A stretch of 64,000 nucleotides of DNA from Candidatus Latescibacterota bacterium. Lineage in GTDB: Bacteria; Latescibacterota; UBA2968. Under the pieces are notes generated by a model. It made no database searches, was not told where the DNA came from, and was given only the letters and a program-made list of their open reading frames with translations. Location: NCBI GenBank assembly GCA_965208125.1, contig OZ242320.1:3488001-3552000 (forward strand). Direction: 5' to 3'. The position numbers were made by a program, and so were the translations under genes. Shown piece after piece: positions 1-64,000 of this stretch (within the stretch, counting starts at the first letter, position 1; each line of letters begins with the position of its first letter).

Positions 1-6
1 ATGAAT

Positions 7-44
7 AAGCCCTGGAGATTGAGTTCTCCAGGGCTTTTGTTTTT
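7..44. terminator. Intrinsic terminator hairpin
   Basis: AAGCCCTGGAGA-ttgagt-TCTCCAGGGCTT perfect 12-bp stem followed by a T-rich tract; lies just downstream of the minus-strand gene ending at 59. Confidence 0.75.
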
Positions 45-58
45 AGATGGGGCAAAAG

Positions 59-667
59 TCAATGAAACTCCAAACTCGCCACAATTTGCTCATATTCGGT
101 TAGCGGATAGCCTGCGTCCCGGCTGCCATTGCCGATCATGTAATACCCCACCCGATTGTGGATGGCTATGGCTACGAGAAATCGGGTGCCGGGATAATCT
201 CGATTGGATCTTTCCAGTTGAGAATAGCGAAATTGCCACTGAATTGCCTCGCCCACATTGAGCCGGATGCGCTGTTTTTCGCCAATAACGCGATATTGAT
301 CAAATGCCTGCATTAGATACTCTTCTTCAAACGCCTGAACGATCTCATCCACTGTCATTGTGGTGAATCTCGCCGGCAGTCCTTGTGGATACAGGTGCAT
401 TTGTGGACGAAAGTCACTTGTGAATCCAGGGCTGAGAATGCGTACGGTTACGGGTGATAAACCACTGTTGGGATCTCTTTGAGATGTAATGGTTGATATA
501 TCGATACCCCACTGGTCGTTGGGACGACTGACTCGAAATCCCCATGAGTTGTTGGTATAAACGAGTCCATCTAAAGTGGGTTCAGGCTCTGTGGGGATTG
601 GTTTACACCCAGAAGTTGCCAACAGGCTACACAGCGCGAAAGCGCAAAATATTCGGACGCATATCAT
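59..667 (-). CDS. Hypothetical lipoprotein (possibly PsbP/DcrB-like fold)
   Basis: AAGGAG RBS before ATG 667; hydrophobic signal with lipobox-like LATSGC; YTNNSWGFRVSRPNDQW start and EQIVASLEF end resemble PsbP-like proteins. Confidence 0.6.
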   Translation of the reverse strand: MICVRIFCAFALCSLLATSGCKPIPTEPEPTLDGLVYTNNSWGFRVSRPNDQWGIDISTITSQRDPNSGLSPVTVRILSPGFTSDFRPQMHLYPQGLPARFTTMTVDEIVQAFEEEYLMQAFDQYRVIGEKQRIRLNVGEAIQWQFRYSQLERSNRDYPGTRFLVAIAIHNRVGYYMIGNGSRDAGYPLTEYEQIVASLEFH

Positions 668-709
668 ATTAATCTCCTTTTCGATCAATCGCGAAAGCAG
701 ACAAGTACT

Positions 710-3616
710 TTATTTGACGCCAGATGGCTTGGTCGTGTTCCTGTCGCGTTGGAGCAATTCCGGGTGCAGGCGATAAAATATCGCTTCTATCTGCTTCAGA
801 CCCTCGGCCTGCACCACAAAATGCCCATCTATTACCACAGTCGGCGATCTTGTCGGTATCACGCCGAGTGCTTGAGCAGTGGCGTGTATTTCCGCCCTGT
901 TGTCTGTTCCGCTGACGTCAATACCCATCTGTTTTAAGCAGTTTACCACAGAAGATGTGTCGGAAGTAGCCTTCTGTTTGTGGCATAATAGGGCGTCAAC
1001 TATCCGCTCTGGAGCGGCCTGTTGTGCCTGCCGAAATAGTGCGTTTTGTTTGTCATTGCCTATAAAATGCAGGCGCAAGCGCCCAGGTGCCTGGACTTTT
1101 TTTTGCCATTGCAAGAGTCGTTCAGCTATTTGTAGTGCTGGAGATACGTTAACATCCATAAACAGGTCCATACCCTCTAAATTTTGGCCTTGAAGAACCC
1201 GCGCAATGGGTGTCAATAGCACGGTTGGCACAAAGTGATCGCCAACGCGCTGCATCAAGTGTGCAAACCGATTAAAATGGGCTGTTTGTTCAAATTTGTC
1301 ATCCAGCACATAAGCCGGCACCCGATCCAGCCTATAACGCGCAATCAAATTCTGTCCCATCTCGCTGTTCACATCCAAAGTTTGGAAATCAGCACCGGGA
1401 AAGAGCGATAGTGTAGATCGAATAAACGAATACGTATCACATACTTTACAGGTCGCGTCGTTGAGAATGGTCGTTTGAAAGGGGATGGGATCGCGTACTT
1501 CGCATTGCGCGCGGGGCGTTCCGCCGTTTAAGCACAGGCCAACTTTGCCCGGATGTACACAATCCCGATCGCTTATGCACTCGGGAATATCGGCGCAAAA
1601 GGGCAAATTTTTATTATTGCGACATATTAATTGCGCCACCTCATGAGACGACGTTTTGACATCGCGCCCATTTACGCGCAATGTGGGCGATGCGTTGATC
1701 CCCAGCAGATTGGCTCGGCGAATATTTTCGGCAAATAGCGTTTCACCCGCAATGCTTTCGGATAACTCTGCGATTTTGTCTGCATCCATGTTCACCTGCG
1801 TTGCACAAACGCGCCAGTCGGTTGCAATACCCGATTTATTGCGACACAAAATGTAATCCCAGAACCGATTGGGATACAGCGACATCACAACGGTTTGCCG
1901 AATGCCTTCGGCTATTTCTCTATCGCCGTGCAAACTGCGAAAGCGGCCCGATCCCGTCGCGGTCGTCGCCTGACATCCAGGCTCTGTTGTTCGTGTCGTG
2001 CGTGCGACGGGGGGAGGCGATGCGACATCCTTTGCGTTCGCTTCATCTGCGATAAAATACAGATGAAAGTCGATTTGATCCCTCAATTTGCGAAACAGAG
2101 GGGCAAGGGTTTGTTCTGCGCGTATGCCATAAGGGCAATCTGCCATTACAAATAGCTCGACGAGGGGGCGACCATCTCGGCTCTGTCCCGTATCCTCGTG
2201 CTCTTCTGATTTAGTTATTGGGTGAGAAGAACCGTGCCCCTTGTGATTCACTTCCGCCAACATATCGGCAAATCGGGTGTCAAAGTCGGGCGTCTGATTT
2301 GCATCGTGACAGCGCTGGCATAAATTGGGAGACGGTGTGCGGCGAATATTGCGGACTTCGGGCCTCCGCGCATGTTGTTCTCCTGGTCCGTGGCACACTT
2401 CGCACTGCACATTTGTAAGTCGTTTGGCATCTTTGCCAATTCGGAATCCCGTGGGATATCCAAATCCCGTTGTATGACACGTTACGCAGTCGGGCTGATA
2501 GTGTTTTTGTTTTTGTAACAAGCGATTAAATGCATTCGCATGATGCGACTGCTCCCAGTCTGTAACCTCGGCTGCATGGCATCCTTTGCACGTCTCTACC
2601 CCCACATATCTATTGGTGCCCTGACGCACCTGATCTTCCAGTGCAAATCCTGCAAATCTCGGTCGCCCCGTCTGCTGTAATGCAGAATTTTTTTGAACCA
2701 GATTGTAGAATTCATCCACGAGCCGTTTCACGGTGCGGTCTTCGCCAATGGATTCCGAGATCAATACGGGGGTGATTTGTTCTGCTGCCACCCGTCCATT
2801 TTCTACGTTTAAGATCGCCTGCCCAATTGCCTTGCCCTGAGGCTGGGTGCCCAGCAATAGGGTATTGCCAATCTGATGGGTTGTCTCGGTTGACCTCGCG
2901 CTGATCACGACATCTATATCGGCGATATGTTGTACGAGGCCGCGTTCTGCCTCTCGATCCAAATCGCTCAATACAACTATGAGATCGGTCTTTTGACGCA
3001 CAGATGCGACCGCTTCCTGGATGCCATCAAGTTTAACGTCTATGCCATCGGGCATATTTATATGCGAGGCCCCCATTGCCATACCGTGTACTTCAATATT
3101 CCGTTCACCCGCCACACCTATGACACCTACGCGCACATCACCCGCGTCCAAAATTTGCACGGGCGCACCCATTTGTACGCCATTTATCTTCAAGTTTGCA
3201 CTTACAAAAGGGATGCCACCAGAATCGCGCATGGTTTCAAAGAACGCTTGTCCAAACCGCAATTCTCCCACACCGATATTGGCGACGTCGTAATGGATGG
3301 CTTTCATGGCTTGCAAATGTATTTTGCATCGCAATTGGTCCAATACGGTATCGCCTGCAAATAGACCGCCGGCATCTAATAACAGGGCATTGGGATACGA
3401 TCGCTTTAAGTCATTTACCATTGATGCACGCCTCGCAATGCCGCCGAGCTGATTGTCCGCGCAGCCACACACTTCCAGGAAGCTCTGTGTGTCTCCCGTA
3501 TAAAGCAATACTACCTCTGCCGCTCTACTTTGTCCGATGAGACAAAAGACAGCTAATAGGAGAGACAAAACGAAGGGTGATCTTTTACAATCCCATCTGT
3601 GTACATTTGGGTCCAT
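710..3616 (-). CDS. Exported multidomain protein: degenerate 5'-nucleotidase/UshA-like domain + tetraheme cytochrome c (c554-like) + thioredoxin-like domains
   Basis: Signal peptide; LLYTGDTQ..CGC..GGIARRA..LLLDAG; four CxxCH motifs (CKGCH, CVTCH, CEVCH, CQRCH); FVMADCPYG and CKVC thioredoxin-like motifs. Confidence 0.8.
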   Translation of the reverse strand: MDPNVHRWDCKRSPFVLSLLLAVFCLIGQSRAAEVVLLYTGDTQSFLEVCGCADNQLGGIARRASMVNDLKRSYPNALLLDAGGLFAGDTVLDQLRCKIHLQAMKAIHYDVANIGVGELRFGQAFFETMRDSGGIPFVSANLKINGVQMGAPVQILDAGDVRVGVIGVAGERNIEVHGMAMGASHINMPDGIDVKLDGIQEAVASVRQKTDLIVVLSDLDREAERGLVQHIADIDVVISARSTETTHQIGNTLLLGTQPQGKAIGQAILNVENGRVAAEQITPVLISESIGEDRTVKRLVDEFYNLVQKNSALQQTGRPRFAGFALEDQVRQGTNRYVGVETCKGCHAAEVTDWEQSHHANAFNRLLQKQKHYQPDCVTCHTTGFGYPTGFRIGKDAKRLTNVQCEVCHGPGEQHARRPEVRNIRRTPSPNLCQRCHDANQTPDFDTRFADMLAEVNHKGHGSSHPITKSEEHEDTGQSRDGRPLVELFVMADCPYGIRAEQTLAPLFRKLRDQIDFHLYFIADEANAKDVASPPPVARTTRTTEPGCQATTATGSGRFRSLHGDREIAEGIRQTVVMSLYPNRFWDYILCRNKSGIATDWRVCATQVNMDADKIAELSESIAGETLFAENIRRANLLGINASPTLRVNGRDVKTSSHEVAQLICRNNKNLPFCADIPECISDRDCVHPGKVGLCLNGGTPRAQCEVRDPIPFQTTILNDATCKVCDTYSFIRSTLSLFPGADFQTLDVNSEMGQNLIARYRLDRVPAYVLDDKFEQTAHFNRFAHLMQRVGDHFVPTVLLTPIARVLQGQNLEGMDLFMDVNVSPALQIAERLLQWQKKVQAPGRLRLHFIGNDKQNALFRQAQQAAPERIVDALLCHKQKATSDTSSVVNCLKQMGIDVSGTDNRAEIHATAQALGVIPTRSPTVVIDGHFVVQAEGLKQIEAIFYRLHPELLQRDRNTTKPSGVK

Positions 3617-3649
3617 CTGGTTGCTTTCTGTTTTCTGAATTTTGTCTGT

Positions 3650-3681
3650 AAAAAAAGGCCCGATATTTCATCGGGCCTTTT
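3650..3681 (-). terminator. Bidirectional intrinsic terminator after lepB
   Basis: AAAAAAAGGCCCGAT-atttc-ATCGGGCCTTTT hairpin flanked by A and T tracts. Confidence 0.8.
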
Positions 3682-3700
3682 AAGTACCTTTTTTATTCGG

Positions 3701-4357
3701 TTACTCCACCAGACCCAGCCTGCCCCAACGGATTTTTTGAAAAATGTTCCACAGAGGCTTTTGGCTATCCCAGGAATAATAAATAAATAATGGGTGTGCT
3801 TTTACTTTTTCCATAGGCACCATCCCCCAAAATCGGCTGTCGTAGCTGCTGTCGCGATTGTCCCCCATTACAAAAATGTGTTCCGGTGGCACTGTGTGAG
3901 GTCCGTAATTGTCGCGTGGACTATGCTGTTTGTGTTCTACTCTGGGATCTTCGTGCTTAACGCCTTCTGGATTTTCAAATCGCTTTCCATCTACATATAC
4001 AATTTTGTTTTTGATTTCTACTGTCTGCCCTTCCACCGCAATACACCGCTTGATAAAATCGCGCGACTCATCCCGGGGGAATTCAAAAATCACCAGATCC
4101 CCCGGTTGGGGGGTTGAAAATCCCGGTACGCGAAATGAGGGCAATTTGGTATTCAGTATGGGCACGCGGTCGGGTATTTGCGTGCCGAAGGTCAGTTTAT
4201 CGCCCAGTACGTAATCGCCTTCTAATAGCGTATCTTCCATCGATCCCGAGGGAATGTGATACGCTTGTACCAGCGTTCCCCGGATCAAAATGGCCAAAAA
4301 TATGGCGATTCCAAATTCTCGCAACGCGCTCCGTTTTCGCTTCTTTCTTTTTAGCAT
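3701..4357 (-). CDS. lepB: Signal peptidase I
   Basis: IPSGSMEDTL (catalytic Ser), FIKRCIA (Lys), GDNRDSSYDSRFWG. Confidence 0.95.
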   Translation of the reverse strand: MLKRKKRKRSALREFGIAIFLAILIRGTLVQAYHIPSGSMEDTLLEGDYVLGDKLTFGTQIPDRVPILNTKLPSFRVPGFSTPQPGDLVIFEFPRDESRDFIKRCIAVEGQTVEIKNKIVYVDGKRFENPEGVKHEDPRVEHKQHSPRDNYGPHTVPPEHIFVMGDNRDSSYDSRFWGMVPMEKVKAHPLFIYYSWDSQKPLWNIFQKIRWGRLGLVE

Positions 4358-4434
4358 AGTCCTTCCATTGTGGTGAGTTGTCGGTTATACTGAGTCGTGC
4401 CCTGCAAGGGCGGTAACTGGTCTGACTGCTTTCT

Positions 4435-5412
4435 TCAACGATTTTGTGAAAAATAAGTTCGCTCGGGTTGGCCTGTTTCAGCAGATTTGTTTGCCGCGAG
4501 CGAAATATCGAGGCTGCGCAAACCGTCTTCAAAGTCAGACAAGATTCCCGATCTATCTCCCGAACGAATTGCAGCCATAAATACTTCGTCAATATCTTCC
4601 GATTCGAGCATTTCGCCGACTTCCGCCGCACCTCCAGGAAATACGGTTACACCATTTCCATCGACGGTCGCTCGCATATCGCGCATGATGATATCAATGC
4701 CATTTGAGCCACCGCCATTGCGGAGAACGCATGTGGAACTCAGCGTGCCCACAGCACCATTTTCAAATTGGAGAGATAGAGCATATACATCGGGGATATC
4801 GAGATTTTCGACATCGTTCAATGCGCGGGTGGCATAATACGCGTGTACTTCTGCAACATCACCCACGAGGTAACGCAATAAGTCGATCTGATGCGTGGTC
4901 TGTTCGACAATCTGCCCACCCGACTGCGCCATCACGCGCCACCACGGGGTGCCAGGCAAACCGCCCCATCGATAGGCCAGGGCCATGGCAACGGGCTTGT
5001 CTTTCAAAAATTCACGCCCCTGTTTTGCCCAGCCCGTATATCGCTGTTGATAGCCCACAGATGTCAGCACACCTGATTTTTGAACGGCTTCCAAAATTTC
5101 CAATCCCTTTTCCATTGACGGCACTACGGGTTTTTCCAACAACATGTGTACGCCCTGTTGCGCCGCCAAAATCTCTGCGTCGTAATGTGCAAATGTCGGC
5201 ACGACCACATACATTGCGGTCAAATTTTCACTGTCCAGCATCACGCGATAGTCGGTATAAGCTGTGCCACCAAATTCCGAAGTCGCGCTTTGTGCTGTTT
5301 CTTCTTTTATGTCGCAAATTGCAACGATCTCGACATCTTCTATATTGGCTAACGCGCGCATATGCGACCGCGCACGTCCTCCAGCACCCACAAAACCCAC
5401 ATTAATGCTCAT
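4435..5412 (-). CDS. Gfo/Idh/MocA family oxidoreductase
   Basis: GFVGAGGRA Rossmann motif, LLEKP, EQTTHQID. Confidence 0.9.
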   Translation of the reverse strand: MSINVGFVGAGGRARSHMRALANIEDVEIVAICDIKEETAQSATSEFGGTAYTDYRVMLDSENLTAMYVVVPTFAHYDAEILAAQQGVHMLLEKPVVPSMEKGLEILEAVQKSGVLTSVGYQQRYTGWAKQGREFLKDKPVAMALAYRWGGLPGTPWWRVMAQSGGQIVEQTTHQIDLLRYLVGDVAEVHAYYATRALNDVENLDIPDVYALSLQFENGAVGTLSSTCVLRNGGGSNGIDIIMRDMRATVDGNGVTVFPGGAAEVGEMLESEDIDEVFMAAIRSGDRSGILSDFEDGLRSLDISLAANKSAETGQPERTYFSQNR

Positions 5413-5441
5413 TTATATCCTCCATAGTATTCTTTTGTTCA

Positions 5442-5470
5442 AAAATAGACTGCATGGCCAGAACTGTCAA
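5442..5470 (-). promoter_or_regulatory. Putative sigma70 promoter of the Gfo/Idh/MocA gene
   Basis: TTGACA-17 nt-TATTTT on the minus strand upstream of ATG 5412. Confidence 0.45.
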
Positions 5471-5510
5471 GAGGCACGCCCATTATTAAGCTGTGTTGTG
5501 GCACTTTGCA

Positions 5511-7256
5511 TTATTTTTTTGCCACTGGACCCTGTGGCGCCTCCTTACTGTACAATGTACTGCCTCGCTCGTAAGACGCGACGACTGAACCGTCGGCAAT
5601 TTCCAATCTGGGTACGTTTTTTTCGAATACATCGCGGTCGGGTCCGCGCATGACTGCTATCTGTTCATCGGTCATGCCCGAGACGAGATCGCCCCACCGT
5701 TTTTCTGGATGGGTCAATTCTCCGCCGCTGCGATTGAAGTTGCGCGATGAGTATTTGTGCAAAATTCCCCGCCGCGAGATGTCACTTTTCCATGCCAATG
5801 TGCCATGTGTGGTGCCGCCATCCATGAAGAAGAGCACATCGCCCGCTTTCATCTCTACGTGTTTGACCAATTCCATGTGGTCATCGCAGGTGCGCACGCC
5901 CGGAGGGAGTGAATAATACGCTTTGTGCGATCCGGGCACGCACGCAAATCCGCCATCGGCTTCGGTTACGTCGCGCAATTGCCAGGTCACAGTTACGGCT
6001 TCGCAATAGCTTCGCCCATTTTGATAAATATATCCTCGTCCGGGATTGAGCGGCTCATTGGAGTCGTGCAGAGAATGGCCCGATGTACCTTTGACTGCGC
6101 AAAATGCCGTTCCCCCTCCCGTGCGACCGCCACTGGCACCCATCCAGTTGAGCCGATGTTCAACAGCCGGGTGGGCGAGCATTCGGCGAAATGGGTCACA
6201 ATGGGGACTGGGCAATTGAGTCAGCCCACTCAACAGGGGCCTGCCCGTGCCCGCGAGGCTTTTTGACCCGCGTGCGAGTTCTTCGCCAACGACGATTCGA
6301 TCCTCAAATTTGTCAATGGCGGCATTGGCCTGTGCCAGCCATTCTTCATCCATGATTCCGCGTAGCACCAGGTACCCGTTCAGGTCCCAAAAGAAAAATT
6401 CCTTTTCATCAATGCCCGAATTTGGATTTTTAATCAGGTAAGATGGGTGGAAAATCTGGCGGGATTCGTCCAATGCAATTGTCTCACCATCTGTTTTCAA
6501 CGTTGGTGGTGGCGTGGTATCGCGATATCCAGGTCTGTACAGCGATGCACGCTGCTCTGGACTCATTCCCGCCATTGAGTCGGATACTGGCATTTTTTCT
6601 GTTTCAGGGCCAGGTCCCGCAGAACGGATCACACCACGTCCCACGTATTCGTAGGATAGCAAGCGTTGCAGTCCCTCGCCATGCCACGGACGCATGCCCT
6701 GTACGACGCTCAGGCCGACAATGAGCAGATCACCCGCTTTTAATTCTGGTTGAAAAATATAATCCGAGTCATCCTCGCCGGTCAATATATCCTCTGGCGT
6801 TTCTACATTTGCCTTGTGTGTACACGGTACGAATACAAATCCGCCTTCTCCGGCTTTGACATCAGAGAGTGCCCAGATTACGCGCACGCCTTCGCAAAAT
6901 CTTCGATCGTTCTGATGATAATATGCCAGCGCGGGATCTCGTGGCTCATTGCCGCCCTCCAGCGGGGCAGAGATGTCACAGGTTACGTCACATAGAATTT
7001 CGGGGGCGCGGTCGAGTCTGAAACCGTATCCGACAATTTGATTCAGATACCACACGAGTTGGGGATGGATCAGCAAATCGCGGAATGGTTCGCGCAAATC
7101 GCCTTCCCAGCCGAGCATTCCTTCGAGTGACCCTGCCCGATCAATTGCGTCGTTTATCCGCGCGACTTCGGGACGGGTTAAAGCCCCTGGTATATGCAAA
7201 TAACCCGTTAAATCAAAGGCGTAATTCTCTTCGTTTGTCATCGTTTCCCGGTCCAT
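5511..7256 (-). CDS. Two-domain phytanoyl-CoA dioxygenase (PhyH)-family protein, copy 1
   Basis: Two DLxGYL...GGFxxVPx[TS]HK...KAGD repeats; AAGGAGG RBS before ATG 7256. Confidence 0.85.
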   Translation of the reverse strand: MDRETMTNEENYAFDLTGYLHIPGALTRPEVARINDAIDRAGSLEGMLGWEGDLREPFRDLLIHPQLVWYLNQIVGYGFRLDRAPEILCDVTCDISAPLEGGNEPRDPALAYYHQNDRRFCEGVRVIWALSDVKAGEGGFVFVPCTHKANVETPEDILTGEDDSDYIFQPELKAGDLLIVGLSVVQGMRPWHGEGLQRLLSYEYVGRGVIRSAGPGPETEKMPVSDSMAGMSPEQRASLYRPGYRDTTPPPTLKTDGETIALDESRQIFHPSYLIKNPNSGIDEKEFFFWDLNGYLVLRGIMDEEWLAQANAAIDKFEDRIVVGEELARGSKSLAGTGRPLLSGLTQLPSPHCDPFRRMLAHPAVEHRLNWMGASGGRTGGGTAFCAVKGTSGHSLHDSNEPLNPGRGYIYQNGRSYCEAVTVTWQLRDVTEADGGFACVPGSHKAYYSLPPGVRTCDDHMELVKHVEMKAGDVLFFMDGGTTHGTLAWKSDISRRGILHKYSSRNFNRSGGELTHPEKRWGDLVSGMTDEQIAVMRGPDRDVFEKNVPRLEIADGSVVASYERGSTLYSKEAPQGPVAKK

Positions 7257-7449
7257 GTCAGCCTCCTTGACTGTGATGTACCTGTTTGCCTGCCGATATG
7301 CAGGCATGAATGTGGCGGTTTATTCATGAAATGTTCAAATTGATGCAAAAAACAAGCATAAAATGAAACCCTTCTCGACCGATTGCTTGACGCATCTTAA
7401 AAAAAACTGCCCATTTAAATGGACAGTTTGTGAGTTGTGACGCTTTGCA

Positions 7450-9195
7450 TTATTTTTTTGCCACTGGACCCTGTGGCGCGTCCTGGCTGTACAATGCACT
7501 GCCTCGCTCGTAAGACGCGACGACTGTACCATCGGCAATTTCCAATCTGGGCACGTTCTTTCTAAACACATCGCGGTCGGGACCGCGCATGACTGCCATC
7601 TGTTCATCGGTCATGCCCGAGACGAGATCGCCCCACCGTTTTTCTGGATGAGACAATTCTCCTCCGCTGCGATTAAAATTGCGCGATGAATATTTGTGCA
7701 AAATTCCCCGTCGCGATATGTCGCTTTTCCACGCGAATGTGCCATGTGAGGTGCTGCCATCCATGAAGAAGAGCACATCGCCTGCTTTCACCTCTATGTG
7801 TTTTACCAATCCCATGTGGTCATCGCAGGAGCTCACACCCGGGGGGGTAGGATAATACGCTTTGTGCGATCCCGGCACACACGCAAATCCACCATCGGCT
7901 TCGGTTACATCGCGCAATTGCCAGGTTACGGTTACGGCTTCGCAATAACTGCGTCCATTTTGATAAAAGTATCCCCGGGTGGGATTGAGTGGCTCATTGG
8001 AGCCATGCTGGGAATGTCCCGATGTGCCTTTGACCGAGCAAAATGCCGTTCCCCCGCCCGTGCGACCACCACTGGCTCCCATCCAGTTCAGCCGATGTTC
8101 AACGATCGGATGGGCGAGCATTCGTCGAAAAGGATCGCAATGGGGACTGGGCAACTGAGTCAGTCCACCCAACAGAGGTCTGCCCGTGCCTGCAAGGGTT
8201 TTTGATCCTTGTGCGAGTTCGTCGCCAACGACGATTCGGTCCTCAAATTTGTCAATGGTGGCATTGGCCTGTGCCAGCCATTCTTCATCCATGACCCCGC
8301 GCAGCACCAGGTATCCGTTCAAATCCCAAAAGTAAAATTCTTTTTCGTCAATGCCCGAGTTTGGATTTTTAATCAGGTAAGATGGGTGAAAAATTTCGCG
8401 CGATTCGTCCAATGTGATTGTCTCGCCATCTGTTTTCAACGTTGGTGGTGGCGTGGTATCGCGATATCCGGGGCGATACAGTGATGCGTGCTGTTCAAGT
8501 GTTAGTTCTGCCATCAAGTCGGATACTGGCATTTTTTCCGATTCCGGGCCAGGTCCCGCAGAACGGATCACACCGCGGCCTACGTATTCGTAGGATAGTA
8601 AGCACTGCGGTCCCTCGCCTTGCCACGGACGCATGCCCTGTACGACGCTCAGACCGACGATGAGCAAATCGCCCGCTTTTAGTTCGGGTTGAAAAAGATA
8701 ATCCGAGTCATCTACACCGGTCAATATATCTTCTGGCGTTTCTACATTTGCCTTGTGTGTACACGGTACGAACACAAACCCGCCATCGTCAGCCTTGACA
8801 TCAGAGAGTGCCCAGATTACGCGTACACCTTCGCAAAATCTTCGATCGTTCTGGTGATAATATGCCAGCGCGGGATCTCGTGGCTCATTGCCTCCTACCA
8901 GTGGGGCAGAGGTGTCACAGGTTTCGTCACACAGAATTTCGGGTGCGCGGTCGAGTCTGAAACCGTATCCTACAATTTGATTTAGATACCACACGAGTTG
9001 GGGATGGATCAACAAATCGCGGAATGGTTCGCGCAAATCGCCTTCCCATCCGAGCATTCCCTCGAGCGATCCGGCCCGATCAATTGCATCGTTTAACCGG
9101 GCGATTTCGGGACGGGTTAGAACCCCCGGCACATGCAAATAACCCGTTAAATCAAAGGCGTAATTCTCTTCGTTTGTCATGGTTTCCCGGTCCAT
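7450..9195 (-). CDS. Two-domain PhyH-family protein, copy 2
   Basis: Same length as copy 1 and highly similar; AAGGAGG RBS before ATG 9195. Confidence 0.85.
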   Translation of the reverse strand: MDRETMTNEENYAFDLTGYLHVPGVLTRPEIARLNDAIDRAGSLEGMLGWEGDLREPFRDLLIHPQLVWYLNQIVGYGFRLDRAPEILCDETCDTSAPLVGGNEPRDPALAYYHQNDRRFCEGVRVIWALSDVKADDGGFVFVPCTHKANVETPEDILTGVDDSDYLFQPELKAGDLLIVGLSVVQGMRPWQGEGPQCLLSYEYVGRGVIRSAGPGPESEKMPVSDLMAELTLEQHASLYRPGYRDTTPPPTLKTDGETITLDESREIFHPSYLIKNPNSGIDEKEFYFWDLNGYLVLRGVMDEEWLAQANATIDKFEDRIVVGDELAQGSKTLAGTGRPLLGGLTQLPSPHCDPFRRMLAHPIVEHRLNWMGASGGRTGGGTAFCSVKGTSGHSQHGSNEPLNPTRGYFYQNGRSYCEAVTVTWQLRDVTEADGGFACVPGSHKAYYPTPPGVSSCDDHMGLVKHIEVKAGDVLFFMDGSTSHGTFAWKSDISRRGILHKYSSRNFNRSGGELSHPEKRWGDLVSGMTDEQMAVMRGPDRDVFRKNVPRLEIADGTVVASYERGSALYSQDAPQGPVAKK

Positions 9196-9446
9196 GTCAG
9201 CCTCCTTGACTGTAATGTACCTGTTTGCCTGCCGATATGCAGGCATAAATGTGGCGGTTTATTCATGAAAAGCTCAAACTGATTCAAAAAACAAGCATAA
9301 AATGCGCCCCCTCTCGACCGATTGCTTGACGCATTTGATAGGGCTTTGTAAATTGCGTCTATTCTCTGTCTGACACTTGTTTTACCCGGCTCTTTTTTCA
9401 GGTGAGTAGTCGGGCGAGGTTGGTCTATTCTTTGAAAGGTATAACA

Positions 9447-10880
9447 ATGGCAAAGTCGCGTCCCAATATTGTGCTTGTGATGTGCGACCAGATGCGCTGG
9501 GATGCGGCTGGTTTTGCGGGTAGTTCTGTTGTTCACACGCCCCATCTGGATCGTCTATCCGAGGGTGGGGTGTGCTTTGAAAATGCCTATTGCGCTTCTC
9601 CTGTTTGTTCGCCCGCTCGGGCGAGTTGGTTGACCGGGTGCTATCCCCATGCGCATCTGCAATTGCGAAATTATGGGCCACAACGAGGAAAAGAATGGGG
9701 AGGTTATCTGCCGCAGGACTGTGTTACGATGGGGGATGTTTTGAAACGCGCGGGATATTGCTGTGGCATGGTTGGTCCGTGGCATCTGGGCGATGACCAT
9801 GCGCCACAGCACGGGTTTGAGGATTTCTGGCAGACCTATCGATATCTGGGCGACGAATATACAGATCCTCTTTTCGATTATTTTGAACGCGAGGGGGTAC
9901 CCAATATCTACGGCGATGGAGAATCTGTCACCCAGTACGGAAATATACTGGCGTTTACGACACTTACAGATCCGCGACAGCAGCGTACGACCTGGACGGT
10001 TGACCGCGCGATTGATTTTTTGCGCCAGCAAGAAGATGACCCGTTTTTTCTTTTTGTGAGTGTTAAGGATCCGCATCCCCTCATCGTTATTCCGCCAGAA
10101 TTGCTCGAACTCTATCCGGTAGATCAAATGCCCTTGCCGGATTCTCTGCGAGATCCACTCGAGGGTAAGCCGCATTTTCAAACCCGCACAAAATTTCGCA
10201 TGCCCAATACGGTGACAGATCGGCAGTTCCGCGAGATGATTGCGTACTATTATGCCCTGATCACCCATATTGATGCACAGATTGGGCGTCTGATTAGCGT
10301 TCTCGAAGAACAGAATATGCGCGACAATACGCTCGTGGTTTTTATGAGCGACCACGGCGAATTGCTCGGCGATCACGGTTGCACAGAAAAGTGCCTGATG
10401 TACGAGGCCTCGGTCAGAGTCCCTTGTCTGCTTTCCTGGCCGAGTACTCTTCCAGCGGGTTTGCGCGTGACGACTCCGCTTGCCGGTGTTGATTTAATGC
10501 CGACTTTGCTCGATCTGGCAAACGAGGTGCCGCCCGAGAAAATTGATGGTCGCTCTGTTGCGGACGCGATTCTGAATGGTCGGCAACCCACATCTCAGCC
10601 CATTTTTGCAGAGATCGCCAGCCAGGAGGCCATTTATTGGGGGTCAACAGAAAGAGAGCAGTTTGCCGCGCATGTGATGAATTTCGATGGCCGCTGGAAG
10701 TATATTCGCAATCGCTTTGATATCGATGAGTTGTACGATTTGGAGACAGATCCAGGCGAAATGCAAAATCTCGCGCAGCTTTCCGAATATCAACCGCGCA
10801 TCGCGACTATGCGCCAGCAAATCGCCGAGATGATTTGCCATACAGGTCCTGGTCCTTATGACTGGTGTTTGCAAGTGTAG
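9447..10880 (+). CDS. Sulfatase (formylglycine-dependent, S1)
   Basis: RPNIVLVMCDQ, CSPARAS (CxPxR), SDHGE, ELYDLETDPGE. Confidence 0.93.
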   Translation: MAKSRPNIVLVMCDQMRWDAAGFAGSSVVHTPHLDRLSEGGVCFENAYCASPVCSPARASWLTGCYPHAHLQLRNYGPQRGKEWGGYLPQDCVTMGDVLKRAGYCCGMVGPWHLGDDHAPQHGFEDFWQTYRYLGDEYTDPLFDYFEREGVPNIYGDGESVTQYGNILAFTTLTDPRQQRTTWTVDRAIDFLRQQEDDPFFLFVSVKDPHPLIVIPPELLELYPVDQMPLPDSLRDPLEGKPHFQTRTKFRMPNTVTDRQFREMIAYYYALITHIDAQIGRLISVLEEQNMRDNTLVVFMSDHGELLGDHGCTEKCLMYEASVRVPCLLSWPSTLPAGLRVTTPLAGVDLMPTLLDLANEVPPEKIDGRSVADAILNGRQPTSQPIFAEIASQEAIYWGSTEREQFAAHVMNFDGRWKYIRNRFDIDELYDLETDPGEMQNLAQLSEYQPRIATMRQQIAEMICHTGPGPYDWCLQV

Positions 10881-10908
10881 ATAGCGCGCGAAAAGGAGAA
10901 CTAACAAT

Positions 10909-11856
10909 ATGGAAGAATCAACAGGTCTTGCGGAGAACGGTGCCATTCCATTTGAGGTGTTTGCGGGTTTCGAGCGGCTTGAAAATGTCAATCCCATCAT
11001 TGCCTGCGAGCCGCCAGAGTGGGCTGCCGCCGCCCATGCTTATGTGATGGATGATACGGTGCACTATTTGTGGGGGAGGAGAAAAGAGGGCAACTATTGG
11101 ATTTTGATGCATAGCACGGCTCCGGTGAACGATCCCGCAAAGATCGCGCACGATCCGCGCAATCCCGTGCTTTTGCCTTCGAGCAAGGGATTTGACGATT
11201 ATACAATCGAATATCCTTTTCCGTTTTGGAATCCCGCCGATGGCAGGTTCTATGTTTATTATTTGGGGCGACGACAAAAGCCACCGAAGCAGACGGGGCT
11301 ATTGGTGGGGGACGGCGATTTTGGCAAGTGGACGCGCGTTTGCCATACGCCTGTGATTGCCTCAGACACCGCGCACGAGCGACAGGGTTCGTCGCATCCC
11401 TCGGTTGTGGTGGTAGATGATACCATACACATCATTTATACGGGGGAGTCGGCAGATCCGCCGACCTTATGTCATGCGACCGCGCCGACAAGCGATCCCG
11501 CGGCTGTTACCAAAGATCCCGCGAATCCCATTTTTAAAGGTAGCGGAGAAATGTGGGATAGTTGTGGTGTCCGCGAGGCAGAGATTTTTAAGGGACCACA
11601 GTATTTCCATCTCTTTTACGGGGGATCCGATGGCGAGGTCTGGCGGATTGGACATGTGCGGACGCGCGATTTTCGCACCTTTGAACCCAATCCGCACAAT
11701 CCAATTTTTTCTCCCTCGCCAGATCCCGATGCATGGGATTGCGATGGGTTGCTAACGCCCCAGGTGATTGAGATTGACAATCGCTATTACATGGTCTATG
11801 CGGGTATGAGAGGGAGTGAGTGGCAGACGGGTCTCGCGGTAACGCGGTCTGTATGA
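10909..11856 (+). CDS. Five-bladed beta-propeller glycoside hydrolase-like protein (GH32/43/130 clan)
   Basis: Repeated 'DPxNP(V/I)' and 'WD..G...P' blade motifs; AAGGAG RBS. Confidence 0.7.
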   Translation: MEESTGLAENGAIPFEVFAGFERLENVNPIIACEPPEWAAAAHAYVMDDTVHYLWGRRKEGNYWILMHSTAPVNDPAKIAHDPRNPVLLPSSKGFDDYTIEYPFPFWNPADGRFYVYYLGRRQKPPKQTGLLVGDGDFGKWTRVCHTPVIASDTAHERQGSSHPSVVVVDDTIHIIYTGESADPPTLCHATAPTSDPAAVTKDPANPIFKGSGEMWDSCGVREAEIFKGPQYFHLFYGGSDGEVWRIGHVRTRDFRTFEPNPHNPIFSPSPDPDAWDCDGLLTPQVIEIDNRYYMVYAGMRGSEWQTGLAVTRSV

Positions 11857-11857
11857 C

Positions 11858-12961
11858 TCAATCTTTCAGAACGCGGTTGGGCGTGTACTGGTTTGTGTAG
11901 TGACGCAGGTTTCCCGTGGCGTTGTTTTGTTTGATGGCGTCAGCGGGGAAGGTATGTAGAAACCAGTTGTTGTAGATTTCAGCACTTTCCTGGGGAATAC
12001 CGCGAATGACTACGGCGGGTACACTGGTGGCGTGAAATGTGTTGTGGTGGATTAACATGAAATCGCCAGCGATATGCGTGTCGTCACCGCGATCTCGGCC
12101 GCCGTGCATGTCAAAGCTGTGGCTATTGGCATTTTCCAGAATCAGGTTGTAACGGGCCTCATAGCTGGTGCCGGGCCTGCCGGTGCCTGCTATGTGGTGG
12201 CGACACCAGTCGAACAAATTGGCTTCGATAAGGGCATTGGACTGGTCCAGCACCACGCCGTAGCCCAGGCCATAGCGCTGGTTGTGGTGAAAATAGTTGT
12301 GATGGATGTGGTTGTCCGTTGAGCCTGCCCGCAGAAATATCGCGCCGTGGCTCCAGCCCCAGAGTTCGCAGTTATCGACTTCGAGGTTGGGGTATTCGGT
12401 CTGGATAGCGCGGGAGTTAGGGATGCTGTAGTAGCGCCCTTCGGCATGGAGTTGTCTCATCTGCTCGGTGCGTCTGAGGGTGTCTGGACCCTGAAAGCGA
12501 AGGCCAGTGATACGGACGTTGGGTCCGGTGGCGATAAAGAGCGGTATGGTTTCGAGTTGTTTGGAGTAGAGCAGGGCACCCTGAGAGCCGGGTTTGCCCC
12601 GGCCACTGGCGAGTGTGACGCCTCCGCGTATGGCGATGTTCTGGTGTCCGGTCAGGTCGATTCTGATGGTATCTACTATATAAACTACCTGGTTGGGACC
12701 GGCGAACTCGAGGGCGTCGAATAATTCCATGCGGTTTGTGACCAGGTATTCGGATGGGTTAAGCAGGCGGTTATAACCCTCGCCGCCACCGATGGGATTG
12801 CCGGTGGGGTTGATATCGGCACCAAATTTGTCATCCGAAAGCAGGGGTTTTTCCTGTTGACTGTTGCCATCTGAGGAAGGATCGGGCGTGAGTGGCTTTT
12901 CTTTGCCAGAACAGGCGAGCAGAAGGAGCAACGCGATGAGATATCGGAGTGTTCCTGACAT
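11858..12961 (-). CDS. Lipoprotein with right-handed parallel beta-helix (pectin lyase-like) repeats
   Basis: Lipobox LLACS; NPIGGGEGY; IHHNYFHHN, IEANLFDWCRH, IHHNTF and IYNNWF repeats. Confidence 0.75.
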   Translation of the reverse strand: MSGTLRYLIALLLLLACSGKEKPLTPDPSSDGNSQQEKPLLSDDKFGADINPTGNPIGGGEGYNRLLNPSEYLVTNRMELFDALEFAGPNQVVYIVDTIRIDLTGHQNIAIRGGVTLASGRGKPGSQGALLYSKQLETIPLFIATGPNVRITGLRFQGPDTLRRTEQMRQLHAEGRYYSIPNSRAIQTEYPNLEVDNCELWGWSHGAIFLRAGSTDNHIHHNYFHHNQRYGLGYGVVLDQSNALIEANLFDWCRHHIAGTGRPGTSYEARYNLILENANSHSFDMHGGRDRGDDTHIAGDFMLIHHNTFHATSVPAVVIRGIPQESAEIYNNWFLHTFPADAIKQNNATGNLRHYTNQYTPNRVLKD

Positions 12962-13081
12962 GGCAATATCCTTCTTTATTTCAGAATGATTAGTCAGTAA
13001 AAAACTACGGCAATTCAGCTAATTGATCAAGTCGAATACAAGTCCAACCAACACGGACCACTCACGAGAAAGGAGTTCGCA

Positions 13082-14050
13082 ATGCGCGATATTGTGGTCT
13101 TTAGCGGGAACGCACATCGTCAATTGGCAGAGCATATATGCCAGTATCTGAGCGTGCCTCTTAGTCAGAGCACGATTAACCGCTTCAGTAACGATTGCAT
13201 TCAGGTGCAGTTGAACGCAAATTGTCGGGAGGCTGATGTCTTCCTGATTCAGCCTTTTGTGCCACCTGTCCAGGACCATCTCATGGAACTCCTGCAGATG
13301 CTGGACGCGGCGCGCGGGGCATCGGCTGCCCGTACGACGGCAGTTATTCCATACTACAGTTATGCACGGTCGGATAAAAAAGATGCACCTCGTATCTCGA
13401 TTGCAGGGAGACTGGTGGCAGATTTGATTGATACGGCAGGTGCTAATCGAGTGCTTACGATGGCCCTTCATGCACCGCAGGTACATGGATTTTTTCGCAT
13501 TCCCGTCGATCATCTCAATGCTCTCCATGTGTTGGCGAGATATTTTCAGGGCAAAGATCTGGCGGATACGGTCGTTGTTTCGCCCGATCTTGGAGGCGCA
13601 AAGGAGGCAACGCATTTTGCCCGTCTGCTCAAGTTGCCCGTAGCTGCTGGAACCAAACGCCGCATCAGCGATGAAAAAGTCGTGATTGATTCAATTGTCG
13701 GCGATGTAGAGGGGAAGAAGGTGATTGTTCTGGACGAAGAGATAGCTACGGGGGGAACACTTGTGGAGCTTATTGATCGCCTTCGGGAGCGCGGTGTTAA
13801 TGACATCACGGTATCCTGTACACATGGACTTTTTACGGGACAGGCCCTGCCGCGTTTGGGTGCAATTGCAGAGGTGAAGGAATTGGTGACGACAGATACG
13901 GTTCCACTTTCTTCGCAGAGCCAATGTCCTCCCAATCTGACCACTCTATCCGTGGCACCTCTCCTGGGTGAGGCGATCCGCAGGATACACCACGGGGAGT
14001 CGGTCAGTAGTCTGTTCACGGCCCCAGATTGGATCGTGGATACGGGATAG
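13082..14050 (+). CDS. prs: Ribose-phosphate pyrophosphokinase
   Basis: VIPYYSYARSDKK, VVSPDLGG, DEEIATGGT, CTHGLF. Confidence 0.92.
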   Translation: MRDIVVFSGNAHRQLAEHICQYLSVPLSQSTINRFSNDCIQVQLNANCREADVFLIQPFVPPVQDHLMELLQMLDAARGASAARTTAVIPYYSYARSDKKDAPRISIAGRLVADLIDTAGANRVLTMALHAPQVHGFFRIPVDHLNALHVLARYFQGKDLADTVVVSPDLGGAKEATHFARLLKLPVAAGTKRRISDEKVVIDSIVGDVEGKKVIVLDEEIATGGTLVELIDRLRERGVNDITVSCTHGLFTGQALPRLGAIAEVKELVTTDTVPLSSQSQCPPNLTTLSVAPLLGEAIRRIHHGESVSSLFTAPDWIVDTG

Positions 14051-14070
14051 ATGGGAGGGGGATTTAGCAA

Positions 14071-14370
14071 TTAAGCCACCGGAGCGGTATCAGTTAATGG
14101 CTCATTTTGAAGGTCGCCGATCTTTTGTTGCGCGTGCCAGAGGTCGTATTGCAGTTGCAAATTCATCCAGAAAACAGGTGTTGTCCGAAATGCTTTGCTC
14201 AACCGAATCGCCATTTCTGGACTTACTCCGGCCTTGCCATTGACAAGCTCAGAAACGGTCTTTCGCGCCACGCCAAGTGTATGGGCTACTTCTGTCACGG
14301 TCAGGTTTAGTGGGATTAAACAGAGTTCTTTTAAAATTTCACCTGGATGAGCCGGATTGTACATTTCCAT
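14071..14370 (-). CDS. higA: HigA-family antitoxin (addiction module antidote)
   Basis: [35 protein letters not shown]. Confidence 0.92.
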
Positions 14371-14381
14371 AAGAATGCTCC

Positions 14382-14429
14382 TCAGTGATAGTCCACGAGA
14401 TCCACATCAAATACAACACCATTTTAAAA
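14382..14429 (-). pseudogene. higB: 3' remnant of a HigB (RelE/ParE) toxin gene
   Basis: Minus strand reads [14 protein letters not shown], a typical HigB C-terminus, 11 bp upstream of higA; no room for the rest before the divergent queC. Confidence 0.7.
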
Positions 14430-14442
14430 TAGGTTAAAGATA

Positions 14443-15126
14443 ATGAAAAAGAAAGCTGTTGTCTTACTCAGTGGTGGTTTGGATTCCACTACAACGCTGG
14501 CCATTGCGACAGACAAAGGGTACGCGTGTTATGCGATTACATTTCGCTACGGGCAACGACACGAAACCGAACTCGAATGTGCAAAAAAAATTGCCGCTCA
14601 TTTTGGCGTGCGGGATCACGTTATAGCCAATATTGATTCGCGTGCTTTTGGTGGTTCGGCATTAACCGACGATATCGATGTGCCCAAAAATCGAGACGAG
14701 AGCGAAATTTCCGACGGTATCCCGGTCACTTATGTCCCCGCTCGCAATACGATTTTTCTTTCTTACGCGCTTGCAATGGCCGAATCTCTCGATATCCGCG
14801 ATATTTTTATTGGCGTCAATGCCATTGATTATAGCGGTTATCCCGATTGCCGCCCTGAATATATCGCCGCCTTTCAGGCCATGGCGAATCTCGCCACCAA
14901 AGCCGGTGTTGAAGGGGATGCGTTCACGATTCACACGCCGCTTATTGATCTGACCAAAGTCGAGATTATCAAACACGGCTTAGAACTCGGCGTTGATTAC
15001 GCTATGACCTGTACCTGTTACGATCCCGATACAGAAGGCCGCGCGTGCGGGCTGTGCGACGCCTGCTTGTTGCGCTTGCAAGGTTTTGCTCAGAATGGTA
15101 TGAAAGATCCAGTGGTGTATCGGTAA
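14443..15126 (+). CDS. queC: 7-cyano-7-deazaguanine synthase
   Basis: [24 protein letters not shown]-x8-CGLCDAC Zn motif. Confidence 0.95.
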
Positions 15127-15231
15127 GGGGTGGATCCTTTTTGCCATAATGCCAAAGTCAGCTTGCTAAATACAGGCGGATTTACGATCTTACAAAGTCG
15201 TTATCTCATTCACATTCAAAGAATTGTGTTT

Positions 15232-16569
15232 ATGCCACCTCTTTCTCTCGACCAACTCATCGCCGATTATTGCGATCAAAACGCACACTCGCAACGTCTT
15301 TTCAAACGCGCACAAGAAGTTTTGCCCGGTGGCAATACGCGCACCGGTGTTTTTGTCAATCCCTTCCCGATTTACGCTGACCGGGGTGAGGATGTTTATA
15401 TTGATGATGTCGATGGTAACCGCCGTCTCGACTTTGTCAATAACGCCACCGCCCTCATCCTGGGTCACGCTCATCCCGCTGTGAGCGATGCCCTGCGCGA
15501 ACGTATCAATAGTGGCACGGCCTTTTTTGGCCCTACCCAACTCGAAATCGAATGGGCAGAACTCCTGCGCGAGCGCGTCCCTTCCCTCGAGCATCTGCGC
15601 TTTTGTAGTTCGGGTACCGAGTCTGTGGGCAATGCTCTGCGCGTTGCCCGCGCTTTTACGGGGCGTCAAAAAATTGCCAAATTTGAGGGTGCGTATCACG
15701 GTATTGACGATCCGGCTCTCATAAGCTATGTGCCACCTGTTACTCCCGATCTCGGTCCCGAAGATGCGCCTCATTCGGTACTGTCTTCAGCTGGTCTGGC
15801 ACCCGCGACTGCTGAAAATGTTCTCGTTTTGCCCTTTAACAATGCGCGCGCTTGTGAACATCTCATTCGCCAACACGCGGAAGAACTCGCGTGCGTCATT
15901 ATTGACCCGCTTTCTACGGCTGCGGGCATGGCTCTGCCCGATCCCGAGTTTCTCACGCTCTTGCGCTCTGTGACGCGGGAACTCGATATTCTTCTTATAT
16001 TCGACGAAATCGTCAGTTTTCGAATGACGTCAGGCGGCACACAGGCGGCGTACAATATCACGCCCGATCTGACCTGTCTGGCGAAGGTTATCGCTGGTGG
16101 CACCCCGGCAGGTGCTTTTGGTGGTCGCAAAGATGTGATGGCTCTGTATGACCCCACATCTGGATCGCCCGCCATCCCACAATCTGGTACGTACAATGGC
16201 AATCCTCTCGTGGCCATCGCTGGTCTTATGACTCTTAAAACCATGACCTCCGATGCATATCGCCATATTGATTCCCTCACAGAGTACATTGCCGCTGGTC
16301 TCAAAGATGCTTTTAAAAGTGCCAGTATTCCGGCGACTATCGTCACTGCTGGTTCGCTTTTTCGCATCTACTTTCTCGACTTTACCCCTGCCAACTATCG
16401 CCAGGCCGCACGAGACAGTGGCGAAAAACACCGCTGGCTCTACTTTTATCTTTTAAACCACGGTATTGTCATCCGCCAGGGCGGCTGTGTTTCTCTTCCT
16501 ATGACGAGCAAACATGCCGATGATTTGATCAACTGCGTGCGTGAAGGATTGCGCGTTTGGCCCTATTAA
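15232..16569 (+). CDS. Class III PLP aminotransferase (glutamate-1-semialdehyde aminomutase-like)
   Basis: LGHAHP, SGTES, FEGAYHG, LIFDEIV, PDLTCLAK, SGTYNGNP. Confidence 0.88.
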   Translation: MPPLSLDQLIADYCDQNAHSQRLFKRAQEVLPGGNTRTGVFVNPFPIYADRGEDVYIDDVDGNRRLDFVNNATALILGHAHPAVSDALRERINSGTAFFGPTQLEIEWAELLRERVPSLEHLRFCSSGTESVGNALRVARAFTGRQKIAKFEGAYHGIDDPALISYVPPVTPDLGPEDAPHSVLSSAGLAPATAENVLVLPFNNARACEHLIRQHAEELACVIIDPLSTAAGMALPDPEFLTLLRSVTRELDILLIFDEIVSFRMTSGGTQAAYNITPDLTCLAKVIAGGTPAGAFGGRKDVMALYDPTSGSPAIPQSGTYNGNPLVAIAGLMTLKTMTSDAYRHIDSLTEYIAAGLKDAFKSASIPATIVTAGSLFRIYFLDFTPANYRQAARDSGEKHRWLYFYLLNHGIVIRQGGCVSLPMTSKHADDLINCVREGLRVWPY

Positions 16570-16577
16570 TTGGAACT

Positions 16578-17300
16578 ATGTCTGTATCCATACCAGATGG
16601 CATCGTTGTCCTCACTTTTGATGATGGCGTCAAATCACAACATACCTTCGCTGCCCCCATCTTGCGCGAATGTGGATTCTATGCCACTTTTTATATTACT
16701 GAGGGCTTGAACTTTCTCGCGGATAAAACGCGCTATCTCACCTGGGAAGAGGTGCGCGAATTACACGACCTGGGCTTTGAAATTGGGAATCATACGCGGC
16801 AACACAAAAGCGTCGCCAACCAATCGCGGGAGGAACTTTTGTCCGATATTCGCCACATCGACCGGCAATGCAACCACTACGGCATCCCGATTCCCACTAC
16901 ATTTTGTTACCCCGGTTACACCAATACCCCCGAAGCTGTTGATGTACTCAAAGAGCGCGGTTTTACTTATGCCCGACGTGGCACTGTACCCGAATATCCT
17001 TATGATAGGGAAGGTGGTCGCGGCCCGGCTTATAATCCCGAGCAACACAATCCGCTTCTCATTCCAACCACGGGCGCGTCGGGACCGCACTGGAACTTCG
17101 ACGATTTCTTGTGGTCGCTTGAGCAGGCACAAAATGGTTGCGCCACAGTTCTCACCTTTCACGGGGTGCCCGACCTCGATCATCCCTGGGTGCATACCGA
17201 ACCCGCATTTTTTGAACGCTGTATGCAGCATCTCACAGATAATGGACACAAAGTAATCGCCCTGCGCGATCTCACAAACTACATCACCTCGGAGTCCTGA
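16578..17300 (+). CDS. Polysaccharide deacetylase (CE4/NodB fold)
   Basis: LTFDDG, EIGNHTRQH, FCYPG, VLTFHG. Confidence 0.88.
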   Translation: MSVSIPDGIVVLTFDDGVKSQHTFAAPILRECGFYATFYITEGLNFLADKTRYLTWEEVRELHDLGFEIGNHTRQHKSVANQSREELLSDIRHIDRQCNHYGIPIPTTFCYPGYTNTPEAVDVLKERGFTYARRGTVPEYPYDREGGRGPAYNPEQHNPLLIPTTGASGPHWNFDDFLWSLEQAQNGCATVLTFHGVPDLDHPWVHTEPAFFERCMQHLTDNGHKVIALRDLTNYITSES

Positions 17301-17301
17301 T

Positions 17302-18102
17302 ATGGTCGATCCTCTTCCTCTTATTGCCTACGACACGCTTGTAGAGCAAACCGAAGCTCTGTACCGCGATGGCTATGCCTATCTGCCAGGTGTATTGACG
17401 TCCGATCAAGTGGCAAAACTCCGCGGTCATATGGACGCGCTTACACCGGTTTCGGAAAGTTTTGACAAAAACGGTCGTCCTGAAGATGTCGGTTTTATTA
17501 ATAAACACATCAACAATGCTTTTAACCGACACGCTCATTTTTTACAATTTCTCGACCGCCCCGATGTAATCGAGATCGCTGAAGCTATACACGGCGACGA
17601 TTGCCACTGTATCGGCATGACTGCATGGATGACGGGTCCCGGTCGTCCCGATCAGAATCTCCATACTGACTGGCTTCCCCTGAGTCTGCCCGCAGATATA
17701 CTTGAGGATTCTCGGGTGCGCATCCCCATTTTTATCACTACGGCGCATTTCTATCTCGACGATATCACCGAAGCCCTTGGTCCGACTAATTTTATCCCCG
17801 GCAGCCATCTTTCGGGCAGAAGCCCCAACGGAGATACAGCATGGAAAGGTCAGACTGAAAAATCCATTATGTGCAATGCAGGTGATGTGGTCATTTTTCG
17901 CAGTGAGGTCTGGCATCGCGGTACGGCCAATACCAGTGATAAAACGCGCTATTTGCTTCAAGTCCACTATGCGAAACGCATGATTACGCAAAAATATCCC
18001 CCGTATCTCAACCGTTTTCAATTTGATCCCGAAATTCTCGAGCAGGCGACCCCACGCCAGCGCCGCCTGATGGGCGATCACAAAAGCAGCAACTACGATT
18101 GA
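17302..18102 (+). CDS. PhyH-family Fe(II)/2-oxoglutarate dioxygenase
   Basis: Canonical LHTD...WHRG facial triad, IPGSH, AGDV. Confidence 0.9.
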   Translation: MVDPLPLIAYDTLVEQTEALYRDGYAYLPGVLTSDQVAKLRGHMDALTPVSESFDKNGRPEDVGFINKHINNAFNRHAHFLQFLDRPDVIEIAEAIHGDDCHCIGMTAWMTGPGRPDQNLHTDWLPLSLPADILEDSRVRIPIFITTAHFYLDDITEALGPTNFIPGSHLSGRSPNGDTAWKGQTEKSIMCNAGDVVIFRSEVWHRGTANTSDKTRYLLQVHYAKRMITQKYPPYLNRFQFDPEILEQATPRQRRLMGDHKSSNYD

Positions 18103-18112
18103 GGAGGGTACT

Positions 18113-18547
18113 GTGACTTTCTTGATAGGATATTATCTTTGGCTAAAAGTTGTACATCTCATCGCCATGATCGGTTGGATGGTCGGCATTTTGTATTTGC
18201 CGCGGCTATTTGCCTATCACGCCGATGCCTCTACTGATACGGATGCGGTGTTTCAGCAGATGGAATACAACCTTATGCGGCTTCTGCTTATGCCCTGTCT
18301 AATTGTGGTTTTTATTACGGGCATTCTCTTGATTGTTGCAACGGGGAGCTTGGCGAGCGGATGGCTTCACACCAAAATTCTACTCGTGCTCCTGCTCGCC
18401 GGTTTGCACAGTATGATGTCGCGCCAGCGCAAGAATTTTCAACGCGGCGAAAATACCAGAAGCGCGACTTATTTTCGCACATTTAGCCACGTTACAACGC
18501 TTATTGTGATTCTCGTTGTCGCGCTGGCTGTTTTGAAACCTTTTTAG
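18113..18547 (+). CDS. hemJ: Protoporphyrinogen IX oxidase HemJ family membrane protein
   Basis: WLKVVHLI..WMVGILYLPRLFAYH, GWLHTK, LAVLKPF C-terminus. Confidence 0.85.
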   Translation: MTFLIGYYLWLKVVHLIAMIGWMVGILYLPRLFAYHADASTDTDAVFQQMEYNLMRLLLMPCLIVVFITGILLIVATGSLASGWLHTKILLVLLLAGLHSMMSRQRKNFQRGENTRSATYFRTFSHVTTLIVILVVALAVLKPF

Positions 18548-18571
18548 TGTCCTTTTGAGTGGGAGTGAAGC

Positions 18572-19321
18572 ATGACAAACGACGAATTTGTGATTCCGAG
18601 ACGATTGATCAATTCGGACCGGGAAGAAACACCGAGGTCCTTGCTGGACCTGATTGAACAGGGGCCATTCGATTTGGATACGGCGGCGTGGTGGATGTCG
18701 CACGTGACGAATGGAGCATCGTGGATCGTGGGGTCGGGACCGGGCGGAATCGGGAAATCGACGACGATGCGTTCCTTTCTGAGCGTTGTACCCGGGGACC
18801 GGGCTTTTGCGATTGCGATGCCGGGGGAGATCCCGCCGCTCGCGGATCAGAAACGCTGCACGATTGCGCTCGAGTTGAGCGATCACCGGCCGCCCGGCTA
18901 CCTTTGGGACCAGGACCTGCGTGACTTCTTCGACCTATCAAAGGCGGGACATCAGCTTGTGGGGAACGTCCACGCGGATACGGTGGAAGAGACGCGTGAA
19001 CAGATCGTCGGGGCGTGTAGCGTTCCCGAGGAACAGTTCCATCACATCAACATCATCGCATTCGTCTGGTTGGAAGGTTATGAACGCGGACAAAGTAGGC
19101 GGATCAGGGATCAGACGTCGCGGCGGTTTCTGACAAGCGTACACTACACCGATGGTTCAGGCGCTCATGCGCAAGTCTATTCAGAAGGATCAGGACTCTC
19201 GCCCAACGCACCGAGGGATGTGGAACACGAGGCAAAGTGCCGAACTTTTTTGGAGGAGGCATTGGGAGAAGCGTCGCGGGATATAGATGAACTGAGAGAG
19301 CGATATCTGGCCTGGCATTAG
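18572..19321 (+). CDS. Stand-alone P-loop NTPase, VirB11/CpaF/PilT-like core
   Basis: Walker A GPGGIGKST; ELS; GHQLVGNVHAD His-box-like motif. Confidence 0.65.
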   Translation: MTNDEFVIPRRLINSDREETPRSLLDLIEQGPFDLDTAAWWMSHVTNGASWIVGSGPGGIGKSTTMRSFLSVVPGDRAFAIAMPGEIPPLADQKRCTIALELSDHRPPGYLWDQDLRDFFDLSKAGHQLVGNVHADTVEETREQIVGACSVPEEQFHHINIIAFVWLEGYERGQSRRIRDQTSRRFLTSVHYTDGSGAHAQVYSEGSGLSPNAPRDVEHEAKCRTFLEEALGEASRDIDELRERYLAWH

Positions 19322-19392
19322 GAGTGGTGGATTCCCTGCGCAGCCTATGTGACCGGAGGCGATTTAGCGCATCGTCACCAGCCTTTTTTTGA

Positions 19393-20523
19393 TCAAACCT
19401 GGATCTGATCCAGCCAGCCTTCCAGGGTGTAGCTCGGATCGCCGATTTCCTCCGGGCGGAGGCACGATAGGTCGGTGCGGTGTATGGGCAGGATGCCGAG
19501 GTCGGGGAGGGTGGCGCCGCGCTGGTGAAGGTCGGTGCCGTAGAGTTTTTCCAGGACGATGCCGTTGGCGTCACACCAGTCGCCCGAGTTGAGGGGGGGC
19601 AGGCTCTCTTCTGGGTCGAAACCGGGGGCACCGAGGTGGCGGTGGATCCATTCCAGGGCGACGGTGTAGCCGAAGTAGGGGCGATGCCCTCCCTCCGGTT
19701 CGAACCAGCAAGCGATGTGGCCGTCTGGGAAATTCGGCGCTGCTCTGGCCACGGCGTTCCGGGTACCTTCCCACGCGGTGCCGTCTCCCTCTGTGTCGAT
19801 GATGACGTCGGCGTCGCCATTGAGGATGAGGACAGCGCAGTGAGGCGCCGCCAGGGAGAGAAATTCTGGCCAGGTACAGAGGGTGCGCAGGCGCTGATTT
19901 GGGACGCGGGTGCAGAACTTGCCTGTGACCGTCATGGTGTCACACAGCGCCCAACCGGAGACCAGGGCCAGCTTGAGGCGGGTGTCGAGGGCCAGCATCC
20001 AGGAGGCCTTGGCACCGCCGAGGGAGTTCCCCGCCACCCCGACGCGCTCCTGATCGATGTCGCTCCGGGTGAAGAGGAAATCGATGCCCCGCATCGTGTC
20101 GAAGACGAGCTTGCCCATGATGAGCCGGCCAGCCCCATCGGCGCAGGTGTGGACTTCTTCGGGGTCATGCGCCCGGGTACCCATGTCGCCGCAGATGTGA
20201 CGCTCTTCTTCTCCGACCGGGTCCAGAACCAGGCAGGCCAGTCCGAGTCTGGCGTAGAGCTGGGGGATGTAGGTGTACTGCCACTGGCTTTTGCTGCCGC
20301 CGTGGCCGCAGGTTATCACGATGGACGGCATGGGTGCAGTAGGGTGTGAGGGTCGATAGAGTACGGAGGGGACGCGGGAACCAGGTTCGCTCGTCCAGAT
20401 CCATTTTTCGACGATGATTCCATCCCGTTCGATCTGTCCGCGGGACTCCGGAGCCAGGTCGCAGCGGACCGTGGGGATGCCCAGGAGGTCGCGCAGGTCG
20501 CGGCGGAGGGATTCGGTTTGCAT
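19393..20523 (-). CDS. Alpha/beta hydrolase (acetylxylan esterase/dienelactone hydrolase-like)
   Basis: CGHGGSK, GNSLGG nucleophile elbow, LNGDAD, GGHRPY; start placed at ATG 20523 because the longer ORF runs into tmRNA. Confidence 0.8.
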   Translation of the reverse strand: MQTESLRRDLRDLLGIPTVRCDLAPESRGQIERDGIIVEKWIWTSEPGSRVPSVLYRPSHPTAPMPSIVITCGHGGSKSQWQYTYIPQLYARLGLACLVLDPVGEEERHICGDMGTRAHDPEEVHTCADGAGRLIMGKLVFDTMRGIDFLFTRSDIDQERVGVAGNSLGGAKASWMLALDTRLKLALVSGWALCDTMTVTGKFCTRVPNQRLRTLCTWPEFLSLAAPHCAVLILNGDADVIIDTEGDGTAWEGTRNAVARAAPNFPDGHIACWFEPEGGHRPYFGYTVALEWIHRHLGAPGFDPEESLPPLNSGDWCDANGIVLEKLYGTDLHQRGATLPDLGILPIHRTDLSCLRPEEIGDPSYTLEGWLDQIQV

Positions 20524-20610
20524 GGGAAAGCTCTTTAGCTGGACAGCGGGATGGTGGCGTGCCGTGAGACGGTGAAGGTCCGTCTTGTAGATCGGCTCGC
20601 CACAAAAGAA

Positions 20611-20995
20611 TGGTGGAGGCGGCGGGAATCGAACCCGCGTCCGAAAGCGGTTTGATAACGGCATCTACGTGTGTAGTCTATTCACTTAGAATCTCGCACC
20701 TTGCGCCCCAACAGACAGGGTCGCTGAGGTGCCAGCTCGATGGTTGGGGCTGTGGCCCACTCTCATCCGGAGGCCCTCGAGCGGAAACCCCCGCACCAGC
20801 CTGCTCTCGTCGGCGCTCTGCCCAGACCACGCAGGCAAGGTCTGAGAGAACGGACTGCGTAACGTTTAGTTAGGCAGCCATTGCGTACGTGTTATCGTCC
20901 GCAGTTGCGTTTTTTCCCAATTGTTTTACGAGGTGATTGGGTACCTCGACACGCAGCTATTATCTCTCCACCCCCGTCGAAGCCATGTCGCCCCC
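20611..20995 (-). ncRNA. ssrA: tmRNA; tag reading frame (A)ADDNTYAMAA* at 20902-20870
   Basis: 5' GGGGGCGACATGGCTTCGAC; 3' GGTTCGATTCCCGCCGCCTCCACCA; G3:U acceptor wobble; tag ending AA. Confidence 0.96.
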
Positions 20996-21007
20996 AGCAC
21001 GTTGAAA

Positions 21008-21036
21008 AATATATCTAAGTTAATCCTTCCAGTCAA
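21008..21036 (-). promoter_or_regulatory. Sigma70 promoter of ssrA
   Basis: TTGACT-17 nt-TATATT just upstream of the tmRNA 5' end. Confidence 0.7.
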
Positions 21037-21051
21037 GCGGTCAACTCCAGC

Positions 21052-21987
21052 CTAATTTTCTCTAAACCATTCAATTGTCTGTCGCAGTCCCTGATCTGGT
21101 GTCACTTTGGGTTCCCATCCAAGGAGTTTTTTCGCCAGGGTGATATCGGGTTGTCGCTTTTGAGGATCGTCGCCGATTTGCGCGTTGGGCATCAGAGCGA
21201 TTTCGCTTTTGCTCCCGGTTAGTTCAATAATCTTTTTTGCCAGATCTAATATTGAGGTCTCACTTGATGGATTGCCGATATTTACAGGTGCGTGATAATC
21301 TGTGTGCATCAACCGATAGATCCCCTCAATAAGGTCTGAAACATAACAAATACTGCGCGTTTGACTGCCGTCGCCATATACTTTTAATGGTTCACTTGCC
21401 AGTGCCCGATTGACAAAATTGGGAATGGCCCGTCCATCGTTTTTACGCATGCGGGGACCATAGGTATTAAATATTCGCACAATCCGCGTATCGACCCCGC
21501 TTTCGCGGTGATAGGCCATTGTCATGGCCTCGGCAAAGCGCTTGGCTTCGTCATAGACACCACGCACGCCCAGTGTATTGACATTGCCCAAATACGATTC
21601 TGGCTGTGGATGCACCAGTGGATCGCCGTAAATTTCGGATGTTGAGGCAAAAAAAAATTTCGCTTTTTTGGCTCGCGCTACACCGAGCGCGTTATGCGTA
21701 CCATGTGCGCCTACTTTCAGGATGCGAATGGGATAGCGCGAAAAATCATCGGGGCTGGCCGGGCTGGCAAAATGCAACACATAATCCAGAGGTCCTTTCA
21801 CATAGATGTATTGCGTCACATCGTGTTTGATAAATGTAAAACCATCTCGTCCAAACAGGTGTGCGATATTTTTTGTACGTCCAGTCAACAGGTTATCCAT
21901 GACAATTAGTTCGTGCCCTTCATCCAGCAAACGATCACACAAATGCGACCCCAAAAATCCCGCACCGCCTGTTAGTAATATACGCAT
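21052..21987 (-). CDS. UDP-glucuronate decarboxylase / NAD-dependent epimerase-dehydratase
   Basis: [41 protein letters not shown]. Confidence 0.9.
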
Positions 21988-21997
21988 ATAATCCCTG

Positions 21998-23344
21998 TTA
22001 CAGTTTAAAGACGTGATCTTTCTTTCCAGATACAGCCTGCGTGGCATTGCGTGTATCGACAATACAGCACGCGTGTTTTACAATCCATTCATAATCCCAA
22101 TCGCTGTGATGTGTCACAATTACCACACAATGGGCTTCAGTTAAATTTTTCTCGTTTAAAGTAACGCTCTTCATGTCCAAATTTTCTGTTTGCAAGTAAT
22201 CTATAAACGGATCACAATACGAGACCTTCGCCCCTTTCTCCTGAAGCATTTCCAGTATATCCAATGCTGGCGATTCTCGAATATCGCGGACATCGGGTTT
22301 GTATGTCACACCCAATATCAGGATGTTCGCGCCCTTCAAACACCGCTCGTATTCGTTGAGGGCGTCGGTGATTTTTTCGACCACATAACCAGGCATGCTG
22401 CGCGTCACTTCGCTGGCCAATTCGATAAAGCGCGCATTGTAATTCAAGGTCTTCAACTTCCAGGCCAGGAAGTGCGGATCAACCGGGATACAATGCCCAC
22501 CCAGCCCGGGACCGGGATAAAATGGCATAAATCCAAACGGCTTGGTCGCTGCGGCATCGATCACTTCCCAAACATCCACTCCCAGACGGTCACACATCAG
22601 TGCCACTTCGTTGACAAGGCCAATATTTACACTGCGAAATGTATTTTCCAGCAACTTGGTCATTTCAGCAGTCTGGGTCGATGAGACCGGCACGACTTCG
22701 CCGATCAATTGCCGATAAAAATGCGTGCCTATTTCTGTGCAAGACGGTGTAATACCACCCACGACTTTGGGCGTGTTGGTGATGGAATAAACCCTATTGC
22801 CCGGATCGATGCGCTCTGGAGAAAATACCAGAAAAAAATCGCGGCCAACCTTTAAGCCACTTTTTTCGAGCAGTGGCAATACCAGTTCCTGAGTCGTACC
22901 TGGATACGTGGTGCTTTCCAGAATTACCAGTTGTCCACAGCGCAGTCGGTCTTTGATTGCACCACACGCTTGTAAAATAAATGAGACATCTGGATCGCGT
23001 GTTTTATTTAAGGGTGTGGGTACGCATACCACGACCACATCGGCCTCATTGAGCACATCGCATTCTCGTGTTGCTGTCAATTTGCCCACAGCTTTGAGAC
23101 CCGCTACTTCAAATTCCGATACACCCTGCACATCGGACTTTCCCGATTCCACCAGATCTACTTTGCGCGCCGATGTATCGATTCCAGTGACGGAAAATCC
23201 CACTTTACCCAATTCCACGGATAGGGTCAATCCCACATACCCCAATCCCATCACGGCTATCCGCGCTTCGTGCGATGCGATCTTCTCCTCCAGCGTCTGC
23301 CTGGGGTTGGAGATTTCCCGAGATACTCTTTCTGTTATAGCCAT
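21998..23344 (-). CDS. UDP-N-acetyl-hexosamine 6-dehydrogenase (WbpA/WecC family)
   Basis: [44 protein letters not shown]. Confidence 0.92.
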
Positions 23345-24267
23345 TATGTTATCCGCTCTGGTCCGATCATTTGAATCAATACGGCCTTTTGAACGTGCAT
23401 GCGATTCTCTGCTTGATCCACAGCAATGCATCGCTCGCTTGCCATGACTTCATCTGTTACTTCATATCCCTTATGTGCAGGCAAGCAGTGCATCACATAA
23501 GCGTCGGTCTTTTTGAGCAAATCGCCGTTGATCTGATATGGCATGAATACTTTAGTGCGTCGCTTTTTTTCTTCTGCAAATTCTGGATTGTTAAAAAATT
23601 CCATATCAATCCACGTATCGGTATAAAGAAAATCTGCATCGGCAACAGCAGCTTCCAGGTCCAGTGTTTCTTCAAATAACCCGGTTGCACGCGCTGCTTT
23701 GACCAGTTCGGGATCTGCCGATGGCTTGTTGATCTCTGGCGTCACAGCCGTTATGCGCACGCCGGCTTTTGTACACGCTGTCACCAGCGAATTGCACACA
23801 TTATTCCAGATGCCCACATAAACCACATGCGTTCCCTTTAACTTGCCTCGCACTTCCAGGATCGATAGCAGATCGCCCAGAGCCTGACAGGGATGATAGC
23901 GGTCACAACATCCGTTGATTACAGGGACTTCGGAGCCGAGAGTCAGCCGCAATAAATCCTCGTGTTTGAGCATGCGCGCCATAATCACATCTGCATATCG
24001 CGATAGGACTTGTGCTTCATCGCGTACATCTGCCAATCCAAAATTGGTGGTCATCCAGTCCAAAAATACGGCCTGCCCTCCCAATTGATGCATGCCTACT
24101 TCAAAAGCTACGCGGGTGCGCGTTGATGTTTTCTGAAATAACATCGCCAAAGTTTGTCCCTTTAGCAGACCTTCATAGCGCTCGGGATTCTTTTTGATCA
24201 CCAGACCCATTTCTACCGCACGCAAAATATCATCTGGCGACCACGTCTTCAGTGTCAAAAGATCCAT
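23344..24267 (-). CDS. argF: Ornithine carbamoyltransferase family protein
   Basis: STRTR, HPCQ, HCLP; the usual DxxxSMG reads DTWIDME. Confidence 0.8.
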   Translation of the reverse strand: MDLLTLKTWSPDDILRAVEMGLVIKKNPERYEGLLKGQTLAMLFQKTSTRTRVAFEVGMHQLGGQAVFLDWMTTNFGLADVRDEAQVLSRYADVIMARMLKHEDLLRLTLGSEVPVINGCCDRYHPCQALGDLLSILEVRGKLKGTHVVYVGIWNNVCNSLVTACTKAGVRITAVTPEINKPSADPELVKAARATGLFEETLDLEAAVADADFLYTDTWIDMEFFNNPEFAEEKKRRTKVFMPYQINGDLLKKTDAYVMHCLPAHKGYEVTDEVMASERCIAVDQAENRMHVQKAVLIQMIGPERIT

Positions 24268-24356
24268 ATCTATTTCCTTTCTGTTGAACCGCTACTACAG
24301 CCTGCCCCTGCTGGAATCGTGCAGGGGGTTGCCAGGCCTGGGGGAGTTTCACCGAT

Positions 24357-25322
24357 TCACAATTGTTCGCGCACAAGGGATAGCAAACGCGCTTGCACTT
24401 GACTGACAGAGCCTTTAATCTCGCACCCCGATGCTCGGATATGACCGCCACCATCAAATTGACGGGCAATGCGATTGACATCCACTTTTCCCCGCGACCG
24501 TAAACTCACGCGCTGTTGTCCCGGCTCTTGTTCTTTAAAAAATAGTGCGACTTCAACTCCATCAATCGACATCGCGTGATCGACCACGCCATCCAGATCG
24601 CCATTCATCGCATGGGTTTTGTGATCGACGTACAATATGCTGATCTGTCCATTTTCGTGTAGTGTTAGATTCGACAGCGCGAATCCCAGGGTTTTCACCG
24701 TTTGGTACGTTTGATGTGAAAACATGTTCTCCGCAATCTGCTGAGGGTCAGCGCCGTGTGTAACGAGTTCTGCAGCAGCGCAGAGTGCGCGTTCTGGATG
24801 CGAATGTTTAAATAGCTTTGTGTCAAAAACAATTCCGGCATATAAACACGTCGCTATCTCGGGTGTAAATCCCAAATTACTACGACGAGCATACCGGTTT
24901 ATGAGCAAATAGATCAATTCACTGGCAGAACTGGCATCTGGATCAATCACCCGTACATCGCTCTCTTCATCTGCATCCACATGGTGATCGATAACCAGCG
25001 TTTTTGTCGCAGGCCCAATCAGACCCGCGACATCGCCAATGCGTTTTTTCGATGTCGTCGTATCTACCACCACGAGGCGCGGCACGGGGGCTACCAGTCC
25101 AGAGTTATACACCGATTCTATGCGATCATAACCCGGCAAAAACCGATATTTGCGATCTGGTATCTCGTCCGCCACCACAATGCGGTGCTTTTGGTCCTGC
25201 CTCGTCAACCAATGGCTCAATCCCAACAGTGCACCGAAGCCATCGCCATCGGCATTCACATGCGTTGTTAGCACGAGTTCATCGCCTGCCAACAAAAAAT
25301 TTAGAGCCCCTTGAAAGTCCAT
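24357..25322 (-). CDS. nrnA: DHH/DHHA1 phosphoesterase (NrnA-like)
   Basis: HVNADGD, IDHH, SLRS, GGGHIRASG. Confidence 0.85.
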   Translation of the reverse strand: MDFQGALNFLLAGDELVLTTHVNADGDGFGALLGLSHWLTRQDQKHRIVVADEIPDRKYRFLPGYDRIESVYNSGLVAPVPRLVVVDTTTSKKRIGDVAGLIGPATKTLVIDHHVDADEESDVRVIDPDASSASELIYLLINRYARRSNLGFTPEIATCLYAGIVFDTKLFKHSHPERALCAAAELVTHGADPQQIAENMFSHQTYQTVKTLGFALSNLTLHENGQISILYVDHKTHAMNGDLDGVVDHAMSIDGVEVALFFKEQEPGQQRVSLRSRGKVDVNRIARQFDGGGHIRASGCEIKGSVSQVQARLLSLVREQL

Positions 25323-25367
25323 TGTTATATCCAAATGTACATATCAATGCAAGAGTATAGCTATTCG

Positions 25368-25958
25368 TCAAGGTTTTAAAATTTGCTCGTGCTGGCGTTT
25401 GCGTTGCCACAAAATTTGCTGTCGCTGCTTCTGCGAGTTGAGTATGTTAAAAAGAATATTCACCCGTTTGCGCGCCGCCTGCAATGCTTGAACATCCCGC
25501 TGGTCCTGATCTTTTATCCGGGAAAAATACAGCATGCGTTGGGCCGCATCTCGTAGCGACTTCGCCGAAAACAACACGGATAGTATTCCCTGTCGCCCTA
25601 TTTTGTATATTTCGCGCGCACGTTGCGCTATATTCTGCTCGCGATTTTTAAGTTGTGATTCAGCCAGTCGAAGCTGTTGCTCAGTACGGTTGATTTCATC
25701 ATTCAGACTATTGATTTCTTCAGCTAGATTCAAAGATGTGTCCCGCGCCTTCTCACCCTCGCTTTCAGGTTGATTCTGTACCGATGCTTCAGATGAGGAC
25801 TGGGAGTTTAAGTCCCGCGCTTTTAAGCTGTCCATCGCCGCTTGTTCGGCTTTGAGACGCGCTTCCAGCGCTGTTATAGTCTGCGCGCTTCCATTGGGAG
25901 ATAATGCGAGTAGAAAAGTTATTATACACAATATATATTTTTGCACGCCATACCTCAA
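25368..25958 (-). CDS. Exported coiled-coil protein, EnvC/PcsB N-terminal-like, without an M23 domain
   Basis: Signal peptide, heptad repeats, YKIGRQGILSVLFSAKSLRDAAQRMLY motif; directly downstream of ftsX. Confidence 0.7.
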   Translation of the reverse strand: MRYGVQKYILCIITFLLALSPNGSAQTITALEARLKAEQAAMDSLKARDLNSQSSSEASVQNQPESEGEKARDTSLNLAEEINSLNDEINRTEQQLRLAESQLKNREQNIAQRAREIYKIGRQGILSVLFSAKSLRDAAQRMLYFSRIKDQDQRDVQALQAARKRVNILFNILNSQKQRQQILWQRKRQHEQILKP

Positions 25959-25973
25959 TGGACAGGCACTGCC

Positions 25974-26831
25974 CTACGCGATTTCTCTCAACACTCGATT
26001 CAGCGATGACCAACTGCCTATCGCGCCCAGCACGGTGCCCAATACTACCAGACAGAATGACAGTTCAATCGTTGGTGTGACTGTCAAATCCGGTACTCGA
26101 ACAGCCCACCACGGTGATATATAAGCCAACATCAGGGGGGCTAAAAATCCACCGATAAAGCCCAATAGTGCTCCCCCAGCCCCAAAGATCATCCACACAG
26201 TCGTATTTGTTGCGCCGACCAACCGCATAATCTCAAGAGTATCGCGCTGCGCCAGCACCATCAACTTGGTCGTATGGCTCACTGCAAATGCACACGCAAA
26301 ACACAACATACACCCAAACGCGAGTCCAATTCCGGTGGTTACTTGAATAAAATGCTCCAAAGAATCCGCCCATACTTCACCCACATTTACACCTTCGACA
26401 GCACTATGATTGGTTACAGATCTTGCAACAGCCCGAGCGCGGCGCGGCATATTCTCACCGGGAGAAATGCGTACTCTAAGTGAAGCGGGCAATGGATTGC
26501 TCGAAAGCGCATCGACCGTACCCAGACCAAATAGTGACCGAAATTCTCTGGCAGCTGCTTCCTGATCCATATACACAATCCCGCCTACCTCGGGTCTCGC
26601 TTCTAACGTGCGCCGCAATGAGAATACGCGTTGAGGTGAAACACCATCTTTCAGGTAAATGTCTATCTCCACCCGCGCGCGCAATCGGTTAGCCAGCGCG
26701 TTCCCACTCTCGATCGCTTGCCAAAAGAATCCCAGTACCAGCAGCGATGCACCAATGGTCGCCACTGAAATCACACCTGCGATTCCCGTGCGCCTGATCC
26801 CTTGCAATGCCTCGCGCAATATTAGATTCAT
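25974..26831 (-). CDS. ftsX: Cell-division permease FtsX
   Basis: REALQGIRR, EIDIYL, NPLPAS, IMRLVGAT; follows ftsE. Confidence 0.85.
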   Translation of the reverse strand: MNLILREALQGIRRTGIAGVISVATIGASLLVLGFFWQAIESGNALANRLRARVEIDIYLKDGVSPQRVFSLRRTLEARPEVGGIVYMDQEAAAREFRSLFGLGTVDALSSNPLPASLRVRISPGENMPRRARAVARSVTNHSAVEGVNVGEVWADSLEHFIQVTTGIGLAFGCMLCFACAFAVSHTTKLMVLAQRDTLEIMRLVGATNTTVWMIFGAGGALLGFIGGFLAPLMLAYISPWWAVRVPDLTVTPTIELSFCLVVLGTVLGAIGSWSSLNRVLREIA

Positions 26832-26848
26832 TCCACTTTTCCATTTGC

Positions 26849-27514
26849 TCAATTTGTAATCTGTTCAATGGCCTCATTTTCCAACTGCAATATTCGCCCC
26901 GAATATCGGTCCTCCAGCGCTGCATCATGTGTCGCTATGATCACAGCTATTCCGCGCACATTGATTTTTTGAAAAATAGCCATCACCTGCTCTGTTGCTT
27001 CGGAATCCAAATTGGCAGTTGGTTCATCTGTCACCAAGACAATGGGATCATTCACCAGTGCCCGCGCTATTGCTACTCGCAGCCGTTCATAAGCCGACAA
27101 CTCATCTGGATACGCATGGCGTTTATGCAACAAATCTACATCCGATAATATCGCCTGTGTTTTGCGCTTGATCCGACGCCGCGAAACGCCTGTTACTTCA
27201 AGCGCGAAGGCCACATTTTCATATACTGTGCGATGGTGCAATAGTTTGAAGTCTTGAAATACTACGCCCACTTGCCGTCGCAATCGCGGGATATCCGTTT
27301 TTCGCATTTGCCGCGAGTCGTATTCTCCCACAGATACCACACCCGAACTGGGTAATTCCTCAAATATAATCAGTTCGAATAGCGCGCGTTTTTCCGCCTC
27401 TGTGTGTCCGATCAGATAGACGAATTCGCCCTGATTGATCTCTGTGTTGGCATCGATCAATATCGGTTGGCCCCGTTGCTCGACACACGCGTTTTGTAAT
27501 TTAATTACTGGCAT
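26849..27514 (-). CDS. ftsE: FtsE-like ABC subunit with degenerate Walker A and signature motifs
   Basis: IPRLRRQVGVVFQDFKLL, TVYENVAFAL, DEPTANLD, ATHD; Walker A reads GHTEAEKR. Confidence 0.82.
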   Translation of the reverse strand: MPVIKLQNACVEQRGQPILIDANTEINQGEFVYLIGHTEAEKRALFELIIFEELPSSGVVSVGEYDSRQMRKTDIPRLRRQVGVVFQDFKLLHHRTVYENVAFALEVTGVSRRRIKRKTQAILSDVDLLHKRHAYPDELSAYERLRVAIARALVNDPIVLVTDEPTANLDSEATEQVMAIFQKINVRGIAVIIATHDAALEDRYSGRILQLENEAIEQITN

Positions 27515-27546
27515 AATGTACAACTGCATCAGCAGTTCCAATTAAA

Positions 27547-28296
27547 CTATTTTTTGAGAACAAAATGCACCCGGTCCGAATGTTCCGTCGGCGGTGCATA
27601 TCCAAATCCACCATAAGCCCCCACCATTTCAAAAGGCGATTTATCTAAAATTTCTACAATCGTCTCCAAAGAATAAATACGCTGTTGGTGTACTTCTTTG
27701 ACCACTTCATTCGTGTCTTCAAAGTGAATATCAAATTTGTTGTATTGCACACCCTTCTCGTAATAGCTGTGCCGCCGATATGAAAATCCGTCTCCCGAAT
27801 CTTCTGACTCCATATTGCAGAAGTATTGCCTCGAATTGCTCTCTGTACAGATATCGACCACAAAAACCCCGTTGGGATTTACAATGCGATGCACTTCTTC
27901 CAGAGCAAGCGCAATCATTTCAGGTGACATCAAATAGTTGATGCTATCGTACAAGCACAATACCGCATCACACGGGGGCAAATCGTCCAAATCGAGCAAA
28001 TTGCGATGGTAAAATGGAATGGCATAGCGCAACTTACGCGTTTTATTTTTAGCCACATCCAGCATTTCCCGGCAACCATCCGCACCCATTACATCAAACT
28101 TCTGACGGTATAGCTCAATTGCCAGACTGCCCGTGCCGCAGGCCAGGTCCAATATGCGGTTGGGTTTCACTTTGTGTCGTGCGAGCAGTGACGACACATA
28201 ATGCGCCCAATGCACGTAATCCACATGTCGCATTACATAATCGTAAATGGTCGCTAAGCGGCTATACGGGGTTGCCTCAGTTTTGAAGTTTTGCAT
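27547..28296 (-). CDS. Class I SAM-dependent methyltransferase
   Basis: ILDLACGTG, CLYDSINYL, SDRVHFV C-terminus. Confidence 0.9.
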   Translation of the reverse strand: MQNFKTEATPYSRLATIYDYVMRHVDYVHWAHYVSSLLARHKVKPNRILDLACGTGSLAIELYRQKFDVMGADGCREMLDVAKNKTRKLRYAIPFYHRNLLDLDDLPPCDAVLCLYDSINYLMSPEMIALALEEVHRIVNPNGVFVVDICTESNSRQYFCNMESEDSGDGFSYRRHSYYEKGVQYNKFDIHFEDTNEVVKEVHQQRIYSLETIVEILDKSPFEMVGAYGGFGYAPPTEHSDRVHFVLKK

Positions 28297-28366
28297 AAAA
28301 TGAAAAACGGCCAGCCCGTGCCGGCCTTTGCCTTTCTACTTTTTTTCGTTCTGACGGGGTCGCGTT

Positions 28367-28639
28367 TTAAAAAAACTCTGGTGCCCGTGCCTCATCCCGA
28401 ATAACGCGATAATATTCAGGTGCTCGCTTCCGCGATACATTGCCCCGTGGAATCGCCAATACCTCAAATTCCAACAGACGGTCGGAAAACGCAATGCTCA
28501 CCCTTTGCCCTGCGCGTAAGACGCGACTCGCTTTGGCCTCTTGCCCATCTACTGCTACAATCCCATTATCACACGCTCGTTTGGCCTCTGATCGACGCCG
28601 CACCAGACAACACGTATTTAGATAGATATCTAATCTCAT
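28367..28639 (-). CDS. S4-domain RNA-binding protein (RqcP/YabO/Hsp15-like)
   Basis: MRLDIYL...RRSEAKRACDNG...AKAS; located near mfd. Confidence 0.88.
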   Translation of the reverse strand: MRLDIYLNTCCLVRRRSEAKRACDNGIVAVDGQEAKASRVLRAGQRVSIAFSDRLLEFEVLAIPRGNVSRKRAPEYYRVIRDEARAPEFF

Positions 28640-28645
28640 ACTTTC

Positions 28646-29890
28646 CTATTCCAACCGCACATCCACATATAATTTCGCCCGCGTTTCTGCCAGTTTCTCG
28701 CGGAATAATTCCTGCAAGCGTTCCTGTCCTGCAAATTTCTCTAATGTTGCGGCATCGTCATTGAAGCGGAATATATTCCAACCGCCTTCCATTTTTACGG
28801 GCAAACTCACATCACCCGGCTTGAGTGTACGCACCACATCTGCAATTTCGGGGGGAAGATTTTCCCTGGTAAGGTCGTCCCTCCAAAATCCGCCGCGCGA
28901 TGCTGTTTCTTCAAAGTCGGAATGCTCGCGCGCAAGTTCGGCAAAATCAGCCCCATCTTTAATCTGTTGATACAACGCCATTGCCTTTTGTTGACCGGCT
29001 TTTTCGTCTTTTTGCAACAAAAACAAAATGTGACGCGCCCGCACCTGATCGCCTGAGGTTTCCTCTACGCGAATAATGTGAAAGCCAAACTGCGATTGTA
29101 CGAGGTCACTAACCTCGCCGGCTTTGAGACTAAAGGCAACGTCTTCAAATGCAGGTACCATGGTGCCGCGCCCAAAAAAGCCCAGATCCCCACCTTGAGA
29201 CGCGCTGCCAGGGTCTTGTGAGTATTCTTTTGCCAGCGCTGCAAAATCTTCACCTGCCCGAATGCGTTCTAAAACCGCTTCTGCCTGGGGGCGAATTTTG
29301 TCCTGCTGTTCTGTCGATGCAGCAGGTTCAATAAAAATATGACTCAATGACACGCTACCCGACTCACCACGGCGGTATTTTTCTTCAAATTCCTTTATAT
29401 CCCGGGGCGACACTTTAACCTGCTGCGACAGCAGTCCATACATACTCTCTTCCAAATACTGATTGCGAAAGTGCTCTCTGTACTGGTCTCGCATCTGTCG
29501 CTCGGTCAATCCCTCCTTTTTTAGCTCTTCAGCAAATGCCTCTGCGCCAAATTGTTCCTTAATGTAGCGAATCTGTGCGCGCACCATTTCTTCCACGCGC
29601 TCGTCATCTGCCTCAATGCTATCTTCTCGCGCCCTGACCAGTAATAAGTTGCGCTGAATTTCATTTTCCAGAACTTTATTAAACATATTCTCAAGCTCTG
29701 CCTGCGGCACGGTGCGCACATCAATTCTTCGACCGATCAATTCCATCCGCAGCTTGTTCTCCACATCAGATCGCAACACAATTTTGTCATCTACTACCGC
29801 TATAATTTTATCCAATAAGATAGGCTCTGCACGCGCTGTACCCGCGAGCAGGAATAACCCAATTAGCAAGTTGATAAATAGCGTTTTCAT
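28646..29890 (-). CDS. surA: SurA-like parvulin peptidyl-prolyl isomerase
   Basis: DKIIAVV N-domain; two parvulin domains ([30 protein letters not shown]). Confidence 0.82.
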
Positions 29891-29934
29891 GTCGATAAAT
29901 TCCTTGTATTAGTAATCAGTAGCCCGTCCAATCC

Positions 29935-30792
29935 TCACTGTGCTCTATTCAATTGCTTCCAATCCACTGACCATTCAGTCCGCTCTTTGAGTTCGGCCAG
30001 CATTTTTGCGCGTTGCTCGCGTCGGCGCTCGGTCAGGATGCGTTGCTGAATCTCGCCGCGCACATCGACCAAATCGCGTATTGAGCCCTCGTCGTCCCGA
30101 TCCATTACCTCAATGATATGGTAGCCCAACTCAGTGCGTGTGCGTATCCGATGCCCCAATTTGGCTTCCCGACAGGCTGTCCAGAAAGAGGCGGTGACCA
30201 TATCTTCGGTAAAATATCCCAGATCGCCGCCATTTACAGCCGACTGATCGATAGAAACTTCGCGTGCCACCTGCTCAAAAAATTCACCCTTTTGCAGCCG
30301 GTCCCACGCCCGAGTCTGTGCATTCCGATCTGCCACAATGAGGTGCCGTACCCTGAGTTCGAGTTGATCGCGTTCAAAATCTGCTCGATGTTCTTCGTAA
30401 TAGGCGAGAATTTCATCCTCTGAGATTTCGGCGTTGCGTGCGTATGCGCGGGTCATTAATTCGTTCGCTAACAGTTGTCTAACAGCGCGATCAATGCGAT
30501 CCGATAGTTCGGCGTCCTGGTCGAGTTTTTGTCTTATAGCTTCTCGATAGAGGAGTTCTTCCTCAATCCAATTTTCGACCAATTTTTGTTTTTCTTTGGG
30601 CGAAATTGTGCTTGCAAACGGGGTGGGAATACGCCTCTCAAATGCTTCTGTGGTCAGATAGCTATTCCCCACTTGTGCCACGACGGAAACTTTTTGTGGT
30701 CTCTCACATCCCCACAGGCCAATCAGGCAGATTATCAAGCCAATTTTCAAATACCGCGCCCGTTTCAAAACGCGATCCCCCATTGCGGTCAT
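29935..30792 (-). CDS. Parvulin (PpiC/PrsA-like) lipoprotein foldase
   Basis: Lipobox LWGC; RHLIV, GGDLGYF, GYHII. Confidence 0.85.
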   Translation of the reverse strand: MTAMGDRVLKRARYLKIGLIICLIGLWGCERPQKVSVVAQVGNSYLTTEAFERRIPTPFASTISPKEKQKLVENWIEEELLYREAIRQKLDQDAELSDRIDRAVRQLLANELMTRAYARNAEISEDEILAYYEEHRADFERDQLELRVRHLIVADRNAQTRAWDRLQKGEFFEQVAREVSIDQSAVNGGDLGYFTEDMVTASFWTACREAKLGHRIRTRTELGYHIIEVMDRDDEGSIRDLVDVRGEIQQRILTERRREQRAKMLAELKERTEWSVDWKQLNRAQ

Positions 30793-30856
30793 ATCCCCGT
30801 ATGTGGCTCTAAACTATTGACAATAAAAAAGGTTCCGACTAATCGAATATACGCCT

Positions 30857-33800
30857 TCAAATTAGGCTCTGCAACACATTTTTAGCCGATTCTAACCGCG
30901 ATTGTGGTCCCTTTCCCATTAGCGCGACTTCTATTTTTGGCGGATCTCCCAGGACAAATTCCAGGGGGAGTGGTGACTGTGTCACCATTCGTTCAATATC
31001 CGTTCGCATCAGCGGTTTGTCAGGCGACAGGGTCATTGTCATGATCTGTCCGATTTGCAACAGCGACAACCTGAGTTGGCGGGCCAAAATTTTGACTTGT
31101 AAGATGTCTAATAATGCAGTTGTGGGCTCGGGCAAAGGTCCAAAGCGGTCCACGAGTTCTTCCTCTATTGCCAGGACTTCCACAGTTTGCCGTATCTGGC
31201 CCAATCGCTGATAAAACTGCATTTTTTGATCTGTATCGGGAATATAGTCGTCTGGAATATACGACGAGACGGATATCTGTACATCTGGTTCAATCGCGGG
31301 TTCGGTCTCATCGCCCTTAATTTGCCGCACGGCTTCGTCCAGCAATCGCGTGTATAAATCAAATCCCACGGCTGCGATATGTCCGTGTTGCTGCGCGCCG
31401 AGCAAGTTGCCCGTGCCCCTGATTTCCATATCTCGCATTGAAATGTGAAAACCCGATCCCAAATCCGAAAATTCTTCGATGGCGCGCAATCGCCTGACCG
31501 CTGGTTTTTTGAGTGCTTGCCACGACGGTACAAATAAATACGCATATGCCCGCTTATTCGATCGTCCCACCCGACCACGCAATTGATACAACTGTGCCAA
31601 TCCCAGGCGATCTGCCCGATTTACGATTAGCGTGTTCGCGTTGGGAATGTCCAGCCCGGATTCCACGATCATGGTTGAGACCAGAACATCGTATTTATGC
31701 TCAAAAAAGTCCATCATCACTTTTTCGAGTTGCCGTTCGGGCATCTGTCCGTGTCCCATGCCAAAACGCACCTGCGGTAGCAAGCGAGTGAGAAAACCCA
31801 TCATCGCGTGCATGGATTGAACTCTATTGTGGACAAAATAAACCTGTCCACTGCGATCTACTTCCCGTAAGATCGCTTCGGCTATGCGGTCTTCTTCAAA
31901 AGCCAGCACTTCAGTCTGAATTGGTAAGCGGTCTTTGGGCGGGGTTTGTATGACAGACATATCGCGCGCGCCCATCAGCGACATGTGCAGGGTGCGCGGA
32001 ATTGGTGTGGCGGTAAGCGTCAATACATCCACCAGGCGCCGCATTTCTTTTAACCTCTCTTTGTGCCGCACCCCAAAGCGGTGTTCTTCGTCTATGACCA
32101 GAAGACCGAGGGATTTGAAGTTGACATCTTTTGACAATAACCGATGTGTGCCCACCACAATATCTACGGTGCCTTTCTTCATCGCCTCAAGAGTTCGCAT
32201 TTGTTCGGCCCGCGTGCGGAAGCGGCTCAGGACCGCTATATGGATGGGAAATTCGGAAAACCGTTCGCAGAATGTGCGATAATGTTGCTGCGCCAAAATG
32301 GTTGTGGGGGCGAGCACTGCTACTTGTTTGCCATCTAAAATTGCCTTAAACGCCCCGCGAATCGCCACTTCTGTTTTGCCATATCCCACATCGCCACAGA
32401 TCAATCGGTCCATTGCTGACCGCGCTTCCATATCTTTTCGCACGGCGTCAATCGCTTCTTGTTGATCCCGGGTTTCGCGATAGGGAAACGAGGCTTCCAG
32501 TGCGTTCATTTCTGATCCATCAGGTGAAAATGCCGTGCCCGGTTGCGCCTTGCGTTCGGCGTATAATGACACGAGTTCCGCTGCCATTTTGAATATCGCT
32601 TTGCGCGTCTTTTCCTTTAGCCTCTCCCAGGCTACTGTGCCCAATTTGCTCAATACGGGTACTACGCCATCTTGTCCGGAATATTTTTGCACCTGATTCA
32701 TCTGATCTACCGGTACAAAAACCCGATCTCCATCCCGATATCCAATGGTCAGACAATCGCTGGATATGCGGCCTATTTCAATTCGCTCCACGCCTTCAAA
32801 CCGGCCAATTCCGTGATCTACATGTACGACAAAATCGCCTCGCTGAAGAGCGGACACTGTCTTGATGGGCTGTGCATCTTGAAAGCGGCGATACCGTCGT
32901 CTGCGATGTACGCGGCTGTAAATTTCGTGATCGTTGATTAAAAAGACTTTGCCGAAACGGTATGTAAATCCGGATTGTAGCGTGCCTACATACAGAGAGA
33001 CCACATCGGCGCTTTCTTCCAGAATTTCTTCCAATCGCGCTTTTTGCCCATCACTTTCACACAGAATGACCACTTCATAAGCGTCCAACCAGTACTTTCG
33101 CAAATCCTCTTTTAATAGCTGTACATGGCCTTCGTAGTGTCGCCCACTCTGTCCGCCCAAATCCACTACTTCCTCAGATGCCCCTCCCAGTGCGCGATTC
33201 AAGACTCTGGGCATGTGTTCCAGTTGCCGAAGTACGGTTTCCGGTTGTCGGAGTACACATTGCACTGGCAAGGGTTCTGTTTCCGCCCGCCGCTTTTTTT
33301 GTCGCTGTGCGATTTGTTCGCACGCGCGCCATGCGTTATCTGCAGCAGTAGCGATGCCATCCGGGTCATCGAGGACGAGCCAGCATCCTTCGGGCACGTA
33401 ATCCAACAGGCCCGTTCGCTCGCCGTATAACACACTCAGGTAATGTTCCTGTCCTTCAAAAATGCCTTCGCGTTCCAGTAAGTTTCGCACCTCGGGCAAT
33501 TCAATGCCCAAATCCCGTTCTGCTATTTCCAGATTTTCCAGATAAATATCTGCCATTGTCAGGGGAAGTACACTTTCCCGACAGGGCAAAATGCGCGTTT
33601 CATCCAATTGTGCGATAGACCGCTGAGTGCCCAAATCAAATGCCCGGATGGATGAGATTTCATCGCCCCAAAACTCCAGTCTGACCGGATTTGTATTGCC
33701 AAATGAACAAATGTCGAGGATGCCGCCGCGCATCCCAAATTGCCCCACACCTTCTACAGTTGTTACCCGTTCATATCCGATTTCCACCAGATGGTCCGCG

Positions 33801-34264
33801 AGATCTAAAGGGGAAACTTCCTGTTCCAGGCGAAGCGTTTTTACACTCAAGTCAAAGAGGTCCGGGGGCAAGGTGTGTCCCATCAAGGCTTCGATGGATG
33901 TGACCACAATGCCACTGGCTTCCCGGTGCAACTGGTCCAGTGCCTCCATCCGCAATCCCACCACATCGAGGTGCGGGGAACGCCCGTCAAAATGAGCTAC
34001 ATCCCAACTCGGAAAGTACCCCACGTGTTCTTCGTCCAGCAGCCGCTCCAAATCATTGCGCAATGCCTCGGCGCGGTCCTCATCTGGACATACGACTACT
34101 ATGGGACCAGGTACGGTTTCTTCAATCCACGCGATGGCAAATGCCGATAGCGATCCGGATCCTCCTCGCATGGTTATGACCCGATCTCCCGATTCCAGTT
34201 TTTGTGACAGGTCTTTAAATGGCGGCGAGTTTTTGATTCTGTTGTACAATCTGTCAACGGACAT
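30857..34264 (-). CDS. mfd: Transcription-repair coupling factor
   Basis: VVHVDHGIG, GDVGYGKTEV, DEEHRFGV, TATPIPRTL, QLRGRVGRS, TRCF C-terminal domain. Confidence 0.97.
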   Translation of the reverse strand: MSVDRLYNRIKNSPPFKDLSQKLESGDRVITMRGGSGSLSAFAIAWIEETVPGPIVVVCPDEDRAEALRNDLERLLDEEHVGYFPSWDVAHFDGRSPHLDVVGLRMEALDQLHREASGIVVTSIEALMGHTLPPDLFDLSVKTLRLEQEVSPLDLADHLVEIGYERVTTVEGVGQFGMRGGILDICSFGNTNPVRLEFWGDEISSIRAFDLGTQRSIAQLDETRILPCRESVLPLTMADIYLENLEIAERDLGIELPEVRNLLEREGIFEGQEHYLSVLYGERTGLLDYVPEGCWLVLDDPDGIATAADNAWRACEQIAQRQKKRRAETEPLPVQCVLRQPETVLRQLEHMPRVLNRALGGASEEVVDLGGQSGRHYEGHVQLLKEDLRKYWLDAYEVVILCESDGQKARLEEILEESADVVSLYVGTLQSGFTYRFGKVFLINDHEIYSRVHRRRRYRRFQDAQPIKTVSALQRGDFVVHVDHGIGRFEGVERIEIGRISSDCLTIGYRDGDRVFVPVDQMNQVQKYSGQDGVVPVLSKLGTVAWERLKEKTRKAIFKMAAELVSLYAERKAQPGTAFSPDGSEMNALEASFPYRETRDQQEAIDAVRKDMEARSAMDRLICGDVGYGKTEVAIRGAFKAILDGKQVAVLAPTTILAQQHYRTFCERFSEFPIHIAVLSRFRTRAEQMRTLEAMKKGTVDIVVGTHRLLSKDVNFKSLGLLVIDEEHRFGVRHKERLKEMRRLVDVLTLTATPIPRTLHMSLMGARDMSVIQTPPKDRLPIQTEVLAFEEDRIAEAILREVDRSGQVYFVHNRVQSMHAMMGFLTRLLPQVRFGMGHGQMPERQLEKVMMDFFEHKYDVLVSTMIVESGLDIPNANTLIVNRADRLGLAQLYQLRGRVGRSNKRAYAYLFVPSWQALKKPAVRRLRAIEEFSDLGSGFHISMRDMEIRGTGNLLGAQQHGHIAAVGFDLYTRLLDEAVRQIKGDETEPAIEPDVQISVSSYIPDDYIPDTDQKMQFYQRLGQIRQTVEVLAIEEELVDRFGPLPEPTTALLDILQVKILARQLRLSLLQIGQIMTMTLSPDKPLMRTDIERMVTQSPLPLEFVLGDPPKIEVALMGKGPQSRLESAKNVLQSLI

Positions 34265-34296
34265 AAATTTCTAACTTTTCCTCCCAAACAGTACAC

Positions 34297-34337
34297 GCCA
34301 AAAAGCTCGACACATTGTATGCGTCGAGCTTTTTGGC
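34297..34337 (-). terminator. Hairpin terminator downstream of tRNA-Asp
   Basis: GCCAAAAAGCTCGAC...GTCGAGCTTTTTGGC inverted repeat. Confidence 0.7.
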
Positions 34338-34341
34338 AAGA

Positions 34342-34419
34342 TGGCGGGGTAGACGGGGCTCGAACCCGCGACCACCGGCGTGACAGGCCGGTACTCTAAC
34401 CAGACTGAGCTACTACCCC
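34342..34419 (-). tRNA. tRNA-Asp (GTC)
   Basis: GGGGTAG acceptor stem, anticodon loop CT-GTC-AC, GGTTCGAG T-loop, encoded CCA. Confidence 0.96.
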
Positions 34420-34464
34420 AGGTTTAATTGTAAAACAATCTTCAAAATTCCCTGAAGGACCGAA

Positions 34465-34493
34465 AATTTAACAAGGTGTCTTTGCAGTGTCAA
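34465..34493 (-). promoter_or_regulatory. Sigma70 promoter of tRNA-Asp
   Basis: TTGACA-17 nt-TAAATT. Confidence 0.7.
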
Positions 34494-34583
34494 GCAAATT
34501 TAGCATATCATATCCCTTGTTTTTGGCATATCATCTCATTATGTTAAGGCGATTTCGCGCCAAAACTTTCAAAGGAGAATTTT

Positions 34584-37500
34584 ATGACTCGACGCGATGC
34601 TGTCTGGATCGTTTGCTTCCTGATCGCAGGGGCGCTCGGTCTTACATGTTATATCCAGTTTTTTGACCGCGCGCTTCCCGTTGCTTCGCTCAATTTTCGC
34701 GTTGATCGAGAACAAGCACATCAGGCTGCCGAAGTGTATCTTAACCGCCTGGGTTATGATCTCAAGGATTACGAAAGTGCTCAGGTCTTCTCGTACTCCA
34801 GCCTGTCTCAGGTTTTTCTCGAACGCACCCTGGGTCTTGAGGAAACCAACCGACTCGTGCGCGAATGGGTCTCGATATGGTATTGGAATATCCGCTGGTT
34901 TAAGCCGCTTCAAAAAGAAGAACTCCGCGTGCGTATTGATCCCGGTGGACGTATCGTAGGGTTTACACACAGCATTCTCGAATCTGACGAAGGTGCGAGT
35001 CTCTCAGAAGAAGATGCCCGCGCCATTGCCGAAACCTTTCTGGCCGATGTGCAGGGCTTTCAACTCGGCGATTACGAGCCTATCGAAGCGTCGAGCATTG
35101 AGCGTCCCAATCGGATGGATCACACTTTTACTTTTCGAAAAAAAGATTTTGTCGTGGGCGATGATGGACACTACCGCTTGAGCGTTACGGTTAAGGGCGA
35201 CAAAGCAGGCTATTTTGCCGAATACCTCAAAGTGCCCGAAACTTTTTCGCGCAATTATCGAGAAATTCGCTCGCGTGCAGGGCTGCTTACCACTATTGCT
35301 TCGGTTTTCGCTTTCGCACTGGGCATTGCAATGGTTGTCGTGCTTGTGCGAAAATATCGCCAGCGCACATTGATATGGCGCGCTGCTCTTGGCGTGGGCA
35401 TTCTCGTGGCTGCTACCAGTTTTCTCGGTGCCGTTAATGGCTATCCGATCACGCGCTTTGGTTACGATACCACGCAGTCCTTTGTTTCCTTTATTCTCAC
35501 CTTTATCTTTTATACCTGTCTATTGAGTGCCGTGCTCAGCGGAATCATGATTACCCTATCTGGCGCAGCCGGGGGGGCTGCTGCCCAGGATGTAGAAGGT
35601 TGGAAAAATCCACTCGCGCGTCTGTCTCTACGCGGCTGGCGATCCTCAAGATTTGCTCGCATCACCCTCATCGGTTATGGGCTTGCATTTGCCCACCTGG
35701 GATATGTGACCATTTTTTACATTTTGGGCAATGATTATCTGGGGGTCTGGTCTCCCGCGGCGATGACACAGTACAGTAATACGTATAGTACTTATTTGCC
35801 GTGGATCTATCCCTTGCTTATCGGTCTCGTCGCCGCAACTTCAGAAGAATTTCTCTTCCGCCTGCTTGCTATTTCCTTGCTCATTCGCTGGCTAAAAAAA
35901 CCCTGGTTGGCCATTCTCATTCCCGCGATTGTGTGGGCCTTTTTGCACGCGAATTATCCGCAGGAGCCTATTTATATTCGCGGTCTCGAACTCACCGTGG
36001 TTGGCGTTATCTTTGGTATTGTGTTTTTGCGCTATGGCGTTTGGGCAACCATTATTTCTCATTATGTGTACAATTGTTTTCTCGGCATTTATCCGATGGT
36101 GCAGTCCGATAGTCTCTACTTCAAGGTCTCGGGCATTCTGGCGGTTGCGATTATCTTTATTCCAGCTATTCCCGCTATTTTTGGTGTGATTACGGGGCGG
36201 TATAAAGAGATTGAGGAGCCCGAAGAGGTTTCGCTCCCTGAAGCGCCAGAGAAGCCAGTATCTGAAACACCGATTTCCGAACCCGAACTACCCCCTGAAC
36301 CCGAAGTCGAGCGCAAAACGCCTGCAGATTATCTCATTCCAAAGAGTGGTCTCGTAGTTTTTGGTATTTTGGGTCTGATCGGTTGGGCTGTGTATTTCAT
36401 ATCCGATCTCCCGGGATTTGCCAAATACGCCCGCGAGTCCATTATTACGCGAGCCGCGGCGATTGAGAAGGCAGAGGATATCCGGCGTCAACTCGGTCTC
36501 GATCTCGAAGGCTATCAACGCACCACGTCGTTTTCCAGCAGTTTTAGATCCGGCCATTTTACACATCTCATCCGAAATGTCGATCTGGCGCGTGCGGATA
36601 CGCTCGCTGCCGAACACACGGCATCGTGGCGCTGGCGGGTGCGATGGTTCAAACCACTTGAAAAAGAAGAACTCACTATCAGTATTGATGGCAATGGCGA
36701 TTTTTGCCGCATCTCGCATTATGTTCCCGAAAGTCGAGAGGGCGCAGAACTCAGTACGGAAGAAGCGCAACAGATCGCCGAGTCTTTTCTGTCCGAATAT
36801 TTACGGCGAGATGTGACAGATACCGCGATTTACAAACGCCTTGAAGCCCGCTCGCAAAAACGCGAAAATCGGATGGACCACAGTTTTGTGTGGGAGCGCA
36901 CGGATATTAAAGTTGAAGAGGGAGAATTTCGCATTACTGCCTCTGTACAGGGCGATCAAATCGGTCAGACAAACGCATACTACAAAGCACCCGAAGAGTT
37001 TTTGCGCAAATTGCGAGAACGCACGGCCAAAGGTACGATTGTCTCTACTGTCTCGACGATTGCAGTGATTGTCGCCGCTGTGCTCGCCATTATTTTCTTT
37101 TTGCGCGCTTATCGCGATGGACATGTCAACTGGCGCTTGCCCATTTGGGTTGGCATTTTGGCCAGTGTATGTTATGTGCTCGCCATACTCAATAATCTGA
37201 CTGCGTTCTACGCAGGTTATAATACCAGTGAAGCGATGAGCACCTTTCTCGGAGATAAACTCATTGGCTTCGTCATAGGACTTGTTATTGCTGCGATCAT
37301 GGTTTTTTTACTCAGTGCATTTGGCGATACCATATATCGTCGTGAACGCCCCCATGAGATGCAAATTTCCGATTGGATAGATGTGCTTCGCCTGAAAATA
37401 AATAGCGTGGGACTCTGGTGGCAGGTTGTCTTTCTGGTCGTGTGCTGTTTGGGTATTATGAGAGGTAGCAGCATTTTTTCGTCTTATATCACCCTCACCT

Positions 37501-37985
37501 ATCTCGGTGATTATCTCACCGCAGGCGGTGGCTCGCCACCCGGTATCAATAGTTATCTGCCCGCATTTGGTGAACTCATCAACGAAGTCAACTTTATACT
37601 CCTGGCTCCCTTCGGTGTACTCGGTGTTTTGTTCGTCTTTTGGCGCGTGATAGGCAAGATAAATCTGCTGATTCTCGGCGTAGTGCTCGTACTCATTTTT
37701 CAATCGGTGGTCTCGCCAGCAAAAGACTTTTACCACGCGGGCATTCTTCTCGCCAAAAGCGTTCCCTATTGGCTGATTGTGGCATTCCTCATTTTGAAGT
37801 ATATCCGCTTCAATCTGCTTTTTTATGCTGTGACGTTCTGGTGTTCAATTATTTTTGTTGGCATTCGCTATCTCAAATACGATCCCAGCATTTATCAGGT
37901 CAATGGAATTTTCATGGTTCTCTTTGGTCTCGTTCCTCTCATTCTCGCCGTTCTCGCATGGTACAAAGCGCGATCCTCGGTGTAG
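34584..37985 (+). CDS. Large CPBP (Abi/Rce1) intramembrane metalloprotease with duplicated extracytoplasmic domain
   Basis: SEEFLFR, WAFLH and SHYVYN CPBP motifs; internal repeat RWFKPLxKEEL. Confidence 0.82.
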   Translation: MTRRDAVWIVCFLIAGALGLTCYIQFFDRALPVASLNFRVDREQAHQAAEVYLNRLGYDLKDYESAQVFSYSSLSQVFLERTLGLEETNRLVREWVSIWYWNIRWFKPLQKEELRVRIDPGGRIVGFTHSILESDEGASLSEEDARAIAETFLADVQGFQLGDYEPIEASSIERPNRMDHTFTFRKKDFVVGDDGHYRLSVTVKGDKAGYFAEYLKVPETFSRNYREIRSRAGLLTTIASVFAFALGIAMVVVLVRKYRQRTLIWRAALGVGILVAATSFLGAVNGYPITRFGYDTTQSFVSFILTFIFYTCLLSAVLSGIMITLSGAAGGAAAQDVEGWKNPLARLSLRGWRSSRFARITLIGYGLAFAHLGYVTIFYILGNDYLGVWSPAAMTQYSNTYSTYLPWIYPLLIGLVAATSEEFLFRLLAISLLIRWLKKPWLAILIPAIVWAFLHANYPQEPIYIRGLELTVVGVIFGIVFLRYGVWATIISHYVYNCFLGIYPMVQSDSLYFKVSGILAVAIIFIPAIPAIFGVITGRYKEIEEPEEVSLPEAPEKPVSETPISEPELPPEPEVERKTPADYLIPKSGLVVFGILGLIGWAVYFISDLPGFAKYARESIITRAAAIEKAEDIRRQLGLDLEGYQRTTSFSSSFRSGHFTHLIRNVDLARADTLAAEHTASWRWRVRWFKPLEKEELTISIDGNGDFCRISHYVPESREGAELSTEEAQQIAESFLSEYLRRDVTDTAIYKRLEARSQKRENRMDHSFVWERTDIKVEEGEFRITASVQGDQIGQTNAYYKAPEEFLRKLRERTAKGTIVSTVSTIAVIVAAVLAIIFFLRAYRDGHVNWRLPIWVGILASVCYVLAILNNLTAFYAGYNTSEAMSTFLGDKLIGFVIGLVIAAIMVFLLSAFGDTIYRRERPHEMQISDWIDVLRLKINSVGLWWQVVFLVVCCLGIMRGSSIFSSYITLTYLGDYLTAGGGSPPGINSYLPAFGELINEVNFILLAPFGVLGVLFVFWRVIGKINLLILGVVLVLIFQSVVSPAKDFYHAGILLAKSVPYWLIVAFLILKYIRFNLLFYAVTFWCSIIFVGIRYLKYDPSIYQVNGIFMVLFGLVPLILAVLAWYKARSSV

Positions 37986-37994
37986 GAGGTGTCT

Positions 37995-39221
37995 GTGCCC
38001 CATCTTCATACGGCCTGGCAGACTTCAGTAGAGGAGGAGGCTTACTGGCAGTCGATTCGCAAGCAGTACATGATTGCGCCAGATGAAGTTTATCTCAATA
38101 CTGGCTCTTTTGGTTCGCAGCCCAGGCCCGTGTTTGAGAAGATGCTGGAAATATTGGAGGATGTTGAACGCAATCCTACAAGGCATCGGGCGGAATACAA
38201 CAGCGTTGTAGATAAATCTCGTGCCCGCCTGGCGGCGTTTATCAATGCGCCGGCAGAGGATATTGCTTTTGCCACCAATGTTACTATGGCTATCAACATG
38301 GTTGTGCATGGCCTGGATTGGCGACCGGGCGATGAAATTCTGGCTTCAAATCAGGAATACGGCGCGATTGACAACTGTCTGCATCTGGCTGAACGCCGCT
38401 ATGGTGTGGTGGTCAAGCGTGCCGAAATTCCCATTCCTCCCGAACATCCCGAAGATATTCTGAACGCTTTTGAGGCTGAATTTACAGATCGTACAAGGCT
38501 GATCTTTTGCAGCCATATTACCACTCGTACTGGTTTGATCACTCCGATTAAAGCGCTGACCCGACTGGCGCACGACCGCGGTGCGCTGATTGCAGTAGAT
38601 GGCGCGCATGCCCCGGGGATGATCCCGCTGGATCTGCAGGACCTCGGTTGCGATTTTTACGGCGGCAACTGTCACAAATGGCTCTGTGCACCCAAAGGCA
38701 CGGGTTTGCTTTATGCATCATCTTCAATGCAAGAGCGACTCAATCACGTTGTAGTGAGTTGGGGATACAGCCGGGAAGGCGCGAAGAGGGGGGCAGACGA
38801 CATTCTGCGGATCAATGACCGTCCGTTTATGTGGGGGATTGAGAACTGGGGCACCCGGGATCAGGCGTGTTTTGCGGCTGTAGGGACAGCGGTTGAATTT
38901 CAAGAGGCGGTTGGCAAAGATCGGATTCGGGAACGAGGGCAACAACTGGCGGCGTATCTGCGGGATCGTTTGGCTGCAACTGGCTGGGCAAAACAGCTCA
39001 CGCCTTCCGTGTCAGATCTATCTGGATCGATCTCAGCTTTCCATCTTTTCGGATTCGACGATCTGGATCTTTATGAGCGATACCGGATTACTGTGCCGAT
39101 TGCAAAGAGCGATAGGGTTTACTGGATGCGCGTTTCCACTCATATCTGCAATGGCTTTGACCATGTAGATCGTCTGGTAGATGCTTTACACGAACAGAGA
39201 AAGGAGAGAATTGTTTTATAA
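37995..39221 (+). CDS. Class V PLP aminotransferase (isopenicillin N epimerase/cysteine desulfhydrase-like)
   Basis: YLNTGSFG, VDGAHAPG, GNCHKWLCAPKG, GTRD. Confidence 0.87.
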   Translation: MPHLHTAWQTSVEEEAYWQSIRKQYMIAPDEVYLNTGSFGSQPRPVFEKMLEILEDVERNPTRHRAEYNSVVDKSRARLAAFINAPAEDIAFATNVTMAINMVVHGLDWRPGDEILASNQEYGAIDNCLHLAERRYGVVVKRAEIPIPPEHPEDILNAFEAEFTDRTRLIFCSHITTRTGLITPIKALTRLAHDRGALIAVDGAHAPGMIPLDLQDLGCDFYGGNCHKWLCAPKGTGLLYASSSMQERLNHVVVSWGYSREGAKRGADDILRINDRPFMWGIENWGTRDQACFAAVGTAVEFQEAVGKDRIRERGQQLAAYLRDRLAATGWAKQLTPSVSDLSGSISAFHLFGFDDLDLYERYRITVPIAKSDRVYWMRVSTHICNGFDHVDRLVDALHEQRKERIVL

Positions 39222-39224
39222 CTT

Positions 39225-41009
39225 TTAAGAATCTACCTCGCTGAATCCTTTGGGCAATTCTTCTCCTTTCACAAGTGCGGCCTTCAATGCGCGTGAGTGC
39301 TGACAATTTCCTCTGTATTGAAATCCACGGCAGGCACATGACACGTCGTTTCCATCTACTTCCAATTCGTAAAAAGCCCCTGGCCGTGACGAACTTTCCG
39401 CGCGATATTTTGCAATTTTGGGTCCACTCAACACCCGTGCCAAAATCTCAATAGCTTCTTGAGATGGTTGTTGGCTTTCGACCCGTTCTCCAGTACCAAA
39501 TGTCTCTGCATGCGCTTCTCGAAAAGCCGCGCTTGCCTCGCGCAACACTTCGCCCACTTGTGCGCTGTCTATATCCTCTGGCAAGGCATCTTGCAATACA
39601 TCCATAATGCGTCGCATTTCACCCATCACGTCGCGATGGAAATCTTCGGGTAGTGCGCTGCCTTCCACCATCTGATCGATCAAATCTGCTTTTGTTTCCA
39701 GCACTGTGCGTACAAATGTATCGACTGTATCGCGTCCAACCATATAAGTCACATTTACCATACCGGTCTGTCCAATGCGATAAGCCCGATCTTCGGCTTG
39801 CCAGTGATTGACGGGTACCCAGTCCAGATCGTTAAAAATGACCTGGCGAGCCGCTGTCAGGTTTAGCCCCACGCCACCCACTGTGATATTTGCCAGCAAC
39901 AATCGCACATCATCGTCTTCCTGAAACCGATCCGCCCTTTCTTGCCGTTGTGCTACCGGCACTTCACCTGTAATGACTACGGCTTGATCTCCGAATTTTG
40001 TTTTTAAAATTTCCAGTGGGCGCAAGAAGCACGAAAATACTATCGCTTTTTCGCCCTGATCTACTACATTTTCTACAAAGGGCAATGTCGTTCGCACTTT
40101 GGATGTCGCCAGGCGAAGCCTTGCCCTTGTCAACTGTCCCAGCGCGCGTCCCCGTTCTTCAGATGAGTGGGATTCTTCTAAAGCCTCTCGCACCCCTCGT
40201 CGAGAATATTTCCGCAGGAGACCCAGAACGGCTGTGCTCATTCGATGCGCGACCCGACTCGATACATCCACATCTAACCATGTCCGTATTTTGGGCGGCA
40301 AATCCAGGACCTGATTCTTGGTCCGCCGCAACATAATTCCGTGTAAGTGCACGGTTAGTTCTTCGATATTACTCGCACCATCCGTTACCCAGCCATATTC
40401 CCCCTTATACGCATCGCAATACCGTTTTGCAAATCCCATAAAACTGCGTCCCAGAGCATGCCGAGCAAGTTGTAGCAATGGAAAGAGATCCCTTGGACGA
40501 CTCGTCAGGGGCGTGCCCGTTAAGATATGCACCACTGTTTCTTCGGGCAATTGCTTTACCAGTTGTATAGAAAATTTGTGTCGCTGACTGCGGTGATTTT
40601 TTAAATAATGCGCCTCGTCAAAGACAACGCCTTTCCATCCCAGTGCGCATAACGCATTGATGTGCTTGCCCAGGATATCGTAGTTGACAATCGCCCAATC
40701 CTCAAACTCCGCTTCAGGGGGATCGTCCGGTCCAATAATCCATGTTTGTACACGAGGTAGAACTACCGCAATTTCTCTCGCCCAATTGCGTTTCACTGTC
40801 GCCGGACAAATCACCAGATACGGTCCCTGAGGTTCGGTTTGTGACATGGCAATTACGGACTGCCGCGTTTTGCCCAGCCCCATGTCATCGGCTAAGATCG
40901 ACCGCCGCCGTCCCATCAAAAACGCGATTCCCTCTACCTGATGTGGATAAAGTCCTTTGGCAATATCTGTTGCGCGATTGAGTGTTGCTGTGTCGAATGT
41001 TTCAGCCAT
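39225..41009 (-). CDS. SNF2-family helicase with C-terminal SWIM zinc finger
   Basis: LADDMGLGKT, DEAH, LTGTP, QAEDRAYRIGQ; CACRGFQYRGNCQH. Confidence 0.9.
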   Translation of the reverse strand: MAETFDTATLNRATDIAKGLYPHQVEGIAFLMGRRRSILADDMGLGKTRQSVIAMSQTEPQGPYLVICPATVKRNWAREIAVVLPRVQTWIIGPDDPPEAEFEDWAIVNYDILGKHINALCALGWKGVVFDEAHYLKNHRSQRHKFSIQLVKQLPEETVVHILTGTPLTSRPRDLFPLLQLARHALGRSFMGFAKRYCDAYKGEYGWVTDGASNIEELTVHLHGIMLRRTKNQVLDLPPKIRTWLDVDVSSRVAHRMSTAVLGLLRKYSRRGVREALEESHSSEERGRALGQLTRARLRLATSKVRTTLPFVENVVDQGEKAIVFSCFLRPLEILKTKFGDQAVVITGEVPVAQRQERADRFQEDDDVRLLLANITVGGVGLNLTAARQVIFNDLDWVPVNHWQAEDRAYRIGQTGMVNVTYMVGRDTVDTFVRTVLETKADLIDQMVEGSALPEDFHRDVMGEMRRIMDVLQDALPEDIDSAQVGEVLREASAAFREAHAETFGTGERVESQQPSQEAIEILARVLSGPKIAKYRAESSSRPGAFYELEVDGNDVSCACRGFQYRGNCQHSRALKAALVKGEELPKGFSEVDS

Positions 41010-41035
41010 AGAGATGACCTGTTTGGTGAATTTAG

Positions 41036-42607
<1,572 letters not shown>

Positions 42608-42636
42608 GACGAGGGTTATCTGTTTTAGTACATGAC

Positions 42637-42675
42637 AAAGCGCTGTGCAGAAGTGCTCTGCACAGCGCTTTTTTT
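42637..42675. terminator. Bidirectional terminator between ilvC and the RND gene
   Basis: AAAGCGCTGTGCAG-aagtgct-CTGCACAGCGCTTT followed by TTTT. Confidence 0.85.
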
Positions 42676-42691
42676 AAGGTATTGATGCGAT

Positions 42692-45600
42692 TCAGGCTCT
42701 TTTTGCCACGGCCACAATCCGCTTTGTATATCCCGACAGGTCATCCATGAGCGAATATATGGTGGGCAGGATGACGAGGGTGAGGATAGTAGAGATCGAG
42801 AGGCCAGAGATAATGACCAGACCAATTGGTCCCCAGCGTCTGGCATTGCCTTCGGCATTGCCGTAAATCATCGGGATAACCAGTGGCGTAAGCCCCAGGA
42901 TAGTCGTGGTTGCAGTCATTAAAATGGGACGCAGACGATCTTGTCCACCGCGCAAGATCGCATCCCTTCGATATAGCCCCTGCTTGCGATAGCGATTGAT
43001 GTGGTCGATTAATACAATGCCGTTGTTGACCACAATGCCAAACAAAATGAGCAATCCATAAGTCGCATTGCTGTCCAGCGCAATGCCGAATATGTAAAGT
43101 CCCAATGCGACGCCTATAAATGCAAAACTGATGGAAAACATGATGGTAAATGGATGGATGTACGATTCAAATAGCGATGCCATGATGAGATAAATGAGCA
43201 GTGCCGCGAAAATCATAGTGAAATTTGTTTCACCCTCTTCAGAAGACATATAACGGAACCGTCGATCCATTTGCCAGCTATACCCATTGGGCAATGGGAT
43301 GGCGTCCATGCGGTCGCGCATTTCATAACCGACCTTTTGCACCTCCGATGCTTCCGTATTTGCAAATACGGTTACGGTTGACATTCGATCCTGACGCTCG
43401 ATGGATTGGGGACCTTTGGTCAATTCAAAGTCGGCCAGGCTGGCAAATGAAATCATAGTGCCGCGGTTGTTTTCAAAGGAGAGGGTCTTGAGTTGGTCCA
43501 GCGTGGCGCGATCCTCTTCCCGCAATTGCAGCGCAATGTCGATTTCTCCATCTGGCGTTTTGAATTTGCTATTTCCACGAGAACCCAATGCCGTGGCAAC
43601 TGTTGTGGCTATTTGCTGCGGTGACAGGCCGTATTGTTGCGCGCGGTCTCTCCTCACCGATACCCTGATTTCTTCTGCGCCACTTTCCAGGCTGGTTTCC
43701 ACGTCGTGAATGCCCTCGATATCGTCCATTCGCAGCCGAATATCTTCAGCTAAAATCGCCAGCACTTCGGGATTTCGCCCTTTGATTTCTACTCCGACGC
43801 CCGTGGCACTGCTGCCACCACGCCTGAAGCCAGCCTTAAAACGCACGCCAGGGATATCTTTGGGCAACAAAGCACTTACCTGTTTTTTTACATCATCTGT
43901 GCTGAGCGGGCTTTCTTCGACGGGTTTTAAGTACAAATAAATCGTATTGCCACGTCGGGTACTAAATCGCGTTTTTATCGCTTCGATATCCAGTTCTTCC
44001 TTGTGCGGGATGATAATGGCTTCAATCTGTTTAAAAAGCGCGAGTGCGTCGTCGATATCGTACGTTCGCGGCATTTCCACCATATAACCCACCATGCGGT
44101 CGGGTTGGTAGCGATAGCGCTGTACTTCAATTTTGGTAAAGATGTATATGCCGCCAAAGAGGATAAATGTCGCGACGACAACGGTGGTCCAGCGATAGTG
44201 CAGGGTTGTGCTAATTACGCGCGTATAAACACCTTTGAGGCCGAGATGTCGAAACCGGAAATAGAGATAGCCGATTGTGGCGGCAAATGCGCCCAGCGCG
44301 ATCCACGCGCCTATTGGCACGGTTGAAAGTCCGCCCAAGATCCACAGGGTATTATCTTTGAGCCAGGTGATCGATTCGACAATGCCTTTCTGGTATATGA
44401 GATACGCCGCGCCTGTGGCAAATAAAGTGCCCAATCCAATTTTCAGGAAGAGATCGACGCGAGTACCTGCATTTGAAAATGCTCGAGAGCAGGCCAGAGG
44501 TATGAGTGTCAAAGCCACGCATAGTGCGGCTACGACTGCAATGCACACGGTGATGGCAAAATCGCGCATCCACATTGTATTGTACGAGCCAGAAATGAAG
44601 ATGAGGGGTACAAATACACATATTGTCGTCAGTGCCGCCGCCAGTACGGGTATGCCGATTTCACGGCTGCCCTCAATCGCTGCGGTTCGAGTGCCATCGC
44701 CTACATCGAAACGCCTGCGATAAATATTTTCCAGAGCCACGACCGCTGGATCGACCAGCATCCCAATGGCGACCATTAAACCCATCATCGAGATCATGTT
44801 CAGCGTGATAGTTGATCCAAACACTTGCCGCATCAGATACATGATCATGAAAACGCACAATACCGAAATGGGAATGGCCGACCCCACAATGAGCGTGCTG
44901 CGGAAGTTTCGCAAAAAGACAAAAATGATGCCAATAGCCAGCATGCCGCCCAACATGGCGGATTGCCCCAGGCTGGCGATACCCTTTACCACTGCTTCTG
45001 ATTGGTCTCGGCGCAAGTGCAATCTCAATTTGTCGCGTCCAATTTCATCTTGAAGGGCGTCTAACTCTGCCCGGACCAGTCGGCAGGTTTCTACCAGATT
45101 GGCTGTAGAGGTTTTGCGAATTTCCATAGAGACCACATCGCGCCCGTCCATGCGTTCAAAATATCGCTTTTCCGGATAGTCGTAACTCACCTGCGCCACA
45201 TCTTTTATTTCCAGACCATTGGGAAGCGTGAGATCGCGTATTTGATCCACTTCATCAAATTCGCCCACTGCCCGCACCGCGAGGCGTTTGTTGCCCTCTG
45301 TGACATAACCGCCGGAAATATTGATGTTGTTGGAGCGTATCGTTCTGTTGAGGGTGCGAATGTCTAAGCCATGGGCGTGCATGCGGTTTTTATCGACATC
45401 GACTCTGAGTATTCTTTCGTCGGCGCCTTCCATTTCGACATTGCCCACCCCGGGGATGCGTTGCAAACGCGGTAAGATTGTGTTTTTATATACCGTAGCA
45501 AGTTCAGATTGATTATCGCCCAGCCAGATCATATTGTAGTCCAGAATTTCCCAATCTGCCGAGTCCCATCTGCGCATTTCAATGCGTTCGAGGTCTTCGG

Positions 45601-45958
45601 GGAGTTGGTTCCGAACTTGATCGACGCGATCCCGAACCTGAATAGATTTGAGATCCATGTCGGTACCGTAGTCGAATTCCATGAAGACATAACCTCGACT
45701 GTCATAGGATCGCGCGCGGAGTGATTCAATGCCGGGAATCGTGCCCAGTATCTCTTCGATTGGCTTGGTAATTTTCTTTTCGATCTCTTCGGGCGATGAC
45801 GAGGGATATGAAAAGCTCACATACATCCTGGGATACTGCAAGTCGGGAGCGTATTCGAGGGGTAATCTGAATAGGGAAATAAAACCCATGACTATGAGAC
45901 TGAGCGCTATCATTACAGCAGTAATGGGCTTTTGGATCGCATATTCCGAGAGTTTCAT
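42692..45958 (-). CDS. RND efflux transporter permease (AcrB/AcrD/AcrF family)
   Basis: ITKPIEE, AIPISV, GMLVD, FESYIHP, RLRPILMT. Confidence 0.93.
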   Translation of the reverse strand: MKLSEYAIQKPITAVMIALSLIVMGFISLFRLPLEYAPDLQYPRMYVSFSYPSSSPEEIEKKITKPIEEILGTIPGIESLRARSYDSRGYVFMEFDYGTDMDLKSIQVRDRVDQVRNQLPEDLERIEMRRWDSADWEILDYNMIWLGDNQSELATVYKNTILPRLQRIPGVGNVEMEGADERILRVDVDKNRMHAHGLDIRTLNRTIRSNNINISGGYVTEGNKRLAVRAVGEFDEVDQIRDLTLPNGLEIKDVAQVSYDYPEKRYFERMDGRDVVSMEIRKTSTANLVETCRLVRAELDALQDEIGRDKLRLHLRRDQSEAVVKGIASLGQSAMLGGMLAIGIIFVFLRNFRSTLIVGSAIPISVLCVFMIMYLMRQVFGSTITLNMISMMGLMVAIGMLVDPAVVALENIYRRRFDVGDGTRTAAIEGSREIGIPVLAAALTTICVFVPLIFISGSYNTMWMRDFAITVCIAVVAALCVALTLIPLACSRAFSNAGTRVDLFLKIGLGTLFATGAAYLIYQKGIVESITWLKDNTLWILGGLSTVPIGAWIALGAFAATIGYLYFRFRHLGLKGVYTRVISTTLHYRWTTVVVATFILFGGIYIFTKIEVQRYRYQPDRMVGYMVEMPRTYDIDDALALFKQIEAIIIPHKEELDIEAIKTRFSTRRGNTIYLYLKPVEESPLSTDDVKKQVSALLPKDIPGVRFKAGFRRGGSSATGVGVEIKGRNPEVLAILAEDIRLRMDDIEGIHDVETSLESGAEEIRVSVRRDRAQQYGLSPQQIATTVATALGSRGNSKFKTPDGEIDIALQLREEDRATLDQLKTLSFENNRGTMISFASLADFELTKGPQSIERQDRMSTVTVFANTEASEVQKVGYEMRDRMDAIPLPNGYSWQMDRRFRYMSSEEGETNFTMIFAALLIYLIMASLFESYIHPFTIMFSISFAFIGVALGLYIFGIALDSNATYGLLILFGIVVNNGIVLIDHINRYRKQGLYRRDAILRGGQDRLRPILMTATTTILGLTPLVIPMIYGNAEGNARRWGPIGLVIISGLSISTILTLVILPTIYSLMDDLSGYTKRIVAVAKRA

Positions 45959-46220
45959 AAACGGACCTCAAAAAGGTAAAGTTGCAGGTTGAAGTAAAGA
46001 GTGAGACGCGAATCTCAGGGGGCGTTCATCAGTGGCTGAGACTGATTTCGCTAAGTAACCATTTACTTACTTATGGATAATATACAACATTTCGCTGCAA
46101 AAGCAACCACAGTTTTTTTAAAATTTCACCGTTACAGAAAAGACTTGCGATTTTGTTTCAATAGATATTTCATGCTGAAGTTTGGAACATACACACATTT
46201 ACTTTTTAAAGGAGACTCCA

Positions 46221-47102
46221 ATGGGCAATCGCGTCAATCGCGCAGTTGAATTGCTTTCAGAAGATCAACCGATCTATTACACGGGGGCACACACAGGGCA
46301 TGTGCTTACGTTTGAACAGGGGCAGAATGATGCCAGTACCTGGGCGGATTATATCAATGTGGGTATGGAACACGGGGCTTTTAATCTGGGAGGGCTTGAC
46401 GACTATATGCGCGGTCTGGTGAGCGGAGGACCTACAAATAGTGGACACAGGACGCCCGCTGTTATTGTTGAAGCTCCGGTGGAGGGCGCGTCGGAAAATA
46501 TCGTGCGCTACAATGCCTGGCAATTTCGACAGATTCTCGCGCGCGGTGTACACGGTATTTTGCTCTGTCAGGCGGAATCGCCCGATGCGATACGCGCTTT
46601 TGTCGAATCGTGTCGCTATCCCATTAACAAAAGTGGTGTTGGACATGGCCTCAGTACGGGGACGCGAGGCGTGGGGTCCGAATCGTCTGCTGCAGCGATA
46701 TGGGGTGTTAGCCGCGATGAGTACATTCAGAAGGCCGATCCCTATCCGCTGAATCCCGATGGCGAGTTGCTGCTGGGCATCAAGATTGAGAATGTGCGCG
46801 GTGCGTCCAATATCGAACAGATTCTCAAGGTGCCCGGTATTGGGTTTGCCGAAATGGGGCCGGGTGATTTGAGTATGTCGATGGGGTATTTGCACCGTCC
46901 AACGCCTTTTCCACCCGAAATGCAAGAGGTGAGGGATCGCGTGAAGGCCGCGTGTGCAGAAAATGGCGTTGCTTTTCTCGAGGGGGGTAGTCCCGAGACG
47001 GTTACCGCAAAAATAGACGAGGGCGTGCGCGTGGTTTCCGGTGGCAGAGAAGAGATCGCGCGTATTGGACGCGAATATTCAGGCCGTCGTATGCCGGTTT
47101 AA
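46221..47102 (+). CDS. HpcH/HpaI aldolase/citrate-lyase family protein
   Basis: MEHG, KIEN, GPGDLSMSMG; AAGGAG RBS. Confidence 0.85.
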   Translation: MGNRVNRAVELLSEDQPIYYTGAHTGHVLTFEQGQNDASTWADYINVGMEHGAFNLGGLDDYMRGLVSGGPTNSGHRTPAVIVEAPVEGASENIVRYNAWQFRQILARGVHGILLCQAESPDAIRAFVESCRYPINKSGVGHGLSTGTRGVGSESSAAAIWGVSRDEYIQKADPYPLNPDGELLLGIKIENVRGASNIEQILKVPGIGFAEMGPGDLSMSMGYLHRPTPFPPEMQEVRDRVKAACAENGVAFLEGGSPETVTAKIDEGVRVVSGGREEIARIGREYSGRRMPV

Positions 47103-47135
47103 AAAAATAGGGCTGTGCGATGTTTGCACAGCCCT
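47103..47135. terminator. Terminator between convergent genes
   Basis: A-tract followed by AGGGCTGTGCGA-tgt-TTGCACAGCCCT stem. Confidence 0.7.
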
Positions 47136-47157
47136 GGAGGTCCGATTTAATACGCGC

Positions 47158-47631
47158 TTAAAATGGATTGCCCTCGCGCGCCAGCTCAAATTTTCGCCAG
47201 CCGACTTGTTTGTTATCTTCGAATACTTTTTCTATCGCGTAAAAGGAGGACGGATCGTATTCTCGCCAGACGCCCGTTTTTTTCCCCTCCAAATATCGGC
47301 CTTCTTCTTTTTTTACACCGTTTCTAAAATAAGATATCCAATACCCGTCTTTTACACCATTTGTCCAGTTGCCTTCTATTTTTTTCTGTCCGTTGCTGTA
47401 AAATGTGATTTCAAGCCCGTCTTGCATGACACCATTTTGGTATGTGCCTTGCCCGCGCACGTTGCCTGCGGTATCGTAATATGTCCAAACCCCAGTGCGA
47501 TCGCCGCTGTCGTATTGCCCTTCTGCCACTACGCGGCCGTATTGTTTTATTTGTGTCTGTCCTTCAAATAGTGAGGGCATCTGACACCCGGCTGTGAGCA
47601 TTCCCACGAGAAGAATTACAACTTTGAACAT
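47158..47631 (-). CDS. MORN-variant repeat (YwqK-like) lipoprotein
   Basis: Lipobox LTAGC; repeats G-x-W-x-x-Y...NG..K.EG.Y..G. Confidence 0.8.
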   Translation of the reverse strand: MFKVVILLVGMLTAGCQMPSLFEGQTQIKQYGRVVAEGQYDSGDRTGVWTYYDTAGNVRGQGTYQNGVMQDGLEITFYSNGQKKIEGNWTNGVKDGYWISYFRNGVKKEEGRYLEGKKTGVWREYDPSSFYAIEKVFEDNKQVGWRKFELAREGNPF

Positions 47632-47873
47632 TTTTTTCTCCTGTTTCTTTGATGGATGTTTTAATGTAATATAACTAATATACAAAACTGCTTTCACAAG
47701 GCAAAGATGAAATGACAAATGACGTGTTTAATGCTTGTGCGTGTGCATAATATTATACCGGCTCTCAACTGCAAAGCGATTGCACTCAACGATCTCTTTA
47801 TTGTCACAATCGTCCTCTCTTCGTTATTTTTATTTTACAAACGGTTCGCCCATCGTGCGATAAAAAGTCCAAT

Positions 47874-48599
47874 ATGTTACTCACCGAACTCGGCCAACGC
47901 CTTCGCGCTCAACGGGAACGCCTTGGTCTCAAGCAAAACGACATTGCCAATGCCCTGCAGGTAAGCCCACAGGCCGTTTCCAAGTGGGAAAGAGGTGAAA
48001 ACGGTCCAGATATTGCTACTCTCGGACCGCTTGCCAGATTGCTCGGCGTTTCTACGGACTGGCTTTTGGATGCACATGGCGAAAATCAAGATGTTTTTGA
48101 TGCTACTATCTTCACCTCTACAGTTGTCGGTGCATACCAAAAATCATTACAAATGGAAGCGCGGGAGTTTGCAGCCTGGGCAAATGGTATTTTGTTTCAA
48201 CTGACCGAAGCTGTTTTGCGCCACGATGGCGTTCCGCTCAGATATATGGGAGACGCATTTTTGTGTTTTTTTTCTGGCGTTCACCATCAGCTTCGCGCTG
48301 TCCAGGCAGCGGCATTTTCTCAGCGGCTCATCAGTGAGGACCTGGTTATCGGCTTGAGTAGTGGTGAGATTTATTTGGGCGCAATGGGGCATCCCGATTA
48401 CGCCCATCCCGATGTGACAGGCGAAGTGGTCAACATCGCATTTATTGTCCGAGAATGGGCAGAAACAAATGTCCGCAAAGGAATTGCAGCAACGACATCC
48501 GTATTGAACAATCTCGATGAAGTTTTTGACATTTCCCAACCCACAGAAATCAATTTTCGCGGCATCAAAACGCCCATCTCAATTTGTCAGGTCAGATAG
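47874..48599 (+). CDS. XRE-family HTH regulator fused to a degenerate class III adenylate/guanylate cyclase domain
   Basis: RERLGLKQ..VSPQAVSKWERG..P..LGVSTDWLL; YMGDAF, IGLSSGE..G, TGEVVNIA. Confidence 0.82.
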   Translation: MLLTELGQRLRAQRERLGLKQNDIANALQVSPQAVSKWERGENGPDIATLGPLARLLGVSTDWLLDAHGENQDVFDATIFTSTVVGAYQKSLQMEAREFAAWANGILFQLTEAVLRHDGVPLRYMGDAFLCFFSGVHHQLRAVQAAAFSQRLISEDLVIGLSSGEIYLGAMGHPDYAHPDVTGEVVNIAFIVREWAETNVRKGIAATTSVLNNLDEVFDISQPTEINFRGIKTPISICQVR

Positions 48600-48644
48600 G
48601 GGAGTTCCCTGCCCGCGTGTGCCAACCGAGAGAAAGGATAAAAT

Positions 48645-50096
48645 ATGGCCGATATAGTGTTGCCCGATAGCGCGACTGATATTCAAATTCCCGATTATTC
48701 GCATCTGCTCTATAAAGTCGCCGATATGTCTCAGGCAGATTTTGGACGGAAAGAGATCACAATTGCCGAGCGCGAAATGCCCGGTTTGATGGCTGTGCGC
48801 GAGAAATACGCAGATCAGAAACCTCTGAAGGGTGCTCGCATAATGGGGTCTTTGCACATGACGATTCAGACAGCTGTGTTGATCGAGTCGCTCAAAGTGC
48901 TGGGAGCCGATGTGCGCTGGGCATCGTGCAATATTTTTTCAACGCAGGATCACGCCGCTGCCGCGATTGCGGAAACAGGTACGCCGGTTTATGCGTGGAA
49001 GGGCGAGTCGCTGGAAGAATACTGGGAATGCACTTTGCAAGCACTCAATTTTGTGGAGGGTGGACCGACTCTTATTGTCGATGATGGCGGGGATGCGACG
49101 CTGCTGGTTCACCGGGGGTATCAGGCAGAAGACGATCCTTCGATTCTCGATGAGCCGACTGATAATCGCGAATTGGAGATTGTCAATGCTGTGCTCAGGC
49201 GGCAACTCGAACGCAATCCGCGTTTTTGGCACAATATGGCCGCGGATATTCAGGGCGTGTCAGAGGAGACCACAACGGGTGTTCACCGCCTGTATCAGAT
49301 GCGGGATGACGGCACTCTTCTTTTTCCTGCGATCAATGTCAATGATTCGGTGACCAAATCGAAATTCGATAATCTCTATGGTTGCCGCGAGTCGCTCGCC
49401 GATGGTATTAAGCGCGCGACAGATGTTATGGTCGCAGGGAAGGTCGTTTGCGTGTGCGGTTACGGCGATGTGGGCAAGGGTTGTGCCCAATCTATGCGCG
49501 GATTTGGCGCGCGCGTGTTGGTGACGGAGATCGACCCGATATGTGCTTTGCAAGCGGCGATGGAGGGGTTTGAAGTGACGACTGTAGAAGATGCCCTTTC
49601 CGAAGCCAATATTTTTGTTACGACGACGGGCAATACGGATATTATCCGCATTGAGCACATGGAAAATATGCTCGATCAATCCATTGTGTGCAATATCGGG
49701 CATTTTGACAATGAGATTCAGGTCGATAAGCTGGTCGATTATACGGGTATTGTGCACGAAAATATCAAGCCGCAGGTCGATAAATACACGTTTCCAGATG
49801 GGCGTGCGATCTTTTTGCTCGCAGAAGGCCGTCTGGTCAATCTCGGCTGCGCGACCGGGCATCCTTCTTTTGTGATGTCCAATTCGTTTACCAATCAGGT
49901 GCTGGCGCAGATGGATCTTTGGGCACAGCAGCGCGAAGTCGGCGTTTATACCCTGCCCAAACACCTCGATGAAGAGGTTGCGCGCCTTCATCTTGAAAAA
50001 CTGGGTGTAAAGTTGACCCAACTCACGCAGAAGCAGGCCGATTATATTGGCGTGTCCGTCGAAGGTCCGTACAAACCCGGTCATTACCGGTATTAA
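48645..50096 (+). CDS. ahcY: S-adenosylhomocysteine hydrolase
   Basis: [37 protein letters not shown]. Confidence 0.98.
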
Positions 50097-50140
50097 CGCT
50101 CAGGGGCTGGGAGATAAGCTCTCAGCCCCAGCCCTATTTT

Positions 50141-51019
50141 ATGCGATTTTTAGACTATTTTACCGGCAATCAACCGGTCATTTCCTTTGAGATTTATCCG
50201 CCGCAGACGCAGGGTGGTATGCGCGCCCTCAAAGCGCGGGTTATTCCCAATTTGCTCAAGCTGAATCCCAGTTATATGACGGTTACGTATGGCGCGGGTG
50301 GTTCTACGCGCGCCAAAACGCTGGAGATTGCCTCGTTTATCCAGAATGAGTTTGGTCTGACCGCGGCGTGTCATCTCACCTGTGTGGGGTCGTCCCGAAC
50401 AGATATCGATGATATTCTGAAGGCGATTCGCACAGAGGGTATTCGCAATATTGTCGCGCTTCGCGGCGATCCCCCTCGCGGAGAGGATACTTTTGTGCCC
50501 GCAAAAGATGGATTTGCATACGGCAATGAGCTTGTGGCGCATATTCGCAGTGCAGAACCGAAAGATGATGGGTTTGGGTTGGCTGTTGCAGGATATCCCG
50601 AGAAACACCTCGAAGCGCCCGATTTCGATACGGATATTGCAAATCTGAAGCGGAAAGTTGAATCTGGTGGGGATATTGTTATTACACAGCTTTTCTATAA
50701 TAACGATTACTTTTTTCGCTTTGTCGATCGCGTGCGCGCAGCCCATATCACAGCACCTGTTGTTCCGGGTCTGATGCCGATTCTCTCGGCAGGGCAGATC
50801 CAGCGCATCGCGTCTCTATGTGGGGCTGAGATTCCCGGAGATTTGCAGGATCAACTCAAGGGGGCTGTGGATGATGAAGACAAGGCGATGAAAATTGGGG
50901 TAGATCAGTGTATCGCTCAGGCAACCGAATTGCTCGAACAGGGTGTGCCGGGTATTCACTTTTACGTGCTCAACAAATCCACTCACATGCGCCGGATTAT
51001 CAGTGCGCTTCCTCTCTAA
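50141..51019 (+). CDS. metF: 5,10-methylenetetrahydrofolate reductase
   Basis: SFEIYPP, VTYGAGGS, ALRGDPP, AGYPEKH, ITQLF, HFYVLN. Confidence 0.95.
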   Translation: MRFLDYFTGNQPVISFEIYPPQTQGGMRALKARVIPNLLKLNPSYMTVTYGAGGSTRAKTLEIASFIQNEFGLTAACHLTCVGSSRTDIDDILKAIRTEGIRNIVALRGDPPRGEDTFVPAKDGFAYGNELVAHIRSAEPKDDGFGLAVAGYPEKHLEAPDFDTDIANLKRKVESGGDIVITQLFYNNDYFFRFVDRVRAAHITAPVVPGLMPILSAGQIQRIASLCGAEIPGDLQDQLKGAVDDEDKAMKIGVDQCIAQATELLEQGVPGIHFYVLNKSTHMRRIISALPL

Positions 51020-51617
51020 GCGGAAACTTCTCAGTGATCAGCATGATTGGCTTTTTATTGGCGAATACCCTGTAGGTGCGGCTGAGTAGAGGTTCTCCTT
51101 CAAGGTGCGCGATGGCTTCCGGCAAATCCCGTGCGGTTTCACAGCAGCACCACAACAATTCACGGCGGGTTTCCAGTCCGCTGTTTTGCAGAATTCCTCC
51201 CAATCCCGCAGGATCTGATTCCAATTCGTCCAAAATGCCTTTTGGTAAGTGTTGCGGTACAATGAGAGATGTGGCATACGCCTGAATTTTTGGCGTTTCT
51301 TTGCCGATTGAGGGCGTTTGTAGTACTACTTGTCGCGCGATGACTGGTACTCCTGCTGGAAGTTCGAGCCAGATATGCTCGGAGCAGAGTGTCTGTTTCG
51401 CCTGATGGAGGATCGCGACTTCCACCGGTGCGAGTGTATAGGCTTCGATGAGCCTTGTGACGGTGCCGTCGGTGACGATCAATGCCCGCTGGAATGGCGT
51501 TAACTTCGCGATGTTGATTTCTCCAGACATCGCCGGCCTTTCGGCTTGTGCGATAAATATATTTTTTACATGCGTGTCAACAAAGGTTGCCGAACTGAAA
51601 ATTGAATCTGTCTTCAT
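51000..51617 (-). CDS. Chorismate pyruvate-lyase-like (DUF98/UbiC fold) protein
   Basis: TDGTVTRLIEAY, ETRREL, SRTYRV, ITEKFP. Confidence 0.78.
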   Translation of the reverse strand: MKTDSIFSSATFVDTHVKNIFIAQAERPAMSGEINIAKLTPFQRALIVTDGTVTRLIEAYTLAPVEVAILHQAKQTLCSEHIWLELPAGVPVIARQVVLQTPSIGKETPKIQAYATSLIVPQHLPKGILDELESDPAGLGGILQNSGLETRRELLWCCCETARDLPEAIAHLEGEPLLSRTYRVFANKKPIMLITEKFPLREEAH

Positions 51618-51747
51618 CGAGCTATTGTCCTTTCATATATACAGTTGTTACTTAACATCAGTGAGCTTTAGACACATAAGAAGAAAAAAAGTTCTTTGAA
51701 ACATTGCATGTGTGATTCTAATCAGTTATTTTGACGGAAAGGACAGC

Positions 51748-52512
51748 ATGCGTATTATCACATGGAATGTAAATGGATTGCGGGCGGCACTTCGCAAGGG
51801 GTTTATGGATCATATTAAGACGCTAAACCCCGATGTGATCCTTTTGCAAGAGATTCGGGTTTTGCCCGAGCAACTATCTGCGAGCGAGCGCAATCCCGAG
51901 GGATGGGATGTTATCTGGCATCCGGCTGAGCGCAAGGGCTATGCGGGTACTGCGGTATGGTCTCGCACGCCTTTAAGTGAAGAAGAGCGCGGTGTGGGGG
52001 AGGGCGATTCTGAAGGTCGGATTTTGCGGGTGAGTACTCGGGGTATTCAATTCGTCAGTGTGTACCTGCCTTCGGGGTCATCGGGCGATGAACGCCAGGC
52101 GATCAAGGAGCTATGGATGGATCGCTTTCGCCCCTGGGCCGATGGTCTGGTCAAAAAACGGATTCCCATAATTATGGGCGGTGATTTTAATATCGCGCAT
52201 ACCGAACGCGATATTTTTTATGCTAAAAGCAACGAGAAGAATTCGGGTTTTTTGCCGCATGAACGCGCGTGGATGGGCGATATTATCGCTTCTGGCTGGC
52301 GCGATTTTACACGGGAGCACTACGGCGATATTCAGGGTCCTTATTCCTGGTGGTCCAATCGGGGGAGAGCCAGAGAATTAGACCGCGGCTGGCGCATCGA
52401 CTATTTGTTGGGCAATGCAGCAGCCGCAAAGCGCGTTCAATCTGCCCATGTTGACCGCAAAGGCGGCTTGACCATATCTGATCACGCACCGGTTGTTGTA
52501 GATTTGAAATAG
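51748..52512 (+). CDS. xth: Exodeoxyribonuclease III
   Basis: TWNVNGLRA, LQE, GDFNIAH, GWRIDY, SDHAPV. Confidence 0.95.
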   Translation: MRIITWNVNGLRAALRKGFMDHIKTLNPDVILLQEIRVLPEQLSASERNPEGWDVIWHPAERKGYAGTAVWSRTPLSEEERGVGEGDSEGRILRVSTRGIQFVSVYLPSGSSGDERQAIKELWMDRFRPWADGLVKKRIPIIMGGDFNIAHTERDIFYAKSNEKNSGFLPHERAWMGDIIASGWRDFTREHYGDIQGPYSWWSNRGRARELDRGWRIDYLLGNAAAAKRVQSAHVDRKGGLTISDHAPVVVDLK

Positions 52513-52534
52513 CTAATACACACAGGAGATTTCT

Positions 52535-53965
52535 ATGCACACTCTTGAAACACATCCCTTTGCAGCGTTGTTCGGTGTTGATGAAAGCGTGGCTTCGCAG
52601 GCATTGTCCGAAGCGATGTCCCGAGGTGCCGAATTTGCCGATCTCTATTTTCAGTATGTGCGTACGACGTCTCTCAGTTTGGAAGATGGGATTGTTTCCA
52701 GTGCCAATACAGGCGTTGATCAGGGCGTGGGGATTCGCGCGGTGATTGGAGAGCAGGTTGGCTATGCTTTTTCCGAGAGTTTAGAAGTAGATGCTATTTA
52801 TAAGGCTGCTCGGACAGCGGCTGCGATAGCAGAAGGCACAAAGAATATGCCGCCGCAACACCTGCAGGGTAGAGAGGTTGGCAATTACTACGCGATTGGC
52901 CGCGACTGGGATGAGGTCAATATTACCGAACGCCTGCCACTGGTGCAAAGTTCAGAGACGATGACTCGCGCAATGGATCCCTCAATAGAAAAGGTGTCTG
53001 TGGGGTGGATGGACAGGGATGAGCGCGTGCTTATTGTGACCAGCGATGGTGTTTTCAGTACGGATCGTCGGCCTATGGCGACGCTGTATTGCTCGGTGAC
53101 TGCGAACAAGAATGGCGTGCGGCAGAGCAATGGGGCTTCGGTTTCCCGGCGCGAGGGCATTGGCTATTTTACCGAAGAGAATATCAGAGCGGTCTGTCAA
53201 AAGGCGGTTGATCGCACGATGATTCTCTTTGAGGCGCAGCGCCCACCTGCTGGCGAGATGCCGGTGGTGCTTGCAGCAGGTGCTTCGGGTATTTTGCTCC
53301 ACGAGGCGATTGGGCACGGTCTGGAAGCTGATTTCAACCGCAAGGGTACGTCCATTTATGCGACGATGATGAATGAGAAAGTCGCCCCGGATTTTGTGAC
53401 GATTGTCGATGATGGTTTGCAGGAAAATGATCGCGGGGCGCTCAATGTAGATGACGAGGGTCAGGCTACCGCGTGTACAACGCTTATTGAGAACGGCGTC
53501 TTAAGAAGCTATTTGCACGATCGCATTTCGGCAAAACACTATGGGGTTGCACCCACGGGGTCGGGGCGCCGAGAGAGCTTTCGGCATGTTCCTATGCCGC
53601 GTATGCGATCTACGTATATGCTCGACGGACCCCACGCCCGCGACGAGATTATTGGCGCTGTCGATTACGGCATTATTGCCGATACATTTACCAATGGACA
53701 GGTGCAAATTGGCGCGGGAGATTTTACTTTTTATATCAAGAATGGATGGCTTATCGAAGGCGGCAAAATTACCGCGCCGATCAAGGATGTCAATATTATT
53801 GGCAATGGTCCCGAGGCATTGAAAAATGTGGTTATGGCAGCAGGCGATGCCGTGTTGGACGATGGTAGCTGGACGTGTGGAAAAAACGGACAGGGCGTGC
53901 CCGTTTCGATGGGCGTTCCGACGATGCTGGTGGAAAAGAGTATGACTGTGGGTGGGGTGAACTAA
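52535..53965 (+). CDS. tldD: Metalloprotease TldD
   Basis: LHEAIGHGLEAD, PMPRM, CGKNGQGVPV. Confidence 0.93.
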   Translation: MHTLETHPFAALFGVDESVASQALSEAMSRGAEFADLYFQYVRTTSLSLEDGIVSSANTGVDQGVGIRAVIGEQVGYAFSESLEVDAIYKAARTAAAIAEGTKNMPPQHLQGREVGNYYAIGRDWDEVNITERLPLVQSSETMTRAMDPSIEKVSVGWMDRDERVLIVTSDGVFSTDRRPMATLYCSVTANKNGVRQSNGASVSRREGIGYFTEENIRAVCQKAVDRTMILFEAQRPPAGEMPVVLAAGASGILLHEAIGHGLEADFNRKGTSIYATMMNEKVAPDFVTIVDDGLQENDRGALNVDDEGQATACTTLIENGVLRSYLHDRISAKHYGVAPTGSGRRESFRHVPMPRMRSTYMLDGPHARDEIIGAVDYGIIADTFTNGQVQIGAGDFTFYIKNGWLIEGGKITAPIKDVNIIGNGPEALKNVVMAAGDAVLDDGSWTCGKNGQGVPVSMGVPTMLVEKSMTVGGVN

Positions 53966-55281
53966 TGGAACGAGAACTTCTCCAACAGGCAGAACAAGCG
54001 ATCGAGCAGGCGCGAAGAGCAGGTGCGAATGATGCGATAGCGCGGGTGCGTGATGAAAACAGCACGGAGTACACGTATCGCGATGGAAATATCGAGCAGG
54101 TTCAACAAAGTGCTACTCGTGGCTTGAGCATTCAATTGTATGTCAACGGGCGGTATTCGACACACCAGACCTCGGATTTGCGCGCGGCGTCTGTTGCCCG
54201 ATTTATCGAAGATGCGGTTGCGTTGACACGGCATCTGGCCGAAGATCCGCATCGCGTTATTCCCGATGCTGCGCTGTATGCAAATCGCCCGGATACGGAT
54301 CTCCAATCCGACGATGCTGTGGTGCGCGATCTGCCTCGCGAAGCGTGTATTGATTGGCTGAAAAAGATGGATGCTATCACCCATACAGATGACCGTGTGG
54401 TGAGTGCTACCGCTGATGCCTACTATGGTTGGAATACGTCGGCTCGGGTGAGTTCAAATGGATTTTCGGGGATACAGAGCGGGACTTCGATAGGCTATGG
54501 CGCGAGTGTGACGCTCAAAGAGGGCGGGCATGGGCGTCCCGAAGATCATCGCTATGTGCGGGCACATCATTTGTCGGATTTGCCCGATCCGGAGACGGTT
54601 GCGCGCGAGGGCCTCAATCGCGCGATTTCCCGATTGGGTAGTGAAAAAGCGCCGAGCGGGCGGGCGACTATGGTGGTTGATCCCGAAGCGGGCGGGCGTT
54701 TGGTTGGCGCGATATGGGGTGCGTTGCAGGCGCGCAGCGTTCAGCAGAACCGGTCTTTTCTCGCTGATAAAAAAGACGCGCAAGTTGCCAGTTCGCTCCT
54801 GACGGTGACAGATGATCCCCTGATGGTGCGCGGTCTCGCATCTCGGCATTACGATGGCGAGGGCATTGCGGCAAAGCGCAGGTGCGTTGTCGATCAGGGC
54901 GTTTTGCAAATGTATTACGTCGATACGTATTACGGACGCAAACTCGGCTGGGAGCCTTCAACGGGAATGTCGTCTAATCTCGTTTTTGCACCGGGCGATA
55001 AAGATCTCAATGGCCTGGTTTCAGGGATTAAAGACGGCTTTCACGTCACGTCGTGGCTCGGCGGCAATGCCGATACGACGACTGGAGATTTTTCTTATGG
55101 TTTTCGCGGCTTTCGCATTGCCAATGGGCAGAAAACAGGTGCGGTGTCGGAAATGAATATCGCTGGCAATTTTCTCGATCTGTTGCAAAATCTCGTCGCC
55201 GTGGGCAATGATCCCAATGTCTATTCCAGTATGCAAACGCCCACTTTGGTTTTTGATAATGTGGCGTTTAGCGGGAAGTAG
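53965..55281 (+). CDS. pmbA: TldE/PmbA
   Basis: DGEG, TGDFS, EMNIAGN, ends SGK; TAATG overlap with tldD. Confidence 0.9.
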   Translation: MERELLQQAEQAIEQARRAGANDAIARVRDENSTEYTYRDGNIEQVQQSATRGLSIQLYVNGRYSTHQTSDLRAASVARFIEDAVALTRHLAEDPHRVIPDAALYANRPDTDLQSDDAVVRDLPREACIDWLKKMDAITHTDDRVVSATADAYYGWNTSARVSSNGFSGIQSGTSIGYGASVTLKEGGHGRPEDHRYVRAHHLSDLPDPETVAREGLNRAISRLGSEKAPSGRATMVVDPEAGGRLVGAIWGALQARSVQQNRSFLADKKDAQVASSLLTVTDDPLMVRGLASRHYDGEGIAAKRRCVVDQGVLQMYYVDTYYGRKLGWEPSTGMSSNLVFAPGDKDLNGLVSGIKDGFHVTSWLGGNADTTTGDFSYGFRGFRIANGQKTGAVSEMNIAGNFLDLLQNLVAVGNDPNVYSSMQTPTLVFDNVAFSGK

Positions 55282-55307
55282 AATGAGTGGCACGCCGAGG
55301 AAAAATA

Positions 55308-56591
55308 ATGTCTGCCGCGTCAAAAACGCCGCGCCATATTGCGCTGGATATTCTCTGCCGCGTTGAACGGGGCGCATATCTCGACCGCTTGCTCGACGCG
55401 CAGCGCGAGCATATCCGCGGTCTCGATGGCGATTTGCTTCAACGTCTCGTGCGGGGTACGCTGACCTTTCGGGCGCGTATCGACCATATTTTGACGCCCT
55501 ATCTCAAAAAACCCCTGTCCAGACAGCACGCGAAACTCCGCAATCTCCTGCGCCTCGGTGCTTATCAACTCCAGTATCTCGACCGCGTGCCACCTTATGC
55601 AGTTGTTTCTGAATCCGTTATTCTCGCCCGTCACATTCTCGGGGATCCGGTTGCCAGGCTGGTCAATGCCGTGTTGCGCGGTGTAGCCGAAGACCGCGAG
55701 CCAGTTGTTTTTCCCGATTTTGATCGCGATCCCGTCGAATATCTCGCCATTGCGACATCACATCCTCAATGGCTCGTCGCGCGATGGATCAAACGCTACG
55801 GCATAGATGAAACACGCGTCTTGTGTGAGTTTGACAATGCCCAACCCGCCCTCACGATTCGCCCCAATGCGTTGCGAACGACGCCCGATGCCCTGCGCGA
55901 GCAACTCGCTATTGAGGGGATTGAGGCCGAATTTTCAGCGTCCGATCTTCTCACAGTATCCCATGTGGGTCGCCTTTTTCAGAGCAGGGCTTATTGCGAT
56001 GGTCTCTTTAGCGTTCAAGGCGCGGGGGCTGCGATGGTTGTTCCTCTGCTCGATCCCCAACCCGGCGAGGCTGTTCTCGATTTGTGTAGTGCGCCCGGTG
56101 GTAAAGCCACTGCTATGGCGGAGCGCATGAAAAATCGGGGTTTTATTCTCGCTACAGATCTCTACCCGCGCCGTCTCGAAATATTAAAACAAAACACGCA
56201 TCGACTCGGGGTTACATGTGTTTGCCCACTCGCTGCCGATGCGCGTTATTTGGCTGTGAATCGCTTATTTGATCGGGTTCTGGTCGATGCGCCCTGTTCC
56301 TCGCTGGGTATTCTGAATCACCATCCCGATCTGCGATGGCGGGAATGTGATATTCACGGTCTTGCGCGCTTGCAACGTGCTCTTCTCGATAACGCAGCCG
56401 ATTACGTGTGCCGAGGGGGCGTTCTGGTTTATAGTACTTGTACGCTTGAACCGGAGGAAAATGAGCGCGTTGTCGAAGGCTTTTTAAGCGATCATCCGGG
56501 CTTTCAAGTCACCCATCCCTATCTGCAATTACCACCCCATAAAACTGGTAATGATGGTGTTTTTGCCGCGCGGTTGCATAAAACTTCTTAA
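55308..56591 (+). CDS. rsmB: 16S rRNA m5C967 methyltransferase
   Basis: NusB-like N-domain, DLCSAPGGK, VDAPCS, YSTCT..EENE. Confidence 0.92.
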   Translation: MSAASKTPRHIALDILCRVERGAYLDRLLDAQREHIRGLDGDLLQRLVRGTLTFRARIDHILTPYLKKPLSRQHAKLRNLLRLGAYQLQYLDRVPPYAVVSESVILARHILGDPVARLVNAVLRGVAEDREPVVFPDFDRDPVEYLAIATSHPQWLVARWIKRYGIDETRVLCEFDNAQPALTIRPNALRTTPDALREQLAIEGIEAEFSASDLLTVSHVGRLFQSRAYCDGLFSVQGAGAAMVVPLLDPQPGEAVLDLCSAPGGKATAMAERMKNRGFILATDLYPRRLEILKQNTHRLGVTCVCPLAADARYLAVNRLFDRVLVDAPCSSLGILNHHPDLRWRECDIHGLARLQRALLDNAADYVCRGGVLVYSTCTLEPEENERVVEGFLSDHPGFQVTHPYLQLPPHKTGNDGVFAARLHKTS

Positions 56592-58072
56592 GCCAACTCG
56601 TAGTGGCCGGGGTCAGGTAGTGGCACTGGCCGGGCATCTTCGGTGTTGATGCTCCAGTCGGCCAGTCGCAGGCGCATGGCGGCGAGGGCGTCGCGATGTC
56701 GATCTTCGTCGATCACATTGACCAACTCGCCTGGGTCGGCGACGAGGTCGTAGAGTTCGTCGCGGTCTCCCATGGGGTCGTGGACGTACTTCCACTGGCG
56801 GGTGCGGACCATCTTGCACCGACCGGCTGCCTCGCGCCACTGCAAGGTGTCAATCAGGGTTTTGCGGCCCCAGGGTTGGGGTAGCTTTTCCAGGTCGGCC
56901 ATGGTAAATAGCGGTCCTCCGCTTCCGTATTCGGAAAAAGTCGCGTCCCGGGGTGCGGCTGCGGTTACAGTGGGCAGTGGTATTCCGTGCATGGAATGCG
57001 GCTGCGCCAGCCCTTGTAATTCCAACAACGTCGGCACCACGTCGATCAGATTGGCCATGCTCTGATCGCGCACCCCGGCGGTGACCTGCCCGGGCCAGGA
57101 GACGATTAGCGGTACCCGCGTCAGGCTGTCGTAGAAGACTCCGCCCTTGCACTGCATGGCGTGTTCGCCCATAAAGTCGCCGTGGTCCGAACAAAAGACC
57201 ACAATCGTCTGCTCTCGCAGCCCCAGTGCGTCGAGTTTGTCGAGTATTTGGCCGAGCGCGTCGTCGATAAAGCGCACCATGCCAAAATACGAGGCCATAA
57301 CGCCGTAGAGATCTTCTATCGGATCGCGGCGCACCCCCAGCATCTGGTAGAGTACGCGGTTGCGCTCGGGGGCGCGTTCGTCGTCGAATTCGTCGTCGCG
57401 CCAGGGGGGAAGGTCAATGTTCTCGGGCGGAAACAAGGCCGCGTACTTGGCCGGGCACAGCCACGGTTCGTGTGGATCGGGAAAGGAGACCCACAGGGCA
57501 AAGGGGTGGTCCCGGTGCTTTTCGATAAAGCGCGTCGTCTGTCCGGCGATCAGGCCGGTGGAGTGATCTTCCAACGGCAACTCGGAGGTGCCGTAGCTGA
57601 AGCGAGGGTTCTGATGGGCGAGCTGGCGATTTTCGGCGGCGACCTTGCGGCGACCTTCTGCCGACCGGAACCAGTCCATGCCCCGCGTCTCATCGCCGCT
57701 ACCGCCGTGGGTAGAGGGGTTCCACACATCGAAGAGTGCTAAGTCTTCTTCCCTCTGGAAGCAGTGATTTTTGCCGATCAAGCCCGTGGCGTAGCCAGCC
57801 GCTTTCCAGATCTGCCAGGCGTGTTCGGCACCGGCTGGCATCAGGGTCTGGTTGCGTCGGCCCCCGTGCGAGTGGGGAAACTGCGAGGTCCAAAATGAGA
57901 TGCGTGCTGGCACGCAGAGTGGGTGTGGGGTAATGGCGTTTTCAAAGAGCACGCCGTCGGCAGCCAGGCGCTCCATCGACGGGGTTTGGCAAAAGGTGTT
58001 GCCGTAGAGATGGCTGGCTGTGGCGCGCTGCTGGTCGGTCATGATTACCAGGATGTTGGGGCGGTCAGTCAT
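56588..58072 (-). CDS. Sulfatase (S1)
   Basis: RPNILVIMTDQ, CVPARIS, SDHGD, ELYDLVADPGE. Confidence 0.93.
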   Translation of the reverse strand: MTDRPNILVIMTDQQRATASHLYGNTFCQTPSMERLAADGVLFENAITPHPLCVPARISFWTSQFPHSHGGRRNQTLMPAGAEHAWQIWKAAGYATGLIGKNHCFQREEDLALFDVWNPSTHGGSGDETRGMDWFRSAEGRRKVAAENRQLAHQNPRFSYGTSELPLEDHSTGLIAGQTTRFIEKHRDHPFALWVSFPDPHEPWLCPAKYAALFPPENIDLPPWRDDEFDDERAPERNRVLYQMLGVRRDPIEDLYGVMASYFGMVRFIDDALGQILDKLDALGLREQTIVVFCSDHGDFMGEHAMQCKGGVFYDSLTRVPLIVSWPGQVTAGVRDQSMANLIDVVPTLLELQGLAQPHSMHGIPLPTVTAAAPRDATFSEYGSGGPLFTMADLEKLPQPWGRKTLIDTLQWREAAGRCKMVRTRQWKYVHDPMGDRDELYDLVADPGELVNVIDEDRHRDALAAMRLRLADWSINTEDARPVPLPDPGHYELA

Positions 58073-58100
58073 GGTGTGCTACCTCATTTTTTTATGCGGC

Positions 58101-59354
58101 TTACGACATGGCTTTGCTCAATATCTGCGATGTGCTCGAGCGCATGATTCGGGGATCGACTTGTTCACCATTGCTGAGTGTGTCGCGCACTTGAGAGCCT
58201 GAAATAAAGACCGGTTGTTCATCGGGGTGATTTTCCATCAAATCTACGCGTCCAAGTGATTCGTAATAGGCGGCAAACCCAACGTTCACGGGCTGAATTT
58301 GGAGGTCGCCATTCAGCTGCTCAAAAATTTCCTGTGCATCGAAGTCCCCCCAGATGGCACTGCCGTCGTGATAGGGGGCATCGGCGTGTTTGCGGCCGAT
58401 AATAATGTCGGTGAATCCAAAGTTCTGGCGATAAATGGCGTGCATGACGGCTTCTTTGGGTCCGGCGTAGAACATTTTGATATCCAGTCCGAGCAAAATC
58501 ACCCTGTCCGGTACAGATTCACCGCGCTTTTGCCACAGGTCCGCATCGCTATCCCCTTCGCCCAGTCCCCGAGATGCGATGAGTGCTTCGTAAGTTTGCA
58601 TGCGAATTTCTGCGCGTACGTCGTCCGATTTGGTTTCGCCTACGAGGGGATTTAAGCACGCACCTGCGTTGTGTCCCTGGCGCAGGAGGGTTTCCAAACC
58701 ATATACCAGCGCGTATTCGTGTGCGCGATGCAGGGCATTGCGCGTTTGAAATGCCACAACGCGGTTCCAACCTTTTTGAGCTAACAAGGGCCTGACTTCT
58801 CGCGGGCTGAGTACGTATTGTCCAAAATGTGGATTTTTGGGTTGGGGTAGTACCTGAATTTCACCGCCCAGGAGATGGGTTTTGTCGGCATCGCCATTCA
58901 GGACCATATCGGCGCCAGGATGGTCTGTGCGGTCCGTTAAATATACGCGCTGGAGGTATTTGGTTTTGTCCCATTCAAAGATGTCGCTGATGTCCAGCAT
59001 CGCCACAATTTCGCCAGATGTGTTTTCCAACGCGACTTTCTGTCCAATTGAAAGTGTTTGGGCGAGGTCGGGACTCACGGGTAGTGATATTGGGATGGTC
59101 CAGGCATAGCGCTTGCCGCCTACTTCGATGATGGCTTCGTCGAGTATCCGATGATATGTTTGTGCATCCATTGGTCCTGTTAGTGGACTCAATCCGCCGT
59201 CGCCAAAACGATAGACCGAGGATAGATCTGCATCGCTGACCGGGACGCGCGTCAGTCCGTTTGCTCTGGACAAAAATGTTTCAACATCTACTACCATGCG
59301 ATTGACCGGTTCGGATAGACCACCGTGGGGTGCAATCAAGGGTGTATCGGACAT
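58101..59354 (-). CDS. sat: Sulfate adenylyltransferase (ATP sulfurylase)
   Basis: [31 protein letters not shown]; GGAGG RBS. Confidence 0.93.
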
Positions 59355-59463
59355 TTGGATAAACCTCCAGTGTTGTTTTTGATATTCTTGATTCACTAAG
59401 TAATGAATATATCTTTGGCCTGTTTTCTGTCAAGAAATAAAGCGGTTTCGGACCTCTACTTTT

Positions 59464-60525
59464 TCAACGCAGTTCATCCCATTTGAATTCCAGGCGGATG
59501 AGATCTGGGGGCGATTCGCGGTGGTGGAGGGATTTATAGGTTATGATGTTGAAATATACTTTTTTGGCGCGCGTTGTGAAATAAGGCATCGCATAGTACC
59601 CGTCGGGTACAACTGCGCCTTCGTAATTGTCCAATATGGCATAGGAGAGGATTTCGAGTGATTCGGAATCGAACTTGAATAGGCACAATTTCATGCCGCG
59701 TATCGATTCCATGTAATTTCTACCGATGAAGTAGTAGCTGCCATCTCGCTTGAAAAGTCGCGGTCTGCCTATCTGGGCGCGTATGAATTTATAGGTCTGT
59801 GTCAGGTTCACTTCTCTGATTAAGCGGAACGATCTATCGGTAAAATGCATTCGCTGTATGCCGTCCAGTCCCCGCGTGTTGAAGATGTATCCGTCTTCAT
59901 ATCTCAGGAAGGATGTTTCGTTGATGGGGGCGTTGCCAAAGGCTTTTGTGAGGTTTGCTACAAACTGCCAACTTTTTCCGTTGTCATCGGATCGAATCAC
60001 ATCCACATTGGGACTGTTATTTCGATAATGCCGGTAGGGCGTCAGGAGCATCCAGGTCGTTCTGCCTTCTGTTAGAGATTCAAACGCATAGACATATTCC
60101 GTGCCGTTGATGGAGCCGAGTTTTTCGCCGCCTTCAAAATGCACGCCATTGTCCGAAGACCGATACGCAAGTAGCCCGAATTTGTCTTTGGAATTTGGGA
60201 AATGCGGATCTACGTACAGGCCAATATCCCCATTGGCGAATCGGACAAATTCTCCGTTCTGGATCGTGAATCCATCCAGGTGCGCGACAATTTTCCGATC
60301 CGAAATTGTCCCCGTGGTGGGATTGTAGCGAAACATCTCCCAGTCCGCCGCTGGTTCTGTGTTGTGCCGGGTGCCGCGTTTGTAGGCGATCAGGACATTA
60401 TTTTCGTCCAGAAACAATAGGTGAGGTGCCTTCACATAGGGCAGTGTCTCTTGTTCTGCGGCTCGTATCAGGATTTCCAGAGTTTTGTAATGAGGCAGGG
60501 TGGGAGTATGAGATTGAGGGTTCAT
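59464..60525 (-). CDS. Sialidase-like / BNR (Asp-box) beta-propeller protein
   Basis: RSSDNGVHF and RSDDNGKSW Asp-boxes; INETS; DGYY. Confidence 0.65.
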   Translation of the reverse strand: MNPQSHTPTLPHYKTLEILIRAAEQETLPYVKAPHLLFLDENNVLIAYKRGTRHNTEPAADWEMFRYNPTTGTISDRKIVAHLDGFTIQNGEFVRFANGDIGLYVDPHFPNSKDKFGLLAYRSSDNGVHFEGGEKLGSINGTEYVYAFESLTEGRTTWMLLTPYRHYRNNSPNVDVIRSDDNGKSWQFVANLTKAFGNAPINETSFLRYEDGYIFNTRGLDGIQRMHFTDRSFRLIREVNLTQTYKFIRAQIGRPRLFKRDGSYYFIGRNYMESIRGMKLCLFKFDSESLEILSYAILDNYEGAVVPDGYYAMPYFTTRAKKVYFNIITYKSLHHRESPPDLIRLEFKWDELR

Positions 60526-60538
60526 AATAAATATAAGA

Positions 60539-60575
60539 AAACAGGCACTTGCGAGAATATGCGTAAGTGCCTGTT
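60539..60575 (-). terminator. Hairpin terminator after tRNA-Lys
   Basis: AACAGGCACTTGCG...CGTAAGTGCCTGTT inverted repeat. Confidence 0.7.
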
Positions 60576-60581
60576 GGATTA

Positions 60582-60657
<76 letters not shown>

Positions 60658-60676
60658 GTTTTTTTGTGTGATTGGA

Positions 60677-60705
60677 AATGTAAAGAAGCCTTTGTTTGAT
60701 GTCAA
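60677..60705 (-). promoter_or_regulatory. Sigma70 promoter of tRNA-Lys
   Basis: TTGACA-17 nt-TACATT; the -35 box overlaps the moaC stop codon. Confidence 0.65.
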
Positions 60706-61175
60706 GTCTTGCGAATATAAGTTCCGCTGCGTCCACCGCTTTTTTGTAAGAGACAGATTTCTCCGATGACCATGTTGCGATCTACTGCTTTGCACATGTC
60801 GTAAATGGTCAATAGGGCGACGCTTACGGCGGTGAGCGCTTCCATTTCGACACCTGTGCGGTCGGGTACGCGCACAGTTGCATGTGCTGTAATGCTCGTG
60901 TTTTCGACTTCAAAATTGAGTTCAACGCCCGTAATGCCCAGCGGATGACACATTGGGATGAGTTCAGAGGTGCGTTTGGCGGCCATGATGCCCGCAATGC
61001 GCGCGGTTTCCAGCACATTGCCTTTGGGGATATTGCCTCCGGTAATGAGATGTAGAGTTTCGGGTTGCATTTCAATTTTGCCCGATGCGATTGCCTCGCG
61101 GTCTGTCACCTTTTTATCTGTGACATCTACCATCTTTACGGATCCCAGTTCGTCAATATGTGTCAATTTTGCCAT
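60702..61175 (-). CDS. moaC: Cyclic pyranopterin monophosphate synthase
   Basis: MVDV, LIPMCHP, TGVEMEAL, YDMCKAVD, KSGG. Confidence 0.96.
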   Translation of the reverse strand: MAKLTHIDELGSVKMVDVTDKKVTDREAIASGKIEMQPETLHLITGGNIPKGNVLETARIAGIMAAKRTSELIPMCHPLGITGVELNFEVENTSITAHATVRVPDRTGVEMEALTAVSVALLTIYDMCKAVDRNMVIGEICLLQKSGGRSGTYIRKT

Positions 61176-61181
61176 GATCTT

Positions 61182-62405
61182 TTACCAACTATTTAATAAA
61201 ATGAGGTCTAATTCGGTTCCCGCAGGTACATGGGCATCTTCGGCATTGACCACGAATAAGCTGTTCGCGCGGGCCATTGAGAACAGATCGGCCGAGCCGT
61301 GGTGCCCGACCCAGGTGCTTTCCCAAACGCCGTTTTTGCCCTGAACACTGTGCGCGGGTACAAATTGCTTTCGCCCGGGCGTTTGTCGAAAGTCGGCGCT
61401 GAGCACTGTGCGGACGGTGGGGAGGTGCAGATCCGTCATGCCCTGCATTTTTCTGATCGCAGGGCGCATGAGCAATTCCAGGCCGACTACGGAAGATACC
61501 GGATTGCCGGGTAAGCCAAAGACCTGTCGCGCGCCTTTTACGCCAAATGTCAGGGGTTTGCCGGGTTTCATGCGGATGCGGTCAAATAGTACTTCGACAC
61601 CCAGATCTCGCATGCCGTCTTGCACCAGATCGTATTCGCCGGCGGAGACACCACCCGATAGGGCGACGATATCACAGGTCTCCAGGCCTTCGCCGATGGT
61701 TTGTATCAACGCATGGATATCGTCTTCTACAATGCCGAGATAACGCGCCTGCGCCCCCGAGCGCAAGACTTGAGCTACCATCGAGTATCCATTGCTGTTT
61801 CGAATTTGCCCGGGTTTGGGTTTGTGGTGTGGTTCCACCACTTCGCTGCCGGTTGCCACAATGCCGACTACTGGTTGGCGATAGATCTCGATATGGATAT
61901 GTCCCACAGCGGCGAGAATGCCAACTTCCGGGGGACGTATGACTGTGTTGGCCTGTAATACTACCTGATCGACGCGCACATCTTCGCCGAGGCGGGCGAT
62001 ATTTCTGCCTGTTTCCGTGGTGTCGAGTACCTGCACTTTTTGGGTGTCTGTATGTGGTAAAGTATCCTCGACCATAATTACCGTGTCTGCACCATCGGGT
62101 ACGGGTGCGCCCGTCATAATTTGAGAGGCTTGTCCACATTCTACGCGTTTTTGCGGCACGGTGCCCGCTGGGATCTCTTCGATTACATCGAGTATGACTG
62201 GTGTATCTCCAGATGCGGATGCGATATCTGCTCCCTGAAGGGCATAACCATCCATGAGGGCTTTGTCAAAGGGGGGCATGTCGATATCCGATCTCACGTC
62301 TTCGGATAAAACGCGCCCGAGCACATCGTCCAATCCAACGCGGGTTTTGTCAATTATCTGTGTGTTTTCCATTACTATGCGAATGGCATCATCCATTTCA
62401 ATCAT
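61182..62405 (-). CDS. moeA: Molybdopterin molybdotransferase
   Basis: PPFDKALMDGYA, SGGVSAG, KPGKP, GLPGNPVS. Confidence 0.95.
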   Translation of the reverse strand: MIEMDDAIRIVMENTQIIDKTRVGLDDVLGRVLSEDVRSDIDMPPFDKALMDGYALQGADIASASGDTPVILDVIEEIPAGTVPQKRVECGQASQIMTGAPVPDGADTVIMVEDTLPHTDTQKVQVLDTTETGRNIARLGEDVRVDQVVLQANTVIRPPEVGILAAVGHIHIEIYRQPVVGIVATGSEVVEPHHKPKPGQIRNSNGYSMVAQVLRSGAQARYLGIVEDDIHALIQTIGEGLETCDIVALSGGVSAGEYDLVQDGMRDLGVEVLFDRIRMKPGKPLTFGVKGARQVFGLPGNPVSSVVGLELLMRPAIRKMQGMTDLHLPTVRTVLSADFRQTPGRKQFVPAHSVQGKNGVWESTWVGHHGSADLFSMARANSLFVVNAEDAHVPAGTELDLILLNSW

Positions 62406-62534
62406 AACTTTACTCCTTGTTTTATTTTCATTAATCGCGCATAATATACGTAAACTTGCCCGAAGTATCTGAGATTTTTTTGTATTTTTTATGGGAAAAT
62501 CGCGATAGAGTGTATCTTAACTATGAGGAGCAAT

Positions 62535-63254
62535 ATGTCCAAGACAGCAATTATTACTGGCGCAGGCACCGGAATTGGTGCGGGTATTGCCATTGCTTAT
62601 GCCGAAGCGGGCTATAATCTCGCGCTTGTGGGGCGGCGCGTAGAACCGCTTGAAGAAACGGCACGGCAATGCGGCACCGAGAATATCGAGATTTGCGCTG
62701 CCGATGTTGCCGACCGCCAGGCGGTTCAATTGCTTGCCGAACAAACGGTCGCGGCATTTGGTCGCATCGATATTTTAGTGAACAACGCGGGTATCAATAC
62801 CAAAAAACGCCACTTGACCGATATTGCAGATGAAGACTGGGACCGCGTTATGGAGATCAATCTCACGGGTGCTTTTAATGCGTTTCGCGCTGTTTTGCCA
62901 CAAATGAAGGTGCAAAATGACGGTCTGGTTATCAATGTCTCATCTATGGCTGGCAAAAGAGCCGGTATGATTAGCGGTGTGGCTTATTGCGCGTCCAAAT
63001 TTGGCATGGCCGCGCTGAATCAATCGATCAATGTCGAGTTTCGAGAGGAGGGCATTCGCGCCTGCTGTATTTATCCCGGTGAAGTCGATACACCTATCTT
63101 AGACCATCGCCCCAATCCCGTCTCTGATGAAAAACGCGCCGCCGCTCTTTTGCCCGAAGACATTGCCGCTGCCGCACTTATGGTCGCCCAGATGCCAGAC
63201 CGCGTCATTGTCGAAGAAATTACCATTTTTCCACGCCGGGTGGTTGGGAGATAG
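62535..63254 (+). CDS. Short-chain dehydrogenase/reductase
   Basis: TGAGTGIG, NNAG, YCASK. Confidence 0.92.
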   Translation: MSKTAIITGAGTGIGAGIAIAYAEAGYNLALVGRRVEPLEETARQCGTENIEICAADVADRQAVQLLAEQTVAAFGRIDILVNNAGINTKKRHLTDIADEDWDRVMEINLTGAFNAFRAVLPQMKVQNDGLVINVSSMAGKRAGMISGVAYCASKFGMAALNQSINVEFREEGIRACCIYPGEVDTPILDHRPNPVSDEKRAAALLPEDIAAAALMVAQMPDRVIVEEITIFPRRVVGR

Positions 63255-63278
63255 AAGAATATCAGTAAGGAAAATAAA

Positions 63279-64000
63279 ATGAAAACCGAAATTATTATCA
63301 ATGTCGCTTCACACGAGTCGAGAATTGCCATTCTCGAAGATGGCCGGCTCGCGGAGATTCTCGTTGAACGCGCTGAAAAAGAACGCATGGTTGGCGATAT
63401 TTACCAGGGGGTTGTAACCGCTGTTCTGCCTGGCTTGCAGGCAGGTTTTGTCGATATTGGGCAGGAAAAAGCGGCTTTTTTGCACGTTTCTGATATGCCT
63501 GGCTCGCCCGGCTCAATGGTCGAACTCGACTCGGAAATCCTCGAAGACATTCGAGATCAGACCAATGGACAGGGTAAATTCAATATTGATGAGCTTTTGC
63601 ACAAAGGCCAGGAGATCATTGTGCAGATTACAAAAGAGTCCATCAACACAAAAGGACCGCGCATTTCCGCTGTGCCATCGCTCGCTGGTCGGTTTATGGT
63701 GCTTGTGCCCGATGGCGATAAAGTAGGTGTGTCGCGCAAAATTACCAATTGGCGCGAAAAGCGGCGCCTTCGGGATATCGCGGGCAGCCTAAAACCCGAG
63801 GGTTTTGGCCTTATCGTGCGTACCGAAGCTCGTGGCAAGGGCGAGCGGGAACTCAGGCGCGATCTAAAGCAGCTTTTGACAACGTGGAGGAGAATTCAGA
63901 AACAAGGGATGAAAAATAGCGGTCCCAAATTGCTGCACAAAGAAGTGGGCATGACATCTGGCCTTATCCGCGATTTGTTTACGGAGGATGTTCATCGTCT
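63279..64000 (+). CDS. rng: Ribonuclease E/G family protein (5' part; runs off the window)
   Basis: MKTEIIINV..SRIAILEDG..VGDIYQG.V..VLPGLQAGFVDIG..AFLH..KGPR; missing from the ORF track because there is no stop in the window. Confidence 0.88.
   Translation, partial: MKTEIIINVASHESRIAILEDGRLAEILVERAEKERMVGDIYQGVVTAVLPGLQAGFVDIGQEKAAFLHVSDMPGSPGSMVELDSEILEDIRDQTNGQGKFNIDELLHKGQEIIVQITKESINTKGPRISAVPSLAGRFMVLVPDGDKVGVSRKITNWREKRRLRDIAGSLKPEGFGLIVRTEARGKGERELRRDLKQLLTTWRRIQKQGMKNSGPKLLHKEVGMTSGLIRDLFTEDVHR

Follow-up and report, generated by a model that had tools for sequence, protein, structure and literature searches.

A putative one-component regulator with a degenerate class III cyclase domain linked to the SAH hydrolase gene ahcY in Latescibacterota and other bacteria

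To our knowledge, the control of S-adenosylhomocysteine (SAH) hydrolase is known in detail for Proteobacteria alone, where it is exerted by the protein SahR and by the SAH riboswitch. SahR consists of an ArsR-type helix-turn-helix (HTH) and a methyltransferase-like domain that binds SAH. Both of the known SAH-responsive regulons include ahcY among their core genes (PMC4239095). SahR is autoregulated, has a palindromic operator and counts ahcY and metF in its core regulon, whereas the SAH riboswitch (RF01057), an RNA element, controls the same ahcY-metF pair in response to SAH (PMC4239095).

Several other groups of proteins share parts with the regulator described below. The class III cyclases CyaB (3r5g), Cya2 (2w01) and CyaC (1wc0) are head-to-tail homodimers, whose pocket lies at the interface and contains a Lys/Asp pair that specifies adenine. 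Phage repressors of the cI/C2 type (P22 C2, 434, lambda cI) bind as dimers to adjacent operators, one of which abuts the -35 element, and have a C-terminal domain of the LexA/S24 type. Lambda cI at OR2, near -42, activates PRM. The actinobacterial cyclase-ATPase-LuxR proteins of the Rv0386 type are large and carry a LuxR HTH at the C-terminus, an ATPase module, and an N-terminal cyclase that is reported to be active. That such proteins combine an HTH with a class III cyclase domain in a single chain is reported in PMC3466318.

The window analyzed here is a stretch of 64,000 nucleotides from the genome of a Candidatus Latescibacterota bacterium (GCA_965208125.1, contig OZ242320.1). It contains three co-oriented open reading frames, a regulator gene, ahcY and metF, which are separated by gaps of 45 bp and 44 bp, respectively (Table 1). 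This order and spacing had been given in an earlier reading made from the sequence only, and ORF calls and NCBIfam matches confirmed both. The same reading knew of no described regulator of this type; literature searches, covering sources other than subscription journals, found no paper that describes the family or an XRE-cyclase protein regulating ahcY or purA.

Table 1. Features of the regulator-ahcY-metF locus. Coordinates are those of the window.
Feature	Position	Strand	Details
Distal operator site (weaker copy, TCAAC-N5-..GATTG)	47763..47785	+	PWM 10.9 bits; precedes the proximal copy by exactly 21 bp
Proximal operator site (family consensus AnTCAAC-N5-CGTCATTG)	47784..47806	+	PWM 20.6 bits; its TTG starts the -35 hexamer
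Sigma-70-like promoter TTGTCA - 18 nt - TATTTT	47801..47830	+	Promoter-like sequence match
Regulator gene	47874..48599	+	241 aa; XRE HTH and degenerate class III cyclase-like domain
HTH_3 (XRE/Cro-cI type) DNA-binding domain	47901..48065	+	Residues 10-64; PF01381, E 7.3e-16
Cyclase-homology domain	48093..48593	+	Residues 74-240; GHPDY arm = residues 172-176
ahcY (SAH hydrolase), conserved target gene	48645..50096	+	483 aa; TIGR00936, 630.7 bits
metF (methylenetetrahydrofolate reductase), third operon gene	50141..51019	+	292 aa; TIGR00676, 315.9 bits

Like SahR, the regulator is a protein encoded next to ahcY, and a physiological logic similar to that of SahR, which is also the logic of the SAH riboswitch, is probable. 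The two proteins are otherwise quite different. The window protein combines an XRE HTH with a class III cyclase fold, its candidate operator is a tandem CAAC-N5-CGTCATTG instead of a 20-bp palindrome, its predicted regulon in this genome is limited to its own operon, and the family is found outside Proteobacteria. The fold, the homologous sequence and the adenine pair are those of CyaB, Cya2 and CyaC, but the window protein lacks the first metal-binding Asp and the transition-state Arg, carries an XRE HTH fused to its N-terminus and is linked to ahcY. Its HTH is homologous to those of the cI/C2-type repressors and a similar arrangement of dimers on adjacent operators is predicted; unlike these repressors, it has a cyclase fold at its C-terminus, and its gene is chromosomal and metabolic, outside any prophage. 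Compared to the Rv0386 type, the protein is small, its HTH is N-terminal and of the XRE type, and its cyclase domain is degenerate.

HTH_3 matches the window protein with 58.4 bits, compared to a gathering cut-off of 23, with model positions 1-55 fully covered, and is matched in all 29 aligned relatives. The closest HTH domains are those of the P22 C2 and 434 repressors (E 3.2e-15 for the family profile against P22 C2). The Guanylate_cyc match (PF00211) of the window protein is weak (E 0.0047; 17 bits, under the Pfam cut-off of 21.9), but 22 of the 29 family members match at E <= 0.01, the best at 7.5e-21, and the profile of the 29 members finds the solved class III cyclases 2w01 (E 2.8e-17) and 3r5g (E 3.9e-17). 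The AlphaFold model of the regulator has a pLDDT of 91.2, and Foldseek superimposes it onto Cya2 (2w01), CyaC (1wc1) and CyaB (3r5g) with a probability of 1.00 and target TM scores of 0.72-0.79. Judged by the family profile and the model, the cyclase homology is real despite the sub-cut-off score of the window protein, and the 241-aa XRE-cyclase architecture proposed in the sequence-only reading stands.

The regulator is predicted to be a homodimer. The prediction score is 0.55, compared to 0.00 for the best of three controls; in a benchmark, 20 of 30 proteins with solved one-chain pairs reached this mark, as did 1 of 23 solved single chains, although the score may mirror likeness to the solved class III cyclase homodimers. 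Prediction runs agree in at least 95% of the contacts, and the partner pLDDT is at least 84. The predicted interface spans residues 73-232 and includes residues 123-126, 172-176, 180 and 187.

The active site of the cyclase-like domain is only partly preserved. In the HMMER alignments, T83 aligns to the first metal-binding Asp (that of SDxRGFT) and I191 to the transition-state Arg of VNxAxR, whereas the second metal-binding Asp (D127, in the GD motif) and the transition-state Asn (N187) are kept, exactly as the sequence-only reading had it. The adenine-specifying positions are also kept, as R123 and D180 in the window protein; position 123 is Lys in 68 of 74 relatives and D180 is invariant. 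In class III cyclases, mutation of a metal-binding Asp or of the transition-state Arg alone nearly abolishes activity. Because T83 and I191 replace the catalytic Asp and Arg, we infer that the domain of the window protein no longer makes cAMP. Asp83 is absent in 64 and Arg191 in 71 of the 74 relatives. The family is not uniformly dead, however, because about ten relatives contain Asp83, and one of them, L069 from an Armatimonadota cluster, has all six catalytic residues; Arg191 is found in three of the 74.

All four clades conserve K123, D180, H173 and Y176. Outside the purA-linked clade, all 64 members retain D127 and N187. Members of the purA clade retain the adenine-reading Lys/Asp pair, but have P127, S187 and R88 (10 of 10 members) and E92 (9 of 10). 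These four positions contact ribose, phosphate or metal in true cyclases. The clades were delineated in a quick IQ-TREE phylogeny with SH-aLRT support.

Related loci were collected from genome contigs, which yielded 18 loci, 13 of them near-identical relatives, and from a metagenome scan added for diversity, of which the best 80 of 338 confirmed matches were used, a selection that leans to relatives of at least 46% identity. The resulting synteny set contains 74 distinct full-length relatives (73 loci and the window), seven of which have too little downstream DNA. In the remaining 67, the next gene is ahcY in 51, purA in eight, PPK2 in one and another gene in seven; two of these seven loci have ahcY or a homocysteine S-methyltransferase gene within 1.3 kb. 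As far as gene order can tell, the linkage between the regulator and ahcY is not due to chance. The purA-linked loci form a single sister clade. By source names, the family is found in Latescibacterota, Tectimicrobiota (Entotheonella), Hydrogenedentota, Omnitrophota, Sumerlaeia and Armatimonadota.

The position of metF is less conserved. It follows ahcY in L001-L013, in L020 and in five genomes without the regulator (L101-L105), and is absent after ahcY in the other long loci. By this comparison of loci, ahcY alone is the conserved target, and metF belongs just to the lineage of the window and to L020. The ORFs that were scanned included neither metK nor metH; L088 carries a homocysteine S-methyltransferase gene. 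Thus, of the expectation that homologs would stand beside ahcY, metF, metK or metH, the part that concerns ahcY held, metF proved to be lineage-restricted and the other two genes did not appear. The sequence-only reading had proposed a new regulator of the SAM/methyl cycle. The tie to ahcY is borne out by adjacency, a shared operator and the joint loss of regulator and operator, but not the methyl cycle as such, because the sister clade heads purA, and the family looks like a sensor of adenosyl or adenine compounds.

A search for shared upstream sites revealed TCAAC-N5-CGTCATTG, a motif that is repeated exactly 21 bp further upstream; this conserved tandem, the putative operator, lies over the -35 element of the regulator's own promoter. 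Of 75 distinct upstream regions, 58 carry a site of at least 15 bits, a count that is partly circular because 41 of the 75 had served to train the motif matrix; the other 864,232 nt of the loci contain two such sites. About 17 of the 75 regions, mostly from basal clades, score less than 15 bits. No such circularity affects the background, offset and co-loss controls. Of 56 loci, 35 have a positive-scoring partner at offset -21, and none of 30 other offsets gave such a partner. The motif is common to the purA-, PPK2- and ahcY-linked members.

The operator is coupled to a promoter-like sequence. A hexamer xAxxxT follows the TTG of the operator by 16-19 nt in 56 of 58 loci. The core promoters are weak: 41 of the 58 have just three to four of six matches in the -10 hexamer, and the -35 hexamer is variable in its second half. 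In the window, the promoter of Table 1 is the sole plus-strand promoter-like match between 47100 and 51700, and neither intergenic gap of the three genes contains one. The operator sites are centered at about -41 and -62, clear of the -10 element and the start, these positions being approximate because the transcription start, expected near 47837, was deduced from the hexamers.

Within the 5.75-Mb genome, the matrix has 79 matches of at least 14 bits, and a positive partner at -21 accompanies only the match at the regulator's own promoter; almost all of the others are single and apparently lie within coding sequence. No operator site was found at purA, ppk2 or the three homocysteine methyltransferase-like genes of this genome. 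The tandem site is thus confined to the promoter of the regulator itself, and a global role in this genome was rejected. The regulator is a single full-length copy, with no paralog found in the genome; the second match (E 8e-5) is to the HTH part alone.

Assembled RNA-library contigs bridge both gaps, regulator-ahcY in X1 (48364-48770) and X2 (48192-49783) and ahcY-metF in X2 (49995-50872) and X6 (50034-50257), but these are metatranscriptome assemblies that may contain carried-over DNA and cannot show a single transcript. One X6 contig (record 23) begins at 47773, upstream of the predicted transcription start, and the contigs of four RNA runs leave 47600-47716 uncovered.

No riboswitch was found at the locus. 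An Rfam scan of 46000-52500 gave no match at E <= 1, and a scan of 13 related loci with long regulator-ahcY gaps, at the gathering score, gave nothing; a riboswitch was therefore rejected as the explanation of the linkage. A genome-wide search for SAM-I (RF00162) found none, with working controls, and one for the SAH riboswitch (RF01057) gave no match, but its control genomes gave none either. Neither an ArsR HTH nor a methyltransferase-like domain, as in SahR, was found, the Pfam and NCBIfam matches of the regulator being the XRE-type HTH and the weak cyclase match alone. In these respects Rfam, Pfam and NCBIfam agree with the earlier reading, which had seen no SahR-type domain and no SAM or SAH riboswitch at the locus.

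Five complete genomes of the same genus lack the regulator and keep the HpcH/MORN/ahcY/metF synteny. The operator is absent from all five loci (best motif score at most 7.4 bits), which share another promoter-like element in front of ahcY-metF, ATTGAC[G/T]-17-TAACTT. In one of them (G081), a remnant of about 40 nt of the 3' end of the regulator gene is left.

The explanation that, taken as a whole, we favor on balance is an autoregulated, dimeric one-component regulator, whose dead cyclase pocket senses an adenosyl ligand. Local, autoregulated control of ahcY through the candidate operator is its most secure part and is very probable. The regulator would control its own operon of three genes from a single promoter and would dimerize through the cyclase-like domain, with dimers placed on the two operator sites. 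A ligand is probably bound in the degenerate pocket, where the Lys/Arg123-Asp180 pair at the dimer interface would read adenine and thus make the domain an adenosyl receptor. SAH is a tentative choice of ligand for the ahcY-linked regulator, with slightly less than an even chance. In this clade, a build-up of SAH would lead to more SAH hydrolase by ligand-dependent activation of the class II type, as by phage cI-type repressors at PRM. We lean to an activator, which is slightly favored over a repressor because of the geometry of the sites and the weakness of the core promoter. In the sister clade, the same DNA-binding head and operator would control purA, and the four changed pocket residues suggest an adenine nucleotide as the ligand. 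It is possible, but still more tentative, that the family as a whole has retained the XRE head and the tandem operator and has had its cyclase active site re-tuned clade by clade, for SAH and activation of ahcY in one and for an adenine nucleotide and purA in another.

The opposite sign of control is a less likely alternative, in which dimers on the -35 element block RNA polymerase until SAH or another adenosyl ligand releases them, as for SahR. The proximal site does overlap the -35 hexamer, the nearest HTH domains are those of phage repressors, and SahR, the known protein regulator of ahcY, is described as both SAH-responsive and autoregulated (PMC4239095). Moreover, the regulator is dispensable, since the relatives that lack it retain ahcY-metF. 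However, sites near -41 and -62 leave the -10 element and the start uncovered, the core promoters are weak, and the relatives without the regulator carry a different promoter with a near-consensus TTGAC -35 element rather than the old one; all three points are suggestive. In another alternative, the cyclase-like domain would serve as a ligand-free dimerization scaffold, and the protein would be a constitutive autoregulator with the role of buffering the expression of ahcY. The predicted dimer interface does contain many of the invariant residues (G172, H173, Y176, T111, E112 and N104), but we consider this improbable, as the conservation of the adenine-specifying pair and of D127 and N187 after the loss of catalysis, and the variation of the changing residues together with the target gene, are both hard to explain by a scaffold.

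A single ligand for the whole family, adenosine or an adenine nucleotide, is unlikely, though somewhat less so than the scaffold. Such a regulator would report adenylate supply or energy charge and tune the genes of the adenine pool. In its favor, the three recurrent target genes all touch adenosine or AMP (ahcY, adenosine; purA, AMP; PPK2, phosphorylation of AMP/ADP), and in L016 the gene after ahcY resembles an adenosine deaminase gene. Moreover, ATP is the ancestral ligand of this fold, whose adenine-reading pair does not vary. Against it stands the purA clade, whose differences at positions 88, 92, 127 and 187, fixed in 9-10 of 10 members, argue for different ligands or binding modes; furthermore, the window operon carries metF, which is unconnected to adenylate supply. 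It is highly improbable that the regulator is still an adenylate cyclase, or a bifunctional enzyme and regulator making cAMP on DNA. D127, N187, R/K123 and D180 are kept and L069 has the complete catalytic set, but the substitutions T83 and I191 in the window protein, and the absence of Asp83 and Arg191 from most relatives, speak against activity.

The tandem operator, the co-loss of regulator and operator and the residue changes in the purA clade are new here. Most family members are named 'helix-turn-helix domain-containing protein' or 'class 3 adenylate cyclase' in databases, generic names that make the function invisible in current annotation. The family would fill a gap in the control of ahcY in several mostly uncultured phyla, those listed above. 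If the preferred reading of an adenosyl-sensing pseudocyclase is correct, this would be the third independent invention of SAH-responsive ahcY control, after SahR and the SAH riboswitch, and the first pseudo-cyclase to act as the ligand sensor of a transcription factor, and a clear case from nature of a pseudoenzyme domain that took on a sensory role. The ahcY and purA clades, which have the same DNA-binding head and operator and four differences in the pocket, offer a built-in comparison. Operator, promoter and protein make up a small, self-contained set, which could serve as an SAH biosensor if the regulator responds to SAH.

The regulator gene, ahcY and metF are co-oriented and separated by gaps of 45 bp and 44 bp, respectively, exactly as the sequence-only reading had described them. 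A MORN-repeat gene diverges upstream of the regulator gene (ORF and Pfam scan). The promoter scan detects no promoter-like match in either gap. The plus strand terminator-like matches all lie inside ORFs, at a frequency no higher than in shuffled sequence, and none is found between metF and the convergent chorismate-lyase-like gene; the 3' ends of these two genes overlap by 20 bp (51000-51019). In metatranscriptome libraries of three studies, contigs span the regulator/ahcY junction (X1 48364-48770, X2 48192-49783) as well as the ahcY/metF junction (X2 49995-50872, X6 50034-50257), although DNA carry-over is possible and the contigs cannot prove a single transcript. One X6 contig begins at 47773, upstream of the expected transcription start. 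No Rfam family matches the region 46000-52500 at E <= 1, in line with the earlier statement that no SAM or SAH riboswitch is seen here.

Features of the regulator-ahcY-metF locus (window positions)
Feature	Position	Strand	Details
Distal operator site (predicted)	47763-47785	+	10.9 bits
Proximal operator site (predicted)	47784-47806	+	20.6 bits
Promoter TTGTCA-18-TATTTT (predicted)	47801-47830	+	only + strand candidate in 47100-51700 (promoter scan)
Regulator gene	47874-48599	+	241 aa; PF01381 full XRE-type HTH, 58.4 bits (Pfam)
ahcY, adenosylhomocysteinase	48645-50096	+	483 aa; TIGR00936, 630.7 bits (NCBIfam)
metF, methylenetetrahydrofolate reductase	50141-51019	+	292 aa; TIGR00676, 315.9 bits (NCBIfam)
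Chorismate-lyase-like gene	51000-51617	-	convergent with metF

The whole neighborhood is common to thirteen near-identical Latescibacterota genomes, which were left out of the counts because they are not independent. A metagenome scan gave 338 confirmed matches. The best 80 of these, the genomic loci L014-L018 and the window comprise 86 places; seven with an incomplete regulator and five more identical copies were dropped, leaving 74 distinct regulators. Directly downstream on the same strand, 51 of the 74 have ahcY, so adjacency to a methionine-cycle gene is indeed repeated. In that position 8 have purA, one has a two-domain PPK2 and 7 have another gene; in 7 with less than 300 bp of downstream DNA the following gene is undeterminable. 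At two of the loci with another gene, ahcY lies 1.2 kb further, behind a 99-aa ORF (L058), or a homocysteine S-methyltransferase gene lies 0.8 kb further (L088). Judged by source names, the members come from Latescibacterota, Entotheonella (Tectimicrobiota), Hydrogenedentota, Omnitrophota, Sumerlaeia and Armatimonadota.

The gene after ahcY varies and is often on the opposite strand. It is a NUDIX gene in one locus, an adenosine deaminase-like gene 101 bp after ahcY in Entotheonella (L016:8579-9835), and a bona fide FHA-GAF-class III cyclase gene 16 bp after ahcY in L062 (7290-9104). Only the window's lineage and L020 have metF behind ahcY, so the conserved unit is regulator-ahcY. Of the proposed ahcY-metF target, the ahcY part is conserved across phyla, but the metF part is confined to these few cases. 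In L098 (5001-7344) a gene for a two-domain polyphosphate kinase 2 (PPK2) comes after the regulator in place of ahcY or purA, and in L073 and L074 a convergent PPK2 gene is positioned just behind regulator-purA, about 1.5 kb after purA. These genes form a recurrent link to adenylate phosphorylation.

A candidate operator motif emerged from inspection of the 110 bases upstream of each regulator gene, and a 23-position matrix was derived from 41 seeds. The matrix consensus, AnTCAAC-N5-CGTCATTG, is an imperfect inverted repeat, CAAnnAC-N3-GTnnTTG. The common upstream palindrome that the sequence-only reading suggested looking for thus exists: a site of at least 15 bits is present in 58 of 75 distinct upstream regions, and the rest of these loci (864,232 nt, searched on both strands) has only 2. 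One of the two is a near-identical second proximal operator in L017 (5398-5776), 603 bp upstream of the regulator and before an inserted 108-aa HigA-like XRE ORF; it looks like the result of an insertion that duplicated the promoter region. A weaker second site is located exactly 21 bp upstream, with positive scores at -21 in 35 of 56 loci and at none of the 30 other offsets between -40 and -10. In 56 of 58 loci the invariant TTG is followed, 16-19 nt later (mostly 17), by a hexamer whose second base is A and whose sixth is T, compared to a chance estimate of about one in five. Because of this spacing, the motif is predicted to end in the -35 hexamer, which would center the two sites near -41 and -62. 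The motif is common to ahcY-, purA- and PPK2-linked members, and this fits their nearly identical recognition helices.

In the window's own 5.75-Mb genome the matrix has 79 matches of at least 14 bits, and a positive-scoring partner at -21 accompanies just one of them, that at the promoter of the regulator itself. Neither purA nor ppk2 of this genome has an operator site, and the genome contains no second full-length copy of the regulator. For these reasons the protein appears to be a local regulator here. Two of the best single matches, near 1417271 (-) and 2828270 (+) of G000:C1, lack the partner at -21 and share a hairpin-like GTCATTGCGGCA..TTT..GCCGC; they probably belong to an unrelated repeated element or terminator.

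The regulator gene is found in 28 of 168 genomes of the phylum at E <= 1e-30 and in 14 of 20 genomes of the window's genus. Five complete genomes of the same genus that lack it (G081, G082, G085, G091 and G087; loci L101-L105) keep the order HpcH, MORN, ahcY, metF. In these five the operator is not found (best matrix score at most 7.4 bits). Their ahcY is preceded by a common promoter-like element, ATTGAC(G/T)-17-TAACTT, part of which aligns with 3' coding sequence of the window's regulator gene (compare 48500-48660). G081, the ahcY of which is 97% identical to that of the window, retains about 40 nt that match the regulator gene's 3' end. Since the relatives without the gene are also without the motif and G081 keeps a remnant, the regulator, operator and promoter appear to have been removed together. 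Their ahcY-metF would then be driven by another promoter with a better -35. It looks as if the regulator was lost by deletion and the new promoter evolved from, or recombined into, the former coding sequence.

The cyclase half of the regulator is a real homolog of class III cyclases with a degenerate catalytic set. The window protein matches PF00211 below threshold (17 bits versus 21.9), and 22 of 29 diverse aligned members match it at E <= 0.01. The family profile built from these 29 members matches the solved cyclases Cya2 (2w01, E 2.8e-17) and CyaB (3r5g, E 3.9e-17), and its N-terminus matches the P22 C2 repressor (E 3.2e-15). With the AlphaFold model (pLDDT 91.2, pTM 0.71), Foldseek returns Cya2, CyaC and CyaB at probability 1.00 and target TM of 0.72-0.79. 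A word-index search matched 876 proteins at E <= 0.001, the best 120 of which are all 240-316 aa long and 56-96% identical; an exhaustive search gave 50 clusters (50% identity) at E <= 1e-30.

In HMMER alignments of the profile to the solved cyclases, the first metal Asp is replaced by T83 and the transition-state Arg by I191. The second metal Asp (D127), the adenine-specifying pair (R123, Lys in 68 of 74 relatives, and D180) and the transition-state Asn (N187) are kept. The residues originally read from the sequence alone are therefore correct; the retention of both adenine-reading positions is an addition to that reading. With two catalytic features missing the protein is not classed as a cyclase, and it has presumably ceased to cyclize ATP. 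The regulator of metagenome contig L069 (5001-5741), whose protein cluster includes Armatimonadota records, has all six canonical residues: D83, K123, D127, D180, N187 and R191. It adjoins neither ahcY nor purA and has an operator-like site 224 bp upstream. This member may have remained an active HTH-cyclase and may show what the ancestor of the family was like.

The predicted homodimer passed its test with a score of 0.55, the best of three controls reaching 0.00; among proteins with solved structures, 20 of 30 one-chain pairs and 1 of 23 single chains reach the same mark. Since class III cyclase dimers have already been solved, resemblance to them may explain the pass. Contact agreement between runs is at least 95% and partner pLDDT at least 84. 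The predicted interface is symmetric and wholly within residues 73-232, the cyclase-like domain. In it the invariant GHPDY arm (172-176) packs on the partner's helix 100-112; residues 123-126, 180 and 187 also belong to the interface, as in class III cyclase dimers, where the pocket lies between subunits.

The regulator would work like SahR but has no domain in common with it (Pfam, NCBIfam). It would also work like the SAH riboswitch, which is RNA; Rfam detects no riboswitch at the window locus, nor in 13 related loci at gathering score. Cyclase-plus-HTH proteins are known in Actinobacteria (PMC3466318). Those are large and carry a C-terminal LuxR HTH. An XRE-cyclase regulator of ahcY or purA is not described in the literature searched, which covers few subscription journals, and the original claim of novelty holds to that extent. 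The protein is very probably a one-component regulator, and its putative sensor domain would be without precedent.

In a quick IQ-TREE tree of the 74 regulators, a single clade of 10 rows (SH-aLRT 99) holds the purA-linked members: 8 rows are purA, 1 is other and 1 is too short. The sister clade contains 43 rows, 40 ahcY and 3 too short (SH-aLRT 96), and deeper clades are again mostly ahcY-linked. K123, H173, Y176 and D180 are conserved in all clades. P127, S187 and R88 occur in every one of the 10 purA-clade rows and E92 in 9 of them. Outside this clade all 64 rows carry D127 and N187, and in the main ahcY clade position 88 is Y or H and position 92 mostly L. From the cyclase alignment and cyclase structures, positions 88, 92, 127 and 187 presumably face the ribose, phosphates and metal rather than the base. 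This is exactly where SAH and an adenine nucleotide differ, which suggests clade-specific ligands with a common adenosine moiety. In the ahcY-linked clade the ligand may well be SAH, because the two known SAH-responsive systems, SahR and the SAH riboswitch, both have ahcY as their core target (PMC4239095).

The architecture, fold and residue pattern, the position before ahcY, the tandem motif on the -35 and the joint absence of gene and motif are observed; beyond them, regulator dimers would occupy both operator sites and the cyclase-like pocket would bind an adenosyl ligand. A repressor like SahR is a serious rival. Ligand-dependent, class II-type activation seems slightly more likely, because sites centered at -41 and -62 would not cover the -10, the hexamers at the -10 are weak (41 of 58 loci have 3-4 of 6 matches), and a stronger -35 is seen in the promoter that replaces the original one in relatives without the regulator. 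The phage cI-like HTH provides a precedent for such activation: cI bound at OR2 activates PRM.
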